Assembly: GCA_037917685.1 (NCBI GenBank)
Contig: JAVCBU010000012.1
Coordinates: 192,001-256,000, forward strand
Reading direction: 5' to 3'
Length of the DNA stretch: 64,000 nt
From: Thermoproteota archaeon
Lineage (GTDB): Archaea > Korarchaeota > Korarchaeia > Korarchaeales > JAOZGB01
Both the position numbers and the translations under genes were made by a program. This document shows, piece after piece, positions 1 to 64,000 of this stretch. The notes below the pieces were generated by a model that did no database searches, had not been told where the DNA came from, and saw only the letters and a list, made by a program, of their open reading frames with translations. Every line of letters starts with the position of its first letter. The stretch's first letter is position 1.

Positions 1-708
1 ACGGAATGTAAGCTTGGAAGTGAGCACGAGGTAAGATCGAAGCTGGGTAAAATATTTGAAAGCACTAAGGGTTTAGTTGCAGTAGGTATCGGCGAGCTTG
101 ATTTAGATCGGTTAAAATCAATATTCAAATCTGCGTCAAAAACTGGTAGGGAACTAGTGATCCCGCTTAGAACAGCTTTTATAATCAATGTTGTATCTTC
201 GGATCCCAAGTTGAGAATGCCACATATGGAGGATGTTAAAGTATATGTTAAGGAGAAGAGAAGGTACCGTCAGTTTGAAAAGTTTCTCCTGGGCGAACTT
301 GAAGATAAGGGATTAGAACCTGTCTCAACAGAGTATATCAGTAAGAACCAGAAGTCAACCGTTATGGTAGCGAACTATTACCATATGGAAGAACTTGCGA
401 GAATTAAACCTATGAGTGGTAGCGTATACATACTTTCGTCCACGGAACCATTTAATGAGGAAAGTGAAATGAGATATGAGAGACTTCAGGAATGGTTAAG
501 GTTCCTTGGGCTTCCGATGTACCTGTTACACGCTTCAGGACATGCTGATGCTTTAGACATAAGGTACTTAGTTGAAAGCGTGAAGCCAAGAGCTGTGGTT
601 CCGGTTCATACCGAGGATGGCGGGGTATTTCGGAAATTTGTTAATATCGAAGGGATTCAAGTTAGATGTGTGAAGGAGGGAGAAACTATCTCTACACTAA
701 GTATGTGA
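1..708 (+). CDS. MBL-fold metallo-hydrolase, RNase J/beta-CASP-like, C-terminal part (5' truncated by window edge)
   Basis: Frame 1 is open from base 1. C-terminal HASGHA and VVPVHTE motifs are typical of the RNase J/RMMBL region. Confidence 0.8.
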   Translation, partial: TECKLGSEHEVRSKLGKIFESTKGLVAVGIGELDLDRLKSIFKSASKTGRELVIPLRTAFIINVVSSDPKLRMPHMEDVKVYVKEKRRYRQFEKFLLGELEDKGLEPVSTEYISKNQKSTVMVANYYHMEELARIKPMSGSVYILSSTEPFNEESEMRYERLQEWLRFLGLPMYLLHASGHADALDIRYLVESVKPRAVVPVHTEDGGVFRKFVNIEGIQVRCVKEGETISTLSM

Positions 709-1201
709 ATGGTACGTGTTTCTCCCCTTTAGACACCCATTTCGTCATTAAGTATGCGTCTTCTCCGTCCATGTAGTATTTCGAGATTCTCTTTGTTATT
801 TCAAAACCCATCTTCTCGTACAGGTTGATCGCCGGCTTATTTGAAACCCGTACCTCGAGGTAAAAGCCGTCAACCTTGTCTGCAAGGTTTTTTATTACCC
901 CTTTAATTAGGGCGGTACCGACGCCTTTCCTCCTGTATCTCTCGTCTACAGCGATGGAGACTATATGTGCCCATTTTATCTTCTTGAAAAGGCTATAAGA
1001 GACTTCTAGCCTACACATAATATACCCTATCACTTTGTCCTCGACTATGGCAACTAGAAACCCATCTGGACAATTGTTGTATAGGCTTCTAAAGAAATAT
1101 TCAGGGTAGTTCTCCGGTAAGAATACTTTGTTTATCCTCCTAACTGCGTCTAGGTCTTCTAATCTAAACTTTCTAATCGTGAATAGCTTCCCCTCCCCCA
1201 T
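692..1201 (-). CDS. rimI: GNAT N-acetyltransferase (RimI/Ard1 family)
   Basis: LPENYP, HIVSIAV..YRRKGVG, YLEVRVSN.PAI.LY, YY.DGEDAYLM motifs. Confidence 0.93.
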   Translation of the reverse strand: MGEGKLFTIRKFRLEDLDAVRRINKVFLPENYPEYFFRSLYNNCPDGFLVAIVEDKVIGYIMCRLEVSYSLFKKIKWAHIVSIAVDERYRRKGVGTALIKGVIKNLADKVDGFYLEVRVSNKPAINLYEKMGFEITKRISKYYMDGEDAYLMTKWVSKGEKHVPFTYLV

Positions 1202-1565
1202 CTCCTTCCTCCTTCTCTAAGGTGAGGGCTACTCCTGTAGCTATGGTTTTAGCCTCTAAAAGCCCCCCCTCTACTCTTCCAATAGGAGACATAGGAAATG
1301 ATGGGTTCATATCTGTTAGTGCTACTATTAGTGCTCTAGACATAGGAGAATATGCTACATGGCCCTCCGGAAGTTTTTTGGCCTCTTTCTCTAAGCCGAT
1401 TTCCAGGTCTACCGGAACTTGAAGGAATTTACTTGTTTTTATGGCCATAGTTTTGATGGGTGTCAGCCTAAGAAGTCTTGACACTGTTAAGGGTGATGAT
1501 GCCTTATCTAACTTTACGATTATCTTCTTCCCTGTAGCATCTACTATTTTTATCCTTCCACACAT
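1173..1565 (-). CDS. Cyclophilin-like fold protein (TM1367/DUF369-like)
   Basis: SPLTV..L....P, G.VAYSP..ALIV, SPIGRV pattern; size 130 aa. Confidence 0.6.
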   Translation of the reverse strand: MCGRIKIVDATGKKIIVKLDKASSPLTVSRLLRLTPIKTMAIKTSKFLQVPVDLEIGLEKEAKKLPEGHVAYSPMSRALIVALTDMNPSFPMSPIGRVEGGLLEAKTIATGVALTLEKEEGDGGGEAIHD

Positions 1566-1583
1566 TGTGATCCCCTGATCCTT

Positions 1584-1808
1584 TCAGCTTATCCTACAGT
1601 ATATTTTCTGCTTTGAGTCTCCCATAACAAATTTGATCTTGCCTTCCCGCTCCATGAGTCTTAGGATGATTTTAGCAAGGCTAACCTTGATACCGTGTCT
1701 TGAAGCTATTTCTGAGGGTGTTATTACTTTAGCTTTCTCAAGATCTTTTTTAATTTTTTCAAGGAACTCTTTGTCAACTCTTGCTTCTATATAACTCCAA
1801 TCCATCAT
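1584..1808 (-). CDS. rps25e: 30S ribosomal protein S25e
   Basis: KIKKDLEKAKVITPSEIASRHGIKVSLAKIILR.MEREGKIK.V......KIY is the S25e winged-helix signature. Confidence 0.88.
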   Translation of the reverse strand: MMDWSYIEARVDKEFLEKIKKDLEKAKVITPSEIASRHGIKVSLAKIILRLMEREGKIKFVMGDSKQKIYCRIS

Positions 1809-2743
1809 TACATCCCTAGCTGCTTCCTTAGCTCCATGAGTTGTCTCTCTATTTCTTTAAATCTTTCCTTATACTCCATCTCTATCATTTTTTTCTTTCT
1901 TTGAAGCAGCTTAATCTTTGCAGCTGCTATTATCTTATCTATATTTGAAATATCCTCCCTTATCATTGATAATATCTTGTCTTTAAGTGTATCGCAAATA
2001 TAGCCTTTCTCCTTGTCCTCGCTAACTTTAGAAGAAATGCTTAAAAGCTGGTTTTTAAGGTTGTCAAGATATGAAATCTCTGCTTCGGTCAGTTCTGGCA
2101 TCTCAAACACCCCAGGTTCAATGGATGGGGATACTAAGGGTTTTGTCTCCAGTTTCGGGGCCTCCCCAGGTTTGAACTCTTCTTCTAAGGGTTTGGAAGT
2201 CGGTATTTCAAGAGGTAGGCGTTCCTCTGGTGGTTTTTCCGGGAGGGGACGAGGCTCTTCTGGTGGTTTTTCCGGGAGGGGACGAGGCTCTTCTGGTGGT
2301 TTTTCTTCCATTGCTGGTTTTTCTGCGGCTCTCAGAGCCATTTCAAGCCTTTTCTCAAGATCTTGGACATCGGTGGTAGGGGGTTTTGTTTTTTCTTCTA
2401 TTTTTTCCCTAATCCAGAATGGGAGTTCTTCCTCCTCCTCTTTCTCAGGTTCCTCCTGGGGTGGCAATGCGGACACCTCAAAACTTTCCACTGGCTTAGG
2501 AGGTGGAGCCTCCTCTACTTTCCCGGACGGCTTAGGTAAGGCCTCTTCCAGTCCGGGGATTTCGAAAGATTCAGGTTGTTTTCTACCTTTAATAAGTACT
2601 ACTATAACTGTAGAAGCGAGGGCAATTATTATTACAGTGAGTAGAAATATTTCAGGCACATTTAATGGTGGAGGGAGTACGCTTACTAACCTATTTAGGA
2701 ATTGTAATATGTTTGATATAAACCGTGGGAGGTATCCGTACAA
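1808..2743 (-). CDS. Membrane-anchored Pro/Glu-rich protein with C-terminal helical/coiled-coil domain
   Basis: N-terminal TM helix (IFLLTVIIIALASTVIVVLI), long P/E/K-rich linker with repeats, heptad-like C-terminus. Stop overlaps the rps25e start. Confidence 0.75.
   Translation of the reverse strand: MYGYLPRFISNILQFLNRLVSVLPPPLNVPEIFLLTVIIIALASTVIVVLIKGRKQPESFEIPGLEEALPKPSGKVEEAPPPKPVESFEVSALPPQEEPEKEEEEELPFWIREKIEEKTKPPTTDVQDLEKRLEMALRAAEKPAMEEKPPEEPRPLPEKPPEEPRPLPEKPPEERLPLEIPTSKPLEEEFKPGEAPKLETKPLVSPSIEPGVFEMPELTEAEISYLDNLKNQLLSISSKVSEDKEKGYICDTLKDKILSMIREDISNIDKIIAAAKIKLLQRKKKMIEMEYKERFKEIERQLMELRKQLGM
2226..2305 (-). repeat. 33-bp coding tandem repeat, about 2.4 copies (EKPPEEPRPLP)
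   Basis: tctggtggtttttccgggaggggacgaggctct at 2226-2258 and 2259-2291, plus a partial third copy. Confidence 0.95.
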
Positions 2744-2746
2744 GTT

Positions 2747-3487
2747 TTATCCCTCAAGACTTAGATTGACTATTCGAACTAATAAAGCTATCGTAAGATC
2801 CCCGTAGAGCAAGGATAAAATTAGACCGAATGTTAGGAATACTATAAAGGGTATGCCTGGGGTAACCCATACATAGTCATTTTCAAAGTTTTCCTTTCTT
2901 TCGATGTAAGATTCGATCTTTGGGAGGAAAACAAACTTTCTAGCACCATTCAACTTTTTCTCCATAATCGCATGAAACCTTATTGTTCCGACTTTAGAGG
3001 GTTTAACAGGCCTCCCGATAAGAACAGCGATAATTTTTCTATGGAAGGGCTCGTCAAATCCATGAAATATCGGTTTTCCCTTTATAATTAAGGATGAATT
3101 GTGGATTAGGTTGAAAATTGGAAGGGAAAGAGATAAGATATTAGCGTTTATGAAAACTGTTAAAGGAAAAGAAACTAACACTGGATTCCTAGTCGGAAAG
3201 GGGGGGTATGGTAATAGTAAGGAGAGCGACAGTAGGGCTTTAATGTCTGCACCCCCATAGAGGCCTAGAAACCATAAGATTCCTGATAAAATAAGAGTAG
3301 GTAAGATAGCCATTGCGGCGAAGATGTAAGTTTCGTATTTAAACGTTTCATATGCTGTCATTAAAACTCCGCTGGAGATCATAGCTATCCAGATTCTGTT
3401 GTCAATCATTCTAGTTTTATAGTCTTGAATTGAAGCAGCGGAGAGTCCGATAAATGAGATGAGAACTTTAAATAGGCCTGTTCTCAT
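2747..3487 (-). CDS. Prepilin/prearchaellin peptidase (A24, FlaK/PibD type)
   Basis: ASIQDYKTRMIDN (first Asp), GGADIKAL (GxGD), C-terminal VWVTPGIPFIVFL. Confidence 0.92.
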   Translation of the reverse strand: MRTGLFKVLISFIGLSAASIQDYKTRMIDNRIWIAMISSGVLMTAYETFKYETYIFAAMAILPTLILSGILWFLGLYGGADIKALLSLSLLLPYPPFPTRNPVLVSFPLTVFINANILSLSLPIFNLIHNSSLIIKGKPIFHGFDEPFHRKIIAVLIGRPVKPSKVGTIRFHAIMEKKLNGARKFVFLPKIESYIERKENFENDYVWVTPGIPFIVFLTFGLILSLLYGDLTIALLVRIVNLSLEG

Positions 3488-4625
3488 TTATGGCACCTCT
3501 TAGTCTCATATTAATTTCACGTTGAATCCTCTCAAACTCTGCCTTGATCGTCTCTAATTCGTTCTTGACACTATCTCTCCTCTCTTCTAGGGTTCTGACT
3601 TCGTTGATAAGGTTTGAAAGCTCGGATAGTAATTTCTGCTTCCTGGAATTGAGATCTTTTACTTCTTTCGCTAATTCTTCCTTGTTTTCTCTTAATTTCT
3701 CAGTTTCTTTTTCAAGCCTTCTTTTTTCTTTTTCGTAATTTTTAATCTCCATAGATTTAGCCGTAATCATTTTCTCTTTTTCTGATAATTCTAACTCTTT
3801 AGATTTGAGTTTATCAGCTCTTTCCACTATATCTTTAACCACCCTGCTTAACTGCCCTGTTTCCCTCTCTAGTATGTCGATGAATGATTTAAGTTTGGAT
3901 ACAAGTTCATCCTGCCTTTTCACGGCTGTCAAATACCTTTCAAACCTATCTCCGATTGTTCTAAACATGTTTGAAGCAGAGCTTGAAGCTATATTTATGT
4001 CTTCTACAAGTTTTCCTATCCTCTCTGTGAGCAGGTTCAGTTCTTTTGACGTTGTAGTTTTCTCCGATTTTAGTTCATCGAGTTCTATTTTAAGTCTCTC
4101 TACTTCAGCTGCTAGTTTAGACCTCTCCTCTGAGAGCTGGGATATATTGCTTCTTAGGATTTTAAGTGTTTCCTCTGAGGACTGGATATCTGACCGCAGA
4201 GATTTAAGATTTCTTTCTAGTGTCCGCTTTTCCTTCTTGAGAGCGAGAATTGACTTGTTGTAGGTGTCAACAGTCTCGGATAGCCTTTCCTTATCCTCCT
4301 GCAATATTGAAACCTGGTTCTTGAGCTTTTCAAGCTGTACGTCGAGTTTCTTATACTCTCTCTCCAGTTCCCCTTTCTTAGTTTTAAGCTCGGATGTTTG
4401 TTTTTTAAGGGTGGAAAGCTCTTTCCTCGTTCTTTCCACTTCTTTATTAAGACTTTTTAGTTTCGCATCCGCTTCATCTATCCGACTTAGGAGTTCATCC
4501 CTTTTTCGCCTTAGCATGTCTATGTCCTCGATTATCTTCGATTTAACCAAGGAGGCTGTTTCTTTAAGCTCTTTGAGAGACTCTTCAGCCAGTCTTCTAA
4601 TATTGTTGAGGTCAGAGGATGCCAA
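3468..4625 (-). CDS. Long coiled-coil protein without recognisable ATPase head
   Basis: Near-continuous E/K/L heptads and no Walker A/B. The ORF track starts at 4853, but the upstream part is the shadow of the divergent gene. TTG at 4625 chosen, downstream of a TATA-like box. Confidence 0.75.
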   Translation of the reverse strand: MASSDLNNIRRLAEESLKELKETASLVKSKIIEDIDMLRRKRDELLSRIDEADAKLKSLNKEVERTRKELSTLKKQTSELKTKKGELEREYKKLDVQLEKLKNQVSILQEDKERLSETVDTYNKSILALKKEKRTLERNLKSLRSDIQSSEETLKILRSNISQLSEERSKLAAEVERLKIELDELKSEKTTTSKELNLLTERIGKLVEDINIASSSASNMFRTIGDRFERYLTAVKRQDELVSKLKSFIDILERETGQLSRVVKDIVERADKLKSKELELSEKEKMITAKSMEIKNYEKEKRRLEKETEKLRENKEELAKEVKDLNSRKQKLLSELSNLINEVRTLEERRDSVKNELETIKAEFERIQREINMRLRGAINENRPI

Positions 4626-4667
4626 GATAGTCTCACCGGAGTTATATTTGAAAACTTTACCCTCCCC

Positions 4668-4680
4668 AATTATAAATAAT
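4668..4680. promoter_or_regulatory. Putative TATA element between divergent coiled-coil and ScpA-like genes
   Basis: AATTATAAATAAT in the very short divergent spacer. Confidence 0.4.
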
Positions 4681-5418
4681 ATGCCCTGGAAGTTAGGTAA
4701 AATTACTAGGAAAATATTAAGTTTGAGAGAGAAGGTTTCAATTGGGCTTATCGACCCGCTTAACGTTAGACTCAAACCCGTTATTAACAGCCTTATAGAG
4801 GTAACTAGGAGTGCAAGGTTAGATGACTTAAGACATGTTGGTCTAACTATCAACGGTGTCTCTGAGATTCTCCTTGAAAAGGTAAAATCTGGTGTAAGAA
4901 AGGCTAAAATTGCCCCCTACCCAGACCCTTTAAGATTTATCGGCATGATAGACATAAATGATCTAGTAGAATGTTTGAAATCGAATTGGAGACCTATCCT
5001 CTCCATCTCGGGCGTTGTTTCAGTTGACGTTCTGTACACTATGGTTATGTCCTTTTTTGACAAACCGGATAGGTTTGGCGAGAATTTGAAAACCATATTT
5101 CCAGGTGTTTTCAGAGGATACGAAGTTTACGAAAGACTTTCGGACGAGATTGAGAGGTTTAAGACTGAAACTTTAAGTAAAATCTCGGAGAAAGGCTACG
5201 CCGATCTCATGGATATTGTGGTTGTGGGGTCCTGGGAGGAAACTGTTAGAAGGGCTGCGTTAGTCAATTTTCTGCTGGACTCTGGAGATCTGCAACTTGT
5301 AAAGAGGGGGGATAAAGCCGTCCTTGTCCTTGGGAAGCGGTATAGAGATAAAAAGGACTCATGGGCTAGAGTATGGGTTGTAAGAAGGAAGCATAACAGG
5401 ATTGAAATAGTGGTATAA
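4681..5418 (+). CDS. Divergent ScpA/kleisin-like segregation-condensation protein
   Basis: N-terminal GLIDPLNVRL..VINSL....LDDLRHVG..I..VSEIL.EK resembles ScpA IDPWDIDI...DLR.SG..L..ASILL..K. C-terminal ADLMDIV..SWEETVRRAALVNFLLDSGDLQL resembles the kleisin C-terminal winged helix. Start is ATG 4681 or TTG 4723. Confidence 0.6.
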   Translation: MPWKLGKITRKILSLREKVSIGLIDPLNVRLKPVINSLIEVTRSARLDDLRHVGLTINGVSEILLEKVKSGVRKAKIAPYPDPLRFIGMIDINDLVECLKSNWRPILSISGVVSVDVLYTMVMSFFDKPDRFGENLKTIFPGVFRGYEVYERLSDEIERFKTETLSKISEKGYADLMDIVVVGSWEETVRRAALVNFLLDSGDLQLVKRGDKAVLVLGKRYRDKKDSWARVWVVRRKHNRIEIVV

Positions 5419-5483
5419 ATAGGTTCAGTGATCATTGAACCATCAGATAAATTTAAAAAGACATGGCTGGTAAGGTTTAAAAG

Positions 5484-6101
5484 ATGGCTTCTGAAGCTCC
5501 ATTTCATGTTTTCACAATAGATGATGAGAGAATTGAGATATTAGCTAAAGAACTCTCTAACGAGACAGGGAGAAAGATATTGGTTGAGCTTTCGACAGGT
5601 TCGAAGACTGCTAGTGAACTTGCAAGAAAACTTTCCCTCCCGATGCCTACTGTCCTTTTCCACATTGAAAGGCTTGTTCAGGCAGGGCTAATAGAAGTCG
5701 AAGCTGTCAGAGCTGGAAGCAGAGGACGTGTCAAGATCTATACGTCTTCACCTAAAGCCATACTATTAATTACAAGTAGAGGAGAGCCCAGAGAGGTTTT
5801 AAAAAAAGTTTATGACCATTTTATTAGGTCATTCGATAGGCTTTTGAGAATGCCAGTGTTAGCCACCACTCTACTACTGGTGGCATTAACTTTGTTTGCA
5901 GGGTTCTCTCGTTATGCAAATTTACAGGTTTACCCGGAGAAGGTTGCAGCTCCTGAAAAATATGGTGGCGAAAGGGATTTATCTCAGGTATCAGCCCAAC
6001 AAGCTGGGTACGGTTTGTTGGAGATTGCTGGAGCATGCATAATTTCCATGCTAGCTACGCTCTTAGCTGTAAAGATAGCTGTGAGAAGGGCGAATTTCTA
6101 G
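5484..6101 (+). CDS. ArsR-type HTH regulator with two C-terminal TM helices
   Basis: ELSNETGRKIL..L....TASELARKL.LP.PTV.FHI.RL..AGLI HTH followed by two hydrophobic segments. Confidence 0.85.
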   Translation: MASEAPFHVFTIDDERIEILAKELSNETGRKILVELSTGSKTASELARKLSLPMPTVLFHIERLVQAGLIEVEAVRAGSRGRVKIYTSSPKAILLITSRGEPREVLKKVYDHFIRSFDRLLRMPVLATTLLLVALTLFAGFSRYANLQVYPEKVAAPEKYGGERDLSQVSAQQAGYGLLEIAGACIISMLATLLAVKIAVRRANF

Positions 6102-7279
6102 TCTTCGCGTAGAATAGTTTTCGTGAATGTAGAAAGAAGGGTTGCAGACGTCAAAGAAGTAATAGTGCTATAAATAAATGCTACAGTTACGCCGTATGAG
6201 TCCCAGAGAAAGCCAAATACAATGTTAGCAATTAAAGTGAAACATCCTACAACTAGATAGTAGACTCCATAGGCGGTGGCCCTTACATGAGGCTGAGATA
6301 GATTTGAAACAAGTGCTCGCTGAACTGTTTCTAGCATCCCTAGATAGAATCCATAGATGGCTGCCACCAATATAGAGACATATACTGTAGGGCCGCACAA
6401 TCCAGCTATTAGAGAGGATGCTGAAAACAGCATATATGTCAATACTAAGGTTTTGAGCCCACCCATCTTATCTGCTAAGATGCCGGATGGTATTCCGGCT
6501 ATTGTATGAGCTATATTTAAGCCAGCGTAGAGTAAGGGTATCGCTGCGACTTCTATACCCGACAGTCTTGCCCGTAAGAGGATAAATGAGAATCCATACG
6601 AGCCAAGGGTGAAAAGTGCGACAATAACAAGGAAGATTCTATATCCTCCGTAAAGCACTTCTCTGACGTTTGATATAAGATTCTGTTTTTTAGGTGCAGC
6701 CCTTTTAACCTCTTTAACGAAGAACAGTAGTATGAGCAGGGCTGCAAGACCAGGTATAAGTGATGCTAGGAATACACCTCTAAAATATATCACTGGCAAT
6801 AGTAGGGAGGCGAGTGCGGGGCCAACTATAGCCCCCATTTGATCTAAGGTTCTGTGAATGCCAAAAGCTCTTCCAACCATTCCCTTCCTAGCCGATTCCG
6901 ACAGTAAGGCGTCTCTAGCTGAGGTTCTAATGCCTTTTCCGACTCTATCCATGGACCTTACAAGTAGAGCCTGTGTCCACGTATTCGTAAATGCAAACAA
7001 TGGTTTGGAAAAGTTTGAGACCGCATATCCAAGTATGACTATCCTTTTCCTCACACCAAGAATATCGGATATTACGCCTGAGAAAACCCTGAAAAGATAG
7101 TTAAGTAAGTCGGCTACTCCTTCTATTAATCCAACTATTACTCTGCTCCCACCTAACTGCTCAACTATGAAAACAGGCAAGAGTCCAAGGATCATTTCAG
7201 TTGAAAAATCGGTGAAGAAACTCACAAGGCCAAGTGCGATAATATTCCCAAAGCCGGGTTTCTCACCGTTCTCTTCCAC
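6098..7279 (-). CDS. MFS transporter
   Basis: About 12 TM segments; SFFTDFSTEMI, ISD.LGVRK, DRVGKGIRTSARDALL, GRAFG.HRTLDQ.GA. Confidence 0.93.
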   Translation of the reverse strand: MEENGEKPGFGNIIALGLVSFFTDFSTEMILGLLPVFIVEQLGGSRVIVGLIEGVADLLNYLFRVFSGVISDILGVRKRIVILGYAVSNFSKPLFAFTNTWTQALLVRSMDRVGKGIRTSARDALLSESARKGMVGRAFGIHRTLDQMGAIVGPALASLLLPVIYFRGVFLASLIPGLAALLILLFFVKEVKRAAPKKQNLISNVREVLYGGYRIFLVIVALFTLGSYGFSFILLRARLSGIEVAAIPLLYAGLNIAHTIAGIPSGILADKMGGLKTLVLTYMLFSASSLIAGLCGPTVYVSILVAAIYGFYLGMLETVQRALVSNLSQPHVRATAYGVYYLVVGCFTLIANIVFGFLWDSYGVTVAFIYSTITSLTSATLLSTFTKTILRED

Positions 7280-7333
7280 GTTTTATGATTGATCTGAATA
7301 AAGTAATAACAGTTTTTATCAGTAATTTTCCAA

Positions 7334-8146
7334 TCATGTGAATTTGACGACAGACATGAGCTCTTTAATTCTAGCCCTTAACGTGACCTCTGTCACACCA
7401 GTAGCTACTGCAACGTCTTTCTGCCTGAGCTTCTCGCCATGCATCTGGGCTGCTATATAGAGAGATGCTGCTGCTATACCGTAAGGATTTCTACCTGGAG
7501 GTAGATGCTTCTCAGCCTTCCTAGCTATCTTAACCGCCTCGGATACAACACGATAATCTATTATAAGTTTCGAACTAACGTTGTAAACAATATTTTCAAT
7601 CCTTGGTGGAAGCGTCCTTATCCGGAGTTTCGACGCTAGAAGCCTGAAAGTCTTCCCCAGCCTTTTCGGATTTACGTCAAAGGCCTCAGCGATGCTCTCA
7701 ACCGAGATAGGGTGCCCTGAACGCCTGCATGCTGCGTAGGTGGATGCAGCAAGCACAACCCGGATATTCCTCCCAGATGTCATTTTAAGACTTACAGCTC
7801 TCCTATAAATGTGTACCGCATCCTGAATGATATGCTTAGGGAGGTTAAGCTTAGAAGCATTTCTTGATAGGATTTTAACAGCTCTTTGAAGCTTCTTTTC
7901 CGTGGAGGTTCTACTCCTGACTTGGGCCATTATCAGCCTTGAATCTCCGACCCCGGTGGAAAGGCCGAATCCGGCTTTTCCTATTGATATTGGTGGTCCT
8001 GTTCTTGCCTGTTCGAATCCGTACTCCTCAGGGGCCTGAGAAACCATGTGTTCCTGAAGTACGGTCCCACAGTTAGCACACACTAGCTCTCCAAGCTCCG
8101 GATACGCTACTAGTTTTTTACTGCCGCACTTTGGACATTTATCCAT
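7334..8146 (-). CDS. tfb: Transcription initiation factor IIB (TFB paralogue)
   Basis: Zn ribbon CPKC..GELVCANCG, two cyclin repeats, GRNPYGIAAASLYIA, GVTEVTLRAR.KEL. Confidence 0.93.
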   Translation of the reverse strand: MDKCPKCGSKKLVAYPELGELVCANCGTVLQEHMVSQAPEEYGFEQARTGPPISIGKAGFGLSTGVGDSRLIMAQVRSRTSTEKKLQRAVKILSRNASKLNLPKHIIQDAVHIYRRAVSLKMTSGRNIRVVLAASTYAACRRSGHPISVESIAEAFDVNPKRLGKTFRLLASKLRIRTLPPRIENIVYNVSSKLIIDYRVVSEAVKIARKAEKHLPPGRNPYGIAAASLYIAAQMHGEKLRQKDVAVATGVTEVTLRARIKELMSVVKFT

Positions 8147-8185
8147 CAGATTCTAGTGCCAGGTAAAGTTTAAAATAATGTATAT

Positions 8186-9436
8186 TTAAACGCCTGTTTT
8201 TTCTACGTATCTTTTGATTGCCTTCTTGAAACATTCCATGGGAGCTCTGACGAGTCCTGCGCCTATCTGACCTACACCAGGTTCCTTGTGCGCGATTCCA
8301 GTGTTAATCCTAGGAGTGATCCCTGTTTCAACAACCTTTAATAGATCTATCCCAGTCGGGGTTCCTCTAAAGTCTAACATGGGTATAGAAAAACTCGGAT
8401 TCTCTGTAACTGTGATTTCCCGCATTTCTCTCGTAGCGTTTAGAGCATCCCTTGGGCTGCCGCCTATGAACTGTACTATGGCTGGAGCCGCTGCCATGGC
8501 AAATCCACCAAGTCCAACCGTCTCTGTTATGGTGCTATCTCCGAGATCCGGGTTTGCATCTTTCTCCGAGTATCCCGGAAAGTATAAACCCTTCGGCATC
8601 GGCGCTGGAGCTGTAAACCACTCGTCGTTTAATCCACTAATCCTAATTCCAAATTCTACGCCGTTCCTCGACATCGCAGTGACGACTGTAGAATATTCTA
8701 CGCCAGCCATTTGATCAGCCATTGACTTGCACGCAGCCATCGAGAGGTTTAGAAAGAAATGCGGGTTTCCCTTTATGAAGTTTACGACGTCATTTATGAT
8801 TTTCTTTTCAAGAGTGGTACATAACAAGAGAGACGTGATTTCAGATAGGAACAAGCTTGTAGCAGCAACGTTACGGTTGTGACATTCATCACCCATATGT
8901 AATGCTTTGACTATTATCTGCTTTAGATCTACCTTCCCAATCCTTAGCGCTTCCCTTAGCGCAGGATATAGTGTCTCCTCCATCCATTTTAGCCTGTCAA
9001 TAACGTCCCCGCTGTAAGCCCCGAATCTTAAGACCTTCCCAAGGCCTTCATTCATTGTACAAAAAGCTTTATTCCCGTAAGCCTCGTTTTCTACGATGAA
9101 CACAGGCATTGAAGGTGAGGCTATCCCTGTCATCGGGCCAACCGTACTATGATGATGACATGGCTCGAACTTTATCTCTCCGGACCCGGCAAGTTTTACA
9201 GCATCCTCATAGCTCTCTGCTCTACCCTCGTAAATCAGCGCGCCAGCTATAGCACCTTTCATCGGGCCGCACATTCTATCCCAGCTTATGGGAGGCCCTG
9301 CGTGGAGTATCATATCGCTCTTCATGCCCGGAATAACTTCAGCTGCCTTCCCAACCCCGACAAGAACGGGTTTTGACTTCAGAAGTCTTTCCACTGCTGT
9401 ATCATTCGCTTCTCTAATCCTTTCCATCATACTCAT
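8186..9436 (-). CDS. DUF1116 (YlbE/AllG/YahG-like) protein
   Basis: LHAGPPI.W..MCGPM.GA, PCHHH..VGPM, LHMGDECHNRN, NPDLGDS.ITET.G, INTGIAHKEPG.GQIGAG. Confidence 0.9.
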   Translation of the reverse strand: MSMMERIREANDTAVERLLKSKPVLVGVGKAAEVIPGMKSDMILHAGPPISWDRMCGPMKGAIAGALIYEGRAESYEDAVKLAGSGEIKFEPCHHHSTVGPMTGIASPSMPVFIVENEAYGNKAFCTMNEGLGKVLRFGAYSGDVIDRLKWMEETLYPALREALRIGKVDLKQIIVKALHMGDECHNRNVAATSLFLSEITSLLLCTTLEKKIINDVVNFIKGNPHFFLNLSMAACKSMADQMAGVEYSTVVTAMSRNGVEFGIRISGLNDEWFTAPAPMPKGLYFPGYSEKDANPDLGDSTITETVGLGGFAMAAAPAIVQFIGGSPRDALNATREMREITVTENPSFSIPMLDFRGTPTGIDLLKVVETGITPRINTGIAHKEPGVGQIGAGLVRAPMECFKKAIKRYVEKTGV

Positions 9437-9440
9437 CAGC

Positions 9441-10202
9441 CTACTCCTCTAGGAAGGCTACAACCCTGCAGAAGGCAGCCTCGCCTCCTCTAAATCTCCA
9501 TGGGAAGCATCCTACAGTCACCCTCCTGTTTAAAACCTTATCAATGTCTCCTCCAAGGTTTTCAACATGTATCAGGCCATGGGGAAAGAGTTTTGTGTGC
9601 ATTAGCTGATAGTCTTCAACGGGAAATATCTCGTCCAGCGGTTTACCGAGCTTTCTCTCGGCTTCAGCCGCGAGGTCTGGCCGTAGTTTCCTAATTATAG
9701 TGTTCATGGGGTGGTCAGCTGAGCCGCAGTCTACACCTATCCATCTGAGTTTCATTTTCAACGCCCACTCCGCAAATCTCCTGTCAGGGCCAGGGTGCTT
9801 GCAGAAATACGCTGTTTCATCAGCTTCTTTCTCGTACCATGCATATTTATGAAATCCGGTATGAATTATCAGAATGTCTCCCTCCCTCACTTCAACCTTC
9901 TTTGTTATGTGTTCAGGAGTGTAGATCTCGTATTCCCCTACTTCATCGCTAATGTCCACTATTGCAGCTGGGCCATAAAGTTTTTCGAGTGGTATAGATT
10001 CAACATCTCCCCCATGGGATACGAAATGTAAAGGAGCGTCTATATGGGTACCGCAGTGTAAGCTTGTTCTTATTTCCTGACCGTTAACTCTATGTTCAGC
10101 TATCCTTTTTATAAAGTATACCCGTGGTGCGGTATAAGTAGGCCACGGGGGGGTGAGAACACTCCAAGGCTGGGTGAGATCCACAAGTCTCATGGTCATC
10201 AC
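9441..10202 (-). CDS. Cyclase family metal-dependent amidohydrolase (kynurenine formamidase-like)
   Basis: HCGTHIDAPLHF metal motif, GVD..SAD, HVENL, GGEA...RVVA. Confidence 0.92.
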   Translation of the reverse strand: MMTMRLVDLTQPWSVLTPPWPTYTAPRVYFIKRIAEHRVNGQEIRTSLHCGTHIDAPLHFVSHGGDVESIPLEKLYGPAAIVDISDEVGEYEIYTPEHITKKVEVREGDILIIHTGFHKYAWYEKEADETAYFCKHPGPDRRFAEWALKMKLRWIGVDCGSADHPMNTIIRKLRPDLAAEAERKLGKPLDEIFPVEDYQLMHTKLFPHGLIHVENLGGDIDKVLNRRVTVGCFPWRFRGGEAAFCRVVAFLEE

Positions 10203-10288
10203 ACTCGCTATCGTAAGTTAAGCTTAAAAATTCTATCAATTCCGACGGAAACTATTTTAAGATTCAGCTGGATCTAATAGGAGGGCAT

Positions 10289-11299
10289 TTGAATAATTTG
10301 AATCTTAATTCGACAGCCAGACGAGTATTAAACTCTTTCCCCATAAAGACTGACCAGGTATTCCTTGAAGGGAGTTATGGCCTGTCAAAGCTTTACAGGG
10401 TAGGTGAACCATCGTGTGAAGGAGGAATATACATAATGGATTGCAGGGAAGGGATTGAAATATCGTGCCACCCATCAATCGTAGGTGAACGTCTTAGGGA
10501 TAAATGCCTGGTAATAGCCTCCTACTCATCCAAGTTTATAAGGGAAAAGTATGGTACACCCAGCACAGACTATATAATACTCGTAGATATTTTGAGGGGT
10601 GGCCCCGGCTATAGGCTTGCAGGCCCGCTGAGAAGCGTATTTAAAGACGTCTCTTTTAGAAGGGTGAAGATAAGACCTAGATATGTTGAACCATCTTACA
10701 TGGATCATTCAGGAGAGAAGAAGCTTATAGTCGAAGGATTAGATTTTAGGCAGATGCCTAGAGAGGGGAAGGCTTTGATTATAATGCCTGACACCGTTGC
10801 TAGTGGTAGAACTATGAAATTATGTTTGGAAGTTCTGATGGGTAGGATTGAAAACATTAGAGTTTCGAGTATAGTCATATACGGGTTTATATCTGAAAAA
10901 TTCACCCGTGAAATTCAGGATCTAGAATCCAAATATGGTGTTCCAGTAGGAGTAATAGGAATTGAGAATCTTACAGGACTTTCAAGCAATAACTATACTA
11001 TGCCTTATTATGGGTATGATCCATACTATAACTATAGTGCTGACAAAAGACTCGGCTGTCTAACAAGTATAGATATAATTAGGAGGGTTTGCAAGGAATA
11101 TGTACCATCAATGGACGAGCCGGGGGATTGGAATACAAGGCATATGGAACCCGAGATTTCAGGTCCTTCAGGAATTAAAACGCATCTGGAGTCTTCAAGG
11201 ATTGAACTTAGGAAAATCCTGAGGATAGCTGAACTGGAGCCCTACCAGAGAAGTATAGCTCTAAAAGAGCTTGAGGAGATAGAAAGACTTTTATCATGA
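10289..11299 (+). CDS. Divergent type I phosphoribosyltransferase-like protein (UPRTase-like)
   Basis: VDILRGG (cf. UPRTase ILRAG) and IIMPDTVASGRT PRPP-binding loop. Confidence 0.6.
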   Translation: MNNLNLNSTARRVLNSFPIKTDQVFLEGSYGLSKLYRVGEPSCEGGIYIMDCREGIEISCHPSIVGERLRDKCLVIASYSSKFIREKYGTPSTDYIILVDILRGGPGYRLAGPLRSVFKDVSFRRVKIRPRYVEPSYMDHSGEKKLIVEGLDFRQMPREGKALIIMPDTVASGRTMKLCLEVLMGRIENIRVSSIVIYGFISEKFTREIQDLESKYGVPVGVIGIENLTGLSSNNYTMPYYGYDPYYNYSADKRLGCLTSIDIIRRVCKEYVPSMDEPGDWNTRHMEPEISGPSGIKTHLESSRIELRKILRIAELEPYQRSIALKELEEIERLLS

Positions 11300-11348
11300 T
11301 GGCATAGCAGAAAAGTTAAAATGTTATACCGTCTAGCTGCAAGATTAC

Positions 11349-11894
11349 ATGATACTCTCAGACACTGAAATTGTTAAGGCTATAGAAAGTGGGGAAATAA
11401 GAATTATACCCTTCAAAAGGGAGATGTTAGGTCCGTGTTCTGTAGATCTTTCCTTGGATAGTGTTTTCGGCATATTTAAAACGTCTAGAACTGTTGACCC
11501 TGAAAATCACAGGAGTGTTGAGGAGAACCTTGAAATTATAAATACGGAGGACAAACCTTACATAATAAAACCCGGGGAATTTATACTCGCACGAACAAGG
11601 GAGAGGGTCGCTATATCTAAGTCTCTGGCAGCTACACTTGAAGGGAAGAGTAGCATTGCAAGACTCGGCCTCGTGGTCCACGCCGCTGGACTTGTAAATC
11701 CTGGCACAGGACTATCCGAGCCAGTACCACTAGTCTTGGAGATTTTCTGTCAGAATAGGTCTCCCGTGGTGCTTCACCCTGGAATGGGTATAATTCAGAT
11801 AATATTCCATAGATTAGGCGAGCCTGCAAGTATAGGATATGACGAGAGGCCCAGCTCCCGGTTCAGTGGAAGGAAGGGTTTAAGGCTGATCTAA
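11349..11894 (+). CDS. dcd: dCTP deaminase family protein
   Basis: MILSD.EI, SVDL.L, PGEFILART.E, LEGKSSIARLGL, LEI, GM.I.QIIF. Confidence 0.85.
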   Translation: MILSDTEIVKAIESGEIRIIPFKREMLGPCSVDLSLDSVFGIFKTSRTVDPENHRSVEENLEIINTEDKPYIIKPGEFILARTRERVAISKSLAATLEGKSSIARLGLVVHAAGLVNPGTGLSEPVPLVLEIFCQNRSPVVLHPGMGIIQIIFHRLGEPASIGYDERPSSRFSGRKGLRLI

Positions 11895-11895
11895 C

Positions 11896-13104
11896 TTGGA
11901 AGGAAATAAGGGGAGGAGAACTCTAATAACATTATACTTCATCTCTGCATTCTCCTCCTTCTCAAACATGCTTTATCAGTCTTACATAAACGTCTATGCC
12001 GTCTATGCCGGGTTAAAATATCAAGAGATGGGTTGGATGAGGGCTCTCAGAAACCTTGCCTCATCCTTGTTGCCTGTGTACTCTGGGAGAGAGGCTGATG
12101 TGAAAGGTAGAAAGCCTATGATAATAATCGGATACACACTCGTCGGAATGATGATTCTACTGCTCGTGCTCCACCCAACTGTTTCAACATTGATTTTAGG
12201 AACTTTGCTTATTGCTATGGGATACTCCGTAGCAGCGCCAGCATGGGCTGGTCTAATAGGCGATTATACAGTTAGAGGCAAGCGAGGAGAAGTTATAGGA
12301 AAGGTCGGAGCAGTCGGCCAAGCATCTAGCATAGCCTCAACGGTGATAGTGGCATTCCTCACCTATAGAAGTAGAGAGACCTATGGAGAGCTCTTAGCGG
12401 TACCTCTCATACTCTCCGGCTTGTTTTCGTTTGCATCAGCTTTGGTTACATTAATGGTGCAGGAAAGGATACATGATAGTGGTGTAAAAAGGTTTTCCAC
12501 GGTAGAATTAAGGAATTTGTTAGAGAATAGATATTTCAGGAGATTTGTATTACTTGGGGCTTTAAATTTCTTCACTATGTCCATCGCATGGTCGGGCTTC
12601 CCTTACGTACTTTCCGAGTTGACCTTAAATCAGGCTTGGAGAATCGCTGTTTTATGGAGCTCGTGGAGCCTAACCGGGGCCCTAACCCAGAAGTGGATTG
12701 GAAAAATAACAGACGAAAGAGGAAAAAGGCTTGTCTTACTTTCAGGCTGGGTTTTAACTTCAACACTTCCTGCCTCATATGCAGCAGCCAGAAACTGGGT
12801 GCATTTGATAGCTGTCCACCTTGCTGGTGGTGTAATATGGTCCATGGTTAACATTGCACAAATGTCTTATATTCTGGATTCAGCAACGGGAAACAGGATG
12901 GCAAGCTGCTCAGCCGTATTTAACATGGTAACAGGGCTTACAGGTTTTGTTGGCTCACTAATAGGTGGCTATATTATGAGTATGTTTCCGGGCTGCTGGA
13001 TTATGGATCCAACAAGGTTTGTTCTTATGTTATCAGCCGGCCTGAGAGTTGCCTCAGGCCTGACATATCTCAGCCTAAAAGAACCCACACAGATAGCTGT
13101 CTAG
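11896..13104 (+). CDS. MFS transporter
   Basis: About 12 TM segments; GREADVKGRK and GKITDERGKR MFS loop motifs. Confidence 0.88.
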   Translation: MEGNKGRRTLITLYFISAFSSFSNMLYQSYINVYAVYAGLKYQEMGWMRALRNLASSLLPVYSGREADVKGRKPMIIIGYTLVGMMILLLVLHPTVSTLILGTLLIAMGYSVAAPAWAGLIGDYTVRGKRGEVIGKVGAVGQASSIASTVIVAFLTYRSRETYGELLAVPLILSGLFSFASALVTLMVQERIHDSGVKRFSTVELRNLLENRYFRRFVLLGALNFFTMSIAWSGFPYVLSELTLNQAWRIAVLWSSWSLTGALTQKWIGKITDERGKRLVLLSGWVLTSTLPASYAAARNWVHLIAVHLAGGVIWSMVNIAQMSYILDSATGNRMASCSAVFNMVTGLTGFVGSLIGGYIMSMFPGCWIMDPTRFVLMLSAGLRVASGLTYLSLKEPTQIAV

Positions 13105-13775
13105 GGGTTTGAATAGGCTGACGATTCTATTTTTCTAATGGCTATGGGGAGATCCCATATCCCATCTATTATAATGGTAGCTCCAGCTCTCTCCAGTTTC
13201 TCCACAATTTCATGACCGGTTTTTACAGCTATCCCGATTACTCCGGCATTCTTTGCAGACATCATATCTATCCAGTAGTCCGCGACGAAAACCGCTTCTT
13301 CGGGTTTAACGTTGAAGTCTGATAATATCCTTTTAAGTAGGCTTGTTCTTGACCATAAATGCTCTCTGTCTGGGTCTACCATCTTCCTCGTGTAAACAGC
13401 GTCGAAGTATTTAAGCAAACCATAGGCTTCTAACTCAGCTTTAACGTCTTCCGGGGTACATGTCCGGCCGGTTGCGACTACCAGTTTGAAACCCTCCTTC
13501 TTCAGTTTTTTAAGCACGGGGACGGCTCCTCTTATCACCTTATCTTCTGGGTGGACATAGTTACAGTATGATTTGCTGAATTCTTCCCAGAATCTCTCCT
13601 TTTCGTCGCCTATTAGAGAGTCCAATGTGTCAAACCTGTAATGCGTGAAGAAGGTCTCCCAGTCTACAGGTGGCCTGCCATGTCTTAATAGGAGCATGTT
13701 AAATATCTCATAGAACCTCTTTATAGTGTCGGTCAATGTCTGATCTAAGTCTAGAATTACAAGTTTTATGGGCAT
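13101..13775 (-). CDS. HAD-superfamily hydrolase (phosphoglycolate phosphatase-like)
   Basis: ILDLDQTLTDT motif I, VATG motif II, VFVADY..D motif IV. Confidence 0.88.
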   Translation of the reverse strand: MPIKLVILDLDQTLTDTIKRFYEIFNMLLLRHGRPPVDWETFFTHYRFDTLDSLIGDEKERFWEEFSKSYCNYVHPEDKVIRGAVPVLKKLKKEGFKLVVATGRTCTPEDVKAELEAYGLLKYFDAVYTRKMVDPDREHLWSRTSLLKRILSDFNVKPEEAVFVADYWIDMMSAKNAGVIGIAVKTGHEIVEKLERAGATIIIDGIWDLPIAIRKIESSAYSNP

Positions 13776-13845
13776 GCATGGTATTAAGAGCTGGTTTATA
13801 ATAAGAATGGTACTTTTAAACCTGCCCAGAGACCACTTATCTTAT

Positions 13846-14361
13846 ATGAAAGTTGTCGATGAGAGAATAGTCTTAGAAGGAAAATCTTTCAGTTTTGCAG
13901 TTTATAGGGTTCAAACTCGCACAGGGAAAATATTGGAGAGGCTTGTTGTTAAACATCCAGGCTGTGTAGTTATAATACCATATGAGGACGGCTATCTATA
14001 CCTTATCCGACAATACAGGGCTGCTGCCGGCGAATCCCTTATAGAGCTCCCAGCGGGAACCATAGAACAGGGTGAGAATCCTTTAGAATGTGCTAGAAGA
14101 GAGCTCAGGGAGGAAACTGGGCTTGAAGCGTTGAGCATCAGAAAAGTATTTACTGCGTACCTAGCCCCGGGATACAGTAGTGAAAAGGCGCATTTCTTCC
14201 TTGCAACATCATTTAAAAATGTGGACCGCAGTCCGGAGGAGGATGAGGAGATAGAGGTTGTAAGGATGAAATTGGATGAGGCCTACTTAAAGGTTTTGAA
14301 TGGTGGTTTCAAGGATGCGAAAACAATGCTTGGCATATTATGGCTGAAAAGTAGAGTCTAA
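13846..14361 (+). CDS. NUDIX hydrolase (ADP-ribose pyrophosphatase-like)
   Basis: ELPAGTIEQGENPLECARRELREETG Nudix box, HPG.V.I, QYR, DAKT. Start adjusted to ATG 13846. Confidence 0.9.
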   Translation: MKVVDERIVLEGKSFSFAVYRVQTRTGKILERLVVKHPGCVVIIPYEDGYLYLIRQYRAAAGESLIELPAGTIEQGENPLECARRELREETGLEALSIRKVFTAYLAPGYSSEKAHFFLATSFKNVDRSPEEDEEIEVVRMKLDEAYLKVLNGGFKDAKTMLGILWLKSRV

Positions 14362-14385
14362 AGCCCTCTCCTGATCTTGGCAGGG

Positions 14386-14412
14386 ATAAAATAAGAGTGG
14401 GGGTTTCCCCGC
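14386..14412 (-). terminator. Putative hairpin plus U-rich terminator after AOR
   Basis: Minus strand reads GCGGGGAAACCCCCAC followed by TCTTATTTTAT directly after the stop codon. Confidence 0.35.
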
Positions 14413-16359
14413 TTACACTGTTGCTGGAAGCTTTCCTGCCTTTCCTAGTTGTTCAGCTACATCGTCTAGCTCTAGTTCTTCTAGGGTTTTCCTCTTTGGA
14501 AGGCCTGTTTTAATGTCCCAGCCTCTTTTCTCGTAGTATTCGTCTAGCATTTTGTCAAGCTGGCAGACGCGGCCTTTAGCAGGTCCGGCTGGCATAGGCT
14601 CCTTCAGGAACCTGTCTGGCAGGGTGTCGTCCTTCCTCGTCAGGCCTAGCCTAACGTTAAACGCCTTTCTAAGGTTTGCAATCCTTGCTGCAACCTTTCT
14701 CACGTATTTAACATCAGCATACTCCTGCATACCTGTTAGGGGTGGTATTATCTTCGCCACGTCTTCGAAGTAGAATATTGGGGGCCACATGGTTGAATAC
14801 TTACATATGATCATCGAGTCGACTAGGCAGTAGAAGTCTTCAAGGTCCCTGATAAGCTCACCTTTATACTGGGGTGACAGGGGGTCAACCATTATTCTGT
14901 AGTCATACTGGGGATACCTTTCCTTTGCTGTTTCCTCATACCCCTGTTCCTCGAGGCAGGACAGGGATGTTAGGTGATCTGCGCCTCTTGCAGCTGTGGC
15001 ATGGGTTAGCCCGGAAGACTGGTGGGAGCGGCCGTCCTGGCCGGACACCTCCAGCCCCTTGACATGTATGGCATATCTCCAGCTTCCCCTCCCTATTACC
15101 TCCGCAGCCCGCCTGGAACCCTCAGCAAGTATATCCCCAAAGCCCTTCCTGAAAGCAATATCCCTGACAAGCTGGACAATGGCCTCATGGTTCCCCCATG
15201 TCAGCTCTAAGCCCCCGGTATCCTCCTTTGAAAGGATACCTCTTTCATAGCACTCTATTGCAAAGGCTATTGTACAGCCTGTGGATATCGTGTCAAGGCT
15301 GTACTCGTTACAGAGCCAGTTTGCATGAATTACAGACTCTAAGTGTGGGTTTCCGCAGTTCGAGCCGAACGCCATGATCGTCTCATATTCCGGTCCTCCT
15401 GTTAGCGTCTTGTACGGCCCATATGGGACCTTTGACAGGTATTTACACTGGATTCCACAGCCCATGCACGCCGCCCTCTTAACCCTGAACTCTCTACGCA
15501 TCCTTTCACCTGATATCTTATCCGCATCCTCGTAAACACCTGTGGAGTGGTTTCTCGTTGGAAGCCGCCCTATGGCGCTTGTGATTTCTACAAGACTGGG
15601 TGTACCATACATGCCAAGGGAGCTCTCGTTTAGCTCGCCCCATTCAACAGTCATCTTGTACCATGCGTATTCCATGACCTCTTTCCACTCGTCATAGTCG
15701 TATACTTCAACGCTGCCTGTACCTCTAACAGCTATAGCTTTGAGGTTCTTCGACCCCATCACGGCTCCCATCCCTGTTCTACCAGCTGCATGGTAATAGT
15801 CAAATATTATGCACGACATTTTAACCATGTTCTCTCCGGCAGGCCCTATCGCCGCAACCTTTATTCTATCATCCCCATGCTTCTCTCTGATCATGTCAGT
15901 GGTTTCGGACACTGTTTTACCCCACAGCCTGCTAGCATCCATGAGTTCCACATGGTTATCATCGATGTATAGGTATACAGGCTTCTCAGACTTGCCTGTT
16001 ACTATGATCATGTCGTAGCCAGCATATTTAAGCTCGGGGGCGAATGCTCCTCCGGTATTGGCTGAGCCCCACACCCCTGTAAGGGGCGACCTTGCTGCAA
16101 CTTCCAGCCTACCTGTCTGAGGGAAATAGGCTCCGTTTACAGGCCCTGTGGCAATTACAAGTCTGTTCTCAGGTGAGAGGGGCTTTGTGTCAGGTCCGGT
16201 TTCATCCCATAGTATTCTGGTAGCAAATCCTATACCCCCGAGATATTTTAGTGCTAAGCCCTCCGGCAGATCTTCCTTGATAATGCTACCTGATGTTAGA
16301 TTTACTCTGAGTATTTTACCAGCATACCCCTTATACTTGAATTTAGACATGGGCCCCAC
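14413..16359 (-). CDS. aor: Tungsten aldehyde:ferredoxin oxidoreductase family protein (paralogue 1)
   Basis: GYAGKILRVNL, SPLTG, AIGPAGEN, GRTGMGAVMGSKNLKA, ACMGCGIQC, PEYET, DTISTG, YYEKRGWD. Confidence 0.95.
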   Translation of the reverse strand: MGPMSKFKYKGYAGKILRVNLTSGSIIKEDLPEGLALKYLGGIGFATRILWDETGPDTKPLSPENRLVIATGPVNGAYFPQTGRLEVAARSPLTGVWGSANTGGAFAPELKYAGYDMIIVTGKSEKPVYLYIDDNHVELMDASRLWGKTVSETTDMIREKHGDDRIKVAAIGPAGENMVKMSCIIFDYYHAAGRTGMGAVMGSKNLKAIAVRGTGSVEVYDYDEWKEVMEYAWYKMTVEWGELNESSLGMYGTPSLVEITSAIGRLPTRNHSTGVYEDADKISGERMRREFRVKRAACMGCGIQCKYLSKVPYGPYKTLTGGPEYETIMAFGSNCGNPHLESVIHANWLCNEYSLDTISTGCTIAFAIECYERGILSKEDTGGLELTWGNHEAIVQLVRDIAFRKGFGDILAEGSRRAAEVIGRGSWRYAIHVKGLEVSGQDGRSHQSSGLTHATAARGADHLTSLSCLEEQGYEETAKERYPQYDYRIMVDPLSPQYKGELIRDLEDFYCLVDSMIICKYSTMWPPIFYFEDVAKIIPPLTGMQEYADVKYVRKVAARIANLRKAFNVRLGLTRKDDTLPDRFLKEPMPAGPAKGRVCQLDKMLDEYYEKRGWDIKTGLPKRKTLEELELDDVAEQLGKAGKLPATV

Positions 16360-16846
16360 CCACCGCGACTTTATATATTCTTATTAGAGATTCTGCTTTC
16401 TCCCTAGCCCTCAAATAGTAAGCCTGCTCCGCTGGGAGGTAGAGGATTGCTTTAACCCTGCAGTAGTTGACACATGCAGGGTCCCCCCCGCATAGGTTAC
16501 ATTTTGTCGAAGTTCCTGTGGAAGGATCTATCCTTATAGCGCCAAGCGGGCAGGCCATGACGCATAGTTTGCATCCGATACATTTATCCTTGTCTACCTC
16601 GACAGCCCATGTCTCCTCGTTTCTGTATAGTGCGCCGGTCGGGCATGACTCCACACATGGCGCGGGGTCGCATTGTTGACACACTATTGGGATGAAAACT
16701 CCATTTTTCTCGTCGGCTATTACTGTTATGTTTGACCTTGCAGGATTGAAAACTCCCTTATTTACGAAGGAGCATACCAGTTCGCAAGCTCTACAGCCCG
16801 TACATTTGGATGGATCTGCAAACAGTATTTTCACCAAATCCACCAC
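16343..16846 (-). CDS. Multi-[4Fe-4S] electron transfer subunit (AOR beta-type)
   Basis: CTGCRACELVC, CQQC..APC..SCP, CIGCKLCVMACP, KCNLC.GDPACV..C; overlaps the AOR start. Confidence 0.93.
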   Translation of the reverse strand: MVDLVKILFADPSKCTGCRACELVCSFVNKGVFNPARSNITVIADEKNGVFIPIVCQQCDPAPCVESCPTGALYRNEETWAVEVDKDKCIGCKLCVMACPLGAIRIDPSTGTSTKCNLCGGDPACVNYCRVKAILYLPAEQAYYLRAREKAESLIRIYKVAVGGAHV

Positions 16847-16908
16847 GCAAGAAGTTTAATATTAAGAAATAATAAAAGTGTAGCTGTGAACTATCTATCG
16901 GGGTTAAG

Positions 16909-17451
16909 ATGAAGAGGGGATCTGTAGCGCTCTCAGCTGTATTCACCGCAGCGGTATTTGCAGCCACATATGTTGTACATGTCCCAGTTCCCCAGACTCA
17001 GGGATATATTAACCTTGGGGATACAATGGTGCTCTCGGCAGGGCTCCTATTAGGCCCATACCTCGGCCTAATCGCCGGCGGGGTAGGCTCAGCACTAGCA
17101 GATATAGCCATAGCTCCTTCATGGGCTCCCTTTACCCTAGTAATAAAGGGGTTGGAAGGGTTGATCGCTGGGTACCTTTCGAGAAGAAATAAAAAACTAC
17201 GTGGACTAACCCTCTCATCCATAGTTGCATCTCTCGAAATGGTAGCTGGATATTTTATTGTTGAAGTAGCACTGTACGGTCTGGGCCCAGCCCTAGTAGA
17301 ACTTCCAGGTAACATCCTCCAAGCTGTTGTAGGATGTATCGTAGCCATACCAATAGCATATACCATCAGAATTAGATACAGCCCTATTCTACCTGTATGG
17401 GAAGCGTGTCGCGCCACCCACCATGTAATAGAATCGCGCGAGTCTCCGTAG
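16909..17451 (+). CDS. ECF transporter S component
   Basis: GYINLGDTMV, GG.GSALAD, APFTLVIKGLEG, PGNILQ. Confidence 0.9.
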   Translation: MKRGSVALSAVFTAAVFAATYVVHVPVPQTQGYINLGDTMVLSAGLLLGPYLGLIAGGVGSALADIAIAPSWAPFTLVIKGLEGLIAGYLSRRNKKLRGLTLSSIVASLEMVAGYFIVEVALYGLGPALVELPGNILQAVVGCIVAIPIAYTIRIRYSPILPVWEACRATHHVIESRESP

Positions 17452-17456
17452 AATGG

Positions 17457-17543
17457 TTATGAGGCATATTGCCTGCTTTGAGATTCGCCTCGGAGCGCTT
17501 CCCCGCCCAAAGCATCCTTCAAATTTAGCTTAAGATTAGACAC
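17457..17543 (-). pseudogene. Possible rubrerythrin N-terminal remnant
   Basis: Manual translation VSNLKLNLKDALGGEALRGESQSRQYAS* resembles the rubrerythrin start NLK.AFAGESQA..RY; only 28 aa. Confidence 0.3.
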
Positions 17544-17711
17544 ATCTCCCACCGCGACTTCTCACGCCCCGTTTCTATCCAGGATATATAAGTGCCCGTC
17601 GAATCCATCTGTGCCTTAAACCTGTCCGCGCGCGCAGATCTCTCTCCGCGCAGATTTCTCATTGTGTTTTGTGGATAGATTTTTAAGGCGTGGTCAGCTT
17701 CATATTTTAGG

Positions 17712-18125
17712 TTGGGAGATAGAAGTAGGGATTGGATGGATCAGGCTGAAAGAGATCTGGAGCTTGCTGAGAAATGTGTTTTAGACGGTTTCTATGAGTG
17801 GGCCTGCTTTCTTTCACAGCAAGCTTCAGAGAAGGCTGTGAAAGCCGTTTTCCAGGCGTTAGGGGGCGAGGCATGGGGTCACTCAGTCACAGACCTACTG
17901 CTTGAACTACCGGAGGGGTATAGACCTAGTATGAGGCTTGTTGACCTGGCGAAAGAGATTGATAAGGCCTATATTCCAACGAGGTATCCTAACGCCCATC
18001 CATCAGGCCCCCCATATAAGTATTATACTAGAAGAGAGGCTGAGAGGCTTGTCTCAAACGCAAAGGAGATCATCGGGTACTGTAAAGGTATTCTGGAGAG
18101 AATACGGCAGGGACGAAGCTGTTAA
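17712..18125 (+). CDS. HEPN domain protein (COG2250 type)
   Basis: DW..QAERDL..A, YEWACFLSQQA.EKAVKA, WGHSV..L, YIPTRYP. Confidence 0.93.
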   Translation: MGDRSRDWMDQAERDLELAEKCVLDGFYEWACFLSQQASEKAVKAVFQALGGEAWGHSVTDLLLELPEGYRPSMRLVDLAKEIDKAYIPTRYPNAHPSGPPYKYYTRREAERLVSNAKEIIGYCKGILERIRQGRSC

Positions 18126-18462
18126 AAGACTAGTTAACGCATTCAAAGACATCCATCCAGACAGCCATATAAAGGCCATCATTCTCCACGGCTCAGTGGC
18201 CGAAAACAGGCATACGCCATCAAGCGATGTGGATCTTCTAGTTATCGTAGAGGAGACCTCCCAGGACATGTTCAATTACGTCAGGGAGAAAGCTGGAATC
18301 AGAAAAGTTGAGCCTCACATATACACAGCTGAACAGTTTAGGAAGGCTTTAAAAGGTACAAGGTTTAGGGAGAATCTCATAAATAAATCGATCATTATAT
18401 ATCCACCGCGTCTAGCTGGGCGGAGGACAACCCTGAAATACCTGCAAGATATTATAGAGTAG
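18049..18462 (+). CDS. Minimal nucleotidyltransferase (MNT), partner of HEPN
   Basis: IILHGSVA.....SSDVDLLVI motif. Overlaps the HEPN 3' end; TTG start at 18049 inferred. Confidence 0.88.
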   Translation: MSQTQRRSSGTVKVFWREYGRDEAVKRLVNAFKDIHPDSHIKAIILHGSVAENRHTPSSDVDLLVIVEETSQDMFNYVREKAGIRKVEPHIYTAEQFRKALKGTRFRENLINKSIIIYPPRLAGRRTTLKYLQDIIE

Positions 18463-18584
18463 AATAATCACCGCCACTGTAAGAGTTGCCTAACCCAAAA
18501 TTATTAATATTGGGAGCCCCGCTACCCCCTCGCGCTAACCATTTTCGACCCGTTCATAGCGAGGTTTAAACATGGAGTGTATGA

Positions 18585-18970
18585 CTATAATATAGGGTGG
18601 AGATCAGTAAGCATATAAGTAGGAGAGATGTATTCTCTGGCCTTGCCCAGGCCTATCCTGGAATTCGCCAGGTTGAAGGCTATAAGAAAGCTAAGTAGGG
18701 AAATGAGGAGAACTGTAAGATAATAGGCCATGGTGGCAGCAGCATGGAATTTTACAATCTCCAGGCCCGCCATGTAGCCCATGGAAGGATAACAGCAGCA
18801 CAGGAAGCTACACCTAACACGCAAAGCAATAAGAAACTTGGAGTGAGCCCCAGCAGCCTGAACATCCGCATAACCAAGAGTAAAGAAAAATGTTGAAAAC
18901 AGCAGTATATACGGAGAGTAGAAGCTTAGAAGGGCTAATGTGAAAATATGAGGAGCTGAAGCAAGCAGTC
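18585..18970 (-). pseudogene. Degenerate membrane-transporter (MFS-like) C-terminal fragment
   Basis: Open hydrophobic frame (IFTLALLSFYSPYILLFSTFFFTLGY...MAYYLTVLLISLLSFLIAF) with no credible start or N-terminal half. Confidence 0.35.
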
Positions 18971-19049
18971 GAGTACTTCAGGCTTCTCCGGGGATAGTTG
19001 TTTTGTCGGCTTATGGTTTGGTCTTTAGGTTTATTTGTGTTTTGGATAG

Positions 19050-21554
19050 CTATATTCTTGCTTTTAGTTCTATTTCTTCGACGTCGACTAGGCCGTTTCC
19101 ATCTATGTCTCTCCATGAAATTATTATTATTTTCGAGGTTAGCGCTTGGGGATTTGATGCTAGGTATTTTATGGCTGCTAGGGTTCCGTATCTTGTGCAT
19201 CCTTCTATCAGGAGGATTTTTCCACCATCATCCACCAGGTTTATTATGGCCGCGTAGTCTGTGATGCCGAAGCTGCTTACTCCTGTATAGTTCCCTAATC
19301 CTTCCAGGTTTAGGCTGACTTTACCTTCTGATATTGTGAAGGATAGCCCTATCCAACTGTTATATTCATCTGCTATTCTGTTTGCTAGTGGTCCGCCCAC
19401 TATTAGAGTGTAGTAGGGATTTGTGGCGGCATTTGTGGATTTGAGGTTGAGTGAGCTGAGGAGCATTGTTGCGTATTCAGCGTCTGGCCCGTACGCGGAT
19501 ACGTATACCTGGTAGTAATGAGCTTCCTGTATTGACTCTGCTATTCTTACGGGTTTTACTTTGTATTCTATGGAGAATGATGGGTTTGAGCCTCTGATTG
19601 TTATGGATATGTGGAGAATTGTTTTCTTTTGGTTTCTGGATTTTTCGTAGATCAGTTCCACATCCCTGTAGTTTTTGATGTTGACGTCTCCCATTGGCAG
19701 TTCAAGCTCAATGTAGAGATGGGGTGGTACATCTGCTATTTTCTCATGTTCATTAAGCCTTGGTGATACGCCTAGGCCCTGCATTAGGTTGAGGCGGAGG
19801 ATTGTGTTAAAGTTGAACTCGTCAACCTCGTTCTCTGGGATATCTCTTGTATACTCCCCGATAATGTTAAGTGTAATGTCTCCTTCTATAATTAGATCCT
19901 CGACAGTCGTATATCCTGCTCTAAGCCATTTAAGAGAGGTGTATTGCTGATACTTGGGGCATGGTGTGAATGCGGGATCTCCGATCAAAATTTGCCCTAG
20001 GGAGGTTGATGCCGTGTTTGAACCTCCTGCCACGTTTTCAACCCATGTGTAGGATAGGCCTTTGGTTGCCAGCAGGAGCATGTTTTTAACCATTCTTGAC
20101 GCCTCCCCTATACTTAAGCCATTATAGGCGATCAGCGACACAAGGTTTACAAAGTGGAAGAAGGCTCCCTCGCTTTCCTGAAGCGTCGCCGCACCTACTA
20201 CAGCTACAGCTCCCGAGGAGATCATGGAGAGGGATAGGGAGTTTGATGGTGTAGCTAGGTCAGCCATGAAGTGGCATGAGGAGGAGAGTACTATTGGCGA
20301 GGTGAGTTTGGTGTTACTTACCGCTTGTGGATCTATAACTCCGGATGCTGCTGTTATCGTCCCGTAGTCTCCGTGTCCGACGAGCATTATTAGGCCTTTC
20401 CCGGGCATTTTACCTAGAATTGAAGACGCTGATTCGCCGACACTGTGGTGTGACCTGCCTCCGGTGGCATCGGCCCATATATCAGCTACTGACAATGCGT
20501 TTATATACCCGTCTGCAAGCTCGTCCAGCCCTGGAGATATGCTGTACACGCCAAGGGAATCTTTTACGATACCGTTTTCGTGGTAGGTCCAGGTTCTCCC
20601 TATGAGTGCTGACGCTGAATACGGGTTTTCGCCTATTATTCTTCCAACGGCGACATCAACATACTTGTCAGGGTCTAGAATTTCCAGCGGCTCTTGTAAT
20701 GCGTTTTCATAGAACGGATAGTCGTGCCATGCTAGATGGTATCCATTTTCGACGAGTGGGAACGTGTCCAGCCCTCCACAGATAGCAACGTATTCTGTGT
20801 CGTAGTTTAGGATTAGGTCTTCCGCAAGGCCCATAGACACTATTGGTGCGTTGTGGATTGCAGCTATAAGCGGGCTTACCAGGGAGAGACGCCCGTATGC
20901 CGAGTTTACATCGTTAAAATCTGCGACTACGAGGTAGTCTATTCCATCTACCCCTATGAAAAAGTTTAGGTAGTCGTCCTCCGGGATGTATTTGAAATGT
21001 ATTCCAGAGGGTTTTAGGTTGTAGGCATATATAGTTGCGTTCCAAGGGGAGATAAGGGTTAGTGTTTCATCCGAGTATAGTATGAGAGGCGAGTCTAGGA
21101 TTGACGCTATTGTTGAAGCTTTAGCTGCATCTTCAGACTTGGCTATTACAACTGTTTCAGGCTGGCCCCAGCCCTCCAAGGCTATTGATACAGATGCTTC
21201 TTGGGGGGTATCGTACCTTTCTTTTTGGACAGGTGCGATTTTTGAAAGTGTGTTGACAATGTTTGGAGGGCAGTTAACTGTGATTATAAGTTCGGGGTTG
21301 TAGTACTCTAAAAAGTTGCTGATGGATCGGTCGAGCCGATCTTCTCCTGTTAACAGGATAGGGGTATAGTCTTCATGAACCGAGAGGGGAGCATAAATGC
21401 TTGAATATAGAATCGCGGTTGGATCATACTGGTCCACCGCCAAGACCACTGCAACATTCCCAGCAGATGTAAAGCCTATTTTAACACTAAAACCCGATAA
21501 GCTTAGCAGGCTTACAAATGACAGCCCGATTATACTCAGATATTTGGCACGCAC
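19050..21554 (-). CDS. Secreted C25 (gingipain-like) cysteine peptidase with CWB2-like repeats and S-layer-like C-terminal domain
   Basis: Signal peptide; PILL/PLIL/APIV repeats; DVAVGRII; LVGHG (His) and VLSSSC (Cys) dyad; ILIGDP; IVGGPLAN...G.TRYGT.AA; terminal WRDIDGNGLVDVEEI. Confidence 0.75.
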   Translation of the reverse strand: MRAKYLSIIGLSFVSLLSLSGFSVKIGFTSAGNVAVVLAVDQYDPTAILYSSIYAPLSVHEDYTPILLTGEDRLDRSISNFLEYYNPELIITVNCPPNIVNTLSKIAPVQKERYDTPQEASVSIALEGWGQPETVVIAKSEDAAKASTIASILDSPLILYSDETLTLISPWNATIYAYNLKPSGIHFKYIPEDDYLNFFIGVDGIDYLVVADFNDVNSAYGRLSLVSPLIAAIHNAPIVSMGLAEDLILNYDTEYVAICGGLDTFPLVENGYHLAWHDYPFYENALQEPLEILDPDKYVDVAVGRIIGENPYSASALIGRTWTYHENGIVKDSLGVYSISPGLDELADGYINALSVADIWADATGGRSHHSVGESASSILGKMPGKGLIMLVGHGDYGTITAASGVIDPQAVSNTKLTSPIVLSSSCHFMADLATPSNSLSLSMISSGAVAVVGAATLQESEGAFFHFVNLVSLIAYNGLSIGEASRMVKNMLLLATKGLSYTWVENVAGGSNTASTSLGQILIGDPAFTPCPKYQQYTSLKWLRAGYTTVEDLIIEGDITLNIIGEYTRDIPENEVDEFNFNTILRLNLMQGLGVSPRLNEHEKIADVPPHLYIELELPMGDVNIKNYRDVELIYEKSRNQKKTILHISITIRGSNPSFSIEYKVKPVRIAESIQEAHYYQVYVSAYGPDAEYATMLLSSLNLKSTNAATNPYYTLIVGGPLANRIADEYNSWIGLSFTISEGKVSLNLEGLGNYTGVSSFGITDYAAIINLVDDGGKILLIEGCTRYGTLAAIKYLASNPQALTSKIIIISWRDIDGNGLVDVEEIELKARI

Positions 21555-21618
21555 ATCACTGATAGTGTAGTTAAATATTTTTATTATTTCCGTAGCCTCT
21601 TAGATGAGAGGTGTAAAA

Positions 21619-21837
21619 ATGTCCGTAAAGACATGGAAATCCGAGAGTCTTGGGATAGAGATACAGATAGATCATGATAAATGTGAAGGCTGTGAGCAGT
21701 GCGTCCAAGTCTGCCCGGTAGGGGTATTCGAGATGGTTGAAGGGAAGTCTACAGCACCAAACATCGACCAGTGTATCCAATGTTGTGCCTGTGTTAACGC
21801 GTGCCCGACGAATGCTATAACACACAGTTCGTGCTAA
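21619..21837 (+). CDS. 2[4Fe-4S] ferredoxin
   Basis: CEGCEQCVQVCP and CIQCCACVNACP; GAGGTG RBS before ATG 21619. Confidence 0.93.
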   Translation: MSVKTWKSESLGIEIQIDHDKCEGCEQCVQVCPVGVFEMVEGKSTAPNIDQCIQCCACVNACPTNAITHSSC

Positions 21838-21968
21838 ACACCTTCTTCTCTCTTTCTTCCTATTATACTGGACTCTGGTGAAGCCACCATTTAAAACTGT
21901 TTGATAGCAGGCTAGTGCCTGGAATAATTTTAACTGTCGAGATATTGATATTTAAGGGGGTGTAACCG

Positions 21969-22676
21969 TTGACTGAGCTTCTATACGAGAGAGACTCATA
22001 TCTGCTGGAATTTGAAGCTGTAGTTATGGAGGTCTCTGGCAACGGTGTCGTCCTCGACCGGACCGCGTTTCACCCCTTGTCTGGAGGGGTTGCTAACGAT
22101 ACTGGAGTTATAAGGCATGAGAATGATGAATATCGTATTGTTAACGTGGTGAAGTCGGAAGGAAGGATAATTCATGTCGTTGAGCCTGAACCGGGCTTTA
22201 AGGCTGGGTGTAGGATTACTGGTGTAATAGACTGGGAGAGAAGATATAGGTTAATGAAGTTGCATACTGCGGATCACATATTAGCCGCTGTCCTCTACAG
22301 AGAATATTCGGCACTGGTGACCGGGGGGCACATAGATCCTGAAAAGGCTAAATCAGACTTTAGCTTGGAAAAGGGTGGTAAGGAGCTCTTTAAACAGGCG
22401 ATTGAAAAGGTCAACCAGATAATAGCGAGAAGTATCGACGTTAAGATTTACTTCCTCCCTCGAGAGGAAGCTCTAAAAATCCCCGGCATAGTTAAGCTCG
22501 CTGGAAGAATGCCTCCAGACGTTAAGATGTTAAGGATAGTGGAAATCCCGGGAGTAGACATACAAGCTGACGGCGGACCCCACGTCTCAAATACAGCTGA
22601 AATAGGTCGGATAAAACTACTTAAGGTTGAGAATAAGGGCCGAGGGAAGAAAAGGGTCTATTTCACACTTGCATAA
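21969..22676 (+). CDS. alaXM: Alanyl-tRNA editing protein AlaX-M
   Basis: LDRTAFHP.SGG...DTG, MKLHTADHIL, DIQADGGPHV.NT.EIG. Confidence 0.93.
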   Translation: MTELLYERDSYLLEFEAVVMEVSGNGVVLDRTAFHPLSGGVANDTGVIRHENDEYRIVNVVKSEGRIIHVVEPEPGFKAGCRITGVIDWERRYRLMKLHTADHILAAVLYREYSALVTGGHIDPEKAKSDFSLEKGGKELFKQAIEKVNQIIARSIDVKIYFLPREEALKIPGIVKLAGRMPPDVKMLRIVEIPGVDIQADGGPHVSNTAEIGRIKLLKVENKGRGKKRVYFTLA

Positions 22677-22800
22677 AGATAAGACACGGATTTGCAATAC
22701 TCATATTTCCCAGCCAACCCCTCCACACATTTTACATCATGATAGCAACTGCAAAGGATAAATTATTGACATATAGGGTTGATAGTAGGTTTTAGCGGAC

Positions 22801-23076
22801 ATGCATGAAGTAGAGACTACACATACCATTATAATTGGAGATTCTAGAAGTATGCGGGAAATAGGAGATGAAAGCATCCATCTGGTTGTTACGTCACCTC
22901 CATACCCTATGATTGAAACATGGGATGGCCTCTTCAGAAGTCTTGATAAGAAGATAGATAGGCTTTGGAGAAAAATGGGGGACAGCAATGGAGACGAGTA
23001 TGTACGCCAGATCTATGATCTCATGCATAGGAATCTTGAAATGGTTTGGAGGGAGGTTTGCAGATATGGGATGTAG
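22801..23076 (+). pseudogene. Truncated N4-C/N6-A DNA methyltransferase (N-terminal 91 aa only)
   Basis: IIIGDSR.M.EI.DESIHLVVTSPPYP catalytic motif IV. Frame stops right after VWREVCR and there is no SAM-binding motif. Confidence 0.8.
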
Positions 23077-23380
23077 GCAGTGTTAGGCAGGATGCTCCTG
23101 AGATTGACGAGTACGTCTCATTTATCATGTCCCTAATCTCATCTAGGAGTCTATGGGCTTCCCTTTTATCGCTCACCTTCGTAATCGTGATGACTCCTGA
23201 GCTGCGGATTGTAACCAGCCTCGGACCCTTCATATATGTCAGGAATCCACCTTCCTTCGAGTATGAAGAGTTTGGAATCGCAGCGTGGAGGTATTGGAGG
23301 ATTTCATCAAGTCTCCGATCAGCCCTCGCAACAATTCTAATTTTAGACTCGTCGGCGAGACATGGGAGTACGCGTTCAAT
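23021..23380 (-). pseudogene. Truncated Fe-S/metal-binding regulator-like protein (COG4871-like N-terminal domain)
   Basis: Manual translation IERVLPCLADESKIRIVARADRRLDEILQYL.A.IPNSSYSKEGGFLTYMKGPRLVTIRSSG.ITI. No canonical start (in-frame TAA upstream) and no C-terminal Cys cluster. Confidence 0.55.
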
Positions 23381-23421
23381 TTAAACCGATTTTAAAAAGT
23401 CTAATGCCGGCATTATACCAC

Positions 23422-24366
23422 CTATGGTATAGGTGGTTTTAGCCCTTGAGCCTGGTAGAAGGCTCTGATGATCAGTCTTAGACCGATGTAGAAGTAGACT
23501 GCCGCTAGCAGGATCTTATACCTTTTAGGTGACGTCTTGTGGGCTATTCTTGGTCCTATTTGAGCCGCCAAGACGCTTGGAACCCCTATTAGCAGGAATG
23601 CTAGAAGGTTAAACCATCCAAAGCTGTAGGGAGGATAGTCTAAGGGATGAAGTACCTGATCCATTCTCCCAAGCGCTACAAATGATAGTGAGCCTACACT
23701 TGAGCCTAGGATCATGGTGGCTATTGATATTATTGTTGACAAGTGAACTGGAATCTTCAGTACTGTGTTCAGAACTGGCATGTAGACAATTCCTCCGCCT
23801 ATACCTATGAAGTTGGCTGCTATTCCAGATATGAGGCCCATTATACCATACCTCGCTGCGCTTGGAGAGTTGAGCTTCTTAATCGGCAGAGGTTTTGCCC
23901 TCATAAATCTATAGGCGCCTATTAGACAGACAGCTCCGAATCCTCCTTTAAGGAAGATCCCTGTCTTCATTCTGAAAGCCTTAAACACCGTGTATGCTAG
24001 GAGTGAACCTGTAAGACTTCCTATGGCGACAGGTATAACGAAGTGGATGTAATGCTTTAGCGGAAACTTTAATTCTTTCTTTCTAAGCTCTCTGACATGC
24101 CTCAACAACCCGCTGATGGATGTCGGCACCACTACAGCCATATTCGTGCCGAAAGCTATCAGTGGCGCTATGGCGGCTGGAGTCCCCATAACCTTTTCAA
24201 AGAAGGATATCATCACTGGGACCATGATGAAGCATGCACCCACTCCGAAGAAGGAGCTGACAAGACCTACAGCTATACCCGCCAAAACCATGAGAATATA
24301 ATTTGACCAGTAGAGTAGTGGCGTCATCAAAGCTAGGCTTATAATCATCGAGTATGTCCCTCTCAT
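23422..24366 (-). CDS. TauE/SafE sulfite-exporter family membrane protein
   Basis: G..SSFFGVGA.FIMVP and G..ANFIGIGGG..YMP repeated motifs. Confidence 0.88.
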   Translation of the reverse strand: MRGTYSMIISLALMTPLLYWSNYILMVLAGIAVGLVSSFFGVGACFIMVPVMISFFEKVMGTPAAIAPLIAFGTNMAVVVPTSISGLLRHVRELRKKELKFPLKHYIHFVIPVAIGSLTGSLLAYTVFKAFRMKTGIFLKGGFGAVCLIGAYRFMRAKPLPIKKLNSPSAARYGIMGLISGIAANFIGIGGGIVYMPVLNTVLKIPVHLSTIISIATMILGSSVGSLSFVALGRMDQVLHPLDYPPYSFGWFNLLAFLLIGVPSVLAAQIGPRIAHKTSPKRYKILLAAVYFYIGLRLIIRAFYQAQGLKPPIP

Positions 24367-24432
24367 ATAGGTCTTATTTCAATCAGTTACCAATTTTTAT
24401 AAATATAACTTACAAAATGTAAGTTTGGAAGA

Positions 24433-24986
24433 ATGCTTGATCGTGTAACGTGTGAAATTATAAGGCTACTAAGCATAGATGGTAGGGCTAAGCTCACCGA
24501 AGATTGCTAGGGAGATAGGTGTATCTCACGTTACGGTTATGAATAGGCTTAACAGCATGACCGGGAAGGGCTATGCTAAAGTCTCGATGCTTGTAGACCC
24601 TTGAAAAGATGGGAACAAGCTACAGGAGGGAAATACTCGAGCTCTTCGAGAAATGTCCCCGCGTGGTCTTTGCATCAAGCATGCTGGGGGAATATGACCT
24701 TATGGCCATGATTGCAGCCGAGGACGAGGGGATGATAGAGGTTTTCACGGGCTCATGCACAATGAGGACCCATAGGGGGATTAGGAGGAGTAGCCTAATA
24801 CTGCTTGGAAGGGAGAGGGTTGACTTCCTGCTCCGTCTAAGGATGATATCTGAGAGTAGAAGCAGGGTCACACCCTGCGGGAGGATCTGTGTCGAGTGCA
24901 AGGAGTACAGTAGGGGCTGTGTCGGGTGTCCTTCAGCCGAGGGCTACCGTGGACCCTTCAAAACGAGTAACAAGGAATACCTTTAA
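24433..24986 (+). pseudogene. Frameshifted Lrp/AsnC regulator with C-terminal Cys-rich domain
   Basis: MLDRVTCEIIRLLSIDGRAKLTE / IAREIGVSHVTVMNRLNSM / ..CPRV......GEYDL..PCG..C.EC..Y..GCVGCP lie in three frames, with shifts near 24500 and 24600. Confidence 0.8.
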
Positions 24987-25012
24987 AATGAGTGACAAGA
25001 ATACTGACTTAC

Positions 25013-26824
25013 CTATGTTATTCCTAGTTCTTTCAGCTTTTCTTCTGTTGGGATTCCCTTTTCATCCCATCCTCTTAGCTCGTAATATTTTTTTAGGGCT
25101 TTCTTTAATTCTCGAGGGATCATTCCCTTGGCCCCGCCCTCTGCTAACGGTTCTTCCATAAGTCTCTGTGGAAGCGTGTCCTCACGGCCTGTAGGGCTGC
25201 ATTCTATGCTGTATAGTCTTTTCAAATTGTATGTTCTCTCGCCAGCCTTTAGAAGATCTTTGAGTTTAAGGTCTATGCCGGTGGCAAGCTGGTACATTGC
25301 TGCCACGGTTGCCGGGGGTATTGCAACAAACTTGCATAGGACTAGGCTATCTAGGAGGTCGTGCCAGTTTTGCATAGCTATTAGGGGCTCTGGCTTGTCC
25401 ATTAGGGTGTCTCTGTGGTATCTCTTGTGTATGCCTAGATCCGGAATTCTTACCCCTTGTTCTATCTGGTACATTAGTCCTCTTAGGTGGCATGCACCTC
25501 TGTGGGATGTAGCGTATTGGAGGGCCATTCCGTAGAATGCTCTTGGGTCGTGCATGGGTATTTCGAGGCCTTTGACATGTAGTGCAAGTTTTTCAGCTTC
25601 TCCTCCTAGTTCAGCGCCCATCTTTCTGACCCCTTGTGACAGGAGTTCTCCTAGTCCTTGCTTTTCACCTATCATTTTTATCAGTTTTATCGCGAGATCT
25701 GGGTTTCCCCATTCAAGCTTTATATCTGTCTTTAGGAGGCCTTTCTCGTAGCACTCTATTGCAAAGGCTATTACACCCCCGGTGGAAATTGTATCAATTC
25801 CATAACGGTTGCATAGGTCGTTCATTTTAGCTATTGCTTTCAGGTTGTCTATTAGTAGTAGGCTGCCTAGTGATGCTGCTGTCTCGTACTCTGGCCCGTG
25901 TCCCTCCATTTTGTATGGTTCTTCGTCTACCTTAACGATTCTTCCACAGCCTATTGGACATGCGTGACACGCGTACTGCCTAACCAGTATTGTTTGCACG
26001 ATTGCTTCTCCGCATATTTTTTCGAGGCCTTCCCATTCTCCCATTGTGAAGTATTTGATTGGTACATCTCCGTAGGTATGCATTGGGAGCATTATCCCGT
26101 CTGTACCGTAGGATGCTAGGATTTGGACATGTGGGTCGGACCTGATTGTAACCAGCACTCTTGATATTAGTCTTCTCAGTTTTTGAGGTTCAGCTATCCC
26201 GACTACGCCGGTCCCCTTTACTGCTACAGCCTTAAGCTTCTTAGACCCCATTACGGCTCCTAGCCCTGTTCTCCCAGCTGCTCGTCCGCCGTCGCTCATG
26301 ATATTAGCTAATTTAACTTGTTTTTCCCCGGCTCTGCCGATAGCTGATACTCTTACTTTACCGTGTTTCTCTCGGAGCTTTTCTCCTGTTATAAGCGCGT
26401 CAAGCCCCCATATGTCCCCTGCATTAATGATTTGAACGTTTGAGTCTTCGATGAGCAGGTATACCGGTTTTTCAGATGCACCTTCAAATATTATGCCATC
26501 ATACCCGGCTTTTTTGAGTTCTGTACCCCAGTATCCTCCTACATTAGCTTCCCCCCATATTCTGGTTAGGGGGGATTTGGCTGAGACCGTGTGTCTACCG
26601 CTTCCGGGAATTATGGTGCCTGTTAGTGGGCCTGTCATAAATATGAGGAGATTCTCGGGGGATAGGGGGTCTGCTTCGGGTGGTACGTGTTCGTAGATTA
26701 TTTTTGCTGCAAGCCCGCTTCCCCCTATATATTTTCGGAGGTCTTCACTGTCAAATGTGATTTCTTTTATCTCTTTGTCTGTAAGGTTTATCCAGAGGGT
26801 CTTACCAGTATAGCCGTAGGGCAT
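25013..26824 (-). CDS. aor: Tungsten aldehyde:ferredoxin oxidoreductase family protein (paralogue 2)
   Basis: KSPLT, GRTGLGAVMGSKKLKA, ACHACPIGC, GPEYET, DTISTG, DPR, RGACH, YYELRGWD. Confidence 0.95.
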   Translation of the reverse strand: MPYGYTGKTLWINLTDKEIKEITFDSEDLRKYIGGSGLAAKIIYEHVPPEADPLSPENLLIFMTGPLTGTIIPGSGRHTVSAKSPLTRIWGEANVGGYWGTELKKAGYDGIIFEGASEKPVYLLIEDSNVQIINAGDIWGLDALITGEKLREKHGKVRVSAIGRAGEKQVKLANIMSDGGRAAGRTGLGAVMGSKKLKAVAVKGTGVVGIAEPQKLRRLISRVLVTIRSDPHVQILASYGTDGIMLPMHTYGDVPIKYFTMGEWEGLEKICGEAIVQTILVRQYACHACPIGCGRIVKVDEEPYKMEGHGPEYETAASLGSLLLIDNLKAIAKMNDLCNRYGIDTISTGGVIAFAIECYEKGLLKTDIKLEWGNPDLAIKLIKMIGEKQGLGELLSQGVRKMGAELGGEAEKLALHVKGLEIPMHDPRAFYGMALQYATSHRGACHLRGLMYQIEQGVRIPDLGIHKRYHRDTLMDKPEPLIAMQNWHDLLDSLVLCKFVAIPPATVAAMYQLATGIDLKLKDLLKAGERTYNLKRLYSIECSPTGREDTLPQRLMEEPLAEGGAKGMIPRELKKALKKYYELRGWDEKGIPTEEKLKELGIT

Positions 26825-26834
26825 TTAGAGCCAC

Positions 26835-27470
26835 CTATATTCTGTATAGCTTTTTTATTACCTCTATCTCTCCTGGAGGGATTTCTATTATACGTCCCAT
26901 CAGCTTTGCTATGAATGTCATCATTGAAACCTCTTCTAGGATTTCAACTGCTGTCACTGCCTCCATCATTTCATATCCTACTCCTATTACGCCATGATTC
27001 TGTAGAATTAGTAGTCTTGTTCCCATTATTCTCTTTCCGACTTCTTCTGCGAGTTCTCTGGTTCCGGGATATTTAAAGGGGACTACGGGTACCTTTGCCA
27101 GCATCAACGCTGCCTCAAGGGTTATTGGTCTTATTTCCACGCCGGCAATCGCTAGGCCTGTTGAGTATGGGCTGTGTGCATGAACTATAGCATTTACATC
27201 TGATCTCCGTTTGTATATTTCCGTGTGGAAGTGCCACTCCATGGACGGCTTTAGAACTCCTTCCAGAACGTTTCCCTCTAGGTCTATTTTTACCAGGTCT
27301 TCCTCGGTGAGTCTAGGCTTGTACAGCCCGCTGGGGGTTATCCAAACTTCCTCAGAGTTCGGTAGTCTGGCGCTTGCGTTTCCCCCAACCCCGGTCATTA
27401 AGCCCTTGTTGTAGAGGGCTTTCATAGCCCATATAACCTCCGACTTCACCTCTTCTTCTGTAAAAGCCAA
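26835..27470 (-). CDS. Class II aldolase/adducin family (fuculose-1-phosphate aldolase-like)
   Basis: GGNASAR, ITPSG, PSMEW.FH, AIVHAHSPY, LQNHG. Confidence 0.92.
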   Translation of the reverse strand: MAFTEEEVKSEVIWAMKALYNKGLMTGVGGNASARLPNSEEVWITPSGLYKPRLTEEDLVKIDLEGNVLEGVLKPSMEWHFHTEIYKRRSDVNAIVHAHSPYSTGLAIAGVEIRPITLEAALMLAKVPVVPFKYPGTRELAEEVGKRIMGTRLLILQNHGVIGVGYEMMEAVTAVEILEEVSMMTFIAKLMGRIIEIPPGEIEVIKKLYRI

Positions 27471-27532
27471 CTTTAACCACTATAACCTACACGTTACGCT
27501 TTTATTTTAATAGTTAGGCCTAAAACCAGGCC

Positions 27533-28189
27533 TTGGGGATTTACAGATGTGTTAAATGCGGGGAGTATACAAGAAAGGCAAGACATTGTGGACAGCGGGC
27601 TATCTTACTGCTGGATAGGGGGCGAAGGATTAGGTTAAGCAAGCTTCTAAGCTTAATCCTCAGACATAACCCGGAGATGGTTAATTCTAGTATCGGTAAA
27701 GATGGCTTCTTACATTGCAATTTGGAGGAGCTTGTAAAAAGGATAAGGCGTATTAAAGGATTTGACTGGGTTAGAATCGACCATATTTACGCGGTTGTCC
27801 GAACGGATGAAAAGGGAAGATTTGAAATTGAAAATGGGAGAATAAGGGCTTTATATGGTCATAGTATCCCTGTGGAAAATGAGTATAAACGGGATAAGGT
27901 GCCGGATGTACTTTACCATGGAACAGGTAGAGCAACGGTTGATTTGATTCTAAGGGAGGGTTTGAAGCCTATAAGGAGGAACATGGTTCATTTAACAAGT
28001 AATATTAGGGATGCATATGCTGTTGGACTGAGAAAGGATAGTAAGCCCGTAATTTTGGTTATAGATGCAAAGAGAGTTGTATCAGAGGGTATAGATATAA
28101 GAAGAGCTGGTAGAAACGTGTACGTTTGCAAACAAGTTCCTCCTAGGTTTATCAGGGTTTTAGATGGGGGCAAGTCTGGTAGCGACTGA
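27533..28189 (+). CDS. kptA: RNA 2'-phosphotransferase (Tpt1/KptA)
   Basis: LSK.LS.ILRH, KGRFE, IRALYGHS, LYHGT, R..VHLT. Confidence 0.95.
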   Translation: MGIYRCVKCGEYTRKARHCGQRAILLLDRGRRIRLSKLLSLILRHNPEMVNSSIGKDGFLHCNLEELVKRIRRIKGFDWVRIDHIYAVVRTDEKGRFEIENGRIRALYGHSIPVENEYKRDKVPDVLYHGTGRATVDLILREGLKPIRRNMVHLTSNIRDAYAVGLRKDSKPVILVIDAKRVVSEGIDIRRAGRNVYVCKQVPPRFIRVLDGGKSGSD

Positions 28190-28235
28190 TTGGATTATGT
28201 TTTAAAGAAAATGTTCTCTATTTTTGTGATACGGG

Positions 28236-29582
28236 TTGGCGGTTGAACTTCTCTACGATAGGGGTACGATTATCATAAGAGGAGAAGTTAGCGTACCATT
28301 TGCTGTATGGGATGACAGGTCCGTGTGCTATAGAGCTCAAGCCTTTAGGTATAGGGATATCGTAGAGTATCTTAGGAGAAGCGGGATTAGTTTTAAAGAT
28401 AGGGTTTGGAATCTCATTCCTTCCGTCAATTTCTCTTTTAAAGCTGCACTTAGAGACTACCAGGTTAATGCTTACCGTTCATGGGTTGATTCTGGGAAGA
28501 GGGGTGTGGTGGTTCTACCAACCGGGTCAGGGAAAACATTTATTGCTCTTAAGGCTATTTATGAATTGCAAGCTTCAACCTTAATTGTCGTTCCAACTCT
28601 TCCTCTCGTAGAGCAGTGGTGTAGACTGGTTAAACAACATCTAAATGTTGAGCCCGGGATTTATGGTGGAGGGAAGCATGTTTTAGGTTCAGTAACGGTT
28701 TCAACCTACGATTCCGCATATATCAGAGCCGAGGAGCTTGGCGACAAGTTTCTACTTGTTATTTTTGACGAGGCTCACCATCTCGCCGCTGAAGGATATA
28801 TCCAAATAGCTGAGATGCTTGCAGCACCCTATAGGCTTGGTTTAACCGCCACATTCGAAAGGGAGGATGGAAGACACGTATTACTTTTCAGGGTTCTTGG
28901 GGGTGTCGTTTTTAGGCTTGGCCCGGAGGATATGAAGGGCCGTCACCTTGCAGATTTTAGGGTTGTTAGGATTCCTGTTAGTCTTACGGAAGAGGAGAGG
29001 AATAGATATGATGAGCTTGTAAGAACTTATAAGAAACTTCTAAGGGACTCCGGGATAAGTATTAGGTCGATTGATGACTTTAGGAAACTTATAATGAGAA
29101 GTGGAACTTCAAAGGCGGCTAGAAAGGCCCTGCTTGCGTGGAATGAGGCTAGAAAGATAGCTATAAATTCGGAGTCTAAAATCGATGTTTTAAGTAATTT
29201 GCTGGAGGCGCATAGGGATGAGAAGGTTATTATCTTTACTGAATTTAACAGTATGGCTGAAAGAGTGAGTAGACGGTTTCTTATCCCACTTATAACACAG
29301 AAGACTGGTAAGCTGGAGCGGCAGGCTATCCTAGAAGGTTTTAGGAATGGTAGGTTTACAAAGATTGTTACGTCTAAAGTTTTAGATGAAGGTTTAGACG
29401 TGCCTGATGCGAGTATTGCTATAATTCTTGGAGGTACTGGAAGCAAAAGAGAATTTATACAGAGACTTGGAAGAATTTTAAGGAAAAAACAGGGGAAACA
29501 GGCGATTCTCTACGAGGTTGTATCAGCCGGGACGGCTGAAACAAGAATTTCATGGAGGAGGAGAAAGGCCCTAGATATCTAG
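28236..29582 (+). CDS. xpb: XPB/Rad25 DNA repair helicase
   Basis: LRDYQ, LPTGSGKT, DEAHH, LGLTAT.ER.D, VLDEGLDVP, QRLGRILR. Confidence 0.93.
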   Translation: MAVELLYDRGTIIIRGEVSVPFAVWDDRSVCYRAQAFRYRDIVEYLRRSGISFKDRVWNLIPSVNFSFKAALRDYQVNAYRSWVDSGKRGVVVLPTGSGKTFIALKAIYELQASTLIVVPTLPLVEQWCRLVKQHLNVEPGIYGGGKHVLGSVTVSTYDSAYIRAEELGDKFLLVIFDEAHHLAAEGYIQIAEMLAAPYRLGLTATFEREDGRHVLLFRVLGGVVFRLGPEDMKGRHLADFRVVRIPVSLTEEERNRYDELVRTYKKLLRDSGISIRSIDDFRKLIMRSGTSKAARKALLAWNEARKIAINSESKIDVLSNLLEAHRDEKVIIFTEFNSMAERVSRRFLIPLITQKTGKLERQAILEGFRNGRFTKIVTSKVLDEGLDVPDASIAIILGGTGSKREFIQRLGRILRKKQGKQAILYEVVSAGTAETRISWRRRKALDI

Positions 29583-29593
29583 AGGTGGGGGCC

Positions 29594-31156
29594 ATGTTGC
29601 CATCTACTCTCCTTAGAGCTAGAAGGCGTGGAGGCCGGTTGTTGGTTCTATTCGCAAGAGGCAAGGGGGTGGAGGCGAATGTAGCAGCTGGGCTCATAGG
29701 TCTTTTTGAACGCAGTATTGGCAAGAGCCTGTCAGATCTAAGTAGCGAATTGGAGGACCTGGAAAAGATGTATGAGGCCGCAGGCGTCGATTACAAGTTC
29801 TGCAGAGGATTAAGCGTGCTACTTTTACGGAGATGCGGCTTACGGAGGGAGAATCCTAAGATAGAGCCTGTGAAGGCTAGGCTAACTGTTTACGATGTTA
29901 TTAACAGGTTATATGGTGGATTTCTACCATCAGAGCAATTTAGGGAAGCAGTCCTCAAAAGAGCTGCTACAATTCTCGGGGTAGACGAATTAGAGCTTGA
30001 AGAATCTATGTACTCGGACAGTGAAGATGCTATAGTTGTTGAGGAGTTTAAGCGTATTGGTACATCCGAGCTTCTCAAAGAGTACAATCTAGCACTCTTA
30101 CAAACTGCACTGTTTAAAGCAACTTCCATGACGATTGAAACCTCGGCATCAGGATGGGAGATTAAACCATTACTGAGGGATGTCAAGTTTAGGGGGCTAA
30201 TGTACATTGCTTACAAGATAAATAAATGTGTGAGGATAGTTCTTGATGGTCCTTCGTCGCTGATTAAAATGACAACACGGTATGGGACAGCCATGGCGAA
30301 GGTAATACCAAGAATAATCTCCCTTAGTGACTGGAGCATTAGGGCTACCGTTGTAAGGAAGGTTTCGGGTAGACCTAGATATTTAACTCTCTCCATTGAT
30401 GATTCTAAGAGAAAACTTTTCCCAGAATCTAAGGTTGAAATCGAATCCTTCGATAGTGTTGTCGAGAGGGACTTTTATAGAGTTGTCCAACAGGCAGGAT
30501 GGAGGGTGGAAAGAGAGCCTGAACCATTGGTTTCAGATGGAAATATTGTAATACCTGATTTCAAAGTTTCAAGAAACGGTATAGACCTGTACGTTGAGAT
30601 AGTCGGTTATTGGACTGCCGAATATCTTAAAAGGAAGATAGAAAAGTTGAAAGGTCTTAAAGACAAGATTGTTATCCTTGCCGACAAAAGATTAGCATGT
30701 TCCTCTCTCCAGAGACTTCCGATGGAAGTAGTATACTATGATGGAAAGGTGACTCCTATACAGGTTTATAAAGCCCTCTCCAAATACTCAAAAAAGCCTG
30801 TTGGCATGGTGGACATTGAAGCTATAAGCAGAGTTTTAAAGGGTGAAATTGTCGATTTAAAGAGGATTGCCAAAGAGAAGAATATAGATCTGAAATTAGT
30901 AGAGGCGAAAGTGAAGGAAAAGGGTGAATATATCGTAGTAGGGGGGATTGCTGTTCATAGGGATTTATCTTCACGGGTTTCAACTGTAATCAAGGAGAGA
31001 GGATTCTTAACATATGGCGAAGCTTACAGAACGCTGTCAAGTTTAGATATTCCTGAAGATTACCATGTGCCGGTTTTAGAGGCAGCTGGATACCGCCTAA
31101 AATGGCGTGGAATAGATATCAAGAGTGCCTTGATAGTACGGAAGGAAATGGAATAG
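29594..31156 (+). CDS. bax1: Bax1 endonuclease (DUF790)
   Basis: MLPS.LL, YNL.L.QT.LF, DGP.SL...T.RYG..MA, FDS.VE..F, REPEP, IPDF, VEIVGYWT.EYL; directly after XPB. Confidence 0.9.
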   Translation: MLPSTLLRARRRGGRLLVLFARGKGVEANVAAGLIGLFERSIGKSLSDLSSELEDLEKMYEAAGVDYKFCRGLSVLLLRRCGLRRENPKIEPVKARLTVYDVINRLYGGFLPSEQFREAVLKRAATILGVDELELEESMYSDSEDAIVVEEFKRIGTSELLKEYNLALLQTALFKATSMTIETSASGWEIKPLLRDVKFRGLMYIAYKINKCVRIVLDGPSSLIKMTTRYGTAMAKVIPRIISLSDWSIRATVVRKVSGRPRYLTLSIDDSKRKLFPESKVEIESFDSVVERDFYRVVQQAGWRVEREPEPLVSDGNIVIPDFKVSRNGIDLYVEIVGYWTAEYLKRKIEKLKGLKDKIVILADKRLACSSLQRLPMEVVYYDGKVTPIQVYKALSKYSKKPVGMVDIEAISRVLKGEIVDLKRIAKEKNIDLKLVEAKVKEKGEYIVVGGIAVHRDLSSRVSTVIKERGFLTYGEAYRTLSSLDIPEDYHVPVLEAAGYRLKWRGIDIKSALIVRKEME

Positions 31157-31225
31157 TTACTATTTAAAGATGGATTCTATGCGGAAAGCTTAAAAATAGG
31201 CAATACTATCATGCATGGGGATTAT

Positions 31226-31453
31226 ATGGTTAAAGCCTACATTCTCATAAGAACCCAGATCGGTATGGTTGACGAGGTTAGAGATAAGCTAAAGAGGATA
31301 CCTGGTATAGTCTCCGTTGATGAAGTTTCAGGCCCTATAGATATAATTGCAATAGCGGAGGCGGATAGCCTAAGAAACCTGAGAAATCTAATACTCGGAG
31401 AGATCCATGCTATTGAGGGTGTAACTAGAACGGAAACAGCGCTTGTGCTATGA
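31226..31453 (+). CDS. Stand-alone Lrp/AsnC ligand-binding (RAM) domain protein
   Basis: VKAYILI, V.G..DIIA, I..IEGV.RTET. Confidence 0.88.
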   Translation: MVKAYILIRTQIGMVDEVRDKLKRIPGIVSVDEVSGPIDIIAIAEADSLRNLRNLILGEIHAIEGVTRTETALVL

Positions 31454-31785
31454 TTAGAACGGCATAACTTAGATTATCTCACTATAGTCTAATATACAAT
31501 GGAACTATTACTTGTAGTGGGTGTAGAAAACTGGGACTGGGTTTCCTGATCTTCCTGACGTGAAAGTTACCCTTACAGGGTAGAACTCTCTCAGAACTTC
31601 GACCTCTGCTTTATCTTTGTTTACAATTTTTGATAGAAGAAGCTTGATTAGCTTCTTTTTAGGGAATATTCTTGCCAGTTGCAGCTACAGACGTGTCTTA
31701 ATTTAATAAATTAACGTGTTCTGGCTAGTTTAGGAACGTGGGTTAAGTTTAAGATTTTAAGTTTTAGATGTGATTAGGATAAAAG

Positions 31786-33114
31786 ATGAAGAGAATAAGG
31801 ACTATAATTATGGGTGCGGCTGGTAGAGATTTTCATAACTTTAACGTTTACTTTCGGGACAACGAACGTTTTGAAGTGATATGCTTTACACATGGGCAGC
31901 TGCCTATTGATACGAAAAGGATGTATCCACCTGTGCTTGCAGGCAAGTTGTATCCCAATGGTATTCCCATATATCCGGAGTCAATGTTACCGGAGCTGAT
32001 AAAAAAGTACGATGTCGACCTTGTAGTTTTCTCTTATAGCGATGTTTCTCATTTATACGTCATGGAGAAGGCCTCCGTGGCGATGGCTAATGGAGCAAGC
32101 TTCATGCTACTCGGGCCTAAGGATACCCTGCTAGAGTCGAAAAGGCCTGTTATAGCCATCTGTGCTGTTAGGACTGGCTCTGGAAAGAGCCCAACTACCA
32201 GGAAAATTAGTGGAATAGTTAAGGAGCTAGGTTTAAGAGCCGCTGTGATTAGGCATCCCATGCCTTACGGTGACCTGTCAAAGCAGATTGTTATGGAATT
32301 AAGAAGATTGGAGGATCTGGATAAGTATAAATGTACGGTGGAGGAGAGAGAAGATTTCACCCACCTTTTAAAATCAGGTTTTACGGTGCTAGCGGGTGTA
32401 GATTATGATAAGGTTTTGAAGAGAGCTGAAGAGATAGCTGATGTTATAATATGGGATGGAGGAAATAACGATTTTCCATTTATCAGACCTGACCTATTGT
32501 TTGTTGTAGCTGATCCCTTTAGAGCCGGCCACGAGGTATCGTATTATCCTGGAATGATTAATTTTCTAATGGCAGATGTGATTGTGGTGAATAAGGTCAA
32601 CTCAGCATCTCCGGACGGAGTGGAAAAGGTAATTCACAATGCTAGAAAATACAACCCTAAAGCTATAATTGTGAAAACTGAATCTGTTATAAGCTGCGAT
32701 TGCGATGTTGACATTAAAGGCAAGTCTGTAGCTGTTGTGGAAGATGGACCAACCACAACACATGGTGGCATGCCGTATGGGGCTGGTTATCTGTTTGCTA
32801 AGAGTTCTGGCGCTAAGATCGTTGATCCCAAGAGATTCGCTGTTGGGGAGTATAAGAAGATATATGAAGAGTATAGCCATTTAGGCCCTGTAATTCCTGC
32901 GGTAGGGTATAGTAACGAGCAGGTTAGGATGCTTGAAGCGATGCTTAACTCCATCGATTGTGACGCTGTTGTTTCAGGTACTCCTATCGAACTTTCAAGT
33001 CTGGTTAAGATTAATAAGCCGATATATAACGTGAGATATGATGTTAAGGTTGTTAAAGGACCAACTTTTAAGGAGATCATACATGAATTCTTAAAGAGAA
33101 GGGGTCTTATCTAG
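31786..33114 (+). CDS. COG2403 P-loop GTPase (cyclic 2,3-diphosphoglycerate synthetase-like)
   Basis: MGAAGRDFHNFN, AVRTGSGKS, RHPMPYGDL, WDGGNND, EDGPT.THGGM. Confidence 0.88.
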   Translation: MKRIRTIIMGAAGRDFHNFNVYFRDNERFEVICFTHGQLPIDTKRMYPPVLAGKLYPNGIPIYPESMLPELIKKYDVDLVVFSYSDVSHLYVMEKASVAMANGASFMLLGPKDTLLESKRPVIAICAVRTGSGKSPTTRKISGIVKELGLRAAVIRHPMPYGDLSKQIVMELRRLEDLDKYKCTVEEREDFTHLLKSGFTVLAGVDYDKVLKRAEEIADVIIWDGGNNDFPFIRPDLLFVVADPFRAGHEVSYYPGMINFLMADVIVVNKVNSASPDGVEKVIHNARKYNPKAIIVKTESVISCDCDVDIKGKSVAVVEDGPTTTHGGMPYGAGYLFAKSSGAKIVDPKRFAVGEYKKIYEEYSHLGPVIPAVGYSNEQVRMLEAMLNSIDCDAVVSGTPIELSSLVKINKPIYNVRYDVKVVKGPTFKEIIHEFLKRRGLI

Positions 33115-33864
33115 TAGTTCCAACAATTTTTTAATAGCGTCATCCACAGTGGATTCCGGACTTGAAGATCGCTTTCCTATGAGTCTAAAGACAATTTTGA
33201 GTTTAGGTTTCCATTCGCTCCCTATAGGATGGCTTTTAACCTCTAGTCCAGGATAGGCGTCTTGAATTCTTTTTAGAATTGGTGCTATAGAGGATTCTGG
33301 TACTCCTTCTATGGTTATCGTCTTCATTATGGATGTTATATCTTTTGTTTTCAACTTGAGTTTGGGAATTATGTATCTCTCCATCATCTCCCTCATTTCT
33401 CTTGGTACTCCGGGAAGGACGTAAATCACCGTTTTCCCTATTTTTAACTCGATACCAGGCGCTACGCCCACTGGGTTTTCTATCGGCCGAGCGTTGACAG
33501 GGATTTTCGCCATCTTTGTTCTCTCAGGTGATAGGGGTAGGTTTAGATCCTTATATCTCTCCGCTATCATCTTATAAGCTTCAGTATTGATTCCCGTGGG
33601 GATTTTTAGGGTTTTAGACAGGCACTCTATGGTTTTGTCATCGTGTGTAGGACCAAGACCCCCTGTAATGATTAGTATATCCGGTTTTTCAGATATAGAC
33701 CAATCAATTGCCTTTTTGAGTTCCTCGCAGTCGTCTCCGATAACAATCACCCTTTTGGTTTTTACACCTATGTGATATAGCTTCGACGCTAACCACGAGG
33801 CGTTAGTGTTTATAGTTTCTCCTGTTAACAGCTCGTTACCCGTGTTTATAATTATTGCTTCCAC
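33091..33864 (-). CDS. CinA-like molybdopterin-binding-domain protein
   Basis: GNELL.G...NTNA.WLA, GDD, TGGLGPTHDDKT, NPVG.APG, LPGVP.EM. Confidence 0.9.
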   Translation of the reverse strand: MEAIIINTGNELLTGETINTNASWLASKLYHIGVKTKRVIVIGDDCEELKKAIDWSISEKPDILIITGGLGPTHDDKTIECLSKTLKIPTGINTEAYKMIAERYKDLNLPLSPERTKMAKIPVNARPIENPVGVAPGIELKIGKTVIYVLPGVPREMREMMERYIIPKLKLKTKDITSIMKTITIEGVPESSIAPILKRIQDAYPGLEVKSHPIGSEWKPKLKIVFRLIGKRSSSPESTVDDAIKKLLELLDKTPSL

Positions 33865-33903
33865 AGGGTTTAAACCCTTCTATTAACTATTAATTTTAGG
33901 TTG

Positions 33904-35349
33904 CTAACCATTTTCTACTGTTCTTAGTAATTTCTCGATCTCTTCTAACTCTCTGGATATTTCGTCGTCGATTTTTTTCTTGTTAACCAGTTTCTCCTTG
34001 ATTTGAAATATCAGGGTTTTTATCTGTGCGTTTCCGTAGAGTATGGCGTTTATCAATGGAGTGAGGGATACTCTATGCTTCACAGTGTATTCTATTTTTG
34101 TATCCATCAAGAATTCAGCTATCCTTCTGATTTCTTTGCTGGCTTTAGAGTCCGGATATTGTAAAGCGGCGGGTATACCCATTCTATAAGACTTCTCCAT
34201 ATTTTCATCGTATGGGACTACGAAGCAGGGCTGCGAGTCAGACTTCTTGAGCGGTCTTGTTAACTCTTTGAGATTTTTTAGATCTTTTTTCCTAACTTTA
34301 TTTACAATGTAAGCTGGATATTCTATTCTGAGAAGTGTTGATAGGTCTATTAAAGGTTGGGTCGCGTTTATCGTTGGTTTATTCGGTTCCACAACAGGTA
34401 GAAATGCATCTGAGATTGGAAGTAAAAGGTAGTAGTCTGCCATACCTGAAAATCCTCCGCCCCCAGGCCCATCTATTATAATCATTTGGCACTTTGATTT
34501 AAGGAAACTGGTAAGATTCTTCATTTTTTCTTCGTATCTTTGGTAGTTTCTATATAAGTCTTTCTTAGTTGTAAATATCTGTGAAGCGGGTATGAAAGCT
34601 ATGTTTTTATACTCAGGGTACCTGCCGCTCACATGCGCTATTTCCCATGGTTTGGCTGAATCGTTTAAGTACTCTTTAAGGGTGGGGTAATTGTCTGGGT
34701 TCTCTTCTCTAGCCTTTATAAAATCTGGATCCCAAAGAAATTCTGAACTATTTCTCCCAAAGTCTGCCTCTATAAAGGCTATCCTCTTGTTATAGAGTTT
34801 CGAGAGCCAGACAGCTACGTTAAAGCTTATACTCGTACACCCGGTATTATGGATAACAGTCCCGGAAGAAATGTAGTTGTTGTACTCGTCAACAGTGAGA
34901 TCGTAAAAATACGTATCTACAGTTGTTCGAGATATCTTTGAAACTTCTATGGTTTTTCTGTCCGACGTGCTAAATAGCTTGTCCTGCTTGTTTAATCTGA
35001 AAGCTTCTTTATATAACAGTTTAGAGCCTTGGACTATCAAAAAAGGATGCCGAGGTGACGTTAATAATACATTTCCATTAGATAGTTCCACCTTACATAT
35101 TTCCCCCTTTACAGGTATCTTCCATATGCATCTAACCTCATTCCATTTAAAACGGCCATTCTCCGGATTTACGCTTTGTACTTTAAGCTTCCCTTGAGGG
35201 AGAATAACCACTGTTACTTCATGTTTAAAAAAACCTACCATCTTCTCAAAAAGACGTTTGAAAACTATGTTTCCATACTCTTTGGTGAGTATCGTGGAAT
35301 CTCCGTCGATGCATCCCCCTCCAATTTTACCAAATGTTACAACCTTCAA
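33904..35349 (-). CDS. MinD/ParA-family (TadZ/CpaE-like) P-loop protein containing an intein
   Basis: Spliced N-terminus MKVVTFGKIGGG|TGCTSISFNVA; IEADFG, IIIDGPGG, IVNKV, VPYD....S...G.P....PDS.AS..I..IA. Confidence 0.85.
   Translation of the reverse strand: MKVVTFGKIGGGCIDGDSTILTKEYGNIVFKRLFEKMVGFFKHEVTVVILPQGKLKVQSVNPENGRFKWNEVRCIWKIPVKGEICKVELSNGNVLLTSPRHPFLIVQGSKLLYKEAFRLNKQDKLFSTSDRKTIEVSKISRTTVDTYFYDLTVDEYNNYISSGTVIHNTGCTSISFNVAVWLSKLYNKRIAFIEADFGRNSSEFLWDPDFIKAREENPDNYPTLKEYLNDSAKPWEIAHVSGRYPEYKNIAFIPASQIFTTKKDLYRNYQRYEEKMKNLTSFLKSKCQMIIIDGPGGGGFSGMADYYLLLPISDAFLPVVEPNKPTINATQPLIDLSTLLRIEYPAYIVNKVRKKDLKNLKELTRPLKKSDSQPCFVVPYDENMEKSYRMGIPAALQYPDSKASKEIRRIAEFLMDTKIEYTVKHRVSLTPLINAILYGNAQIKTLIFQIKEKLVNKKKIDDEISRELEEIEKLLRTVENG
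34846..35313 (-). mobile_element. Mini-intein (156 aa, no homing endonuclease)
   Basis: Block A CIDGDSTIL, block B L.NG..L.TSPRHPF, block F YFYDLTVD.YNNY, block G VIHN followed by +1 Thr. Confidence 0.92.
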
Positions 35350-35540
35350 GAAATCTCACCAAGAACATCAGCTAACTCCTTGAGAGCGTCTTCTATCTCC
35401 ATAACTCTTTTTTCTAGAATATTTACCCTTTCAATGAGAATTTTTAACCCTGAAACCATGGTTTTAGCATGACTATTGTTGCCTCTTAATGGATTGGAGC
35501 CTTCAACCTCATCGAATGCTCTATTGATGTTCATTTTCAC
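35346..35540 (-). CDS. Small coiled-coil protein translationally coupled to the MinD-like gene
   Basis: LIERVNILEKRVMEIEDALKEL heptads; 4-nt overlap with the downstream start. Confidence 0.65.
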   Translation of the reverse strand: MKMNINRAFDEVEGSNPLRGNNSHAKTMVSGLKILIERVNILEKRVMEIEDALKELADVLGEIS

Positions 35541-35624
35541 CGAATTAAAAGGGGGTGATTTGAATATTTAGGATACTCGAAAGAGGGGGTTAATAATCTA
35601 AATCGTTTATCTATATTTATTGAA

Positions 35625-35897
35625 ATGGCTATAGAACTATTTAGAGCTCTTGGGCATAAGCATCGATATGTAGTTTATAAAATGCTTGAAGAAGATCCTC
35701 TAACCAAGGGAGAGATTGCAAGAAGGCTTGGAATATCCATTGCTCACTTGTCATATCATATAACCAGGCTTAAAGAAGCAGGGATAGTAATCGAGTACAG
35801 AAAGGGACACAAGAAGTATTTACGCTTATCAAAAAGACTAATAGTCGAAGTTTGGGATTCGAGCCCTAAAAATACTCCAAACAAGCATTCTGTTTAA
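35625..35897 (+). CDS. ArsR-family HTH regulator
   Basis: FRALG...R..V..ML...PLT.GEIA..LGIS..LSYHI..L..AGIV. Confidence 0.88.
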   Translation: MAIELFRALGHKHRYVVYKMLEEDPLTKGEIARRLGISIAHLSYHITRLKEAGIVIEYRKGHKKYLRLSKRLIVEVWDSSPKNTPNKHSV

Positions 35898-35909
35898 TGA
35901 GGGATAAAA

Positions 35910-36125
35910 GTGAATGAAGTTTTAGGGGCAGGCTTATTGCTTGCAGTTACTGTAGGAATATTTATAGCTGCAGTTATACCTCCGATAGCCAATGTTCTAA
36001 GCTGGATCGAAGACAAACCTGCTAGAAACCACACCAACATTCAGAACTTACTTGACTGGATTAATTCAGGGCTAGATAAAATATTCGGACATGAAAATGA
36101 GAATCAAACAACAAGCCCAGGATAG
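35910..36125 (+). CDS. Small single-TM protein with pilin-like N-terminus
   Basis: (V)NEVLGAGLLLAVTVGI resembles the mature archaeal pilin N-terminus VSEVIG.ILL.AI.V. Confidence 0.55.
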   Translation: MNEVLGAGLLLAVTVGIFIAAVIPPIANVLSWIEDKPARNHTNIQNLLDWINSGLDKIFGHENENQTTSPG

Positions 36126-36157
36126 GTTTAAATGTTTAAAGAGATAGCACTTACCTC

Positions 36158-37111
36158 GTGGCAAAGAAGATACTACCATTAATATTTACCGTAGCAATCA
36201 TAGCTGGATCCCTATACTATGCTAGGGTTAGACAGGAAATAATCATGATAGAAAATAGATACGGCCTAAAATTCAATGGAACAAAGGCGTTCTTACATGT
36301 ACAGGAACAATGTGAGATAGGCCCCAGGCCTCCTGGGACGGAGGAACATGAAAAATGCATTCAATATATTGTTAGTGTGATAAAAAGTTATGGATTAACA
36401 TACCGCCTGGAAAATTTCACATTTACAGATCCGGAGGCAGGACCCTTAAATATGGTAAACATAATCGTTCCTATCGGGGAAGGAGACAAAATACTGTATA
36501 TCGGAGCCCATTATGATACTAGGCCAAGAGCAGACATGGAGAAAAACCCTGAAGATAGGGTAAAACCCATTATAGGCGCGAATGACGGAGCAAGCGGGGT
36601 GGCTGTCCTCCTTGAGTTAATAAGAATATTCAAAGACAAAGATCTGAAAATAGAAGTGAGATTCATATTTTTCGACGGTGAGGACTGGGGGGTAGTTCTA
36701 GAACACTACTTCATCGGCTCAAGATACCACGTCAAACATTTGCCAGATGAAGAAAAGAGGAAAATAATTGGAATAATCCTTTTGGATATGATAGGCGACG
36801 AAGACTTACAAATATACATGGAGGGATTCTCCTACCATCATGCCAGAGATCTTACCGAGTTGATATGGAATACCGCGAAGGAGTTAAACTACACACAGTA
36901 CTTTATACCAAAAATAAAATACACTATATATGACGACCACTACCCATTCATACAGGAAGGTATACCAGGTGTAGACATCATAGACTTTGACTACCCATAT
37001 TGGCATACATTAAGCGATACACTTGACAAGGTGTCACCGAAAAGTTTAGAAATTGTAGGAAGAGTAGTAGAAGCTGTAATACAGAAAATTTCAGAAAACC
37101 ATGGAGGATGA
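36158..37111 (+). CDS. M28 family Zn enzyme, type II glutaminyl-cyclase-like, N-terminally membrane-anchored
   Basis: GPR.PG, GAHYDTRP.AD, GANDGASG, FFDGEDWG, LLDMIGD, DDH.PF, YWHT..D. Confidence 0.85.
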   Translation: MAKKILPLIFTVAIIAGSLYYARVRQEIIMIENRYGLKFNGTKAFLHVQEQCEIGPRPPGTEEHEKCIQYIVSVIKSYGLTYRLENFTFTDPEAGPLNMVNIIVPIGEGDKILYIGAHYDTRPRADMEKNPEDRVKPIIGANDGASGVAVLLELIRIFKDKDLKIEVRFIFFDGEDWGVVLEHYFIGSRYHVKHLPDEEKRKIIGIILLDMIGDEDLQIYMEGFSYHHARDLTELIWNTAKELNYTQYFIPKIKYTIYDDHYPFIQEGIPGVDIIDFDYPYWHTLSDTLDKVSPKSLEIVGRVVEAVIQKISENHGG

Positions 37112-37532
37112 CTCTTTGTCTGAAGATCATGAGCTTGAGATTTTGAAGATGAAAATGCTTGAGAAAATAATTCAGAAAAAAGAAGATCCCTTATACGCAA
37201 AAATATCCTCTGGAGAACCCGTAGAAGGAAACGATGAGATCATAAAGAGAACAACTAAGATGGTACGCATCGTCCTCCTAGACTTTTGGGCAGAATGGTG
37301 CGGTCCTTGCAGAATGATGGAACCAGCCATCCACGAGTTAGCTATGAAATACAAGGGAAAAATAGCTGTAGTCAAAATAAATGTAGACAAAGAGAGGGAA
37401 ATAGCTGCGAAATATGGGATAATGGCGGTGCCAACCTACATGCTAATAGTAGAAGGTAAAATAGCGGAAAGAATCACCGGAGCAGTAGGATTTCATGTTC
37501 TCGATAAGATGATACAGAAATACATCAAGTAA
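37101..37532 (+). CDS. trxA: Thioredoxin
   Basis: DFWAEWCGPC, INVD, I.AVPT. Confidence 0.95.
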   Translation: MEDDSLSEDHELEILKMKMLEKIIQKKEDPLYAKISSGEPVEGNDEIIKRTTKMVRIVLLDFWAEWCGPCRMMEPAIHELAMKYKGKIAVVKINVDKEREIAAKYGIMAVPTYMLIVEGKIAERITGAVGFHVLDKMIQKYIK

Positions 37533-37533
37533 G

Positions 37534-37606
37534 AGCCGGGGGCGGGATTTGAACCCGCGTAAAACGGGTCTGCAGCCCGCCGCCTGTACCACTCAGCCAC
37601 CCCGGC
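37534..37606 (-). tRNA. tRNA-Cys (GCA), intronless, CCA not encoded
   Basis: GCCGGGGTGGCTGAGTGGTACAGGCGGCGGGCTGCAGACCCGTTTTACGCGGGTTCAAATCCCGCCCCCGGCT: cloverleaf, GCA anticodon, U73 discriminator. Confidence 0.97.
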
Positions 37607-37625
37607 ACATAGTAAGAGCACCCGG

Positions 37626-37635
37626 TTTTTAAAAA
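37626..37635. promoter_or_regulatory. Palindromic TATA-like box between tRNA-Cys and the RNase H gene
   Basis: TTTTTAAAAA lies about 20 nt from both the tRNA 5' end and the RNase H start codon. Confidence 0.5.
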
Positions 37636-37653
37636 TCTTCCGAGGCATCTATA

Positions 37654-38439
37654 ATGATGAAAACTGTTATATTTTTCGACATAAAGATGCTGAATAAACT
37701 TGCGAAGACACTTGAATCCTCAGGATTGGAAAGATCCATTGTTAAGTCCCCTTATGAAGCCTATAGATATGAATCCCAGGGAAAAATAGTAATAGCATAC
37801 AAAACAGGTAAAATAATTTACAGTGAAGATGTTAAACCCATATTTTTGAAGTTTCTTAGAGAAAACTTTAAACCAGATTCAACCAGGATAGGATGCGACG
37901 AAGCCGGGAAGGGAGAGGCCCTAGGGCCCCTAGTAGTCTCGGCTGTAGCTCTTGATCCCAATCAGTACATCGAACTATGGGTAGAAGGGGTTATGGACAG
38001 CAAAATGCTGTCAAAAAGGCAAATCCAAACGTTAGAAAGCAAAATAAAAAGGAAATCATTAGGATATACACTTTTCATCGTTGAACCTATAGAGTTCAAT
38101 AAGAAAATGGAGGAGCTAAAGCGGGAGGGAAAAAATTTAAACCATCTCCTATCAGAACTCCATGCCAGAGCAGTAAAACGTTTAATCGAAAAAATCCAAC
38201 ATGCCAATGTAACAATTTTAATCGACAAGTTTGACGAGGAGAAAACAAGCAAAGCTATGAAAAACGAGGGAATAGAAAATGTAATTCAACTTGAGAACGG
38301 AGAGAAAGATATCGCAGTTGCCGCCGCGAGTATAATCGCTAAAGCAGCCTATGATAGATGGCTCCTTGACAATCTGGACAAAAAAGGAGATAAGCCTTTA
38401 CATATGATTTATAAAATATCCTATCTGAAGCCTTCCTAA
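37654..38439 (+). CDS. Type 2 RNase H with N-terminal TBP-like extension (RNase HIII-like)
   Basis: IGCDEAGKG..LGPLVV, V.DSK.L, IDKF, GE...AVAAASIIAK; N-terminal PYE.YR......V.AYKTGKI. Confidence 0.8.
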   Translation: MMKTVIFFDIKMLNKLAKTLESSGLERSIVKSPYEAYRYESQGKIVIAYKTGKIIYSEDVKPIFLKFLRENFKPDSTRIGCDEAGKGEALGPLVVSAVALDPNQYIELWVEGVMDSKMLSKRQIQTLESKIKRKSLGYTLFIVEPIEFNKKMEELKREGKNLNHLLSELHARAVKRLIEKIQHANVTILIDKFDEEKTSKAMKNEGIENVIQLENGEKDIAVAAASIIAKAAYDRWLLDNLDKKGDKPLHMIYKISYLKPS

Positions 38440-38931
38440 ATGGCTCAGATATCTGTAGTAGGTTCCAGCGGAAAGATTGATGAAAGACTATATAAAATAG
38501 CATACGAACTTGGTAAGATAATAGCGTCGAGGGGTCATATACTTATCTGTGGAGGCAGGGACGGGGTCATGGAAGCTGTGTGTAAAGGAGCATGGGAGAA
38601 GGGTGGAATAACTATAGGGATACTTCCATCAGTTCACGGAGAAGATGCTAATCCTTACCTAACTGTTAGAATAACAACAGGCATGGGGTATGCTAGAAAC
38701 TTCATTAATGCATGCTCTGGAGACGCCGTTATAGCTGTTGGAGGGAAAGAAGGAACTCTCTCAGAGATCGCGATGGCGCTGGTCTACGGGAAACCTGTTG
38801 TATGTATTAAGGGAACCGGAGGAGCTTCAGACCTTTTAGCAGGCAAACGGTTTGGAAGAGGATATGTCTATGCTGCTGGAGACCCGGAAGAAGCTGTTAA
38901 AATTATTGAAGGTTTACTCCAACACAGATAA
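38440..38931 (+). CDS. TIGR00725/LOG-like Rossmann protein
   Basis: ICGGRDGVMEAVC.GA, GILP, TGMG.ARN, GTLSEI..A...GKPV. Confidence 0.9.
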   Translation: MAQISVVGSSGKIDERLYKIAYELGKIIASRGHILICGGRDGVMEAVCKGAWEKGGITIGILPSVHGEDANPYLTVRITTGMGYARNFINACSGDAVIAVGGKEGTLSEIAMALVYGKPVVCIKGTGGASDLLAGKRFGRGYVYAAGDPEEAVKIIEGLLQHR

Positions 38932-39441
38932 AATCTTACTCCAGCAAACAGCACAAAACTGTGGGTTAGACCTATCAACTTCCCATACGGAATTGTGAAA
39001 ACTCATACAACAACGCCTATCACTACAATGCCCAAGACCAAGCAAATGCCCTACCTCATGAAGTGCAACCACATGTACTCTTCTTTTATGTATATCACCA
39101 TCACCGGAGATACCGTAGAACGCGTTGGAAAGCCTTTTTATAGATACAAGCCCAACTGAACCAGAAACCAAACCAAATACAAAGTTCAAGCTCGGTACAT
39201 AAAGATCTAAATCTACAACAATCAATGCAGGTTTTAGAACAAGCGATAAAGCCATACGAGCTATCTCATACGCATTATACTGGCTCCTGAGACCGTCGAA
39301 CGCCCTCTTATACTCTACATTTACAATACCATTACTACGTACTTGCATTAGACCCTTAAACCTCGAGCTAATGATATCTTTGACTGATTCGTAGAAACCT
39401 TGTGGAGTGTCCTCAAGCATATATAAATTTAGAACGTACAT
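38914..39441 (-). CDS. amzA: Archaemetzincin Zn metalloprotease
   Basis: RSQY, DLY...LNFVFG, HEVGHLLGLGHC...C.M.F.NS..EVD....FC..C. Confidence 0.93.
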   Translation of the reverse strand: MYVLNLYMLEDTPQGFYESVKDIISSRFKGLMQVRSNGIVNVEYKRAFDGLRSQYNAYEIARMALSLVLKPALIVVDLDLYVPSLNFVFGLVSGSVGLVSIKRLSNAFYGISGDGDIHKRRVHVVALHEVGHLLGLGHCSDRRCCMSFHNSVWEVDRSNPQFCAVCWSKILSVLE

Positions 39442-39487
39442 CTTAATCCCAGGCTTTAAAATAAAATAATACCGAATATAAGATACT

Positions 39488-40132
39488 ATGGTTATAGAAT
39501 TACCTCCCGACGTGGCAGGATATATAAAAGATACGTTTTCTAAGCTCGTAAACCCTGTAACACTCTACGTGTTTACAACCAAAGACCACTGCCTCTACTG
39601 CAACGAAACCTTGGAAATAGCTAAGATCATAGCCGGATTCTCTCATCTTATAAAGATCGAAGAATGCGAATGCTCCACAGACTCTCAAACCGCGCAAAAA
39701 TTCAATATAGACAAACACCCAGCTATAGTAATCCATGGAAAGGAGGAGTATGGAATCAGGTTCTTTGGTATACCATCAGGCTACGAGCTTGGAAGCCTCG
39801 TAGAAGCCATCGTTGACGCTTCACGTGGAGAGACAGAGCTTCCGCCTGATGTAAAGGAGCTAATTAGAAGCATCAGCAAGAAGGTCCATATACAAGTTTT
39901 TGTTACTCCAACATGCCCATACTGCCCAATAGCTGTTAGAACTGCTCATAAATTTGCAATTTTAAACAAAAATATTCTTGGAGACATGATAGAAGCAATC
40001 GAATTTCCAAACTTATCCCAGAAGTATGGAGTGATGGCCGTTCCAAAAATAATTATAAATGATAAGGTAACCTTTGAAGGCGCAGTTCCAGAAATGTTCT
40101 TCGCACAGAAGATACTTGAAGCAGTAGAGTGA
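39488..40132 (+). CDS. Protein-disulfide oxidoreductase (PDO, two thioredoxin units)
   Basis: CLYC and TPTCPYC, GIPSGYE, AVPKI..N, FEGA.PE. Confidence 0.93.
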   Translation: MVIELPPDVAGYIKDTFSKLVNPVTLYVFTTKDHCLYCNETLEIAKIIAGFSHLIKIEECECSTDSQTAQKFNIDKHPAIVIHGKEEYGIRFFGIPSGYELGSLVEAIVDASRGETELPPDVKELIRSISKKVHIQVFVTPTCPYCPIAVRTAHKFAILNKNILGDMIEAIEFPNLSQKYGVMAVPKIIINDKVTFEGAVPEMFFAQKILEAVE

Positions 40133-40138
40133 CTCGAA

Positions 40139-41068
40139 ATGTTTGGTCTCGAGAAACACCAACTTATAGTGATAGGTGCTGGGCCAGCGGGTCTCACGGC
40201 TGGTATGTACGCAGCAAGCATGAAAATTGATACACTAATAATCGAAGGGACAGCCAAACCTAGGCTAGCTTTAGCAGAAGTTATAAACAATTATCCGGGA
40301 TTTACAGAGCCCATCTCAGGGGTAGAACTACTCAGCAGAATGAGAAATCATGCGTTAAAGATGGGTGCAAAAATAGTTAAAACCGATGTCATCTCTACGC
40401 AACTCTCAACAGACCCCAAAATGTTAACAACAAGAGAAAATAAGATATACTCCGCCGACGCTGTAATAATAGCCACGGGTCTGCAACAGAAGAGTCTTAG
40501 GATTAAAAACGAACAGAAGTTAACCGGTAGAGGAGTAAGTTACTGTGCGATATGCGATGGCCCATTATTTGCGGGTAAAACCGTTGCACTAATAGGATCC
40601 GGCGAGGCTCTAATAGAAGAAGCAGAGAGGCTCTCAGGTATCGTAGGAAAACTATACGTGGTACAATTGCCTCCTGAAACCATGGAAAACAGGAGGATAG
40701 TGAACATATCTAACAAAATAGAATTAGTCAAGAACGCTAAACCCCTAGAGATTCTCGGAGAAAACTATGTCACAGGTCTAAAAGTATCTGTAGAGGACAG
40801 AGAGGAAACGATAGGCGTAAACGCGGTATTTATAGCCACCGAGAAGATCCCAACCGCCAAGCTATTAGAAAATTCAGGGGTGAAAACTGATTATAGAGGG
40901 TGCATCATAGTCGACAAGGATCAGAAAACCAGTGTGGAAGGCGTCTACGCAGCAGGGGACTGCACATGTAGAGGATTACAAGTTGTCACAGCTGCCGGAG
41001 ATGCTGCTGTAGCGGCAATAAATGCTTCTGTATATATTAGGAGAAAAATGAGGGAGTCCAAAAAATGA
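40139..41068 (+). CDS. trxB: Thioredoxin reductase
   Basis: IGAGPAGLTA, NYPG, GRGVSYCAICDG, GVYAAGD. Confidence 0.92.
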   Translation: MFGLEKHQLIVIGAGPAGLTAGMYAASMKIDTLIIEGTAKPRLALAEVINNYPGFTEPISGVELLSRMRNHALKMGAKIVKTDVISTQLSTDPKMLTTRENKIYSADAVIIATGLQQKSLRIKNEQKLTGRGVSYCAICDGPLFAGKTVALIGSGEALIEEAERLSGIVGKLYVVQLPPETMENRRIVNISNKIELVKNAKPLEILGENYVTGLKVSVEDREETIGVNAVFIATEKIPTAKLLENSGVKTDYRGCIIVDKDQKTSVEGVYAAGDCTCRGLQVVTAAGDAAVAAINASVYIRRKMRESKK

Positions 41069-41250
41069 ACATGACGATTATAATTGCGGTACTCTTACTG
41101 TTAATTATGATAGTTGTAGCGGTGAAGGTCTTCTTGCTACTCCTTCCGGCAGCAATAATCGGCTTCATCATATGGGTTATAACCGGAAATCCGACATATT
41201 CTATAATTGGATTTCTTATAATCCTCTTAATATCACTTCTTAAAAGGTAG
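41065..41250 (+). CDS. Small hydrophobic membrane protein
   Basis: 61 aa, almost entirely hydrophobic; ATGA-type coupling to trxB. Confidence 0.6.
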   Translation: MNMTIIIAVLLLLIMIVVAVKVFLLLLPAAIIGFIIWVITGNPTYSIIGFLIILLISLLKR

Positions 41251-41256
41251 TCTGAA

Positions 41257-42039
41257 ATGAACCCGGGGGATGTGTTAAAAATAGACGTCAATAGTGTTAA
41301 GAATAAAATAATTGAAAGATTTAGGGAATACGCTAGTAAACATAGTCTTGAGAGGGGGGTAATCGGGGTTAGCGGAGGAATAGATTCCGCCGTCACACTA
41401 TTCATATCCTCCTTTGCACTAGGAACTGCAAATATAACTGCTCTCATAATGCCTTCTAGATTCACTAAAAAAGAGGATGTAGCCGACGCTATGGAGGTTT
41501 GTAAAAGAGCGGGAGTTAAATTTGAAATTTTAAATATATCTATCATCGAGGAGGCCTTTCAAAAGACCATGCCTGTTAAGAGTAAGATAGCCATTGGAAA
41601 TAGGCATGCAAGGATACGTATGGTTTTACTATATTCATTAGCCAACGACATAGGCGGATTTGTCATCGGGACGGGAAACAAATCTGAGCTTTTAACAGGA
41701 TATTTCACAAAATACGGAGATGGAGGTGTCGACATTCTACCAATAGGAGGTCTTTATAAGACACAGGTTAGGATGCTTGCACGGGCCTTCCCCATCCCTC
41801 CGAGAATAATAGAAAAGAAACCCTCTGCAGGCCTCTGGCCAGGCCAGACAGACGAAGGCGAGCTTGAAATATCATATGAGACTCTTGATCTAATATTATA
41901 CTTCCTTTATGACATGGGTAGGAGCCCAGAGGATGTAAAAAGCATTTTGGGCTTGAGTAGAGAAGTAGACAGGGTTGTCAGCCTGTTATCTATAAACAGA
42001 CACAAAAGGAACCCGCCACCGATAATCGATCCATTCTAG
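41257..42039 (+). CDS. nadE: NH3-dependent NAD+ synthetase
   Basis: GVSGGIDSAV, GN..ARIRM, GTGNKSE, GYFTKYGDG, PSAGLW.GQTDE. Confidence 0.96.
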   Translation: MNPGDVLKIDVNSVKNKIIERFREYASKHSLERGVIGVSGGIDSAVTLFISSFALGTANITALIMPSRFTKKEDVADAMEVCKRAGVKFEILNISIIEEAFQKTMPVKSKIAIGNRHARIRMVLLYSLANDIGGFVIGTGNKSELLTGYFTKYGDGGVDILPIGGLYKTQVRMLARAFPIPPRIIEKKPSAGLWPGQTDEGELEISYETLDLILYFLYDMGRSPEDVKSILGLSREVDRVVSLLSINRHKRNPPPIIDPF

Positions 42040-42040
42040 G

Positions 42041-42460
42041 CTACAGCCTCTTCTTTTTAGGCTCCTCAGCGTAAATGTTACTTATGTACTTTACTCCCAT
42101 ACATTTCTCACATTTTCCTAATACTTTATTTACATAATCACCATTCTGGAATTTCCTCGTGGTGGTTAGCCCGCATGAGCCACATTTCACCACTGTGATA
42201 ATGTTCAACTGAGGTATCCCCACTTCTAACCCAAATCTTATAAGATTATACAGTCCCTGACCAGCAAAGAATATAAGTGTAAATCCTATCATGAGCATGA
42301 ACATCGTGTAGGGAGACTGCGACGCCATGTCTCCATATTCCTTATAAACGTAGATTATCATCGTAACACCAAAGAGTATAACCGCAAGTGAGAGAATTAT
42401 ATTGGTAAATAGGATAATAGAGCTTCTTCCCTCCCGCTCCTTGCTGTTCCCCAACCCCAC
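42041..42460 (-). CDS. Two-TM membrane protein with C-terminal Zn ribbon
   Basis: Two TM helices followed by C.SCG....R.F..GDYV.K..G.C.KC; abuts DUF1512. Confidence 0.75.
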   Translation of the reverse strand: MGLGNSKEREGRSSIILFTNIILSLAVILFGVTMIIYVYKEYGDMASQSPYTMFMLMIGFTLIFFAGQGLYNLIRFGLEVGIPQLNIITVVKCGSCGLTTTRKFQNGDYVNKVLGKCEKCMGVKYISNIYAEEPKKKRL

Positions 42461-43597
42461 TCACCTTATTCCAATCGAATTTCCAATACCAGCAACTATA
42501 ATAGTATCGCCCTTATGCGTTCTCTCTTTCAGAATATGTTTTATCCTATCGACGACTGAATCAGCGGCAAGACTTATCTCTTTTTTCATGATTGCAATTG
42601 CGTCTAGGGGATCCATTTTAACTACTATTGAGTCGATAGGGATCTTATATTTCGTGGCAACTTCTTCAATCTTATACTTCTCCGGACCAGGGTCTCCAAT
42701 AGCCGCCCCAACATACTCCGTTATCTCAGCCGTAGGCTCCCCCTCTAACTTCCCACCCGCATCAACCATGATTATCCTCGAAATAGCTCCGCTCCTCATC
42801 TCTATAAGCCTTTTGATGGCCTCGCCTGGTTTACCTACCTCTCCACCCGGACCCTTTGCTTTGACTAAGAGAACATTCCTCCCCTCATATGTTATCCTAT
42901 AGAGGGAAATATTTTCAGCTATTTCTTCCCCTTCTAGGTTAGGATCATACTCGCTCACGAACCTTGCTACTACCAACGGCCCTAAACCATCTCCAATAGG
43001 GGTTCCCTTCCTAAAGGCGTCTATAGAGTTATGATAAGCCTTAGCTATCTTCATGATCTCAGGTAGAACCATTTGAACTTGAAATATATAGTAGAAATTC
43101 TGTGTTTTCTTACCCATTATAAAGTAGTGCCTTACAACTCTATATATGTAATCTAATGCTAGGCATGAAAGGAACATGTCTTTAAGATTTGAATGGATAT
43201 GCATGTGGGCTTTGGGGGCTATCTCCCATACGACCTCGTCAAGCCTACCTTTCGCTGTATTTAACAGGTGTTCAAGTTTTCTAACAGCACCAGCAGGGTC
43301 GAGATAAACTGGTTCTATTATCCCAAACCCCTTATACCGGCTTAGCATTCTATCCACATTCTCTTTACTCTTACCATACTTTGAAGCTTCTTCTATAAAC
43401 ATTTTTGAGGCTGACTGGTTTAAATTCCATAGTTTATCTAATGCCCTCGCGATATCCGAGAGACCTTTCCAAGCTTGAATCTTCATTCCGAAAATTTGAA
43501 TTAGGATAAGCGTTACTATGAACAAGACCCATTGGATCATGTTTGATCCTTGATCTTGAAGTAAGGCCAGTATAGGTTCAACCATTAGGGGATGCAC
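42461..43597 (-). CDS. DUF1512 family protein
   Basis: EPV.LDP.G.V.KL, IYRVVRHY, G.PIGDG.GPLV, KA.GPGG.VG.PG, IMVDA..KLEGE, GAAIGDPGPEK..IE, GIGNSIG. Confidence 0.88.
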   Translation of the reverse strand: MHPLMVEPILALLQDQGSNMIQWVLFIVTLILIQIFGMKIQAWKGLSDIARALDKLWNLNQSASKMFIEEASKYGKSKENVDRMLSRYKGFGIIEPVYLDPAGAVRKLEHLLNTAKGRLDEVVWEIAPKAHMHIHSNLKDMFLSCLALDYIYRVVRHYFIMGKKTQNFYYIFQVQMVLPEIMKIAKAYHNSIDAFRKGTPIGDGLGPLVVARFVSEYDPNLEGEEIAENISLYRITYEGRNVLLVKAKGPGGEVGKPGEAIKRLIEMRSGAISRIIMVDAGGKLEGEPTAEITEYVGAAIGDPGPEKYKIEEVATKYKIPIDSIVVKMDPLDAIAIMKKEISLAADSVVDRIKHILKERTHKGDTIIVAGIGNSIGIR

Positions 43598-43665
43598 CTG
43601 ACAGCATTATATATAACTATAAATCCTTTTAACCTTTCCGAATAATGAGTAGACGGTGAGTAGGA

Positions 43666-43791
43666 TTGGCGGAAGCTAACGTTTGTAAAAACTGTGCTCA
43701 CGCCAAAAAGAAAAGGGGAACCCTATTCTGCTCGCTTTTAAAACAGAAGGTAAATCCTAACCACACATGTGGAAAATTCAAACCTAAATAA
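43666..43791 (+). CDS. 41-aa 4-Cys microprotein (not in ORF track)
   Basis: TTG start after a GGTGA RBS: MAEANVCKNCAHAKKKRGTLFCSLLKQKVNPNHTCGKFKPK*. Confidence 0.65.
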   Translation: MAEANVCKNCAHAKKKRGTLFCSLLKQKVNPNHTCGKFKPK

Positions 43792-43802
43792 GAGGAGTAA
43801 AA

Positions 43803-44123
43803 TTGAATGGGAAGGCGACTATAATAGTAGATAAAAGTATTGTAGAAAGTGCTGTTATTGAAAAGGCCATGGAAATTCTTCGCAACTTAGGTTATAGTCC
43901 TTTTATAATTGATGGTATGAATATTAAGGAGGCAATTGAAGCTATTGAGAAGGCTGAGCTTGTAACTGTTATCGGGGATGCTGGAAACTGGGTTCTTGGC
44001 GGGTTAATTTTAATTGCTAGGATGATGGGCAAGGAGATAGTGACATATCATAGTAGCGGGGGATGGCCAAAGCTATTCTCAGCAAAGCCACTAACCAGCA
44101 AGTTTAGATCTGACGAGACTTGA
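43803..44123 (+). CDS. Hypothetical small alpha/beta protein (nucleoside deoxyribosyltransferase-like topology)
   Basis: GAGGAG RBS; I..AELV.VI......G....A..MGKEIV pattern. Confidence 0.5.
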   Translation: MNGKATIIVDKSIVESAVIEKAMEILRNLGYSPFIIDGMNIKEAIEAIEKAELVTVIGDAGNWVLGGLILIARMMGKEIVTYHSSGGWPKLFSAKPLTSKFRSDET

Positions 44124-45413
44124 TACTACGTTCACAGGGTCTAAGTAGTCGGAGAAGGCCGGGTTATATGGAATCTCGACTCCTTCTAGATCTGAGAATC
44201 TTAGTCGACTATTTACAGCTAAAGAAACAATGCTAATTCGAGGATACACATCTCGCCCTATAGCTTGCCCTCCTAGAATCCTACCATCATCTGATGAGAA
44301 TACCAATTTTAAGGTGATTTTACCCGAATCTTGCATATACCATGGTTTACTCCAACATGTATACTTATATGAGCATACTTTAAAACCAGCTTTGACAGCA
44401 TTTTCCTCCGTAAGTCCGACAGCTCCGATTTCGATGTCTCCAGCTTTTATTACATATGGTGAAGCTGAACCTCTATATTCTATGGATCCGCCGGTAGCAT
44501 TTATCCCTGCAACCATGCCCTGTTTCACCGCTGAAGTTGCAAGCATGCTAAGGGTTCTCCCTCCTGACACGATATCGAAAGTTTCAACACAGTCCCCACA
44601 GGCATATATCTGTTCAATGTTGGTTCTCATCCTCCTATCAACTACTATTCCCCCGAGATCGCCTATTCTAAGCCCGGCTGACTTAGCAAGTGATATGTTA
44701 GGCTTTACTCCTGTTGTTAGAATAACCATGTCTACCGGTATAGTTTCTTTACCAACGGTTATATCTGAAACCTTACCCCCGACGCCACCTATCTGTTTAA
44801 GAGGAGACCCTAGTTTAAGGTGAATTTTGTCAGATATCTTTTCAACCAGTATTTCAGCCATATCTCTATCTAGCCTACCATGTAAGGGCGTGTCAAACAT
44901 TTCTATAAGATAAACAGATTTAACAGCTTTCCTTATGGCTAACGCAACTTCTAATCCTGTTGCTGAAGCTCCGATAACAGCAACTTTTGAGGAGTTTTCC
45001 ATCCAAGATAGGATTCCCTCTAAATCACTTACATCCTTAAATTTGAAAACACCCTTAAGCCCTACCCCTGGAATAGGCGGGATTACCGGTAAGGATCCTG
45101 TAGCGATTATAAGCTTGTCATAGTTTACCGACACGTAGTCCTCCCCTGTTTTGACTATAATCTCTGATGATGAGGGTTTTATCATATTGGCAACTCCTCT
45201 TACCAGCTCAAATTTACTCGGAATCCGATCGACCCTCTTTAGCACTTCAACGGATGCGGTCCCGTTAAGTATATATGGAAGGCTACATGGATTATTGAAA
45301 ATTTTGTCTCTTTTTTCGATGACCGTTATCTTATGTTTATCCTTTGATTTAGCCGCAAATAGGGCAGCAGTCTTACCGGATGTCCCGTATCCAACGATTA
45401 CTATGTTATCCAT
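44091..45413 (-). CDS. FAD-dependent NADH oxidase / CoA-disulfide reductase family
   Basis: IVIVG.G.SG, PCSLPY redox Cys, YDKLIIATGS, IYACGD, GRILGGQ, PYNP.FS. Start adjusted to ATG 45413. Confidence 0.9.
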   Translation of the reverse strand: MDNIVIVGYGTSGKTAALFAAKSKDKHKITVIEKRDKIFNNPCSLPYILNGTASVEVLKRVDRIPSKFELVRGVANMIKPSSSEIIVKTGEDYVSVNYDKLIIATGSLPVIPPIPGVGLKGVFKFKDVSDLEGILSWMENSSKVAVIGASATGLEVALAIRKAVKSVYLIEMFDTPLHGRLDRDMAEILVEKISDKIHLKLGSPLKQIGGVGGKVSDITVGKETIPVDMVILTTGVKPNISLAKSAGLRIGDLGGIVVDRRMRTNIEQIYACGDCVETFDIVSGGRTLSMLATSAVKQGMVAGINATGGSIEYRGSASPYVIKAGDIEIGAVGLTEENAVKAGFKVCSYKYTCWSKPWYMQDSGKITLKLVFSSDDGRILGGQAIGRDVYPRISIVSLAVNSRLRFSDLEGVEIPYNPAFSDYLDPVNVVSSLVRSKLAG

Positions 45414-45478
45414 AGATTTACACCAATAGATGGTACCATTTAAATTTACCCCTGACTTTCCTACTATTAGAGCTACCA

Positions 45479-46252
45479 ATGGGATACATTAAACTTGTAG
45501 AATATTACAGACCACAGGTAGATAGTCCTGTGTTGATACAGGGCCTGCCAGGCGTAGGACTCGTCGGCAAGCTAACAGCGGACTTTCTAATAAAACAGTT
45601 TAAACCAGACAAGTTTGCTAGCATCTTTTCCGAGTACCTTACCCTTCCAAGCGGGGCGCTTGGTGTTCTCCTTAAGAGTGGGAATAGTATAGAGATATAC
45701 TCTTACGACTTCTATCATATTCAGGCTAAAAATGCTGATCTTATTCTTCTAACTGCAGAGGTTCAGCCAACAACGTGGGGGCAATATTCAATGGCAAATC
45801 AGGTTCTAGATTTCTTTAGGAGTCTCGGGGGAACGATGGTTGTAACTATGGGTGGTAACGTGGTACAGAGATATGAAAATACAGTTTACGCTTGCGCCTC
45901 AAACATGGAGCTTCTTAAAATGCTTTCAAAATATAGGGTTCTCCCACTCCAAGGGGGCGAGGTAACGGGTGCATGTGGTTTGCTAGCTGGACTCGCACCC
46001 GTCAAAGGAATGGATTCATTCTGCCTATTATCATCCACTAGAGGAGTGTATCCGGATCCTAAGGCAGCAAGACGCCTCCTTAAAATAATAGACGAAATGT
46101 ACGGGATAAATGTTGATTACAGCATTGTTAACAAAGCTATAAAGGACGTAGAAATGGCATTGACCCTGAGAAGAGAGATGAACAGGATAATTCAAAGGGC
46201 GAGAGGAGAAATTAAGCCTAAAAGCAGGGAAGAAATACCATACAGGGGTTAA
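45479..46252 (+). CDS. PAC2-family proteasome assembly chaperone
   Basis: GLPGVGLVGKL.AD.L, QP...GQY, T.GG, GA.GLL.G, T.G..PDPKAA. Confidence 0.9.
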   Translation: MGYIKLVEYYRPQVDSPVLIQGLPGVGLVGKLTADFLIKQFKPDKFASIFSEYLTLPSGALGVLLKSGNSIEIYSYDFYHIQAKNADLILLTAEVQPTTWGQYSMANQVLDFFRSLGGTMVVTMGGNVVQRYENTVYACASNMELLKMLSKYRVLPLQGGEVTGACGLLAGLAPVKGMDSFCLLSSTRGVYPDPKAARRLLKIIDEMYGINVDYSIVNKAIKDVEMALTLRREMNRIIQRARGEIKPKSREEIPYRG

Positions 46253-46303
46253 ACATCATTGTTAAAGAAGAATTTAATATTTCAAAACGATGAATATTAG
46301 GTT

Positions 46304-46960
46304 ATGGGCATTCTAGATTTATTCAAGAAGAAGATAGTGTCATTTGAAAAAATAGTTGAACATACACAATGCAGTCTAATGGTTGTTGAAAAGCTGAGGC
46401 AAGCTATTGTGAGTAATATAGAGAATAGGTTAGCTGAGTGTATAAAGGAAATAGGCGAAGTTGAAAACCTTGAGGGTGAAGCTGACACCCTGCGAAGAGG
46501 AATAAATACAGAGTTAACAAAGGGGGTTCTTCCGCCTTTTAGTAGGCAAGACTTAATGCGACTAGTTAGACGCATAGACATGGTAGCAGACTACGCACAT
46601 GAAGCTGGCAGACTTTTGACCTACCTCAACCTTTCAAAACTTGACGAAGATCTTAAGAGGAAAATACTGATGCTAATAAATGAAACCGTATATTGTACGA
46701 AGTTAACACTAGAGGCTACAAAAACTATGAGTTCAGACTTTAAACTGGTGGGAGGAATATGTGACAAAATAGAAAACTCTGAAAGAAAGTGTGATATGTT
46801 GTACCTAGAATCACTAGGCCAGGTGATTGTAGGAAGGTGCTGTGATGAAGGAGCTATGATAGCCCTCTTCGCTTTTCTAAAGGCACTGGAGGAAGTCTCA
46901 GATATGTGTGAGGACGCCTCTGATGTTATGAGAATAATATCTATCAGAGCCCTAGAATAA
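46304..46960 (+). CDS. DUF47/PhoU-like phosphate transport regulator (TIGR00153)
   Basis: E.EAD.LRR.I..EL, R.DL..L....D.VAD, E..CD, E..SD.CED..D. Confidence 0.9.
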   Translation: MGILDLFKKKIVSFEKIVEHTQCSLMVVEKLRQAIVSNIENRLAECIKEIGEVENLEGEADTLRRGINTELTKGVLPPFSRQDLMRLVRRIDMVADYAHEAGRLLTYLNLSKLDEDLKRKILMLINETVYCTKLTLEATKTMSSDFKLVGGICDKIENSERKCDMLYLESLGQVIVGRCCDEGAMIALFAFLKALEEVSDMCEDASDVMRIISIRALE

Positions 46961-47525
46961 CAAGTACTGGGCCTTAAGAATCAAAGCTGAAAGAATACCT
47001 GAAACGGGTAATGTAAGAATCCATGAGGCCACTATTCCAACGACCTGTTTATAATTTATGTTCATACCTCTTGCGAATCCCACCCCAATTATAGAAGAGA
47101 TAAGCACTTGACTGCTCGAAAGAGGCAAACCCATCATTGTTGCCAAAAAGGTGACGACTCCCGCTGAGAGTTGAGCTGAAAAAGCCATAGTGGGTGTTAG
47201 GTTAACTACAGACATACCTACCTTTATTAAAACTTTTTTACCTAACGTAGAAAGGCCTACTAGCATTCCAATCCCGCATATAATCCTTGCAACCATACTG
47301 TTACCTAAGATATTAGATAGGAATGCTGTAGCGTTTCCTACATCGTTTCCTCAACTTTCCAACCTATTAGCAAAGCGCCTATAAAGTTAAATGTCCCCCG
47401 ATTACCGCAGCTTTTAAAACAGTCATAAACCTCGAACCTGCAACGGTAGACATTGTTTCGTCGTTAGCACCAATACTTATAGCTATATACATCGAAAACA
47501 ATACTGAAGCAAGTAAGATTAGCAT
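46952..47525 (-). pseudogene. Inorganic phosphate transporter (PiT) pseudogene with frameshift and large internal deletion
   Basis: N-terminal signature SIGANDET at ~47460-47480; frameshift near 47395; then FNFIGALLIG.KVEET joined directly to the C-terminal GNDVGNA...GLPLSSSQ....I.GVG...SWILT. Confidence 0.8.
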
Positions 47526-47578
47526 TGTAGTTCATTATTTCACATAGCCTATGTATAAATGTTTGGAGGCCGATATCT

Positions 47579-48217
47579 TTGAAGAAGATCAAGTATATCT
47601 CATTCGATGTGGAAGGTACCCTGGTAACAAAGGATTTTAGTAATTATGTTTGGATGAAGCTTCTACCTACTCTGTATATGGAGAAAAATGGGTTAAGCTT
47701 TGAAGAGGCTTATAAATACGTTATGGAGCAGTATAGAATGATGGGAGACAGAAGGGTTGAATGGTACATGCTTAACTACTGGGTTGACAGGTTTAAACTT
47801 GAGGTTGACCCAGATATGATTCTACTTAGTGCGGCAAAAGAGGTTGGGGTTAAAGCATACAGTGATGCGATAGGCGCGATTAAACAGGCATCTAGTATAG
47901 GTAAAATTGTTTTAATCACCAATTCTACAAGGACTTTCTTAAAGTTTTTACTCTCCCCCTTTGATTCTAAAATATTTTATAAGATTTTCTCTGTAGTTGA
48001 CGACTTTAGACTTACAAAATACAGCGTTAAAGCCTATCATAAGGTCTTAGAGGTTTTAGAGGCTAATCCATCGAATATATGCCATATTGGAGACAACTTC
48101 GTACAGGACTATCTCGTTCCTATGAGTGTAGGAATCAGATCTTTTTATCTCTCAAGAGGTGGCGCCACCGGATATAAAAATCTAAATGAGATAGTTAACA
48201 ACATGATATCTGGCTAG
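47579..48217 (+). CDS. HAD-superfamily hydrolase
   Basis: ISFDVEGTL, ITNS, K, HIGDN..QDY. Confidence 0.88.
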   Translation: MKKIKYISFDVEGTLVTKDFSNYVWMKLLPTLYMEKNGLSFEEAYKYVMEQYRMMGDRRVEWYMLNYWVDRFKLEVDPDMILLSAAKEVGVKAYSDAIGAIKQASSIGKIVLITNSTRTFLKFLLSPFDSKIFYKIFSVVDDFRLTKYSVKAYHKVLEVLEANPSNICHIGDNFVQDYLVPMSVGIRSFYLSRGGATGYKNLNEIVNNMISG

Positions 48218-48227
48218 GGGGTTAAAA

Positions 48228-50060
48228 TTGCAAAGTATAGATTACTTCCCATATGAATTTAGAGTTGGACAAAAGGCTTTTCTTTCATTCATTGAGAAAT
48301 ATGTTTCTGCTAGGAATATATGCGTGGAAGCTCCAACCGGATTCGGCAAGACTCCTCTTATAATCTCAGCTCTCCTACCCTACTGTTCAAGGGGAATTAA
48401 GATTATATGGGCTGTTAGAACGGGCAATGAAACTGACAGGCCTATTGAAGAGCTTAAAATCATTAACAAAAGACTTGACAAGAGGGTTTTCGGCATCTCT
48501 TTCAGGGGTAAGAAGGATATGTGCATATTAATAAGGGACTTAGAATTCAAGAATGCGTCACATTCTGACGCTGCCTATATCTGTAGGGCTTATCGTAGAG
48601 ATTGTAGGTATTATTGGGGCTTCAAAAAGAAGTTTAAACCGGATATGGCGATAAATGAGCCGCTGATCTACTCGGAAATCCTGTCATTAGGGATGGAGCG
48701 GGGGATATGCCCTTATATGATTGAAAGATCCTTGCTCAGATACGCAAATCTTATATCTCTAAGTTACAACTATATTCTTGACAAAAATATAGGCTTATCT
48801 ATCTCGAGAGCTCTAGATTTCAGCCGGTGCATCTTAGTTGTAGATGAAGCCCATAACTTACAGTCTGCTGTTTCAAACATCAATTCAATAAGGATTTCGA
48901 GGAGGACTGTTGAGTCCTCTTTAAAGGAGATAGAAACTTCAGAGATAAGTAAATCTGCTATTCAGACTGTTAATAGAATATACGAGTATCTAAATGATGA
49001 GAGAGAAGCTGAAATTGATAGAAAGGAATTTTTAGAGTTTATTTTAAGCGGTGAGGATGATGTAGTCGAAGACCTTGAAAAAATAGCTGAATATACCAGG
49101 AGGAGGAAGTTGAACGATGGCAGGCCCCCCCGATCATCAACAGGAAGAATATGTTCCCTCATAAAAAGGTTAAAGGAGAACATTGAATCCGAAGGTGTCC
49201 GCCTGCTTAGGAGCATAGAAGAAGGTAAATTATATATTGAACTGGTTGACATGAGAATCTCGGAGATATTAGGTCCACTCTGGAAGAAATTTTGGAGATG
49301 TGTCTTCTGTTCTGGCACGTTAAAACCTATTGTTGGGTTTGCAAAGGTTATTGGGCTTGAAGATTATGCTGAAAGAGTTTTCCCATCCTACTTCGACAGA
49401 TCTAAAATTAAAAGCTACATACTCAAAGGGGTGAGCACTAGGGGTGAAGAACTAAGCTTTGAGATGGCCAATAGATATGTAAAGTCAATTGTGGAAGCGT
49501 TACTCTCAATAGACGTGAGTTCAGCAGTATTTTCGGCAAGCTATAGAATTCAAGACTCACTTATCTCAGCTGGTCTTGTCGACCTACTTAGAGATGCAGG
49601 TCGCCCTGTGCTGATTGAAAAAAAGACAATGAGTGGAGACGAAGCAAGGATGCTCCTAGACCGGTTTAAGAATATGGCTAAAATAGGTAGGAAGCCAGTA
49701 CTCCTCGCTGTAGCTATGGGTAGATTTGCGGAGGGGGCTGATTTCCCTGGAGAGGAGCTCGAACTTGTATATATGGCTGGCATCCCCTTTGAAAAAATAA
49801 CACTGAAAACTCAGCTACTCATAGAATATTACACTAACCTTTACGGTAGCATGGGAAGATTCTACGCCTACGTCGTCCCGGCTATCAGGAGGGCATCCCA
49901 GGCGATCGGTCGGGTTCTAAGGTCCCACGACGACAGGGGTACATTTATACTTGGTGATGAGAGATATCTTAGAAGGGAATACATTAGGCTGCTACCTGAC
50001 TACGTGGTTGAAACAGTAAAGGTGGTAGATTACAAAAGTTTAAGGTTCTATATCGAATGA
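48228..50060 (+). CDS. xpd: XPD/Rad3/DinG-family Fe-S DNA helicase
   Basis: R.GQ, EAPTGFGKT, Fe-S Cys (MC..C..C..CPY), VDEAHNL, SGTL.P, EG.DF, GIPF, Q.IGRV.R. Confidence 0.92.
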   Translation: MQSIDYFPYEFRVGQKAFLSFIEKYVSARNICVEAPTGFGKTPLIISALLPYCSRGIKIIWAVRTGNETDRPIEELKIINKRLDKRVFGISFRGKKDMCILIRDLEFKNASHSDAAYICRAYRRDCRYYWGFKKKFKPDMAINEPLIYSEILSLGMERGICPYMIERSLLRYANLISLSYNYILDKNIGLSISRALDFSRCILVVDEAHNLQSAVSNINSIRISRRTVESSLKEIETSEISKSAIQTVNRIYEYLNDEREAEIDRKEFLEFILSGEDDVVEDLEKIAEYTRRRKLNDGRPPRSSTGRICSLIKRLKENIESEGVRLLRSIEEGKLYIELVDMRISEILGPLWKKFWRCVFCSGTLKPIVGFAKVIGLEDYAERVFPSYFDRSKIKSYILKGVSTRGEELSFEMANRYVKSIVEALLSIDVSSAVFSASYRIQDSLISAGLVDLLRDAGRPVLIEKKTMSGDEARMLLDRFKNMAKIGRKPVLLAVAMGRFAEGADFPGEELELVYMAGIPFEKITLKTQLLIEYYTNLYGSMGRFYAYVVPAIRRASQAIGRVLRSHDDRGTFILGDERYLRREYIRLLPDYVVETVKVVDYKSLRFYIE

Positions 50061-50103
50061 CTTAAGGTGTGAAAATATTTATTCCTTCCAAGCCCTTGAT
50101 ATC

Positions 50104-51312
50104 ATGATGAGAAGAATAGTTTTACTATTTATAATTGGTATTTCTCCGTTTATTCTTGCTTGTGGACATGGGAGTGGAGAAATAGTGGTGTTGAAAATTG
50201 AAGCCCCCATATTTTACGGCACATCAGATCTTATCGTTAGAACTCTTGGGCAGGGATATGCCGAAGGCTACATCATAGTTATTAATACTAACGGAGGATT
50301 GTTAAAAGCGACCGAAGAAATAGTAGATGCGATATCCTCATGTCCTGCTAAAGTTGTTGTATTCATACCTCCTGGGGGGAGAGCATTCTCCGCGGGAGCA
50401 TATATAGCGATGGCGGCTGACATAGTAGCAGCAGCTAACGGATCTGCAATTGGCGCATGCTCACCAGTGCCATATAGTGAAAAGGAGGCTAAAGCGATGG
50501 CTTCTTGGATACAGAGCCTTGCTGAGGCGAACGGGAGACCTGGCGAGATTGCTAGAAAAATGGTAACCGAAAATCTCGTATTAACAGCTGCGGAGGCATA
50601 TGAGTCTGGAATCGCCGACATAGTATGTTCTAACATTTCAGATCTGCTGATAAAAATGGGCTGGAGCAATGTAAGCGTGGTTAATGTAGAATTAGACCTT
50701 AAAGCCGAGTTCCTTAATATGATCTCTGATCCGGTGATGGCATGGTTTCTTTTTACTTCAGGAATATTACTACTCATGATAGGCCTTAAAACACCAACCC
50801 TTATTGGTGAAGGAATCGGGGTAACATTCATAATCCTAGCGCTCTACGGTATGGGTCTAATTCAAGCGGGCTGGTCCTCAACGATCATAATGATCCTTGG
50901 AATAGCCATAATGTTTTTAGAGATTAAGGCTGGACATGGAGTCTTTGCAATAGGAGGAGTTATACTGTCTCTCATAGGGCTATTCTTAATATACCAGGGT
51001 TCTCCACTGTTATCTCCAGGCAAAAAATTCGCAGCCTCCATATTTACAGGATTAGCTATGGGTGGGATCTTATCTTTCTATCTTTACAAGGTAAAGCAAG
51101 TTCTCAAAAGAAAGGAGAAGTTTATTGACCCCAGAAAGATGCTGGGGGAAAAGGGAATCGTCAAGACCGAAATTAGACCAGGAAAACCTGGCGTTGTACT
51201 TGTTGGATCCGAGCTTTGGACAGCAATCTCCTCCGAACCTATTAAAGAGGGCATGGAGGTTAAAGTAGTCGGGGTTGAAGGGCTAACCTTAAAAGTTGAA
51301 AGATCCTTGTAA
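50104..51312 (+). CDS. nfeD: NfeD membrane-bound serine protease (long form)
   Basis: INT.GG, RAFSAGAYI, IGA.SP, TM region, C-terminal OB fold G.V.V.SE.W.A. Confidence 0.92.
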   Translation: MMRRIVLLFIIGISPFILACGHGSGEIVVLKIEAPIFYGTSDLIVRTLGQGYAEGYIIVINTNGGLLKATEEIVDAISSCPAKVVVFIPPGGRAFSAGAYIAMAADIVAAANGSAIGACSPVPYSEKEAKAMASWIQSLAEANGRPGEIARKMVTENLVLTAAEAYESGIADIVCSNISDLLIKMGWSNVSVVNVELDLKAEFLNMISDPVMAWFLFTSGILLLMIGLKTPTLIGEGIGVTFIILALYGMGLIQAGWSSTIIMILGIAIMFLEIKAGHGVFAIGGVILSLIGLFLIYQGSPLLSPGKKFAASIFTGLAMGGILSFYLYKVKQVLKRKEKFIDPRKMLGEKGIVKTEIRPGKPGVVLVGSELWTAISSEPIKEGMEVKVVGVEGLTLKVERSL

Positions 51313-51318
51313 CCACGT

Positions 51319-52188
51319 ATGGATTTATCAACCGTAATACTTGCAGGGATAGCTCTTATAGTCTTATGGCTCCTATTCTCAGCAATAAAAATCGTAAGAG
51401 AATACGAGAGACTTGTAGTATTGAGGTTGGGTGCCTTCCTAGACGTTAGAGGGCCTGGACCAACGCTTATTATTCCCATCATTGATAAAGCGATTAAAGT
51501 TGACCTAAGAGAGTCTTATTTTGAAGTTCCCCATCAAACATGTATTACAAAGGATAATGCGCCAACAGACATAGACTTCGTTGTTTATTACAAAGTTGTA
51601 AAACCGGCAGAATCCGTACTAGCAGTACAAAACTTCAAAGGGGCAGCAATCGTAATAGCGACGACAACTTTGAGAGATGTTATAGGTAATATTGTTCTTG
51701 ACGATGTGCTTGCAAAAAGAGACGAGATAAATAAGATCCTAAGGACAAAACTTGACGAGGTCACAGAAAGGTGGGGTGTCAAGGTTACCAGCGTGGAAAT
51801 AAGAGAAATCCTTCCACCCAGGGACGTTCAAGAAGCCATGATCAAACAGATGGCTGCAGAAAGGAATAGGAGAGCAATGGTTACAGAGGCTGAAGGGAAG
51901 AAAATATCAGCTATCAAAGTTGCTGAAGGGAAGAAGCACGCTACGATACTCGAAGCAGAGGGAGACAAACAGGCGGCTATACTTAGAGCTGAAGGGTTCG
52001 CTAGGGCGCTTGAGCAGATATATAACGTGGCCAATAAGATAGATGTAAAAACGATGACCCTGCAATACTTGAAAACCCTAGAAGCGATTGGTTCAAGTCC
52101 TGCAACAAAGATCGTCCTACCAATGGAGTTTACAAGGCTCCTACAACCATTAATAGGCTATGCTGAAAGGTCTATGGAACAGAGATAG
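51319..52188 (+). CDS. SPFH/stomatin (band 7) protein
   Basis: VREYER.VV.RLG, ITKDN, TTLR.VIG, WGVKV..VEI, QM.AER.RRA...AEG. Confidence 0.95.
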   Translation: MDLSTVILAGIALIVLWLLFSAIKIVREYERLVVLRLGAFLDVRGPGPTLIIPIIDKAIKVDLRESYFEVPHQTCITKDNAPTDIDFVVYYKVVKPAESVLAVQNFKGAAIVIATTTLRDVIGNIVLDDVLAKRDEINKILRTKLDEVTERWGVKVTSVEIREILPPRDVQEAMIKQMAAERNRRAMVTEAEGKKISAIKVAEGKKHATILEAEGDKQAAILRAEGFARALEQIYNVANKIDVKTMTLQYLKTLEAIGSSPATKIVLPMEFTRLLQPLIGYAERSMEQR

Positions 52189-53259
52189 GTGGATTCTTTG
52201 GATGAGAGAATCCAAAGAATAACGAGAAACACTGTGGAGGTTATAACGCTCAACGACCTTACTAAACTACTCGAAGAGGTGGATAAGCCGAGAGCTTATA
52301 TAGGAGTCGAGCCTTCAGGCATGTTCCATATAGGATGGCTTATTTGGGCATGGAAACTGATAGATCTCGTGGATGCTGGGTTTAAAACCATGGTCTTACT
52401 TGCAAACTGGCACGCATACATTAATGACAAGCTAGGAGGTAAAATGGAAAATATAAGAATCTGTAGTGAGTATATAAAAGAGTGCTTAGAGGCTGTAGGT
52501 ATCCCGGGAAGTGTCGAATACATTTATGGAGACGAACTTGTAAGCAGGATGGAATACTGGGAGAGATATCTAAAAATCTGTAAGAGATTAACCCTTGCAA
52601 GGGTTAAAAGGGCAATAACAATAATGGGTAGGAAACAGGACGAGGCAGAAGCTGATTTTTCAAAGCTTTTATATCCTGCGATGCAGGTGGATGACATTTT
52701 CGAGTTAGACGTTCACCTTGCCCTCGGCGGGATGGATCAACGGAGAGCGCACGTTCTACAACGTGAGGTAGCTGGAAAGATGGGTTTAAGGAGGATCGTA
52801 GCTCTACATACGCCACTACTCCCTAGTCTTAGGGGTTTAGAAAGAATGGAGTCCTTAAGCCCGGAGGAAGCCATGTTAGAAGCTAAGATGAGTAAATCTA
52901 AACCGGAAGGATGTATATTCATAACAGACAGCCCAGAGGACATAAAAAGGAAGATATCAAAGGCATACTGCCCACAGAAAGTGATAGAAAACAATCCGTT
53001 GCTTCTTATCGCCAAATATATAGTTTTCCCTAAAAATAACCGGATAAAGATAGAGAGACCTGCAAAATATGGAGGAGACATAACATACGAGAACTACGAT
53101 GACTTGGAGAAGGATTATGCTTCAGGGAGCTTACACCCAGCAGATTTAAAGACCGCCATTTCGGATGCCCTGATTCAAATTTTACACCCGGTTAGAAAGT
53201 ATTTCGAGAAAAAGCCGGAGAATCTAGAAGCTATGTTAAAGATTACAATAAGCAGGTGA
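52189..53259 (+). CDS. tyrS: Tyrosyl-tRNA synthetase
   Basis: YIG.EPSG..HIG, YPAMQ..D, GGMDQR, KMSKS, LHP.DLK. Confidence 0.97.
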   Translation: MDSLDERIQRITRNTVEVITLNDLTKLLEEVDKPRAYIGVEPSGMFHIGWLIWAWKLIDLVDAGFKTMVLLANWHAYINDKLGGKMENIRICSEYIKECLEAVGIPGSVEYIYGDELVSRMEYWERYLKICKRLTLARVKRAITIMGRKQDEAEADFSKLLYPAMQVDDIFELDVHLALGGMDQRRAHVLQREVAGKMGLRRIVALHTPLLPSLRGLERMESLSPEEAMLEAKMSKSKPEGCIFITDSPEDIKRKISKAYCPQKVIENNPLLLIAKYIVFPKNNRIKIERPAKYGGDITYENYDDLEKDYASGSLHPADLKTAISDALIQILHPVRKYFEKKPENLEAMLKITISR

Positions 53260-53819
53260 TCGTTAACATGGTTAGATCATTCATCGCCATCGATATTGAT
53301 AATGAAGAAGTCGTTCGGAAAATAGTCTCCTTTCAAAGAGAGCTTATAAAGTATGGAAAATTCAAGATTGTAAAACCGGAAAATCTCCACATAACCCTGA
53401 AGTTTCTAGGCGAGATAGATCCTGCGAAAATAGATGTTATAACAGGAATCCTTGATAAGATTGAAAGCGACAAGTTTGAAATAATTTTTAGAGGGCTTGG
53501 CTGCTTTCCTTCACCTTCAAGACCTAACGTGGTCTGGGTAGGGGTTATGGAGGAGAATAGTAGCCTTTTAAACATATGGAGTTATATTGAGGACCAACTT
53601 CAAAGATATGGATTTCAAAGGGAGAGAAGAGGATTTAAGCCTCACCTAACCATCGCTAGAGTTAAGTTCATCTCTAACAGGCAAGGTTTTAGAAACATGA
53701 TTTACAAATACCATGAATTTGAGCTAGGAGTTCAAAGAGTGGCTAGCATAAAGTTAAAGAAGAGTACTTTAACTCCTACAGGGCCTGTCTATGATGATTT
53801 ACATGTAAAGGTACTCTGA
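53256..53819 (+). CDS. thpR: RNA 2',3'-cyclic phosphodiesterase (2H phosphoesterase)
   Basis: R.FIAI, LHITLKFLG, F.PHLTIARV, S.LTP.GP.Y. Confidence 0.95.
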   Translation: MIVNMVRSFIAIDIDNEEVVRKIVSFQRELIKYGKFKIVKPENLHITLKFLGEIDPAKIDVITGILDKIESDKFEIIFRGLGCFPSPSRPNVVWVGVMEENSSLLNIWSYIEDQLQRYGFQRERRGFKPHLTIARVKFISNRQGFRNMIYKYHEFELGVQRVASIKLKKSTLTPTGPVYDDLHVKVL

Positions 53820-53829
53820 TTTTCTCAAT

Positions 53830-55728
53830 CTATTTTTTCCTTATCAGAATTACAGCTGCTGCTATAAGTGAAATCGCTGCTATCGCAATTGCTGAGATTA
53901 TTAATATTTTAACAGCTACGCTAGATGCTCTTACTATTAGGGTGATTGATTCACCGGGTTTTAAGGGAGGTATGCTCCACTGTACAGTGTTTCCTGTCGA
54001 AATTGCCATGGGATATGAAGAACTATATGAATAACCTGATGGCAATGTTACGGTGTAGGTGAAAGATTCAGATGTAGCATTTCCACTATTTGTAAGTGTT
54101 ACCACTTTCGTCCAGGAAAATGCATCCCGTGATTCGTACCCGTCCTCGGTTATCAGCGGCAACATTTCAATCTTATTCTCAGGAGACTCTGCAATAACTG
54201 AACCCTGATATAGTACTTTAGCAGGTGGTATTATTATTGTCCCTCTGAAGTTCTCTAATATTTTGAAAGTACAGGTTAAGGTTGAAGTTTCCCCGGGAGT
54301 AAGAGTTACATCCCAGCTGATAGTTTCATCTACGATTCTTCCCTCGGGATAGGTTAGCGGTGTTAGACCTTGTGGAACAAATTGTTCCACCGTTACGTCT
54401 ACTGAGACCCCAGATGTAACTTCAATGTTAAGAAGTAGGCTCCCATCTATGATGCTTGCTTCCCTTGAAACATCGACTTCAACGGAGCCCGAAGGTTCGC
54501 CTCCACCAGTTTGTGTCTGAGGCTTAATCTCTATAGTTAGTTCTGAAGTCCACATATATATTTGATATCCCGTAATTCTTGCTTTTACAGTATAAGTTCC
54601 TGTAGCGTCAGCGGGCACATTAACAGGGAATTCAACCGTTGCGGTAGTATATGGTGGTAACATCCCTATCGATTTTTGTTTCCCATCTTCAAACCATTCT
54701 TCAGGGATGTCTGTTTCTAATGTGATCCATATGGATCTTGCTATGGCGTTTCCACTATTAAACAGGCTTACTGTAATTTCAAACTCGCTTCCGGCGTCTA
54801 CGCTTGACGGCCCTGTCATCTCAGCAGATAAAATAGGTTTGTATTCTGCAACAGTGAAATAATCTGTCTTAGACATGTTTACCTTACCTATAGCATTTAC
54901 CTCAAGTTTATAGACTCCGGCTTTGGCATCTACAGGGATATGGTATTCAAACTCCCTCTCGTCTATACCTGGGACGGAAAGCGTTGATGTGTAGGATTTG
55001 CTGTAGACTTCTACTCCCGAAGGGTCAGTGAACGTAATTTGAACTGTGAATGAATAGGTTCCATAGTTAGGCTCGCAAGGGCATATAGGACAACAGCAAT
55101 CACATGGCCAACAATCACATGGCCAGCATGGAGGGCAGGGATAGCAGGGCCAGCATGGAGGGCAGGGCTCAATTTCAGGCATTGAAGATGAGAGTTTGAC
55201 CTTATATTCAAGATAGCTTCCACCCATTAGCTGGTCGTTTAATATAGATAGGGAGAGATTGAATTCTGGATAAGGATATACTTGTAGGCAGCCGCATCCA
55301 GTACCAACCAGGTTAGAGGGGCATGCGCATCCTTCCCATACTTCTACACATATTATATAACAATCTGGGTCTAAATTCGATACGTATCCTATCGGTACGT
55401 TACATATCGTTTCATCTGGGTCTAGTGGGCCGATAACCTTACTGTACTCGTATACAACGCAACACTCAGAGTTGATAAGCTTTGTTTTTACTAGTAAAAT
55501 ATCTGTCGGGTGTGTATCGTTCAGATTGTGAAAACAAGCGTAAATGATGGCGCATCCATCTGGTGGGATACAGTAGGGGGTAGCTATGACGTTGTAAACC
55601 TGCACCTTAACGTCTGGTGATTGAATTGTACTATTTGTTATCGCCATGAAAGAGGTTATCCCTAATAAGATGAGTATCGAAAGTTTCACCCTTTTAAGCC
55701 TGTACATCTTGGTCATCTTTTTATTCAA
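53830..55728 (-). CDS. Cell-surface protein with Cys-rich N-terminal region, Ig-like (CARDB/NEW3-like) domains and C-terminal TM anchor
   Basis: Signal peptide, about 25 Cys in the first ~220 aa, N.GNA.A / L.PGE..T Ig motifs, terminal TM followed by RKK. Confidence 0.8.
   Translation of the reverse strand: MNKKMTKMYRLKRVKLSILILLGITSFMAITNSTIQSPDVKVQVYNVIATPYCIPPDGCAIIYACFHNLNDTHPTDILLVKTKLINSECCVVYEYSKVIGPLDPDETICNVPIGYVSNLDPDCYIICVEVWEGCACPSNLVGTGCGCLQVYPYPEFNLSLSILNDQLMGGSYLEYKVKLSSSMPEIEPCPPCWPCYPCPPCWPCDCWPCDCCCPICPCEPNYGTYSFTVQITFTDPSGVEVYSKSYTSTLSVPGIDEREFEYHIPVDAKAGVYKLEVNAIGKVNMSKTDYFTVAEYKPILSAEMTGPSSVDAGSEFEITVSLFNSGNAIARSIWITLETDIPEEWFEDGKQKSIGMLPPYTTATVEFPVNVPADATGTYTVKARITGYQIYMWTSELTIEIKPQTQTGGGEPSGSVEVDVSREASIIDGSLLLNIEVTSGVSVDVTVEQFVPQGLTPLTYPEGRIVDETISWDVTLTPGETSTLTCTFKILENFRGTIIIPPAKVLYQGSVIAESPENKIEMLPLITEDGYESRDAFSWTKVVTLTNSGNATSESFTYTVTLPSGYSYSSSYPMAISTGNTVQWSIPPLKPGESITLIVRASSVAVKILIISAIAIAAISLIAAAVILIRKK
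55097..55167 (-). repeat. Nested coding tandem repeats (15-bp and 27-bp periods) encoding Cys-Pro-Trp motifs
   Basis: caatcacatggcca at 55097 and 55112; ggccagcatggagggcaggg at 55121 and 55148. Confidence 0.9.
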
Positions 55729-55774
55729 ATCATAGGAATAAAAAGTTTTGTTGATTTAAAATAGGGGAATAACA

Positions 55775-56350
55775 ATGGAGTGCCGATATAGGTATATTGG
55801 ATTAATAGGGATGCCAGGCTCCGGGAAGGATAAGTGCGCTACTTACATCTCTGACAAGTATAAAATGGTTGTTGTAAGACTTAGTGACGTTGTAGTGCAA
55901 GAGGCGTATAGAATGGGTTATAAGAAGATTACGAGAGAAACACTAAGACGTGTCGGGACATATATAAGAAAACAGTATGGAGATGAAGCTGTTATGCGAA
56001 TGGCTGCTGAGAGGGGAGAGCGTCTGATGGCTTCAAAGGGGTATTCAGGGGTTGTTTTTAATGGTTTGAGAACGATAGAAGAAGTCCTATTTTTTAAAGA
56101 AAGATATGGTGAAGAAGGCTGTGTTATAGGGGTTTTTGCCACTCTCAAAACTAGATATAATAGAGTAAAAGAAAGAGGAAGGTATGGTTTCGATATAAAG
56201 GACTATCAAACTTTCCTAGATGAAGACATGAGGGAATTAGTGTTATTTTGTATTGGTAATGCTATGATGTTAGCTGACTTTGTCATCGTGAATGAAGGTT
56301 CCCTCGAAGAGCTATATAATAATTTGAAGGTTTTATTAGAGGACGGATGA
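55775..56350 (+). CDS. UPF0200 P-loop kinase (dephospho-CoA kinase-like)
   Basis: G.PGSGK, LSD.V, GLRT..E, R..RV..RGR, AD..I.NEG. Confidence 0.85.
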   Translation: MECRYRYIGLIGMPGSGKDKCATYISDKYKMVVVRLSDVVVQEAYRMGYKKITRETLRRVGTYIRKQYGDEAVMRMAAERGERLMASKGYSGVVFNGLRTIEEVLFFKERYGEEGCVIGVFATLKTRYNRVKERGRYGFDIKDYQTFLDEDMRELVLFCIGNAMMLADFVIVNEGSLEELYNNLKVLLEDG

Positions 56351-57247
56351 CAGGGCTTTTGATATTTCATTCGTTACCGTCACTCTGGCCTTCTCCCATG
56401 ACAGCGTGTCTGTAGCTATTGCTTCGGAAACTCCTGCTTTCATGAGCTTTTCTAGCGCACCAGGTGCTAGTACTGGGTGAACAAAACATGAGATAACCCT
56501 CTTAGCCCCCCGCCTTAGGGCTTCGGACACTGCATTAGCCATGGTTCCTCCCGTGGATACAATGTCGTCAACCACTATGACCTCTCGATCTTTAACATCC
56601 AGTTCTCCAACATAAGTTTTTATCTCTCCGGTTTCTAAATCTCTCTCCTTCTTCAGAGCGGTATAGTCTGGGATCCCTGCTGTCCTAGCGAATTCTTCAG
56701 CCCATATTTTTGCCTCCTCATCAGGAGCGATTACGACTGGCTTATAAAGCTTATAGTTATCTTTAACGTATTTTGCGAGAGGTATAAAGCCTGAGACATT
56801 TATGCCAAGAGCTTTTGTGAAGAAGTCGGACATCTTCCTCATTCTGTGGAAATGCGTAGAAACTGTTACTATTACGTCCACTCCGGCCCATTCCATCGTC
56901 TCAGCGATGTATTTAGCACTTTTTGGTTCGCCAAGCCTGAATGCTGTGTCTTGCCTTGCATAGACGAAGTAAGGCGTGATAAGTATTATTTTCTGAGGAT
57001 TGATCTCTTTGAGATTTAAAAGCGTAAGTAGGATCTCTGTTAAATAATCATTGGGCCTACATGAGCCAGCTTTCATCCTGTGAGCAAAAATTACAGTTTC
57101 TCCCTTTATATCGTTAATGTCACTTATGAGTATGCGAGGGCAAACCTCACCGTCCGGGAATCTTCTAACTTCAAGTGGGATAAATTTTGCGTTTAAAAGG
57201 TTGGCCAGCTCCCTATTAAAGTCGTCATCCACGCCCACTATTATCAT
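56336..57247 (-). CDS. prs: Ribose-phosphate pyrophosphokinase
   Basis: FPDGE, PYF.YARQD..F..GE, APD, K.R, VDDIVSTGGT, ATDT. Confidence 0.95.
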   Translation of the reverse strand: MIIVGVDDDFNRELANLLNAKFIPLEVRRFPDGEVCPRILISDINDIKGETVIFAHRMKAGSCRPNDYLTEILLTLLNLKEINPQKIILITPYFVYARQDTAFRLGEPKSAKYIAETMEWAGVDVIVTVSTHFHRMRKMSDFFTKALGINVSGFIPLAKYVKDNYKLYKPVVIAPDEEAKIWAEEFARTAGIPDYTALKKERDLETGEIKTYVGELDVKDREVIVVDDIVSTGGTMANAVSEALRRGAKRVISCFVHPVLAPGALEKLMKAGVSEAIATDTLSWEKARVTVTNEISKALSSVL

Positions 57248-57370
57248 GCTACCACGAAAATCAAAACCCGGAAGAGCTTAAATAATTATACCGGTACAAC
57301 TACATGTTTGTGCAGGTTGTTGCTAATTTTAAATTGAAGCACTGTGGAATAAGCTGGTAGGTGCTGTGAC

Positions 57371-60328
57371 TTGGGTGTAAAGAGACTTCAGGGAAGCTAT
57401 GACCCGCTTAAGTTCGAAAGGGAGATACTTAACTGGTGGGATCAAAACAAAATCTATGATAAGATTAGGGCAAGCCTTAAAGGAAATGAAAAATACTATT
57501 TCTTAGATGGTCCTCCATATCCTTCAAGCAAGGAGATACACCCTGGTACATGTTGGAATAAGATACTAAAAGATGCAGTAGTAAGGTATAAGAGAGCTAG
57601 GGGATTTAACGTCAGAGACCAACCCGGATACGATTGCCATGGACTTCCAATCGAAGTTATTGTTGAAAAGGAGCTTAAATTCAAAACAAAATCTGAAATT
57701 GAAACTTATGGAGTAGACAAATTTGTTAATAAATGCTATGAGAAGGCCACAGAGAACCTCACGAGTATAACCGAGCAGTTTAAGGACCTAGGAATTTCTA
57801 TGGACTGGGATAGTCCATACCTTACCTACACGGATGAATATATTGAAAGTTTATGGTTTGGGTTAAAGGAAATATGGAGAAAGGGACTTCTTGAAAGAGG
57901 TTTAAAGGTTGTACATTGGTGTCCCCGCTGCGAAACAACACTTGCAGACTATGAGGTTTCAGAGTATAGACAAATCACGGATCCATCAATATTTGTTAAG
58001 TTTCCGATAGAGGGTAGAGAGAATTCGTATATAGTAATATGGACCACTACCCCGTGGACTCTCCCTGCAAATGTCGCAGTGATGGTACACCCTGACTACG
58101 ACTATATTGAAGCCACAAATGGAGAAGAGAATTACATAATTGCAGAGGGAAGACTTAGTGAGATCGAAGAAGAAACAGGTGTGCCATTAAAAGTCCTCAG
58201 GAGATTTAAAGGCTATGAACTTGAGGGCTTAAGATATAGATCTCCTCTCTATGATGAGGTTGAAGCCCAAAAGAAGCTCAAAAACGCTAGAATAGTCATT
58301 CTCTCCGACAAGTATGTTACCCTTGAGGAAGGCACAGGCTGTGTACACGTTGCACCTGGCCATGGTAAAGAAGATTATGAAGTTGGACATGAAGAGTATG
58401 GTTTACCAATCTTGATGTTCGTAGACGAGAAGGGAATTTTCAAAGAGGAAGCTGGGAAATACGCTGGAAGACATATTAAAGACGCAAACCAGATGATAAT
58501 AGAAGACCTGGAATCTAAAGGGATGCTCCTTAAGGCAGGTGTAATTACACACAAGTATCCGGTTTGCTGGAGATGTAAGACTCCACTAATCAATAGAGCA
58601 ACTGTCCAATGGTATGTTAAGGTTAGAAAGTTTAAAGAAAAGCTCATAGAGGAGGCGATGAAGGTTAAGTGGATACCAAAGTGGGGGGGAGAAGAGAGGT
58701 TTAGAAACTGGCTTGAAGATGTTAGAGACTGGGTGGTTAGTAGGCAGAGATATTGGGGCACCCCACTACCAATATGGATATGTGATTCTTGCGGGAAAGT
58801 ACATGTTGTAGGAAGCAAAAGAGAACTTGAGAATCTCTCAGGATTTAAGGTCAATAATCTTCACAGGCCATTGGTTGACAATGTTAGCTGGAAGTGCACC
58901 TGTGGTGGAAACATGAAACGTGTTAGAGATATCGTAGACGTCTGGTATGATTCTGGAATGGCTCACATTTCAAGCTTAGGCTATCCTATGAAGAAGGAAG
59001 AATTTAAGGATTGGTGGCCAGTTGATTTCATAACTGAGGGTCATGACCAAGTTGCAGGCTGGTTCTTCTCACTTCTTAGAACAGGTGTTCTCCTATTCGG
59101 CAAGGTCCCATATAAAACTGTACTTATGCACGGTTTTATGCTTGATGAAAAAGGTAGAGAAATGCATAAATCATTAGGAAACTATGTTTCCTCCTCTGTT
59201 ATTGTAGATAGGTACGGGAGAGATCCCTTCAGAATTTTCGTCCTATCAGCAACGCCATGGCATGATCTGAAATTCTCATTTAAGGGGTTAAAACTTGTAA
59301 GAGGAAAATTAAATATTGTATGGAATGTTTACGCCTTTGCTTCAACGTATATGGAGGGAATAGATCCCTTCTCGATTCAAATTGAGGATATAGAGATGGA
59401 ACCTGAAGATATATGGTTGATCTCTAAACTTCAGACATTAATACATGACGTAACAGGTTTTATGGAGGAATTTAGCCTTCATAAGGCAGTGCAGAATATA
59501 TTAGACTTTATAATTGAAGATGTAAGCCATTTCTACATAAGAGTTATTAGACGAAGACTTTGGGGAGGGAAGAACCAAGATGGGTGCAGATATACACTTC
59601 TATATGTTCTTGGGAAGATGCTACCTCTAATTGCTCCGTTTGCACCATTTATAGCTGAAAAAATATATCAGGAGTCATGGACGGAGGTCTATAAATTGGA
59701 AAGCGTCCACATGATTAGGTGGCCTAAGCCGGAGGAAAAACTAAGAAATCCGAAAGTTGAGGCTGAATTTGAAATTGTTAGAAAGGTGGTTGATCGAATT
59801 ATGTCTTTAAGATCGACATCAGGACTAAAACTTAGACAGCCGATAAGGTCTGTTCTCATAATCCCGAGTAGGAGTGAATATGCTGACACGATTAGAAAAT
59901 ATGGTGAAATAATAGCTTACTTAGCAAACGCCCTTAATATAGAATTAGGCGACAAACCGCCAGGAGAAGGATGGAAAGGAGATGAAACAGAATATGGAAA
60001 GGTCTACATAAATCTTAGAGTAGATGAAAAGTTAAGGGCGATGGGATTTACAGGAGATGTCAGGAGAAGGATACAATCCATGAGAAGACAACTAGGTTTA
60101 ACTAGAGGGAAAGAGTGGATCAAACTCTATGTTACAGGTGACGCAAAAGCTTTAGGGTTAATCAAAGAATTCAAGGAAAAATTAGCCGCAGAGGTACATG
60201 CCACCCAGGTTGTTATCGGAGTAGAACCTCCTGATAGGGAAAAATGCCTAACTAAAGAATTCGATATTAATGGATTAAGGGTTAACATTTTCATAAGAAT
60301 AGTAGATAGTCTTGAGGGTTCACAGTGA
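57371..60328 (+). CDS. ileS: Isoleucyl-tRNA synthetase
   Basis: DGPPY, GYDCHGLPIE, WTTTPWTLP.N, GTG.VH.APGHG..DY, SRQRYWG.P, EMHKSLGN. Confidence 0.97.
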   Translation: MGVKRLQGSYDPLKFEREILNWWDQNKIYDKIRASLKGNEKYYFLDGPPYPSSKEIHPGTCWNKILKDAVVRYKRARGFNVRDQPGYDCHGLPIEVIVEKELKFKTKSEIETYGVDKFVNKCYEKATENLTSITEQFKDLGISMDWDSPYLTYTDEYIESLWFGLKEIWRKGLLERGLKVVHWCPRCETTLADYEVSEYRQITDPSIFVKFPIEGRENSYIVIWTTTPWTLPANVAVMVHPDYDYIEATNGEENYIIAEGRLSEIEEETGVPLKVLRRFKGYELEGLRYRSPLYDEVEAQKKLKNARIVILSDKYVTLEEGTGCVHVAPGHGKEDYEVGHEEYGLPILMFVDEKGIFKEEAGKYAGRHIKDANQMIIEDLESKGMLLKAGVITHKYPVCWRCKTPLINRATVQWYVKVRKFKEKLIEEAMKVKWIPKWGGEERFRNWLEDVRDWVVSRQRYWGTPLPIWICDSCGKVHVVGSKRELENLSGFKVNNLHRPLVDNVSWKCTCGGNMKRVRDIVDVWYDSGMAHISSLGYPMKKEEFKDWWPVDFITEGHDQVAGWFFSLLRTGVLLFGKVPYKTVLMHGFMLDEKGREMHKSLGNYVSSSVIVDRYGRDPFRIFVLSATPWHDLKFSFKGLKLVRGKLNIVWNVYAFASTYMEGIDPFSIQIEDIEMEPEDIWLISKLQTLIHDVTGFMEEFSLHKAVQNILDFIIEDVSHFYIRVIRRRLWGGKNQDGCRYTLLYVLGKMLPLIAPFAPFIAEKIYQESWTEVYKLESVHMIRWPKPEEKLRNPKVEAEFEIVRKVVDRIMSLRSTSGLKLRQPIRSVLIIPSRSEYADTIRKYGEIIAYLANALNIELGDKPPGEGWKGDETEYGKVYINLRVDEKLRAMGFTGDVRRRIQSMRRQLGLTRGKEWIKLYVTGDAKALGLIKEFKEKLAAEVHATQVVIGVEPPDREKCLTKEFDINGLRVNIFIRIVDSLEGSQ

Positions 60329-60932
60329 AACATTAAAATTTCTTAGGAGTGTTTTATACAAGACTTCATTGGTTAGACGAACGGTTGCTGGAGTAGATTT
60401 AGCAGGAACCGAGAAAAACCCTACAGGAGTTTGTATTCTGGATGGTATGTATCATAGGTCAATGATCGCCTATCGGGATAGTGAGATTCTTGAAAAAATA
60501 ATTTCCGCATGTCCTGAGATTATAGCGATAGATGCTCCCCTCACAATGCCAGTTCAGGGATATGAAAGGAATGTTGAAAGAATTATGCGAAGTATGGGAT
60601 ACAGATTGTTTCCCCCTCTCTTGGGGGGAATGAAGAAGCTAACAATTAGGGGTGTGAGATTAAATAGTGAGCTGAAGAGGAGAGGTTTCAGGACAATTGA
60701 GGTTCATCCTTTAACATCGAGAAAAATACTAGGAATACCAGAGAGAGATCTAAGCGCTATTAGGAGGTTTTTCCTCTCAATTGGGGTTAGAGGAGACGTT
60801 GAGGTTAAGAATCTTTCTATACATGAGATAGACGCATTAACAGCAGCTGTTGTTGCCTTGTTGCACCTTGAGGGGTTAACAACAGTAGTAGGGGACGAAG
60901 AGGGCTATATTGTTTGTCCGAGGCTCTTATGA
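60312..60932 (+). CDS. DUF429 family protein (RNase H-like fold)
   Basis: GVDLAG....TG, IAIDAPL, R..ER, IEVHP, HE.DA..AA. Confidence 0.85.
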   Translation: MRVHSETLKFLRSVLYKTSLVRRTVAGVDLAGTEKNPTGVCILDGMYHRSMIAYRDSEILEKIISACPEIIAIDAPLTMPVQGYERNVERIMRSMGYRLFPPLLGGMKKLTIRGVRLNSELKRRGFRTIEVHPLTSRKILGIPERDLSAIRRFFLSIGVRGDVEVKNLSIHEIDALTAAVVALLHLEGLTTVVGDEEGYIVCPRLL

Positions 60933-61594
60933 AAGAGATCGATTATGTTTTTTATTTCTTCAAATATTTTTTCAGGAGCCTGGGATGCATCAACAATCTT
61001 AACGATTCCTCTGTCTATGTAATGTTCTATTATAGGTTTAGTGTATTCCTCGTAAACCTCTATCCTTTTACATAAGATTTCTAATTTCTCATCGTCCATC
61101 CTCTTCTCAAGTTTCGAGCCACATTCGTCACATTTTAAATCCTCTTTTGGAGGGTTTGTTCTCAGATTGTATATGGCTCCGCAAACTGGGCAGATAAGCC
61201 TGTTTATGTTCCTCTCGATTATTTGGTTCTTATCTATATGTAGACTTATTACAAGTATTTTCCCTCCTAGCTCATCTATTATAGAGTCTAGAGCTTCTAC
61301 CTGGTTCATTGTTCTTGGGTACCCATCTAGAATGCATCCCTTTTGGCAGTCTTCAGATAACAGTCTTTCTTTTATTATTCGATTTACGATTTCATCGGGT
61401 ACGAGGCCTCCTAGCTCAATGCATTTTTTCACCATTTTAGAGAGTTCGCTATCCCCCTTGGCTATTTCCCTAAATATTCTTCCCGACTCTATGTGTGGTA
61501 TTCCATACCTTTTCGCTATTTTCTTTGCCTGGGTTCCTTTACCGGCACCTGGGGGGCCCAAGAGAATTATGTATAGTTTCTCCATTCCAGTCAC
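60905..61594 (-). CDS. adk: Adenylate kinase, long Zn-LID type
   Basis: GPPGAGKGTQA, LVPD, LDGYPRT..Q, CPVCG.IYN...PP....CDECG. Confidence 0.95.
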   Translation of the reverse strand: MTGMEKLYIILLGPPGAGKGTQAKKIAKRYGIPHIESGRIFREIAKGDSELSKMVKKCIELGGLVPDEIVNRIIKERLLSEDCQKGCILDGYPRTMNQVEALDSIIDELGGKILVISLHIDKNQIIERNINRLICPVCGAIYNLRTNPPKEDLKCDECGSKLEKRMDDEKLEILCKRIEVYEEYTKPIIEHYIDRGIVKIVDASQAPEKIFEEIKNIIDLFHKSLGQTI

Positions 61595-61633
61595 TCCGCC
61601 GTGTGATGCAACCTCTAATCATTAATAAGATTT

Positions 61634-62029
61634 TTGTGGGTTTCTATCATTGTGAAGGTTTCCGATGTTATGACCAGGGAAGTACTGACAGTTGAGGTGG
61701 GAACCCCTGTCACAGAGGCTGTAAGACTTATGGCTGAGCATGGTGTTAACAGCATTCCGGTTGTTAGAAATGGGTTTTACGAGGGAATAGTTAAGGTTGA
61801 AGACATTCTAAGCCTTGCTGTTAGTAAGGACGTTAATATTTCTGAATTAAAGGTTGAAGATGTAATGACTCCCTACCCTGTCTTTGTATCACCTAGCACG
61901 GACTTGACAGAGGCGGCAAGGATCATGGTTGAGAAAAAAGTTGGGCATTTACTTGTAGTTGATGGAAGGAAGGTGGTAGGCATTATATCTGACTTTGATG
62001 TAATCGAGACTTTCTCTGAAGTGTCATAG
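61634..62029 (+). CDS. CBS domain pair protein
   Basis: VSDVMT..V, IPVV, V.DVMT, GIIS..D. Confidence 0.92.
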   Translation: MWVSIIVKVSDVMTREVLTVEVGTPVTEAVRLMAEHGVNSIPVVRNGFYEGIVKVEDILSLAVSKDVNISELKVEDVMTPYPVFVSPSTDLTEAARIMVEKKVGHLLVVDGRKVVGIISDFDVIETFSEVS

Positions 62030-62515
62030 AACAACAATGGCGTATTTTAGATTTCTTCCTTCAAAAATGCTTATCATCCTTTGTATAGCATCATCCAGAT
62101 TGTAGATTCTATATAGATGAGAGTAGCAGCCCGCCTTACAGTCTGTAGCACCGAAGCCCTTAATTGTAGGTTTACATCCTGTGGATTCTAATAGTTTGGA
62201 TAACTCGTGTTCCATCTTCTCATCATAAATAACGATTGCTTTAACTGGGGTTACGTTTCTATTTAATGTTAGATAATCTATATGCCATCTGGTTTTCTTT
62301 CGCTTGCTTTTATGTCTGTTTAATCTCCCTTTAAGGTTTTGGGGGGGCTCCCCATGGGCTGAGCCTAAATATGCGTAGTAGCCTCTGCCTAGATGTTGTA
62401 AACCTAGACGCCCAACTCTGACCTTTAAATTCTCTTTAACATATAGTATTAGGATATAAGTTCCCTTAGCCTTCTCCGGGACGTCTGACAGAATTATATG
62501 GGAAAACTCCATCAC
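62024..62515 (-). CDS. DUF123 GIY-YIG-like nuclease
   Basis: KGTYIL, G.Y.Y.GSA, RL.RH, WHIDYL, GFGATDC...C.SHL. Confidence 0.9.
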   Translation of the reverse strand: MMEFSHIILSDVPEKAKGTYILILYVKENLKVRVGRLGLQHLGRGYYAYLGSAHGEPPQNLKGRLNRHKSKRKKTRWHIDYLTLNRNVTPVKAIVIYDEKMEHELSKLLESTGCKPTIKGFGATDCKAGCYSHLYRIYNLDDAIQRMISIFEGRNLKYAIVVL

Positions 62516-64000
62516 CTATACTTTTTAATAGCTTAGGTATTTCTTCTATTAAATCAGTGGCGGTTAGTTGGCTTCCTTTTTTCGTGTAAGCAATGTCACC
62601 AGCCGATCCATTTATAAATGCGGCTGCTACAGCAGCATCAAATGGAGAAGCCCCGTAGGCTTGAAATGCTGCTACAAGACCTGATAACACATCACCTGTC
62701 CCCCCGGAGGTCATCCCAGGATTTCCTGTTGAGTTTATCTTTGTGCTTCTTCCATCTGAGATGTAGTCATCGTAACCTTTGAGAAGTATTGTGCACCCAA
62801 GTTTAGAGGCTACCTCTTTAACTACTTTTATTCTTTCTTTTCTATTTCTTGGAGGTTTAAAGTTTGAAAGCACATGGAATTCCGCTTCGTGGGGTGTAAT
62901 CACGGTATTCCCCCCAACCGTCGGCTTATACTTTGCAACTGCTTTTATCGCATCCGCATCTATGGTTAGAGATTTTTTATTCTTTGAGAGGTGATTTATC
63001 ACCTCTGCTATAGCCTGCAACGTCTCATCTTCTAAGCCTAAGCCTGGACCTAAGAGTATTGAGTCCATTTTAGAAGCATACTCTAGGATTATAGAGACAT
63101 CGTCTAAGGAGAGGAAATTTCGTGAGCTGAGTGGGTTTACGATTAAAAGCGGCGAGTAAGATTTCACTATTGGTGCTACTTTTCTAGGTGTGAGAACTAA
63201 CACTATATCTACACCAGCACTTATTGCTGCTAAAGCAGAGAGGGCTGGAGCGCCAGAATAAAATAGGCTACCTCCAACTACAAGTACTCTTCCATAATCG
63301 CCTTTATGGCTCCATGGCTCTCTCCAAGGAAGTATTTTTGCAACGTCGCCTGGTCCTGCGAATATTTCAGCTTCGGGTGGTACTCCTATAGAAGCTATTA
63401 TTATTTTCCCGGTATATTCTCTGCTTTTTCCAAGACCAGGCTTCAACTTATGGAATGTTACTGTTATGTTAGCCTTTACTGCCACGCCTAGGGGTCGGCC
63501 CGTAAGGGGGTTTAAGCCTGTTGGTATGTCTACGGATACAACTACCTTCTTACTATTATTGATGATCTCTACTAATTCTTTATAAGGGTATCTTAGTTCT
63601 CTTGTTATACCTGTTCCTAGTAATGCATCAACTATTATGTCAGAGTTTTTAACTATTTCTTTAACCCTCTTGAGATCGTCTGGGGATTTTATATATATTG
63701 TTTCGATGCTTTCTCTCATATTTCTTATAATTTCCCAGTTTTCACGAGCTTCTTCTGTTTTTATTAGCTTGGGAGGTACGGCTAGCACAAGGCTAACTCG
63801 ATAACTCAATGATGCAAGGTGCCTTGCTGCTACCAATCCGTCTCCGCCATTGTTACCTGGCCCGGAGAGTATGCAGATTTGCTTATTTTTCTCAAAGTTT
63901 TCTGATATAACCCTGGCGACAGCACTACCTGCGTTTTCCATGAGGATCCTTACTGGTACACCTAGGAATGCCGAATTTAACTCGTAAGGATTCGCTTTGG
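62466..64000 (-). CDS. nnr: Bifunctional NAD(P)H-hydrate epimerase/dehydratase (start lies at or beyond window edge)
   Basis: LMENAG, G.GNNGGDG, DALLGTG, VDIPTG, HKG.YG, GPGLG, DADA, TPH.AEF, GGTGDVLSG. Frame is open to the window end. Confidence 0.95.
   Translation of the reverse strand, partial: KANPYELNSAFLGVPVRILMENAGSAVARVISENFEKNKQICILSGPGNNGGDGLVAARHLASLSYRVSLVLAVPPKLIKTEEARENWEIIRNMRESIETIYIKSPDDLKRVKEIVKNSDIIVDALLGTGITRELRYPYKELVEIINNSKKVVVSVDIPTGLNPLTGRPLGVAVKANITVTFHKLKPGLGKSREYTGKIIIASIGVPPEAEIFAGPGDVAKILPWREPWSHKGDYGRVLVVGGSLFYSGAPALSALAAISAGVDIVLVLTPRKVAPIVKSYSPLLIVNPLSSRNFLSLDDVSIILEYASKMDSILLGPGLGLEDETLQAIAEVINHLSKNKKSLTIDADAIKAVAKYKPTVGGNTVITPHEAEFHVLSNFKPPRNRKERIKVVKEVASKLGCTILLKGYDDYISDGRSTKINSTGNPGMTSGGTGDVLSGLVAAFQAYGASPFDAAVAAAFINGSAGDIAYTKKGSQLTATDLIEEIPKLLKSIGDGVFPYNSVRRPGEG

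Follow-up and report, generated by a model that had tools for sequence, protein, structure and literature searches.

The locus described here raises the question of what an intein is doing in the Walker A loop of a MinD-like protein from which the Walker A lysine is itself missing. The window, by which we mean the entire 64,000-nucleotide stretch of DNA that was analysed, contains a 481-aa open reading frame with a TTG start at positions 33904..35349; the first-pass annotation had placed the frame correctly and left its strand unstated, which is the minus strand. We consider it highly likely that the product of this gene is the precursor of a divergent archaeal MinD-like protein whose Walker A loop is split by a class-1 mini-intein, that the intein is old, immobile and vertically inherited, and that the host is most likely a protein that hydrolyses ATP slowly or not at all.

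The insert matches intein models far beyond chance. All Hint/intein models scored above their curated cut-offs, namely Intein_splicing (Pfam PF14890, E = 3.6e-17, 63 bits, cut-off 35.8), intein_Nterm (TIGR01445, 41.9 bits, cut-off 24.5) and intein_Cterm (TIGR01443, 22.9 bits, cut-off 15.6). Apart from Intein_splicing, the Pfam scan of the insert at E ≤ 1 returned PT-HINT alone, with no match to LAGLIDADG or HNH; the element is therefore a mini-intein, as expected from the earlier claim that its 156 residues hold no endonuclease. The residues of class-1 splicing can be read directly from the intein: Cys1, a block-B Ser-x-x-His (LLTSPRHPF), block F (YDLTV) and a terminal His-Asn, followed by Thr+1. 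The intein of a second lineage, P0007, is 32.7% identical to the present one (48 of 147 aligned residues), with C-exteins 45.0% identical, and keeps Cys1, the block-B His, YDLTV, HN and Thr+1. Two auxiliary positions differ in the present genus, where block B reads SPRH rather than TPWH (Ser for Thr) and the block-F position reads NNY rather than HTY, and because of these deviations splicing may possibly be slow or conditional. A model of the whole precursor (AF2, from the 5-row alignment A1) reached a pLDDT of about 60–94 over the extein and 25–50 over the intein, so the fold of the intein is assigned from the HMMs and not from this model.

Table 1 Features of the MinD-like gene and its upstream neighbour, in window coordinates.
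Feature	Coordinates	Strand	Basis or remark
N-extein, 12 aa MKVVTFGKIGGG	35314..35349	-	Strand beta-1 and first half of Walker A loop
Class-1 mini-intein, 156 aa (CIDGDS...VIHN, residues 13-168)	34846..35313	-	Intein HMMs
Intein Cys1	35311..35313	-	Read from translation
Intein C-terminal His-Asn	34846..34851	-	Read from translation
C-extein, 313 aa and stop codon: remaining MinD/ParA-like domain and C-terminal helical tail	33904..34845	-	
Thr+1 (residue 169)	34843..34845	-	C-extein opens TGCTSISFNVA
Second P-loop half TGCTS, Cys at the place of the Walker A Lys	34831..34845	-	Alignment A2, profile against PDB MinDs
Switch-I-like strand and loop IEADFGR	34753..34773	-	A2; alignment to 1hyq and 1ion
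Walker B region IIIDGPGGGG, kept	34453..34482	-	Asp and Pro do not vary in A2 or A1; counterpart of DaPaG in solved MinDs
Upstream 62-aa coiled-coil-like ORF, no known family	35346..35534	-	TGA stop overlaps TTG start (TTGA)

The lengths and limits proposed at first pass, a 156-aa insert after which the frame resumes at TGCTSISFNVA to give 325 aa after splicing (12 + 313), match the translation. Homologues with and without the intein were found, and the splice limits are confirmed by the intein-free homologue P0008, which reads KVVTFGKRQGG-SGATTISF and is residue-for-residue colinear with the joined N- and C-exteins, with no gap and with Ser at +1. Together with P0008 and P0013, seven more intein-free members of the family align over the junction without a gap.

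In the spliced loop (GK-IG-GG/TG-C-TS) the intein lies between GG and TG. In the available sections of PMC4760082 and PMC5050341, classic P-loop inteins (MCM-a, DnaB-b, RFC-S-a and TerL1-a of mycobacteriophage) sit between the invariant Lys and Thr, at GK/T. The present insertion point is three residues upstream (N-terminal) of that site, which bears out the first-pass view of the site as unusual. Both alignment A2 and the profile match to solved MinDs place Cys171 at the Lys of GKT, and the signature-lysine position is occupied by Gly; the deviant Walker A motif KGGxGK[ST] is thus absent, and the sole lysine of the spliced loop precedes the signature position by two residues. The same alignments uphold the first-pass reading of this P-loop, with Cys for the GK[ST] lysine and a displaced signature lysine. 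Other parts of the nucleotide site are kept, including the Walker B Asp (IIIDGPGG), the second Switch-I Asp and the NK and P-x-D base-binding regions (A2; profile against PDB MinDs). The IEAD that had been remarked on in place of IDAD is indeed in the sequence, but is no sign of decay in this protein, because Glu is the family norm: in 8 of the 10 rows of A2 it stands where MinD has the first Asp of its DxD motif, and the following Asp is invariant in the family.

The extein belongs to a very small archaeal MinD-like family that lies far below the cut-offs of the MinD models. The precursor scored 39.1 bits against TIGR01969 (minD_arch, E = 4.5e-10, cut-off 201.75) and 14.4 bits against Pfam AAA_31 (cut-off 27), and CbiA was matched at E ≤ 0.01 by 8 of the 10 rows of A2. 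When the family profile was compared with the PDB, archaeal MinD 1hyq was matched at E = 2.1e-16 and the MinD/FlhG set at 2e-16 to 5.5e-11. A MinD/ParA fold for the host family is established by modelling of P0008, an intein-free stand-in 42% identical to the present protein (AF2; pLDDT 82.9, pTM 0.83), for which the best Foldseek matches were FlhG 4rz2 and Archaeoglobus fulgidus MinD 1hyq (TM by target 0.84), with FleN and Soj also among the top matches.

Members of the family come from few archaeal lineages. Among 1.84 billion representatives it gave 38 matches at E ≤ 1e-3, 11 of which fell at E ≤ 4.5e-24 (two of intein length and nine of 289–338 aa), and a search of a 5.8-billion collection with the A2 profile, limited to 8000 candidates, returned at least six proteins, one of them new (P0053). 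Within the phylum, 11 of 43 genomes carry a member, and the 483-codon open frame is present in two of these 11 alone (G000 and G001).

The label TadZ-like, given at first pass, did not survive. TadZ proteins have an N-terminal receiver-like domain and are located in tad loci. The present protein has no such domain, since it begins six residues ahead of the P-loop (which starts at residue 7), and no pilus genes lie nearby. TadZ is absent from the top profile (PDB) and top Foldseek matches, and the nearest solved relatives are archaeal MinD and FlhG/FleN.

The four rows with an intein group together as a single clade in a 19-row tree (support 96/98), which establishes a single origin of the intein. 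The dN/dS ratios over three pairs were 0.13, 0.14 and 0.19 for the intein and 0.067, 0.055 and 0.10 for the C-extein; because dS between the present gene and its relatives is near saturation (1.1–1.9), the trustworthy ratio comes from the L010/L015 pair alone. The intein is under purifying selection, and for this reason it is probably old, vertically inherited and still able to splice. A search of longer proteins with the intein alone gave three matches among 252 candidates, the protein itself and two close orthologues, and hence no donor lineage. The clade joins a polytomy with the lysine-less P0008 and P0013 and with P0009 and P0014/P0015, which all bear GKTT, so that the tree does not tell whether the lysine was lost before or after the intein arrived.

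The gene is surrounded by a CinA/MoCF-like gene, the 62-aa ORF, a gene for an ArsR-type HTH protein and an M28 peptidase. Both the 62-aa ORF and its TTGA overlap recur in L010 and L015, and the ORF, which has no match in Pfam or NCBIfam, gave dN/dS values of 0.07–0.16 over three pairs; we regard it as a candidate partner or co-translated gene. A complex prediction for the 62-aa protein with the C-extein scored 0.01 (mark 0.32) and is uninformative either way. The loci of P0009 type (L013, L014 and L018) have no upstream small ORF in common, the P0008 locus has an upstream AbrB/MazE-like ORF just below the cut-off (23.9 against 24.7 bits), and the P0010 locus has an upstream 86-aa coiled-coil ORF with weak similarity to the 62-aa ORF (E = 0.006, one-to-one comparison). 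Among these compared loci no module common to the whole family was established, and a membrane protein encoded downstream in L019 found no match in the present genome when used as query. A promoter and terminator scan gave counts at the level of shuffled sequence, with bacterial-type models that are not applicable to an archaeal host.

From the residues that it keeps, splicing of the precursor would be expected to follow the class-1 route: an N–S acyl shift at Cys1, trans-esterification onto the hydroxyl of Thr+1, cyclisation of the terminal Asn assisted by the penultimate His, and an O–N shift that would rebuild the Gly12–Thr169 peptide bond and yield the 325-aa protein. The intein would then be an endonuclease-free, immobile remnant of a selfish element, acquired a single time by the ancestor of a small clade and passed on vertically; selection on the host protein and the rarity of precise deletion would keep it competent for splicing. 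Since the genome is assembled from a metagenome, one may ask whether the insert is an artefact, either a chimeric contig or a false fusion of ORFs. This is excluded by the independent assemblies that carry the frame: it is uninterrupted in G001 of the same genus (= L012), in the metagenome contig L015 and in database clusters of several sources, and the extein–intein–extein layout recurs in G000, G001, L015 and the clusters P0005 (5 members) and P0007. Moreover, two DNA sequencing runs, both of which may be the source sample, contain 99–100% of the sampled words; no RNA run turned up with them. It could also be that the intein is dead, with the loop dispensable and the 481-aa precursor functioning with a permanent HINT insert, as the absence of the Walker A lysine and the two deviating auxiliary positions might suggest. 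We find this very improbable, given that Cys1, the block-B His, the block-F Asp, His-Asn and Thr+1 are all kept between inteins just 33% identical, that the intein dN/dS is low and that the loop is still constrained, because its glycines and Thr/Ser are conserved in lysine-less intein-free relatives (A2). A splicing-competent intein could instead have been retained as a redox- or temperature-dependent gate on the maturation of its MinD-like host, with a Cys1–Cys(+3) disulfide as one conceivable trap for the precursor. In the present genus Cys1 and Cys171 (+3) would be near each other at the splice junction, the Ser of block B and the Asn of block F could slow splicing, the intein is under purifying selection, and conditional splicing is documented for an archaeal P-loop/ATPase intein, that of Pyrococcus horikoshii RadA, in the available sections of PMC4513877 and PMC5790916. 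Such a switch is nevertheless improbable. The Cys pair does not travel with the intein, as Ser stands at +3 in the second intein-bearing lineage, P0007. Purifying selection is to be expected just as much of any intein in a gene that is needed, two Cys close to a junction often arise by chance, and the locus showed no regulatory context. We retain the account of an old, vertically inherited mini-intein.

Whether the spliced host hydrolyses ATP is a separate matter. The Walker A lysine is replaced by Cys here and by Ser or Ala in relatives, and a lysine seven residues upstream, at position -7, is found in all eight lysine-less members (P0003, P0005, P0006, P0007, P0008, P0053, P0013 and P0017), in none of the seven GK[ST] members (P0009–P0012 and P0014–P0016) and in none of five outgroup MinDs. 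The relatives are not independent, and clearly separate origins number two alone, P0017 against the rest. It is plausible that the spliced protein no longer hydrolyses ATP. This loss is not certain, because TadZ of Eubacterium rectale keeps ATPase activity after loss of both lysines, as given in the available part of PMC10482377 (citing Xu 2012). The protein could thus be an active ATPase in which the relocated Lys(-7) (GK-xx-GG) stands in for the missing lysine or lysines and ATP is cycled as by MinD, an idea that competes only with the non-hydrolysing scaffold in our explanation. The perfect co-occurrence of lysines speaks for it, as do the apparently independent second origin in the basal P0017, the retained Walker B, Switch-I Asp, NK and P-x-D regions, and the TadZ precedent, in which the substitute is reported to be a lysine of a neighbouring helix (same part of PMC10482377). 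Position -7, however, falls where strand beta-1 ends. It is two residues away from the position of the signature lysine and, as judged from sequence position rather than coordinates, not near the gamma-phosphate site of the GK[ST] lysine, and the independent events are few. We regard a relocated catalytic lysine as unlikely. A combined scheme, in which an NTPase using Lys(-7) is gated by the intein through redox or heat (the Cys1–Cys(+3) trap) so as to control a positioning protein with a translationally coupled 62-aa partner, is very doubtful indeed. Most likely the host binds nucleotide, hydrolyses it slowly or not at all and serves as a scaffold or positioning protein, with the ATPase loss and the cellular role both inferred.

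The insert is thus a real one, an ordinary kind of element in a favourite kind of site in a new host, and no major surprise. For intein biology it adds a MinD/ParA-like host class and a distinct Walker A insertion point, GG/TG as opposed to GK/T. It gives an example of an intein without endonuclease that persists, under purifying selection, in a narrow protein outside replication that has already lost its catalytic lysine. This agrees with the idea that inteins stay in P-loops on account of the geometry of the loop and because they are hard to delete precisely, rather than on account of catalysis as such. Within the family, natural variation of the Walker A motif also forms a series (KGGxGKT, RGGxGKT, xQGGGxGKT and GKxxGGxG[C/S/A]T), in which the basic residues covary strikingly and which could be used to test the tolerance of ParA/MinD loops for moved lysines.

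Our literature search found no paper on an intein in MinD, ParA, Soj or Mrp. The words ParA, MinD, Soj and 'partition' occur 0 times in the main text of PMC4760082, whose tables S5–S7 list further P-loop hosts and may include this class, and 'intein' occurs 0 times in a preprint on ParA-like NTPases (10.64898/2026.10.19.760177). As a lead, an ESM Atlas cluster of 125 members (about 710 aa, mostly from Nitrososphaerota; score 0.81) is annotated with CbiA (100%), ParA/NUBPL (100%) and Intein_splicing (98%). Because this cluster points to other intein-bearing proteins of the ParA/MinD class, MinD/ParA is probably not unique as a class of intein host; the earlier description of the host as unusual is weakened by this lead.

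In comparison with known systems, the ESM Atlas proteins are likewise annotated as combining an intein with an archaeal SIMIBI NTPase of the ParA/MinD/Mrp class, but have about 400 extra residues and canonical lysine-bearing hosts. The closest solved inteins by sequence are the mini-inteins of Pyrococcus DNA polymerase II (DP2; 5bkh, 2lcj and 7oec, E = 3.1e-9 to 7.8e-9), which are also small, archaeal and endonuclease-free, but occupy another host protein and another insertion site, with similarity mainly over the N-terminal 130 residues. Archaeal MinD (1hyq, 1ion, 1g3q) and FlhG/FleN (4rz2, 5j1j) have the fold in common with the host (Foldseek E = 2e-14, TM by target 0.76–0.84), together with Walker B and the Switch-I Asp, whereas the present protein is without the signature and GK[ST] lysines and has an extra helical C-terminal tail of about 60 residues. 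TadZ/CpaE are ParA/MinD-family proteins that can likewise be without both Walker A lysines (E. rectale TadZ, in the available part of PMC10482377), but the present protein starts at strand beta-1 and has no tad/cpa locus. With the classic P-loop inteins, as described in the available sections of PMC4760082 and PMC5050341, the present element has in common a class-1 HINT intein in the Walker A loop, Thr as the +1 nucleophile and a host that would be inactive until spliced; it differs in a site three residues earlier, in a host of the MinD/ParA class rather than a replication, repair or packaging ATPase, and in the absence of the invariant Lys.

The gene for the MinD-like protein begins with a TTG codon. 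Since the frame extends just two codons further upstream (483 in total), this TTG is the sole start available. Re-reading showed that the first-pass annotation had placed the frame, the insert and the resumption point accurately, leaving the strand (minus) unstated. Its claim of an endonuclease-free mini-intein also held, as the insert scored above the cut-offs of Pfam Intein_splicing (63 bits, E 3.6e-17; cut-off 35.8), TIGR01445 (41.9 bits; cut-off 24.5) and TIGR01443 (22.9 bits; cut-off 15.6), while no endonuclease family was matched in Pfam at E<=1, PT-HINT being the sole other match. The 156 residues are too few to house an endonuclease, and the splicing residues are legible, namely Cys1, the block-B His (LLTSPRHPF), YDLTV, the terminal His-Asn and Thr+1. 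The nearest solved inteins by sequence were the Pyrococcus PolII/DP2 mini-inteins 5bkh, 2lcj and 7oec (E 3e-9 to 8e-9), followed by PI-PfuI, the CDC21 and RadA inteins and MJ0781. The intein-free relatives P0008 (KVVTFGKRQGG-SGATTISF across the junction) and P0013 (FGKQGGG-TGATTVSV) are colinear with both exteins without a gap, which fixes the intein boundaries. Judged from its sequence, the insert is an intein.

Coordinates of the features discussed (G000, source genome; G001, same-genus genome; L010 and L015, loci of close intein-bearing relatives)
Feature	Location	Strand	Remarks
MinD-like precursor ORF	window 33904..35349	minus	481 codons, TTG start
N-extein	residues 1-12	minus	MKVVTFGKIGGG
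Intein	residues 13-168, window 34846..35313	minus	156 aa, CIDGDS to VIHN
C-extein	residues 169-481	minus	313 aa, opens TGCTSISFNVA
62-aa ORF	window 35346..35534; L010 812..1000; L015 3312..3500	minus (window)	C-terminal half coiled-coil-like
ArsR/HTH_20 regulator	window 35625..35897	plus	50 bits; divergent from 62-aa-ORF/MinD-like pair; kept in G001
71-aa ORF	window 35910..36125	plus	after ArsR gene; one hydrophobic segment; kept in G001
442-aa ORF	window 31786..33114	plus	P-loop-like motif GSGKSPTT; kept beside locus in G001
DUF790 protein	window 29552..31156	plus	353 bits
AbrB/MazE-like ORF (SpoVT/AbrB fold)	L016 22..201		upstream of P0008 gene, ends 3 bases before; 23.9 bits, cut-off 24.7
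GKT-type loci with membrane gene	L019 1242..1502, 1480..2451, 2448..3236; L022 546..1502, 1536..2291
HerA-like ATPase with intein	G000 C19:49150-49935		weak family match
PolB with intein	G000 C6:200832-201731
MCM with intein	G000 C6:355048-356322
Radical-SAM (AmmeMemoRadiSam-like) gene with intein	G000 C22:35457-36914		weak family match

The C-extein alone matched TIGR01969 minD_arch (E 4.5e-10, 39 bits; cut-off 201.75) and AAA_31 (14 bits) and nothing else. A profile built from ten family members, eight of which match Pfam CbiA at E<=0.01, retrieved the archaeal MinD structures 1hyq, 1ion and 1g3q (E 2e-16 to 3e-15), followed by FleN, ParA and FlhG. In place of the spliced protein, P0008, a natural homologue free of the intein, was modelled using the family alignment. 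The top Foldseek matches of this model (pLDDT 82.9, pTM 0.83) were FlhG 4rz2 and A. fulgidus MinD 1hyq (TM by target 0.84), and then FleN, Soj, ParA, MinD and McdA. The profile matches and the model assign the host to the MinD/ParA fold. Its family is small, divergent and archaeal, and falls below curated MinD thresholds. The same genome encodes further SIMIBI paralogues, at least two of them matching MinD_arch better (145 and 135 bits) and several others weaker; of the set, the host alone carries an intein. The host is not TadZ-like: its P-loop begins as early as residue 7, and the neighbouring genes encode CinA/MoCF-like, 62-aa, ArsR-type HTH, small membrane and M28 peptidase products. One metagenomic family member, P0018 (314 aa), apparently lacks strand beta-1 and the entire P-loop; it could be a derivative that has shed the loop, or else reflect a truncated gene call.

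When the C-extein was used as query in a word-indexed search, five of 1387 candidates reached E<=0.001: the protein itself, the intein-bearers P0005 (481 aa), P0006 (479 aa) and P0007 (488 aa), and intein-free P0008 (338 aa). Exhaustive phmmer across 1.84 billion representatives gave only 38 matches at E<=1e-3, 11 of them at E<=4.5e-24 (two of intein length, nine of 289-338 aa). The four intein-bearers formed a single clade (support 96/98) in a maximum likelihood tree of 19 rows, built from the C-extein part alone for these four and the first 330 residues for other rows, with five canonical MinD-like proteins as outgroup. The window and P0007 inteins, both 156 aa, are 32.7% identical and have all splicing residues in common, and their C-exteins are 45.0% identical. 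Nei-Gojobori dN/dS, calculated separately for intein and C-extein, was 0.13 and 0.067 for the window against L010, 0.14 and 0.055 against L015 (dS of 1.1-1.9 in window pairs being near saturation), and 0.19 and 0.10 for L010 against L015 (dS 0.35-0.59). The simplest reading would be one ancient invasion, with the endonuclease lost (or never present), followed by vertical inheritance under selection to keep splicing. The host family occurs in 11 of 43 species genomes of the source genome's GTDB phylum; among these, a frame of 483 codons is seen only in the source genome and its congener, and the open frames of the nine others span 290-350 codons. The source genome has four further intein-bearing genes, of which the radical-SAM-like one (a weak family match) is an uncommon intein host.

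The TGA stop of the 62-aa ORF overlaps the TTG start of the MinD-like gene (TTGA), and both ORF and overlap are kept in L010 and L015, the ORF being under purifying selection (dN/dS 0.07-0.16). Pfam and NCBIfam scans of this ORF gave no match. It is a real gene, probably co-translated with the MinD-like gene. Loci of more distantly related family members are arranged otherwise. The ORF upstream of the P0008 gene is AbrB/MazE-like, at a score slightly under the cut-off. At the locus of P0010, a GK[ST]-type family member, an 86-aa coiled-coil ORF weakly similar to the 62-aa ORF (E 0.006) lies upstream and a 262-aa membrane protein downstream. The GKT-type members at L019 and L022 are directly followed by a multi-pass membrane protein of ~250-260 aa without a Pfam match, of which one query found no homologue in the window's genome, and in P0017 the MinD-like domain is fused to a hydrophobic, membrane-like tail. 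These arrangements hint at a link of the family to membrane proteins and to small adaptors; the loci compared did not establish a module shared by all members. Elsewhere in the window, the 442-aa ORF, which matched nothing in Pfam or NCBIfam at the thresholds applied, presumably resembles cyclic 2,3-diphosphoglycerate synthetase-type proteins, and we take the DUF790 family to be a Bax1-type nuclease partner of XPB helicase.

With position 0 as the residue aligned with the GK[ST] lysine, the P-loop from -7 to +1 reads SGKGGxGKT in MinD and KIGGGTGCT in the window protein. Seven family members keep GK[ST], as KGGxGKTT (P0011, P0016), RGGVGKTT (P0010, P0012), ARSGGVGKTT (P0009) or LQGGGTGKTT (P0014, P0015); eight lysine-less members (the window protein, P0005, P0006, P0007, P0008, P0053, P0013 and P0017) have GK-xx-GG-x-G-[C/S/A]-[TS]. 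All eight have Lys at -7, which is found in none of the seven GK[ST] members (A, N, N, N, L, L, N) or the five outgroup MinDs. This covariation is suggestive and unproven, as the relatives are non-independent and only P0017 stands clearly apart in the tree, the rest falling in a polytomy; it is a side observation that deserves a biochemical test. In the ten-row family alignment, neither Walker B (IIIDGPGG) nor the second Switch-I Asp varies, and the Glu of IEAD is the norm (8/10 rows), so that it is no sign of decay in the window protein.

Catalysis normally ceases when the GK[ST] lysine is lost, and the spliced host is, from its sequence, most likely a slow or non-hydrolysing scaffold. That it could instead be an ATPase with a relocated lysine is rather unlikely, but has a precedent in E. 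rectale TadZ, which, according to an excerpt of PMC10482377 (citing Xu 2012), remains ATPase-active with both lysines lost, a lysine of a neighbouring helix compensating. A 2026 preprint (10.64898/2026.10.19.760177) mentions inactive ParA versions and a clade in which Arg replaces the Walker A lysine. What the first-pass annotation had observed was confirmed and its interpretation supported in part only: the scaffold reading is preferred, and the proposed conditional splicing switch is unsupported speculation and very improbable.

Our literature searches on inteins in MinD, ParA, Soj or Mrp found no describing paper, and ParA, MinD, Soj and 'partition' have zero occurrences in the main text of the main intein survey (PMC4760082); the P-loop intein sits in a host class for which the searched literature yielded no description. 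A lead that lowers the novelty of the host class comes from the ESM Atlas, in which a cluster of 125 proteins (~710 aa, mostly from Nitrososphaerota) combines CbiA, ParA/NUBPL and Intein_splicing (score 0.81, a lead only). What sets the window case apart is that the element is a mini-intein, that it is inserted at GG|TG, that its host family is very narrow and that the loop lacks the lysine. The intein lies between -3 and -2, three residues earlier than the 'classic' P-loop site between Lys and Thr, as defined in an excerpt of PMC5050341.
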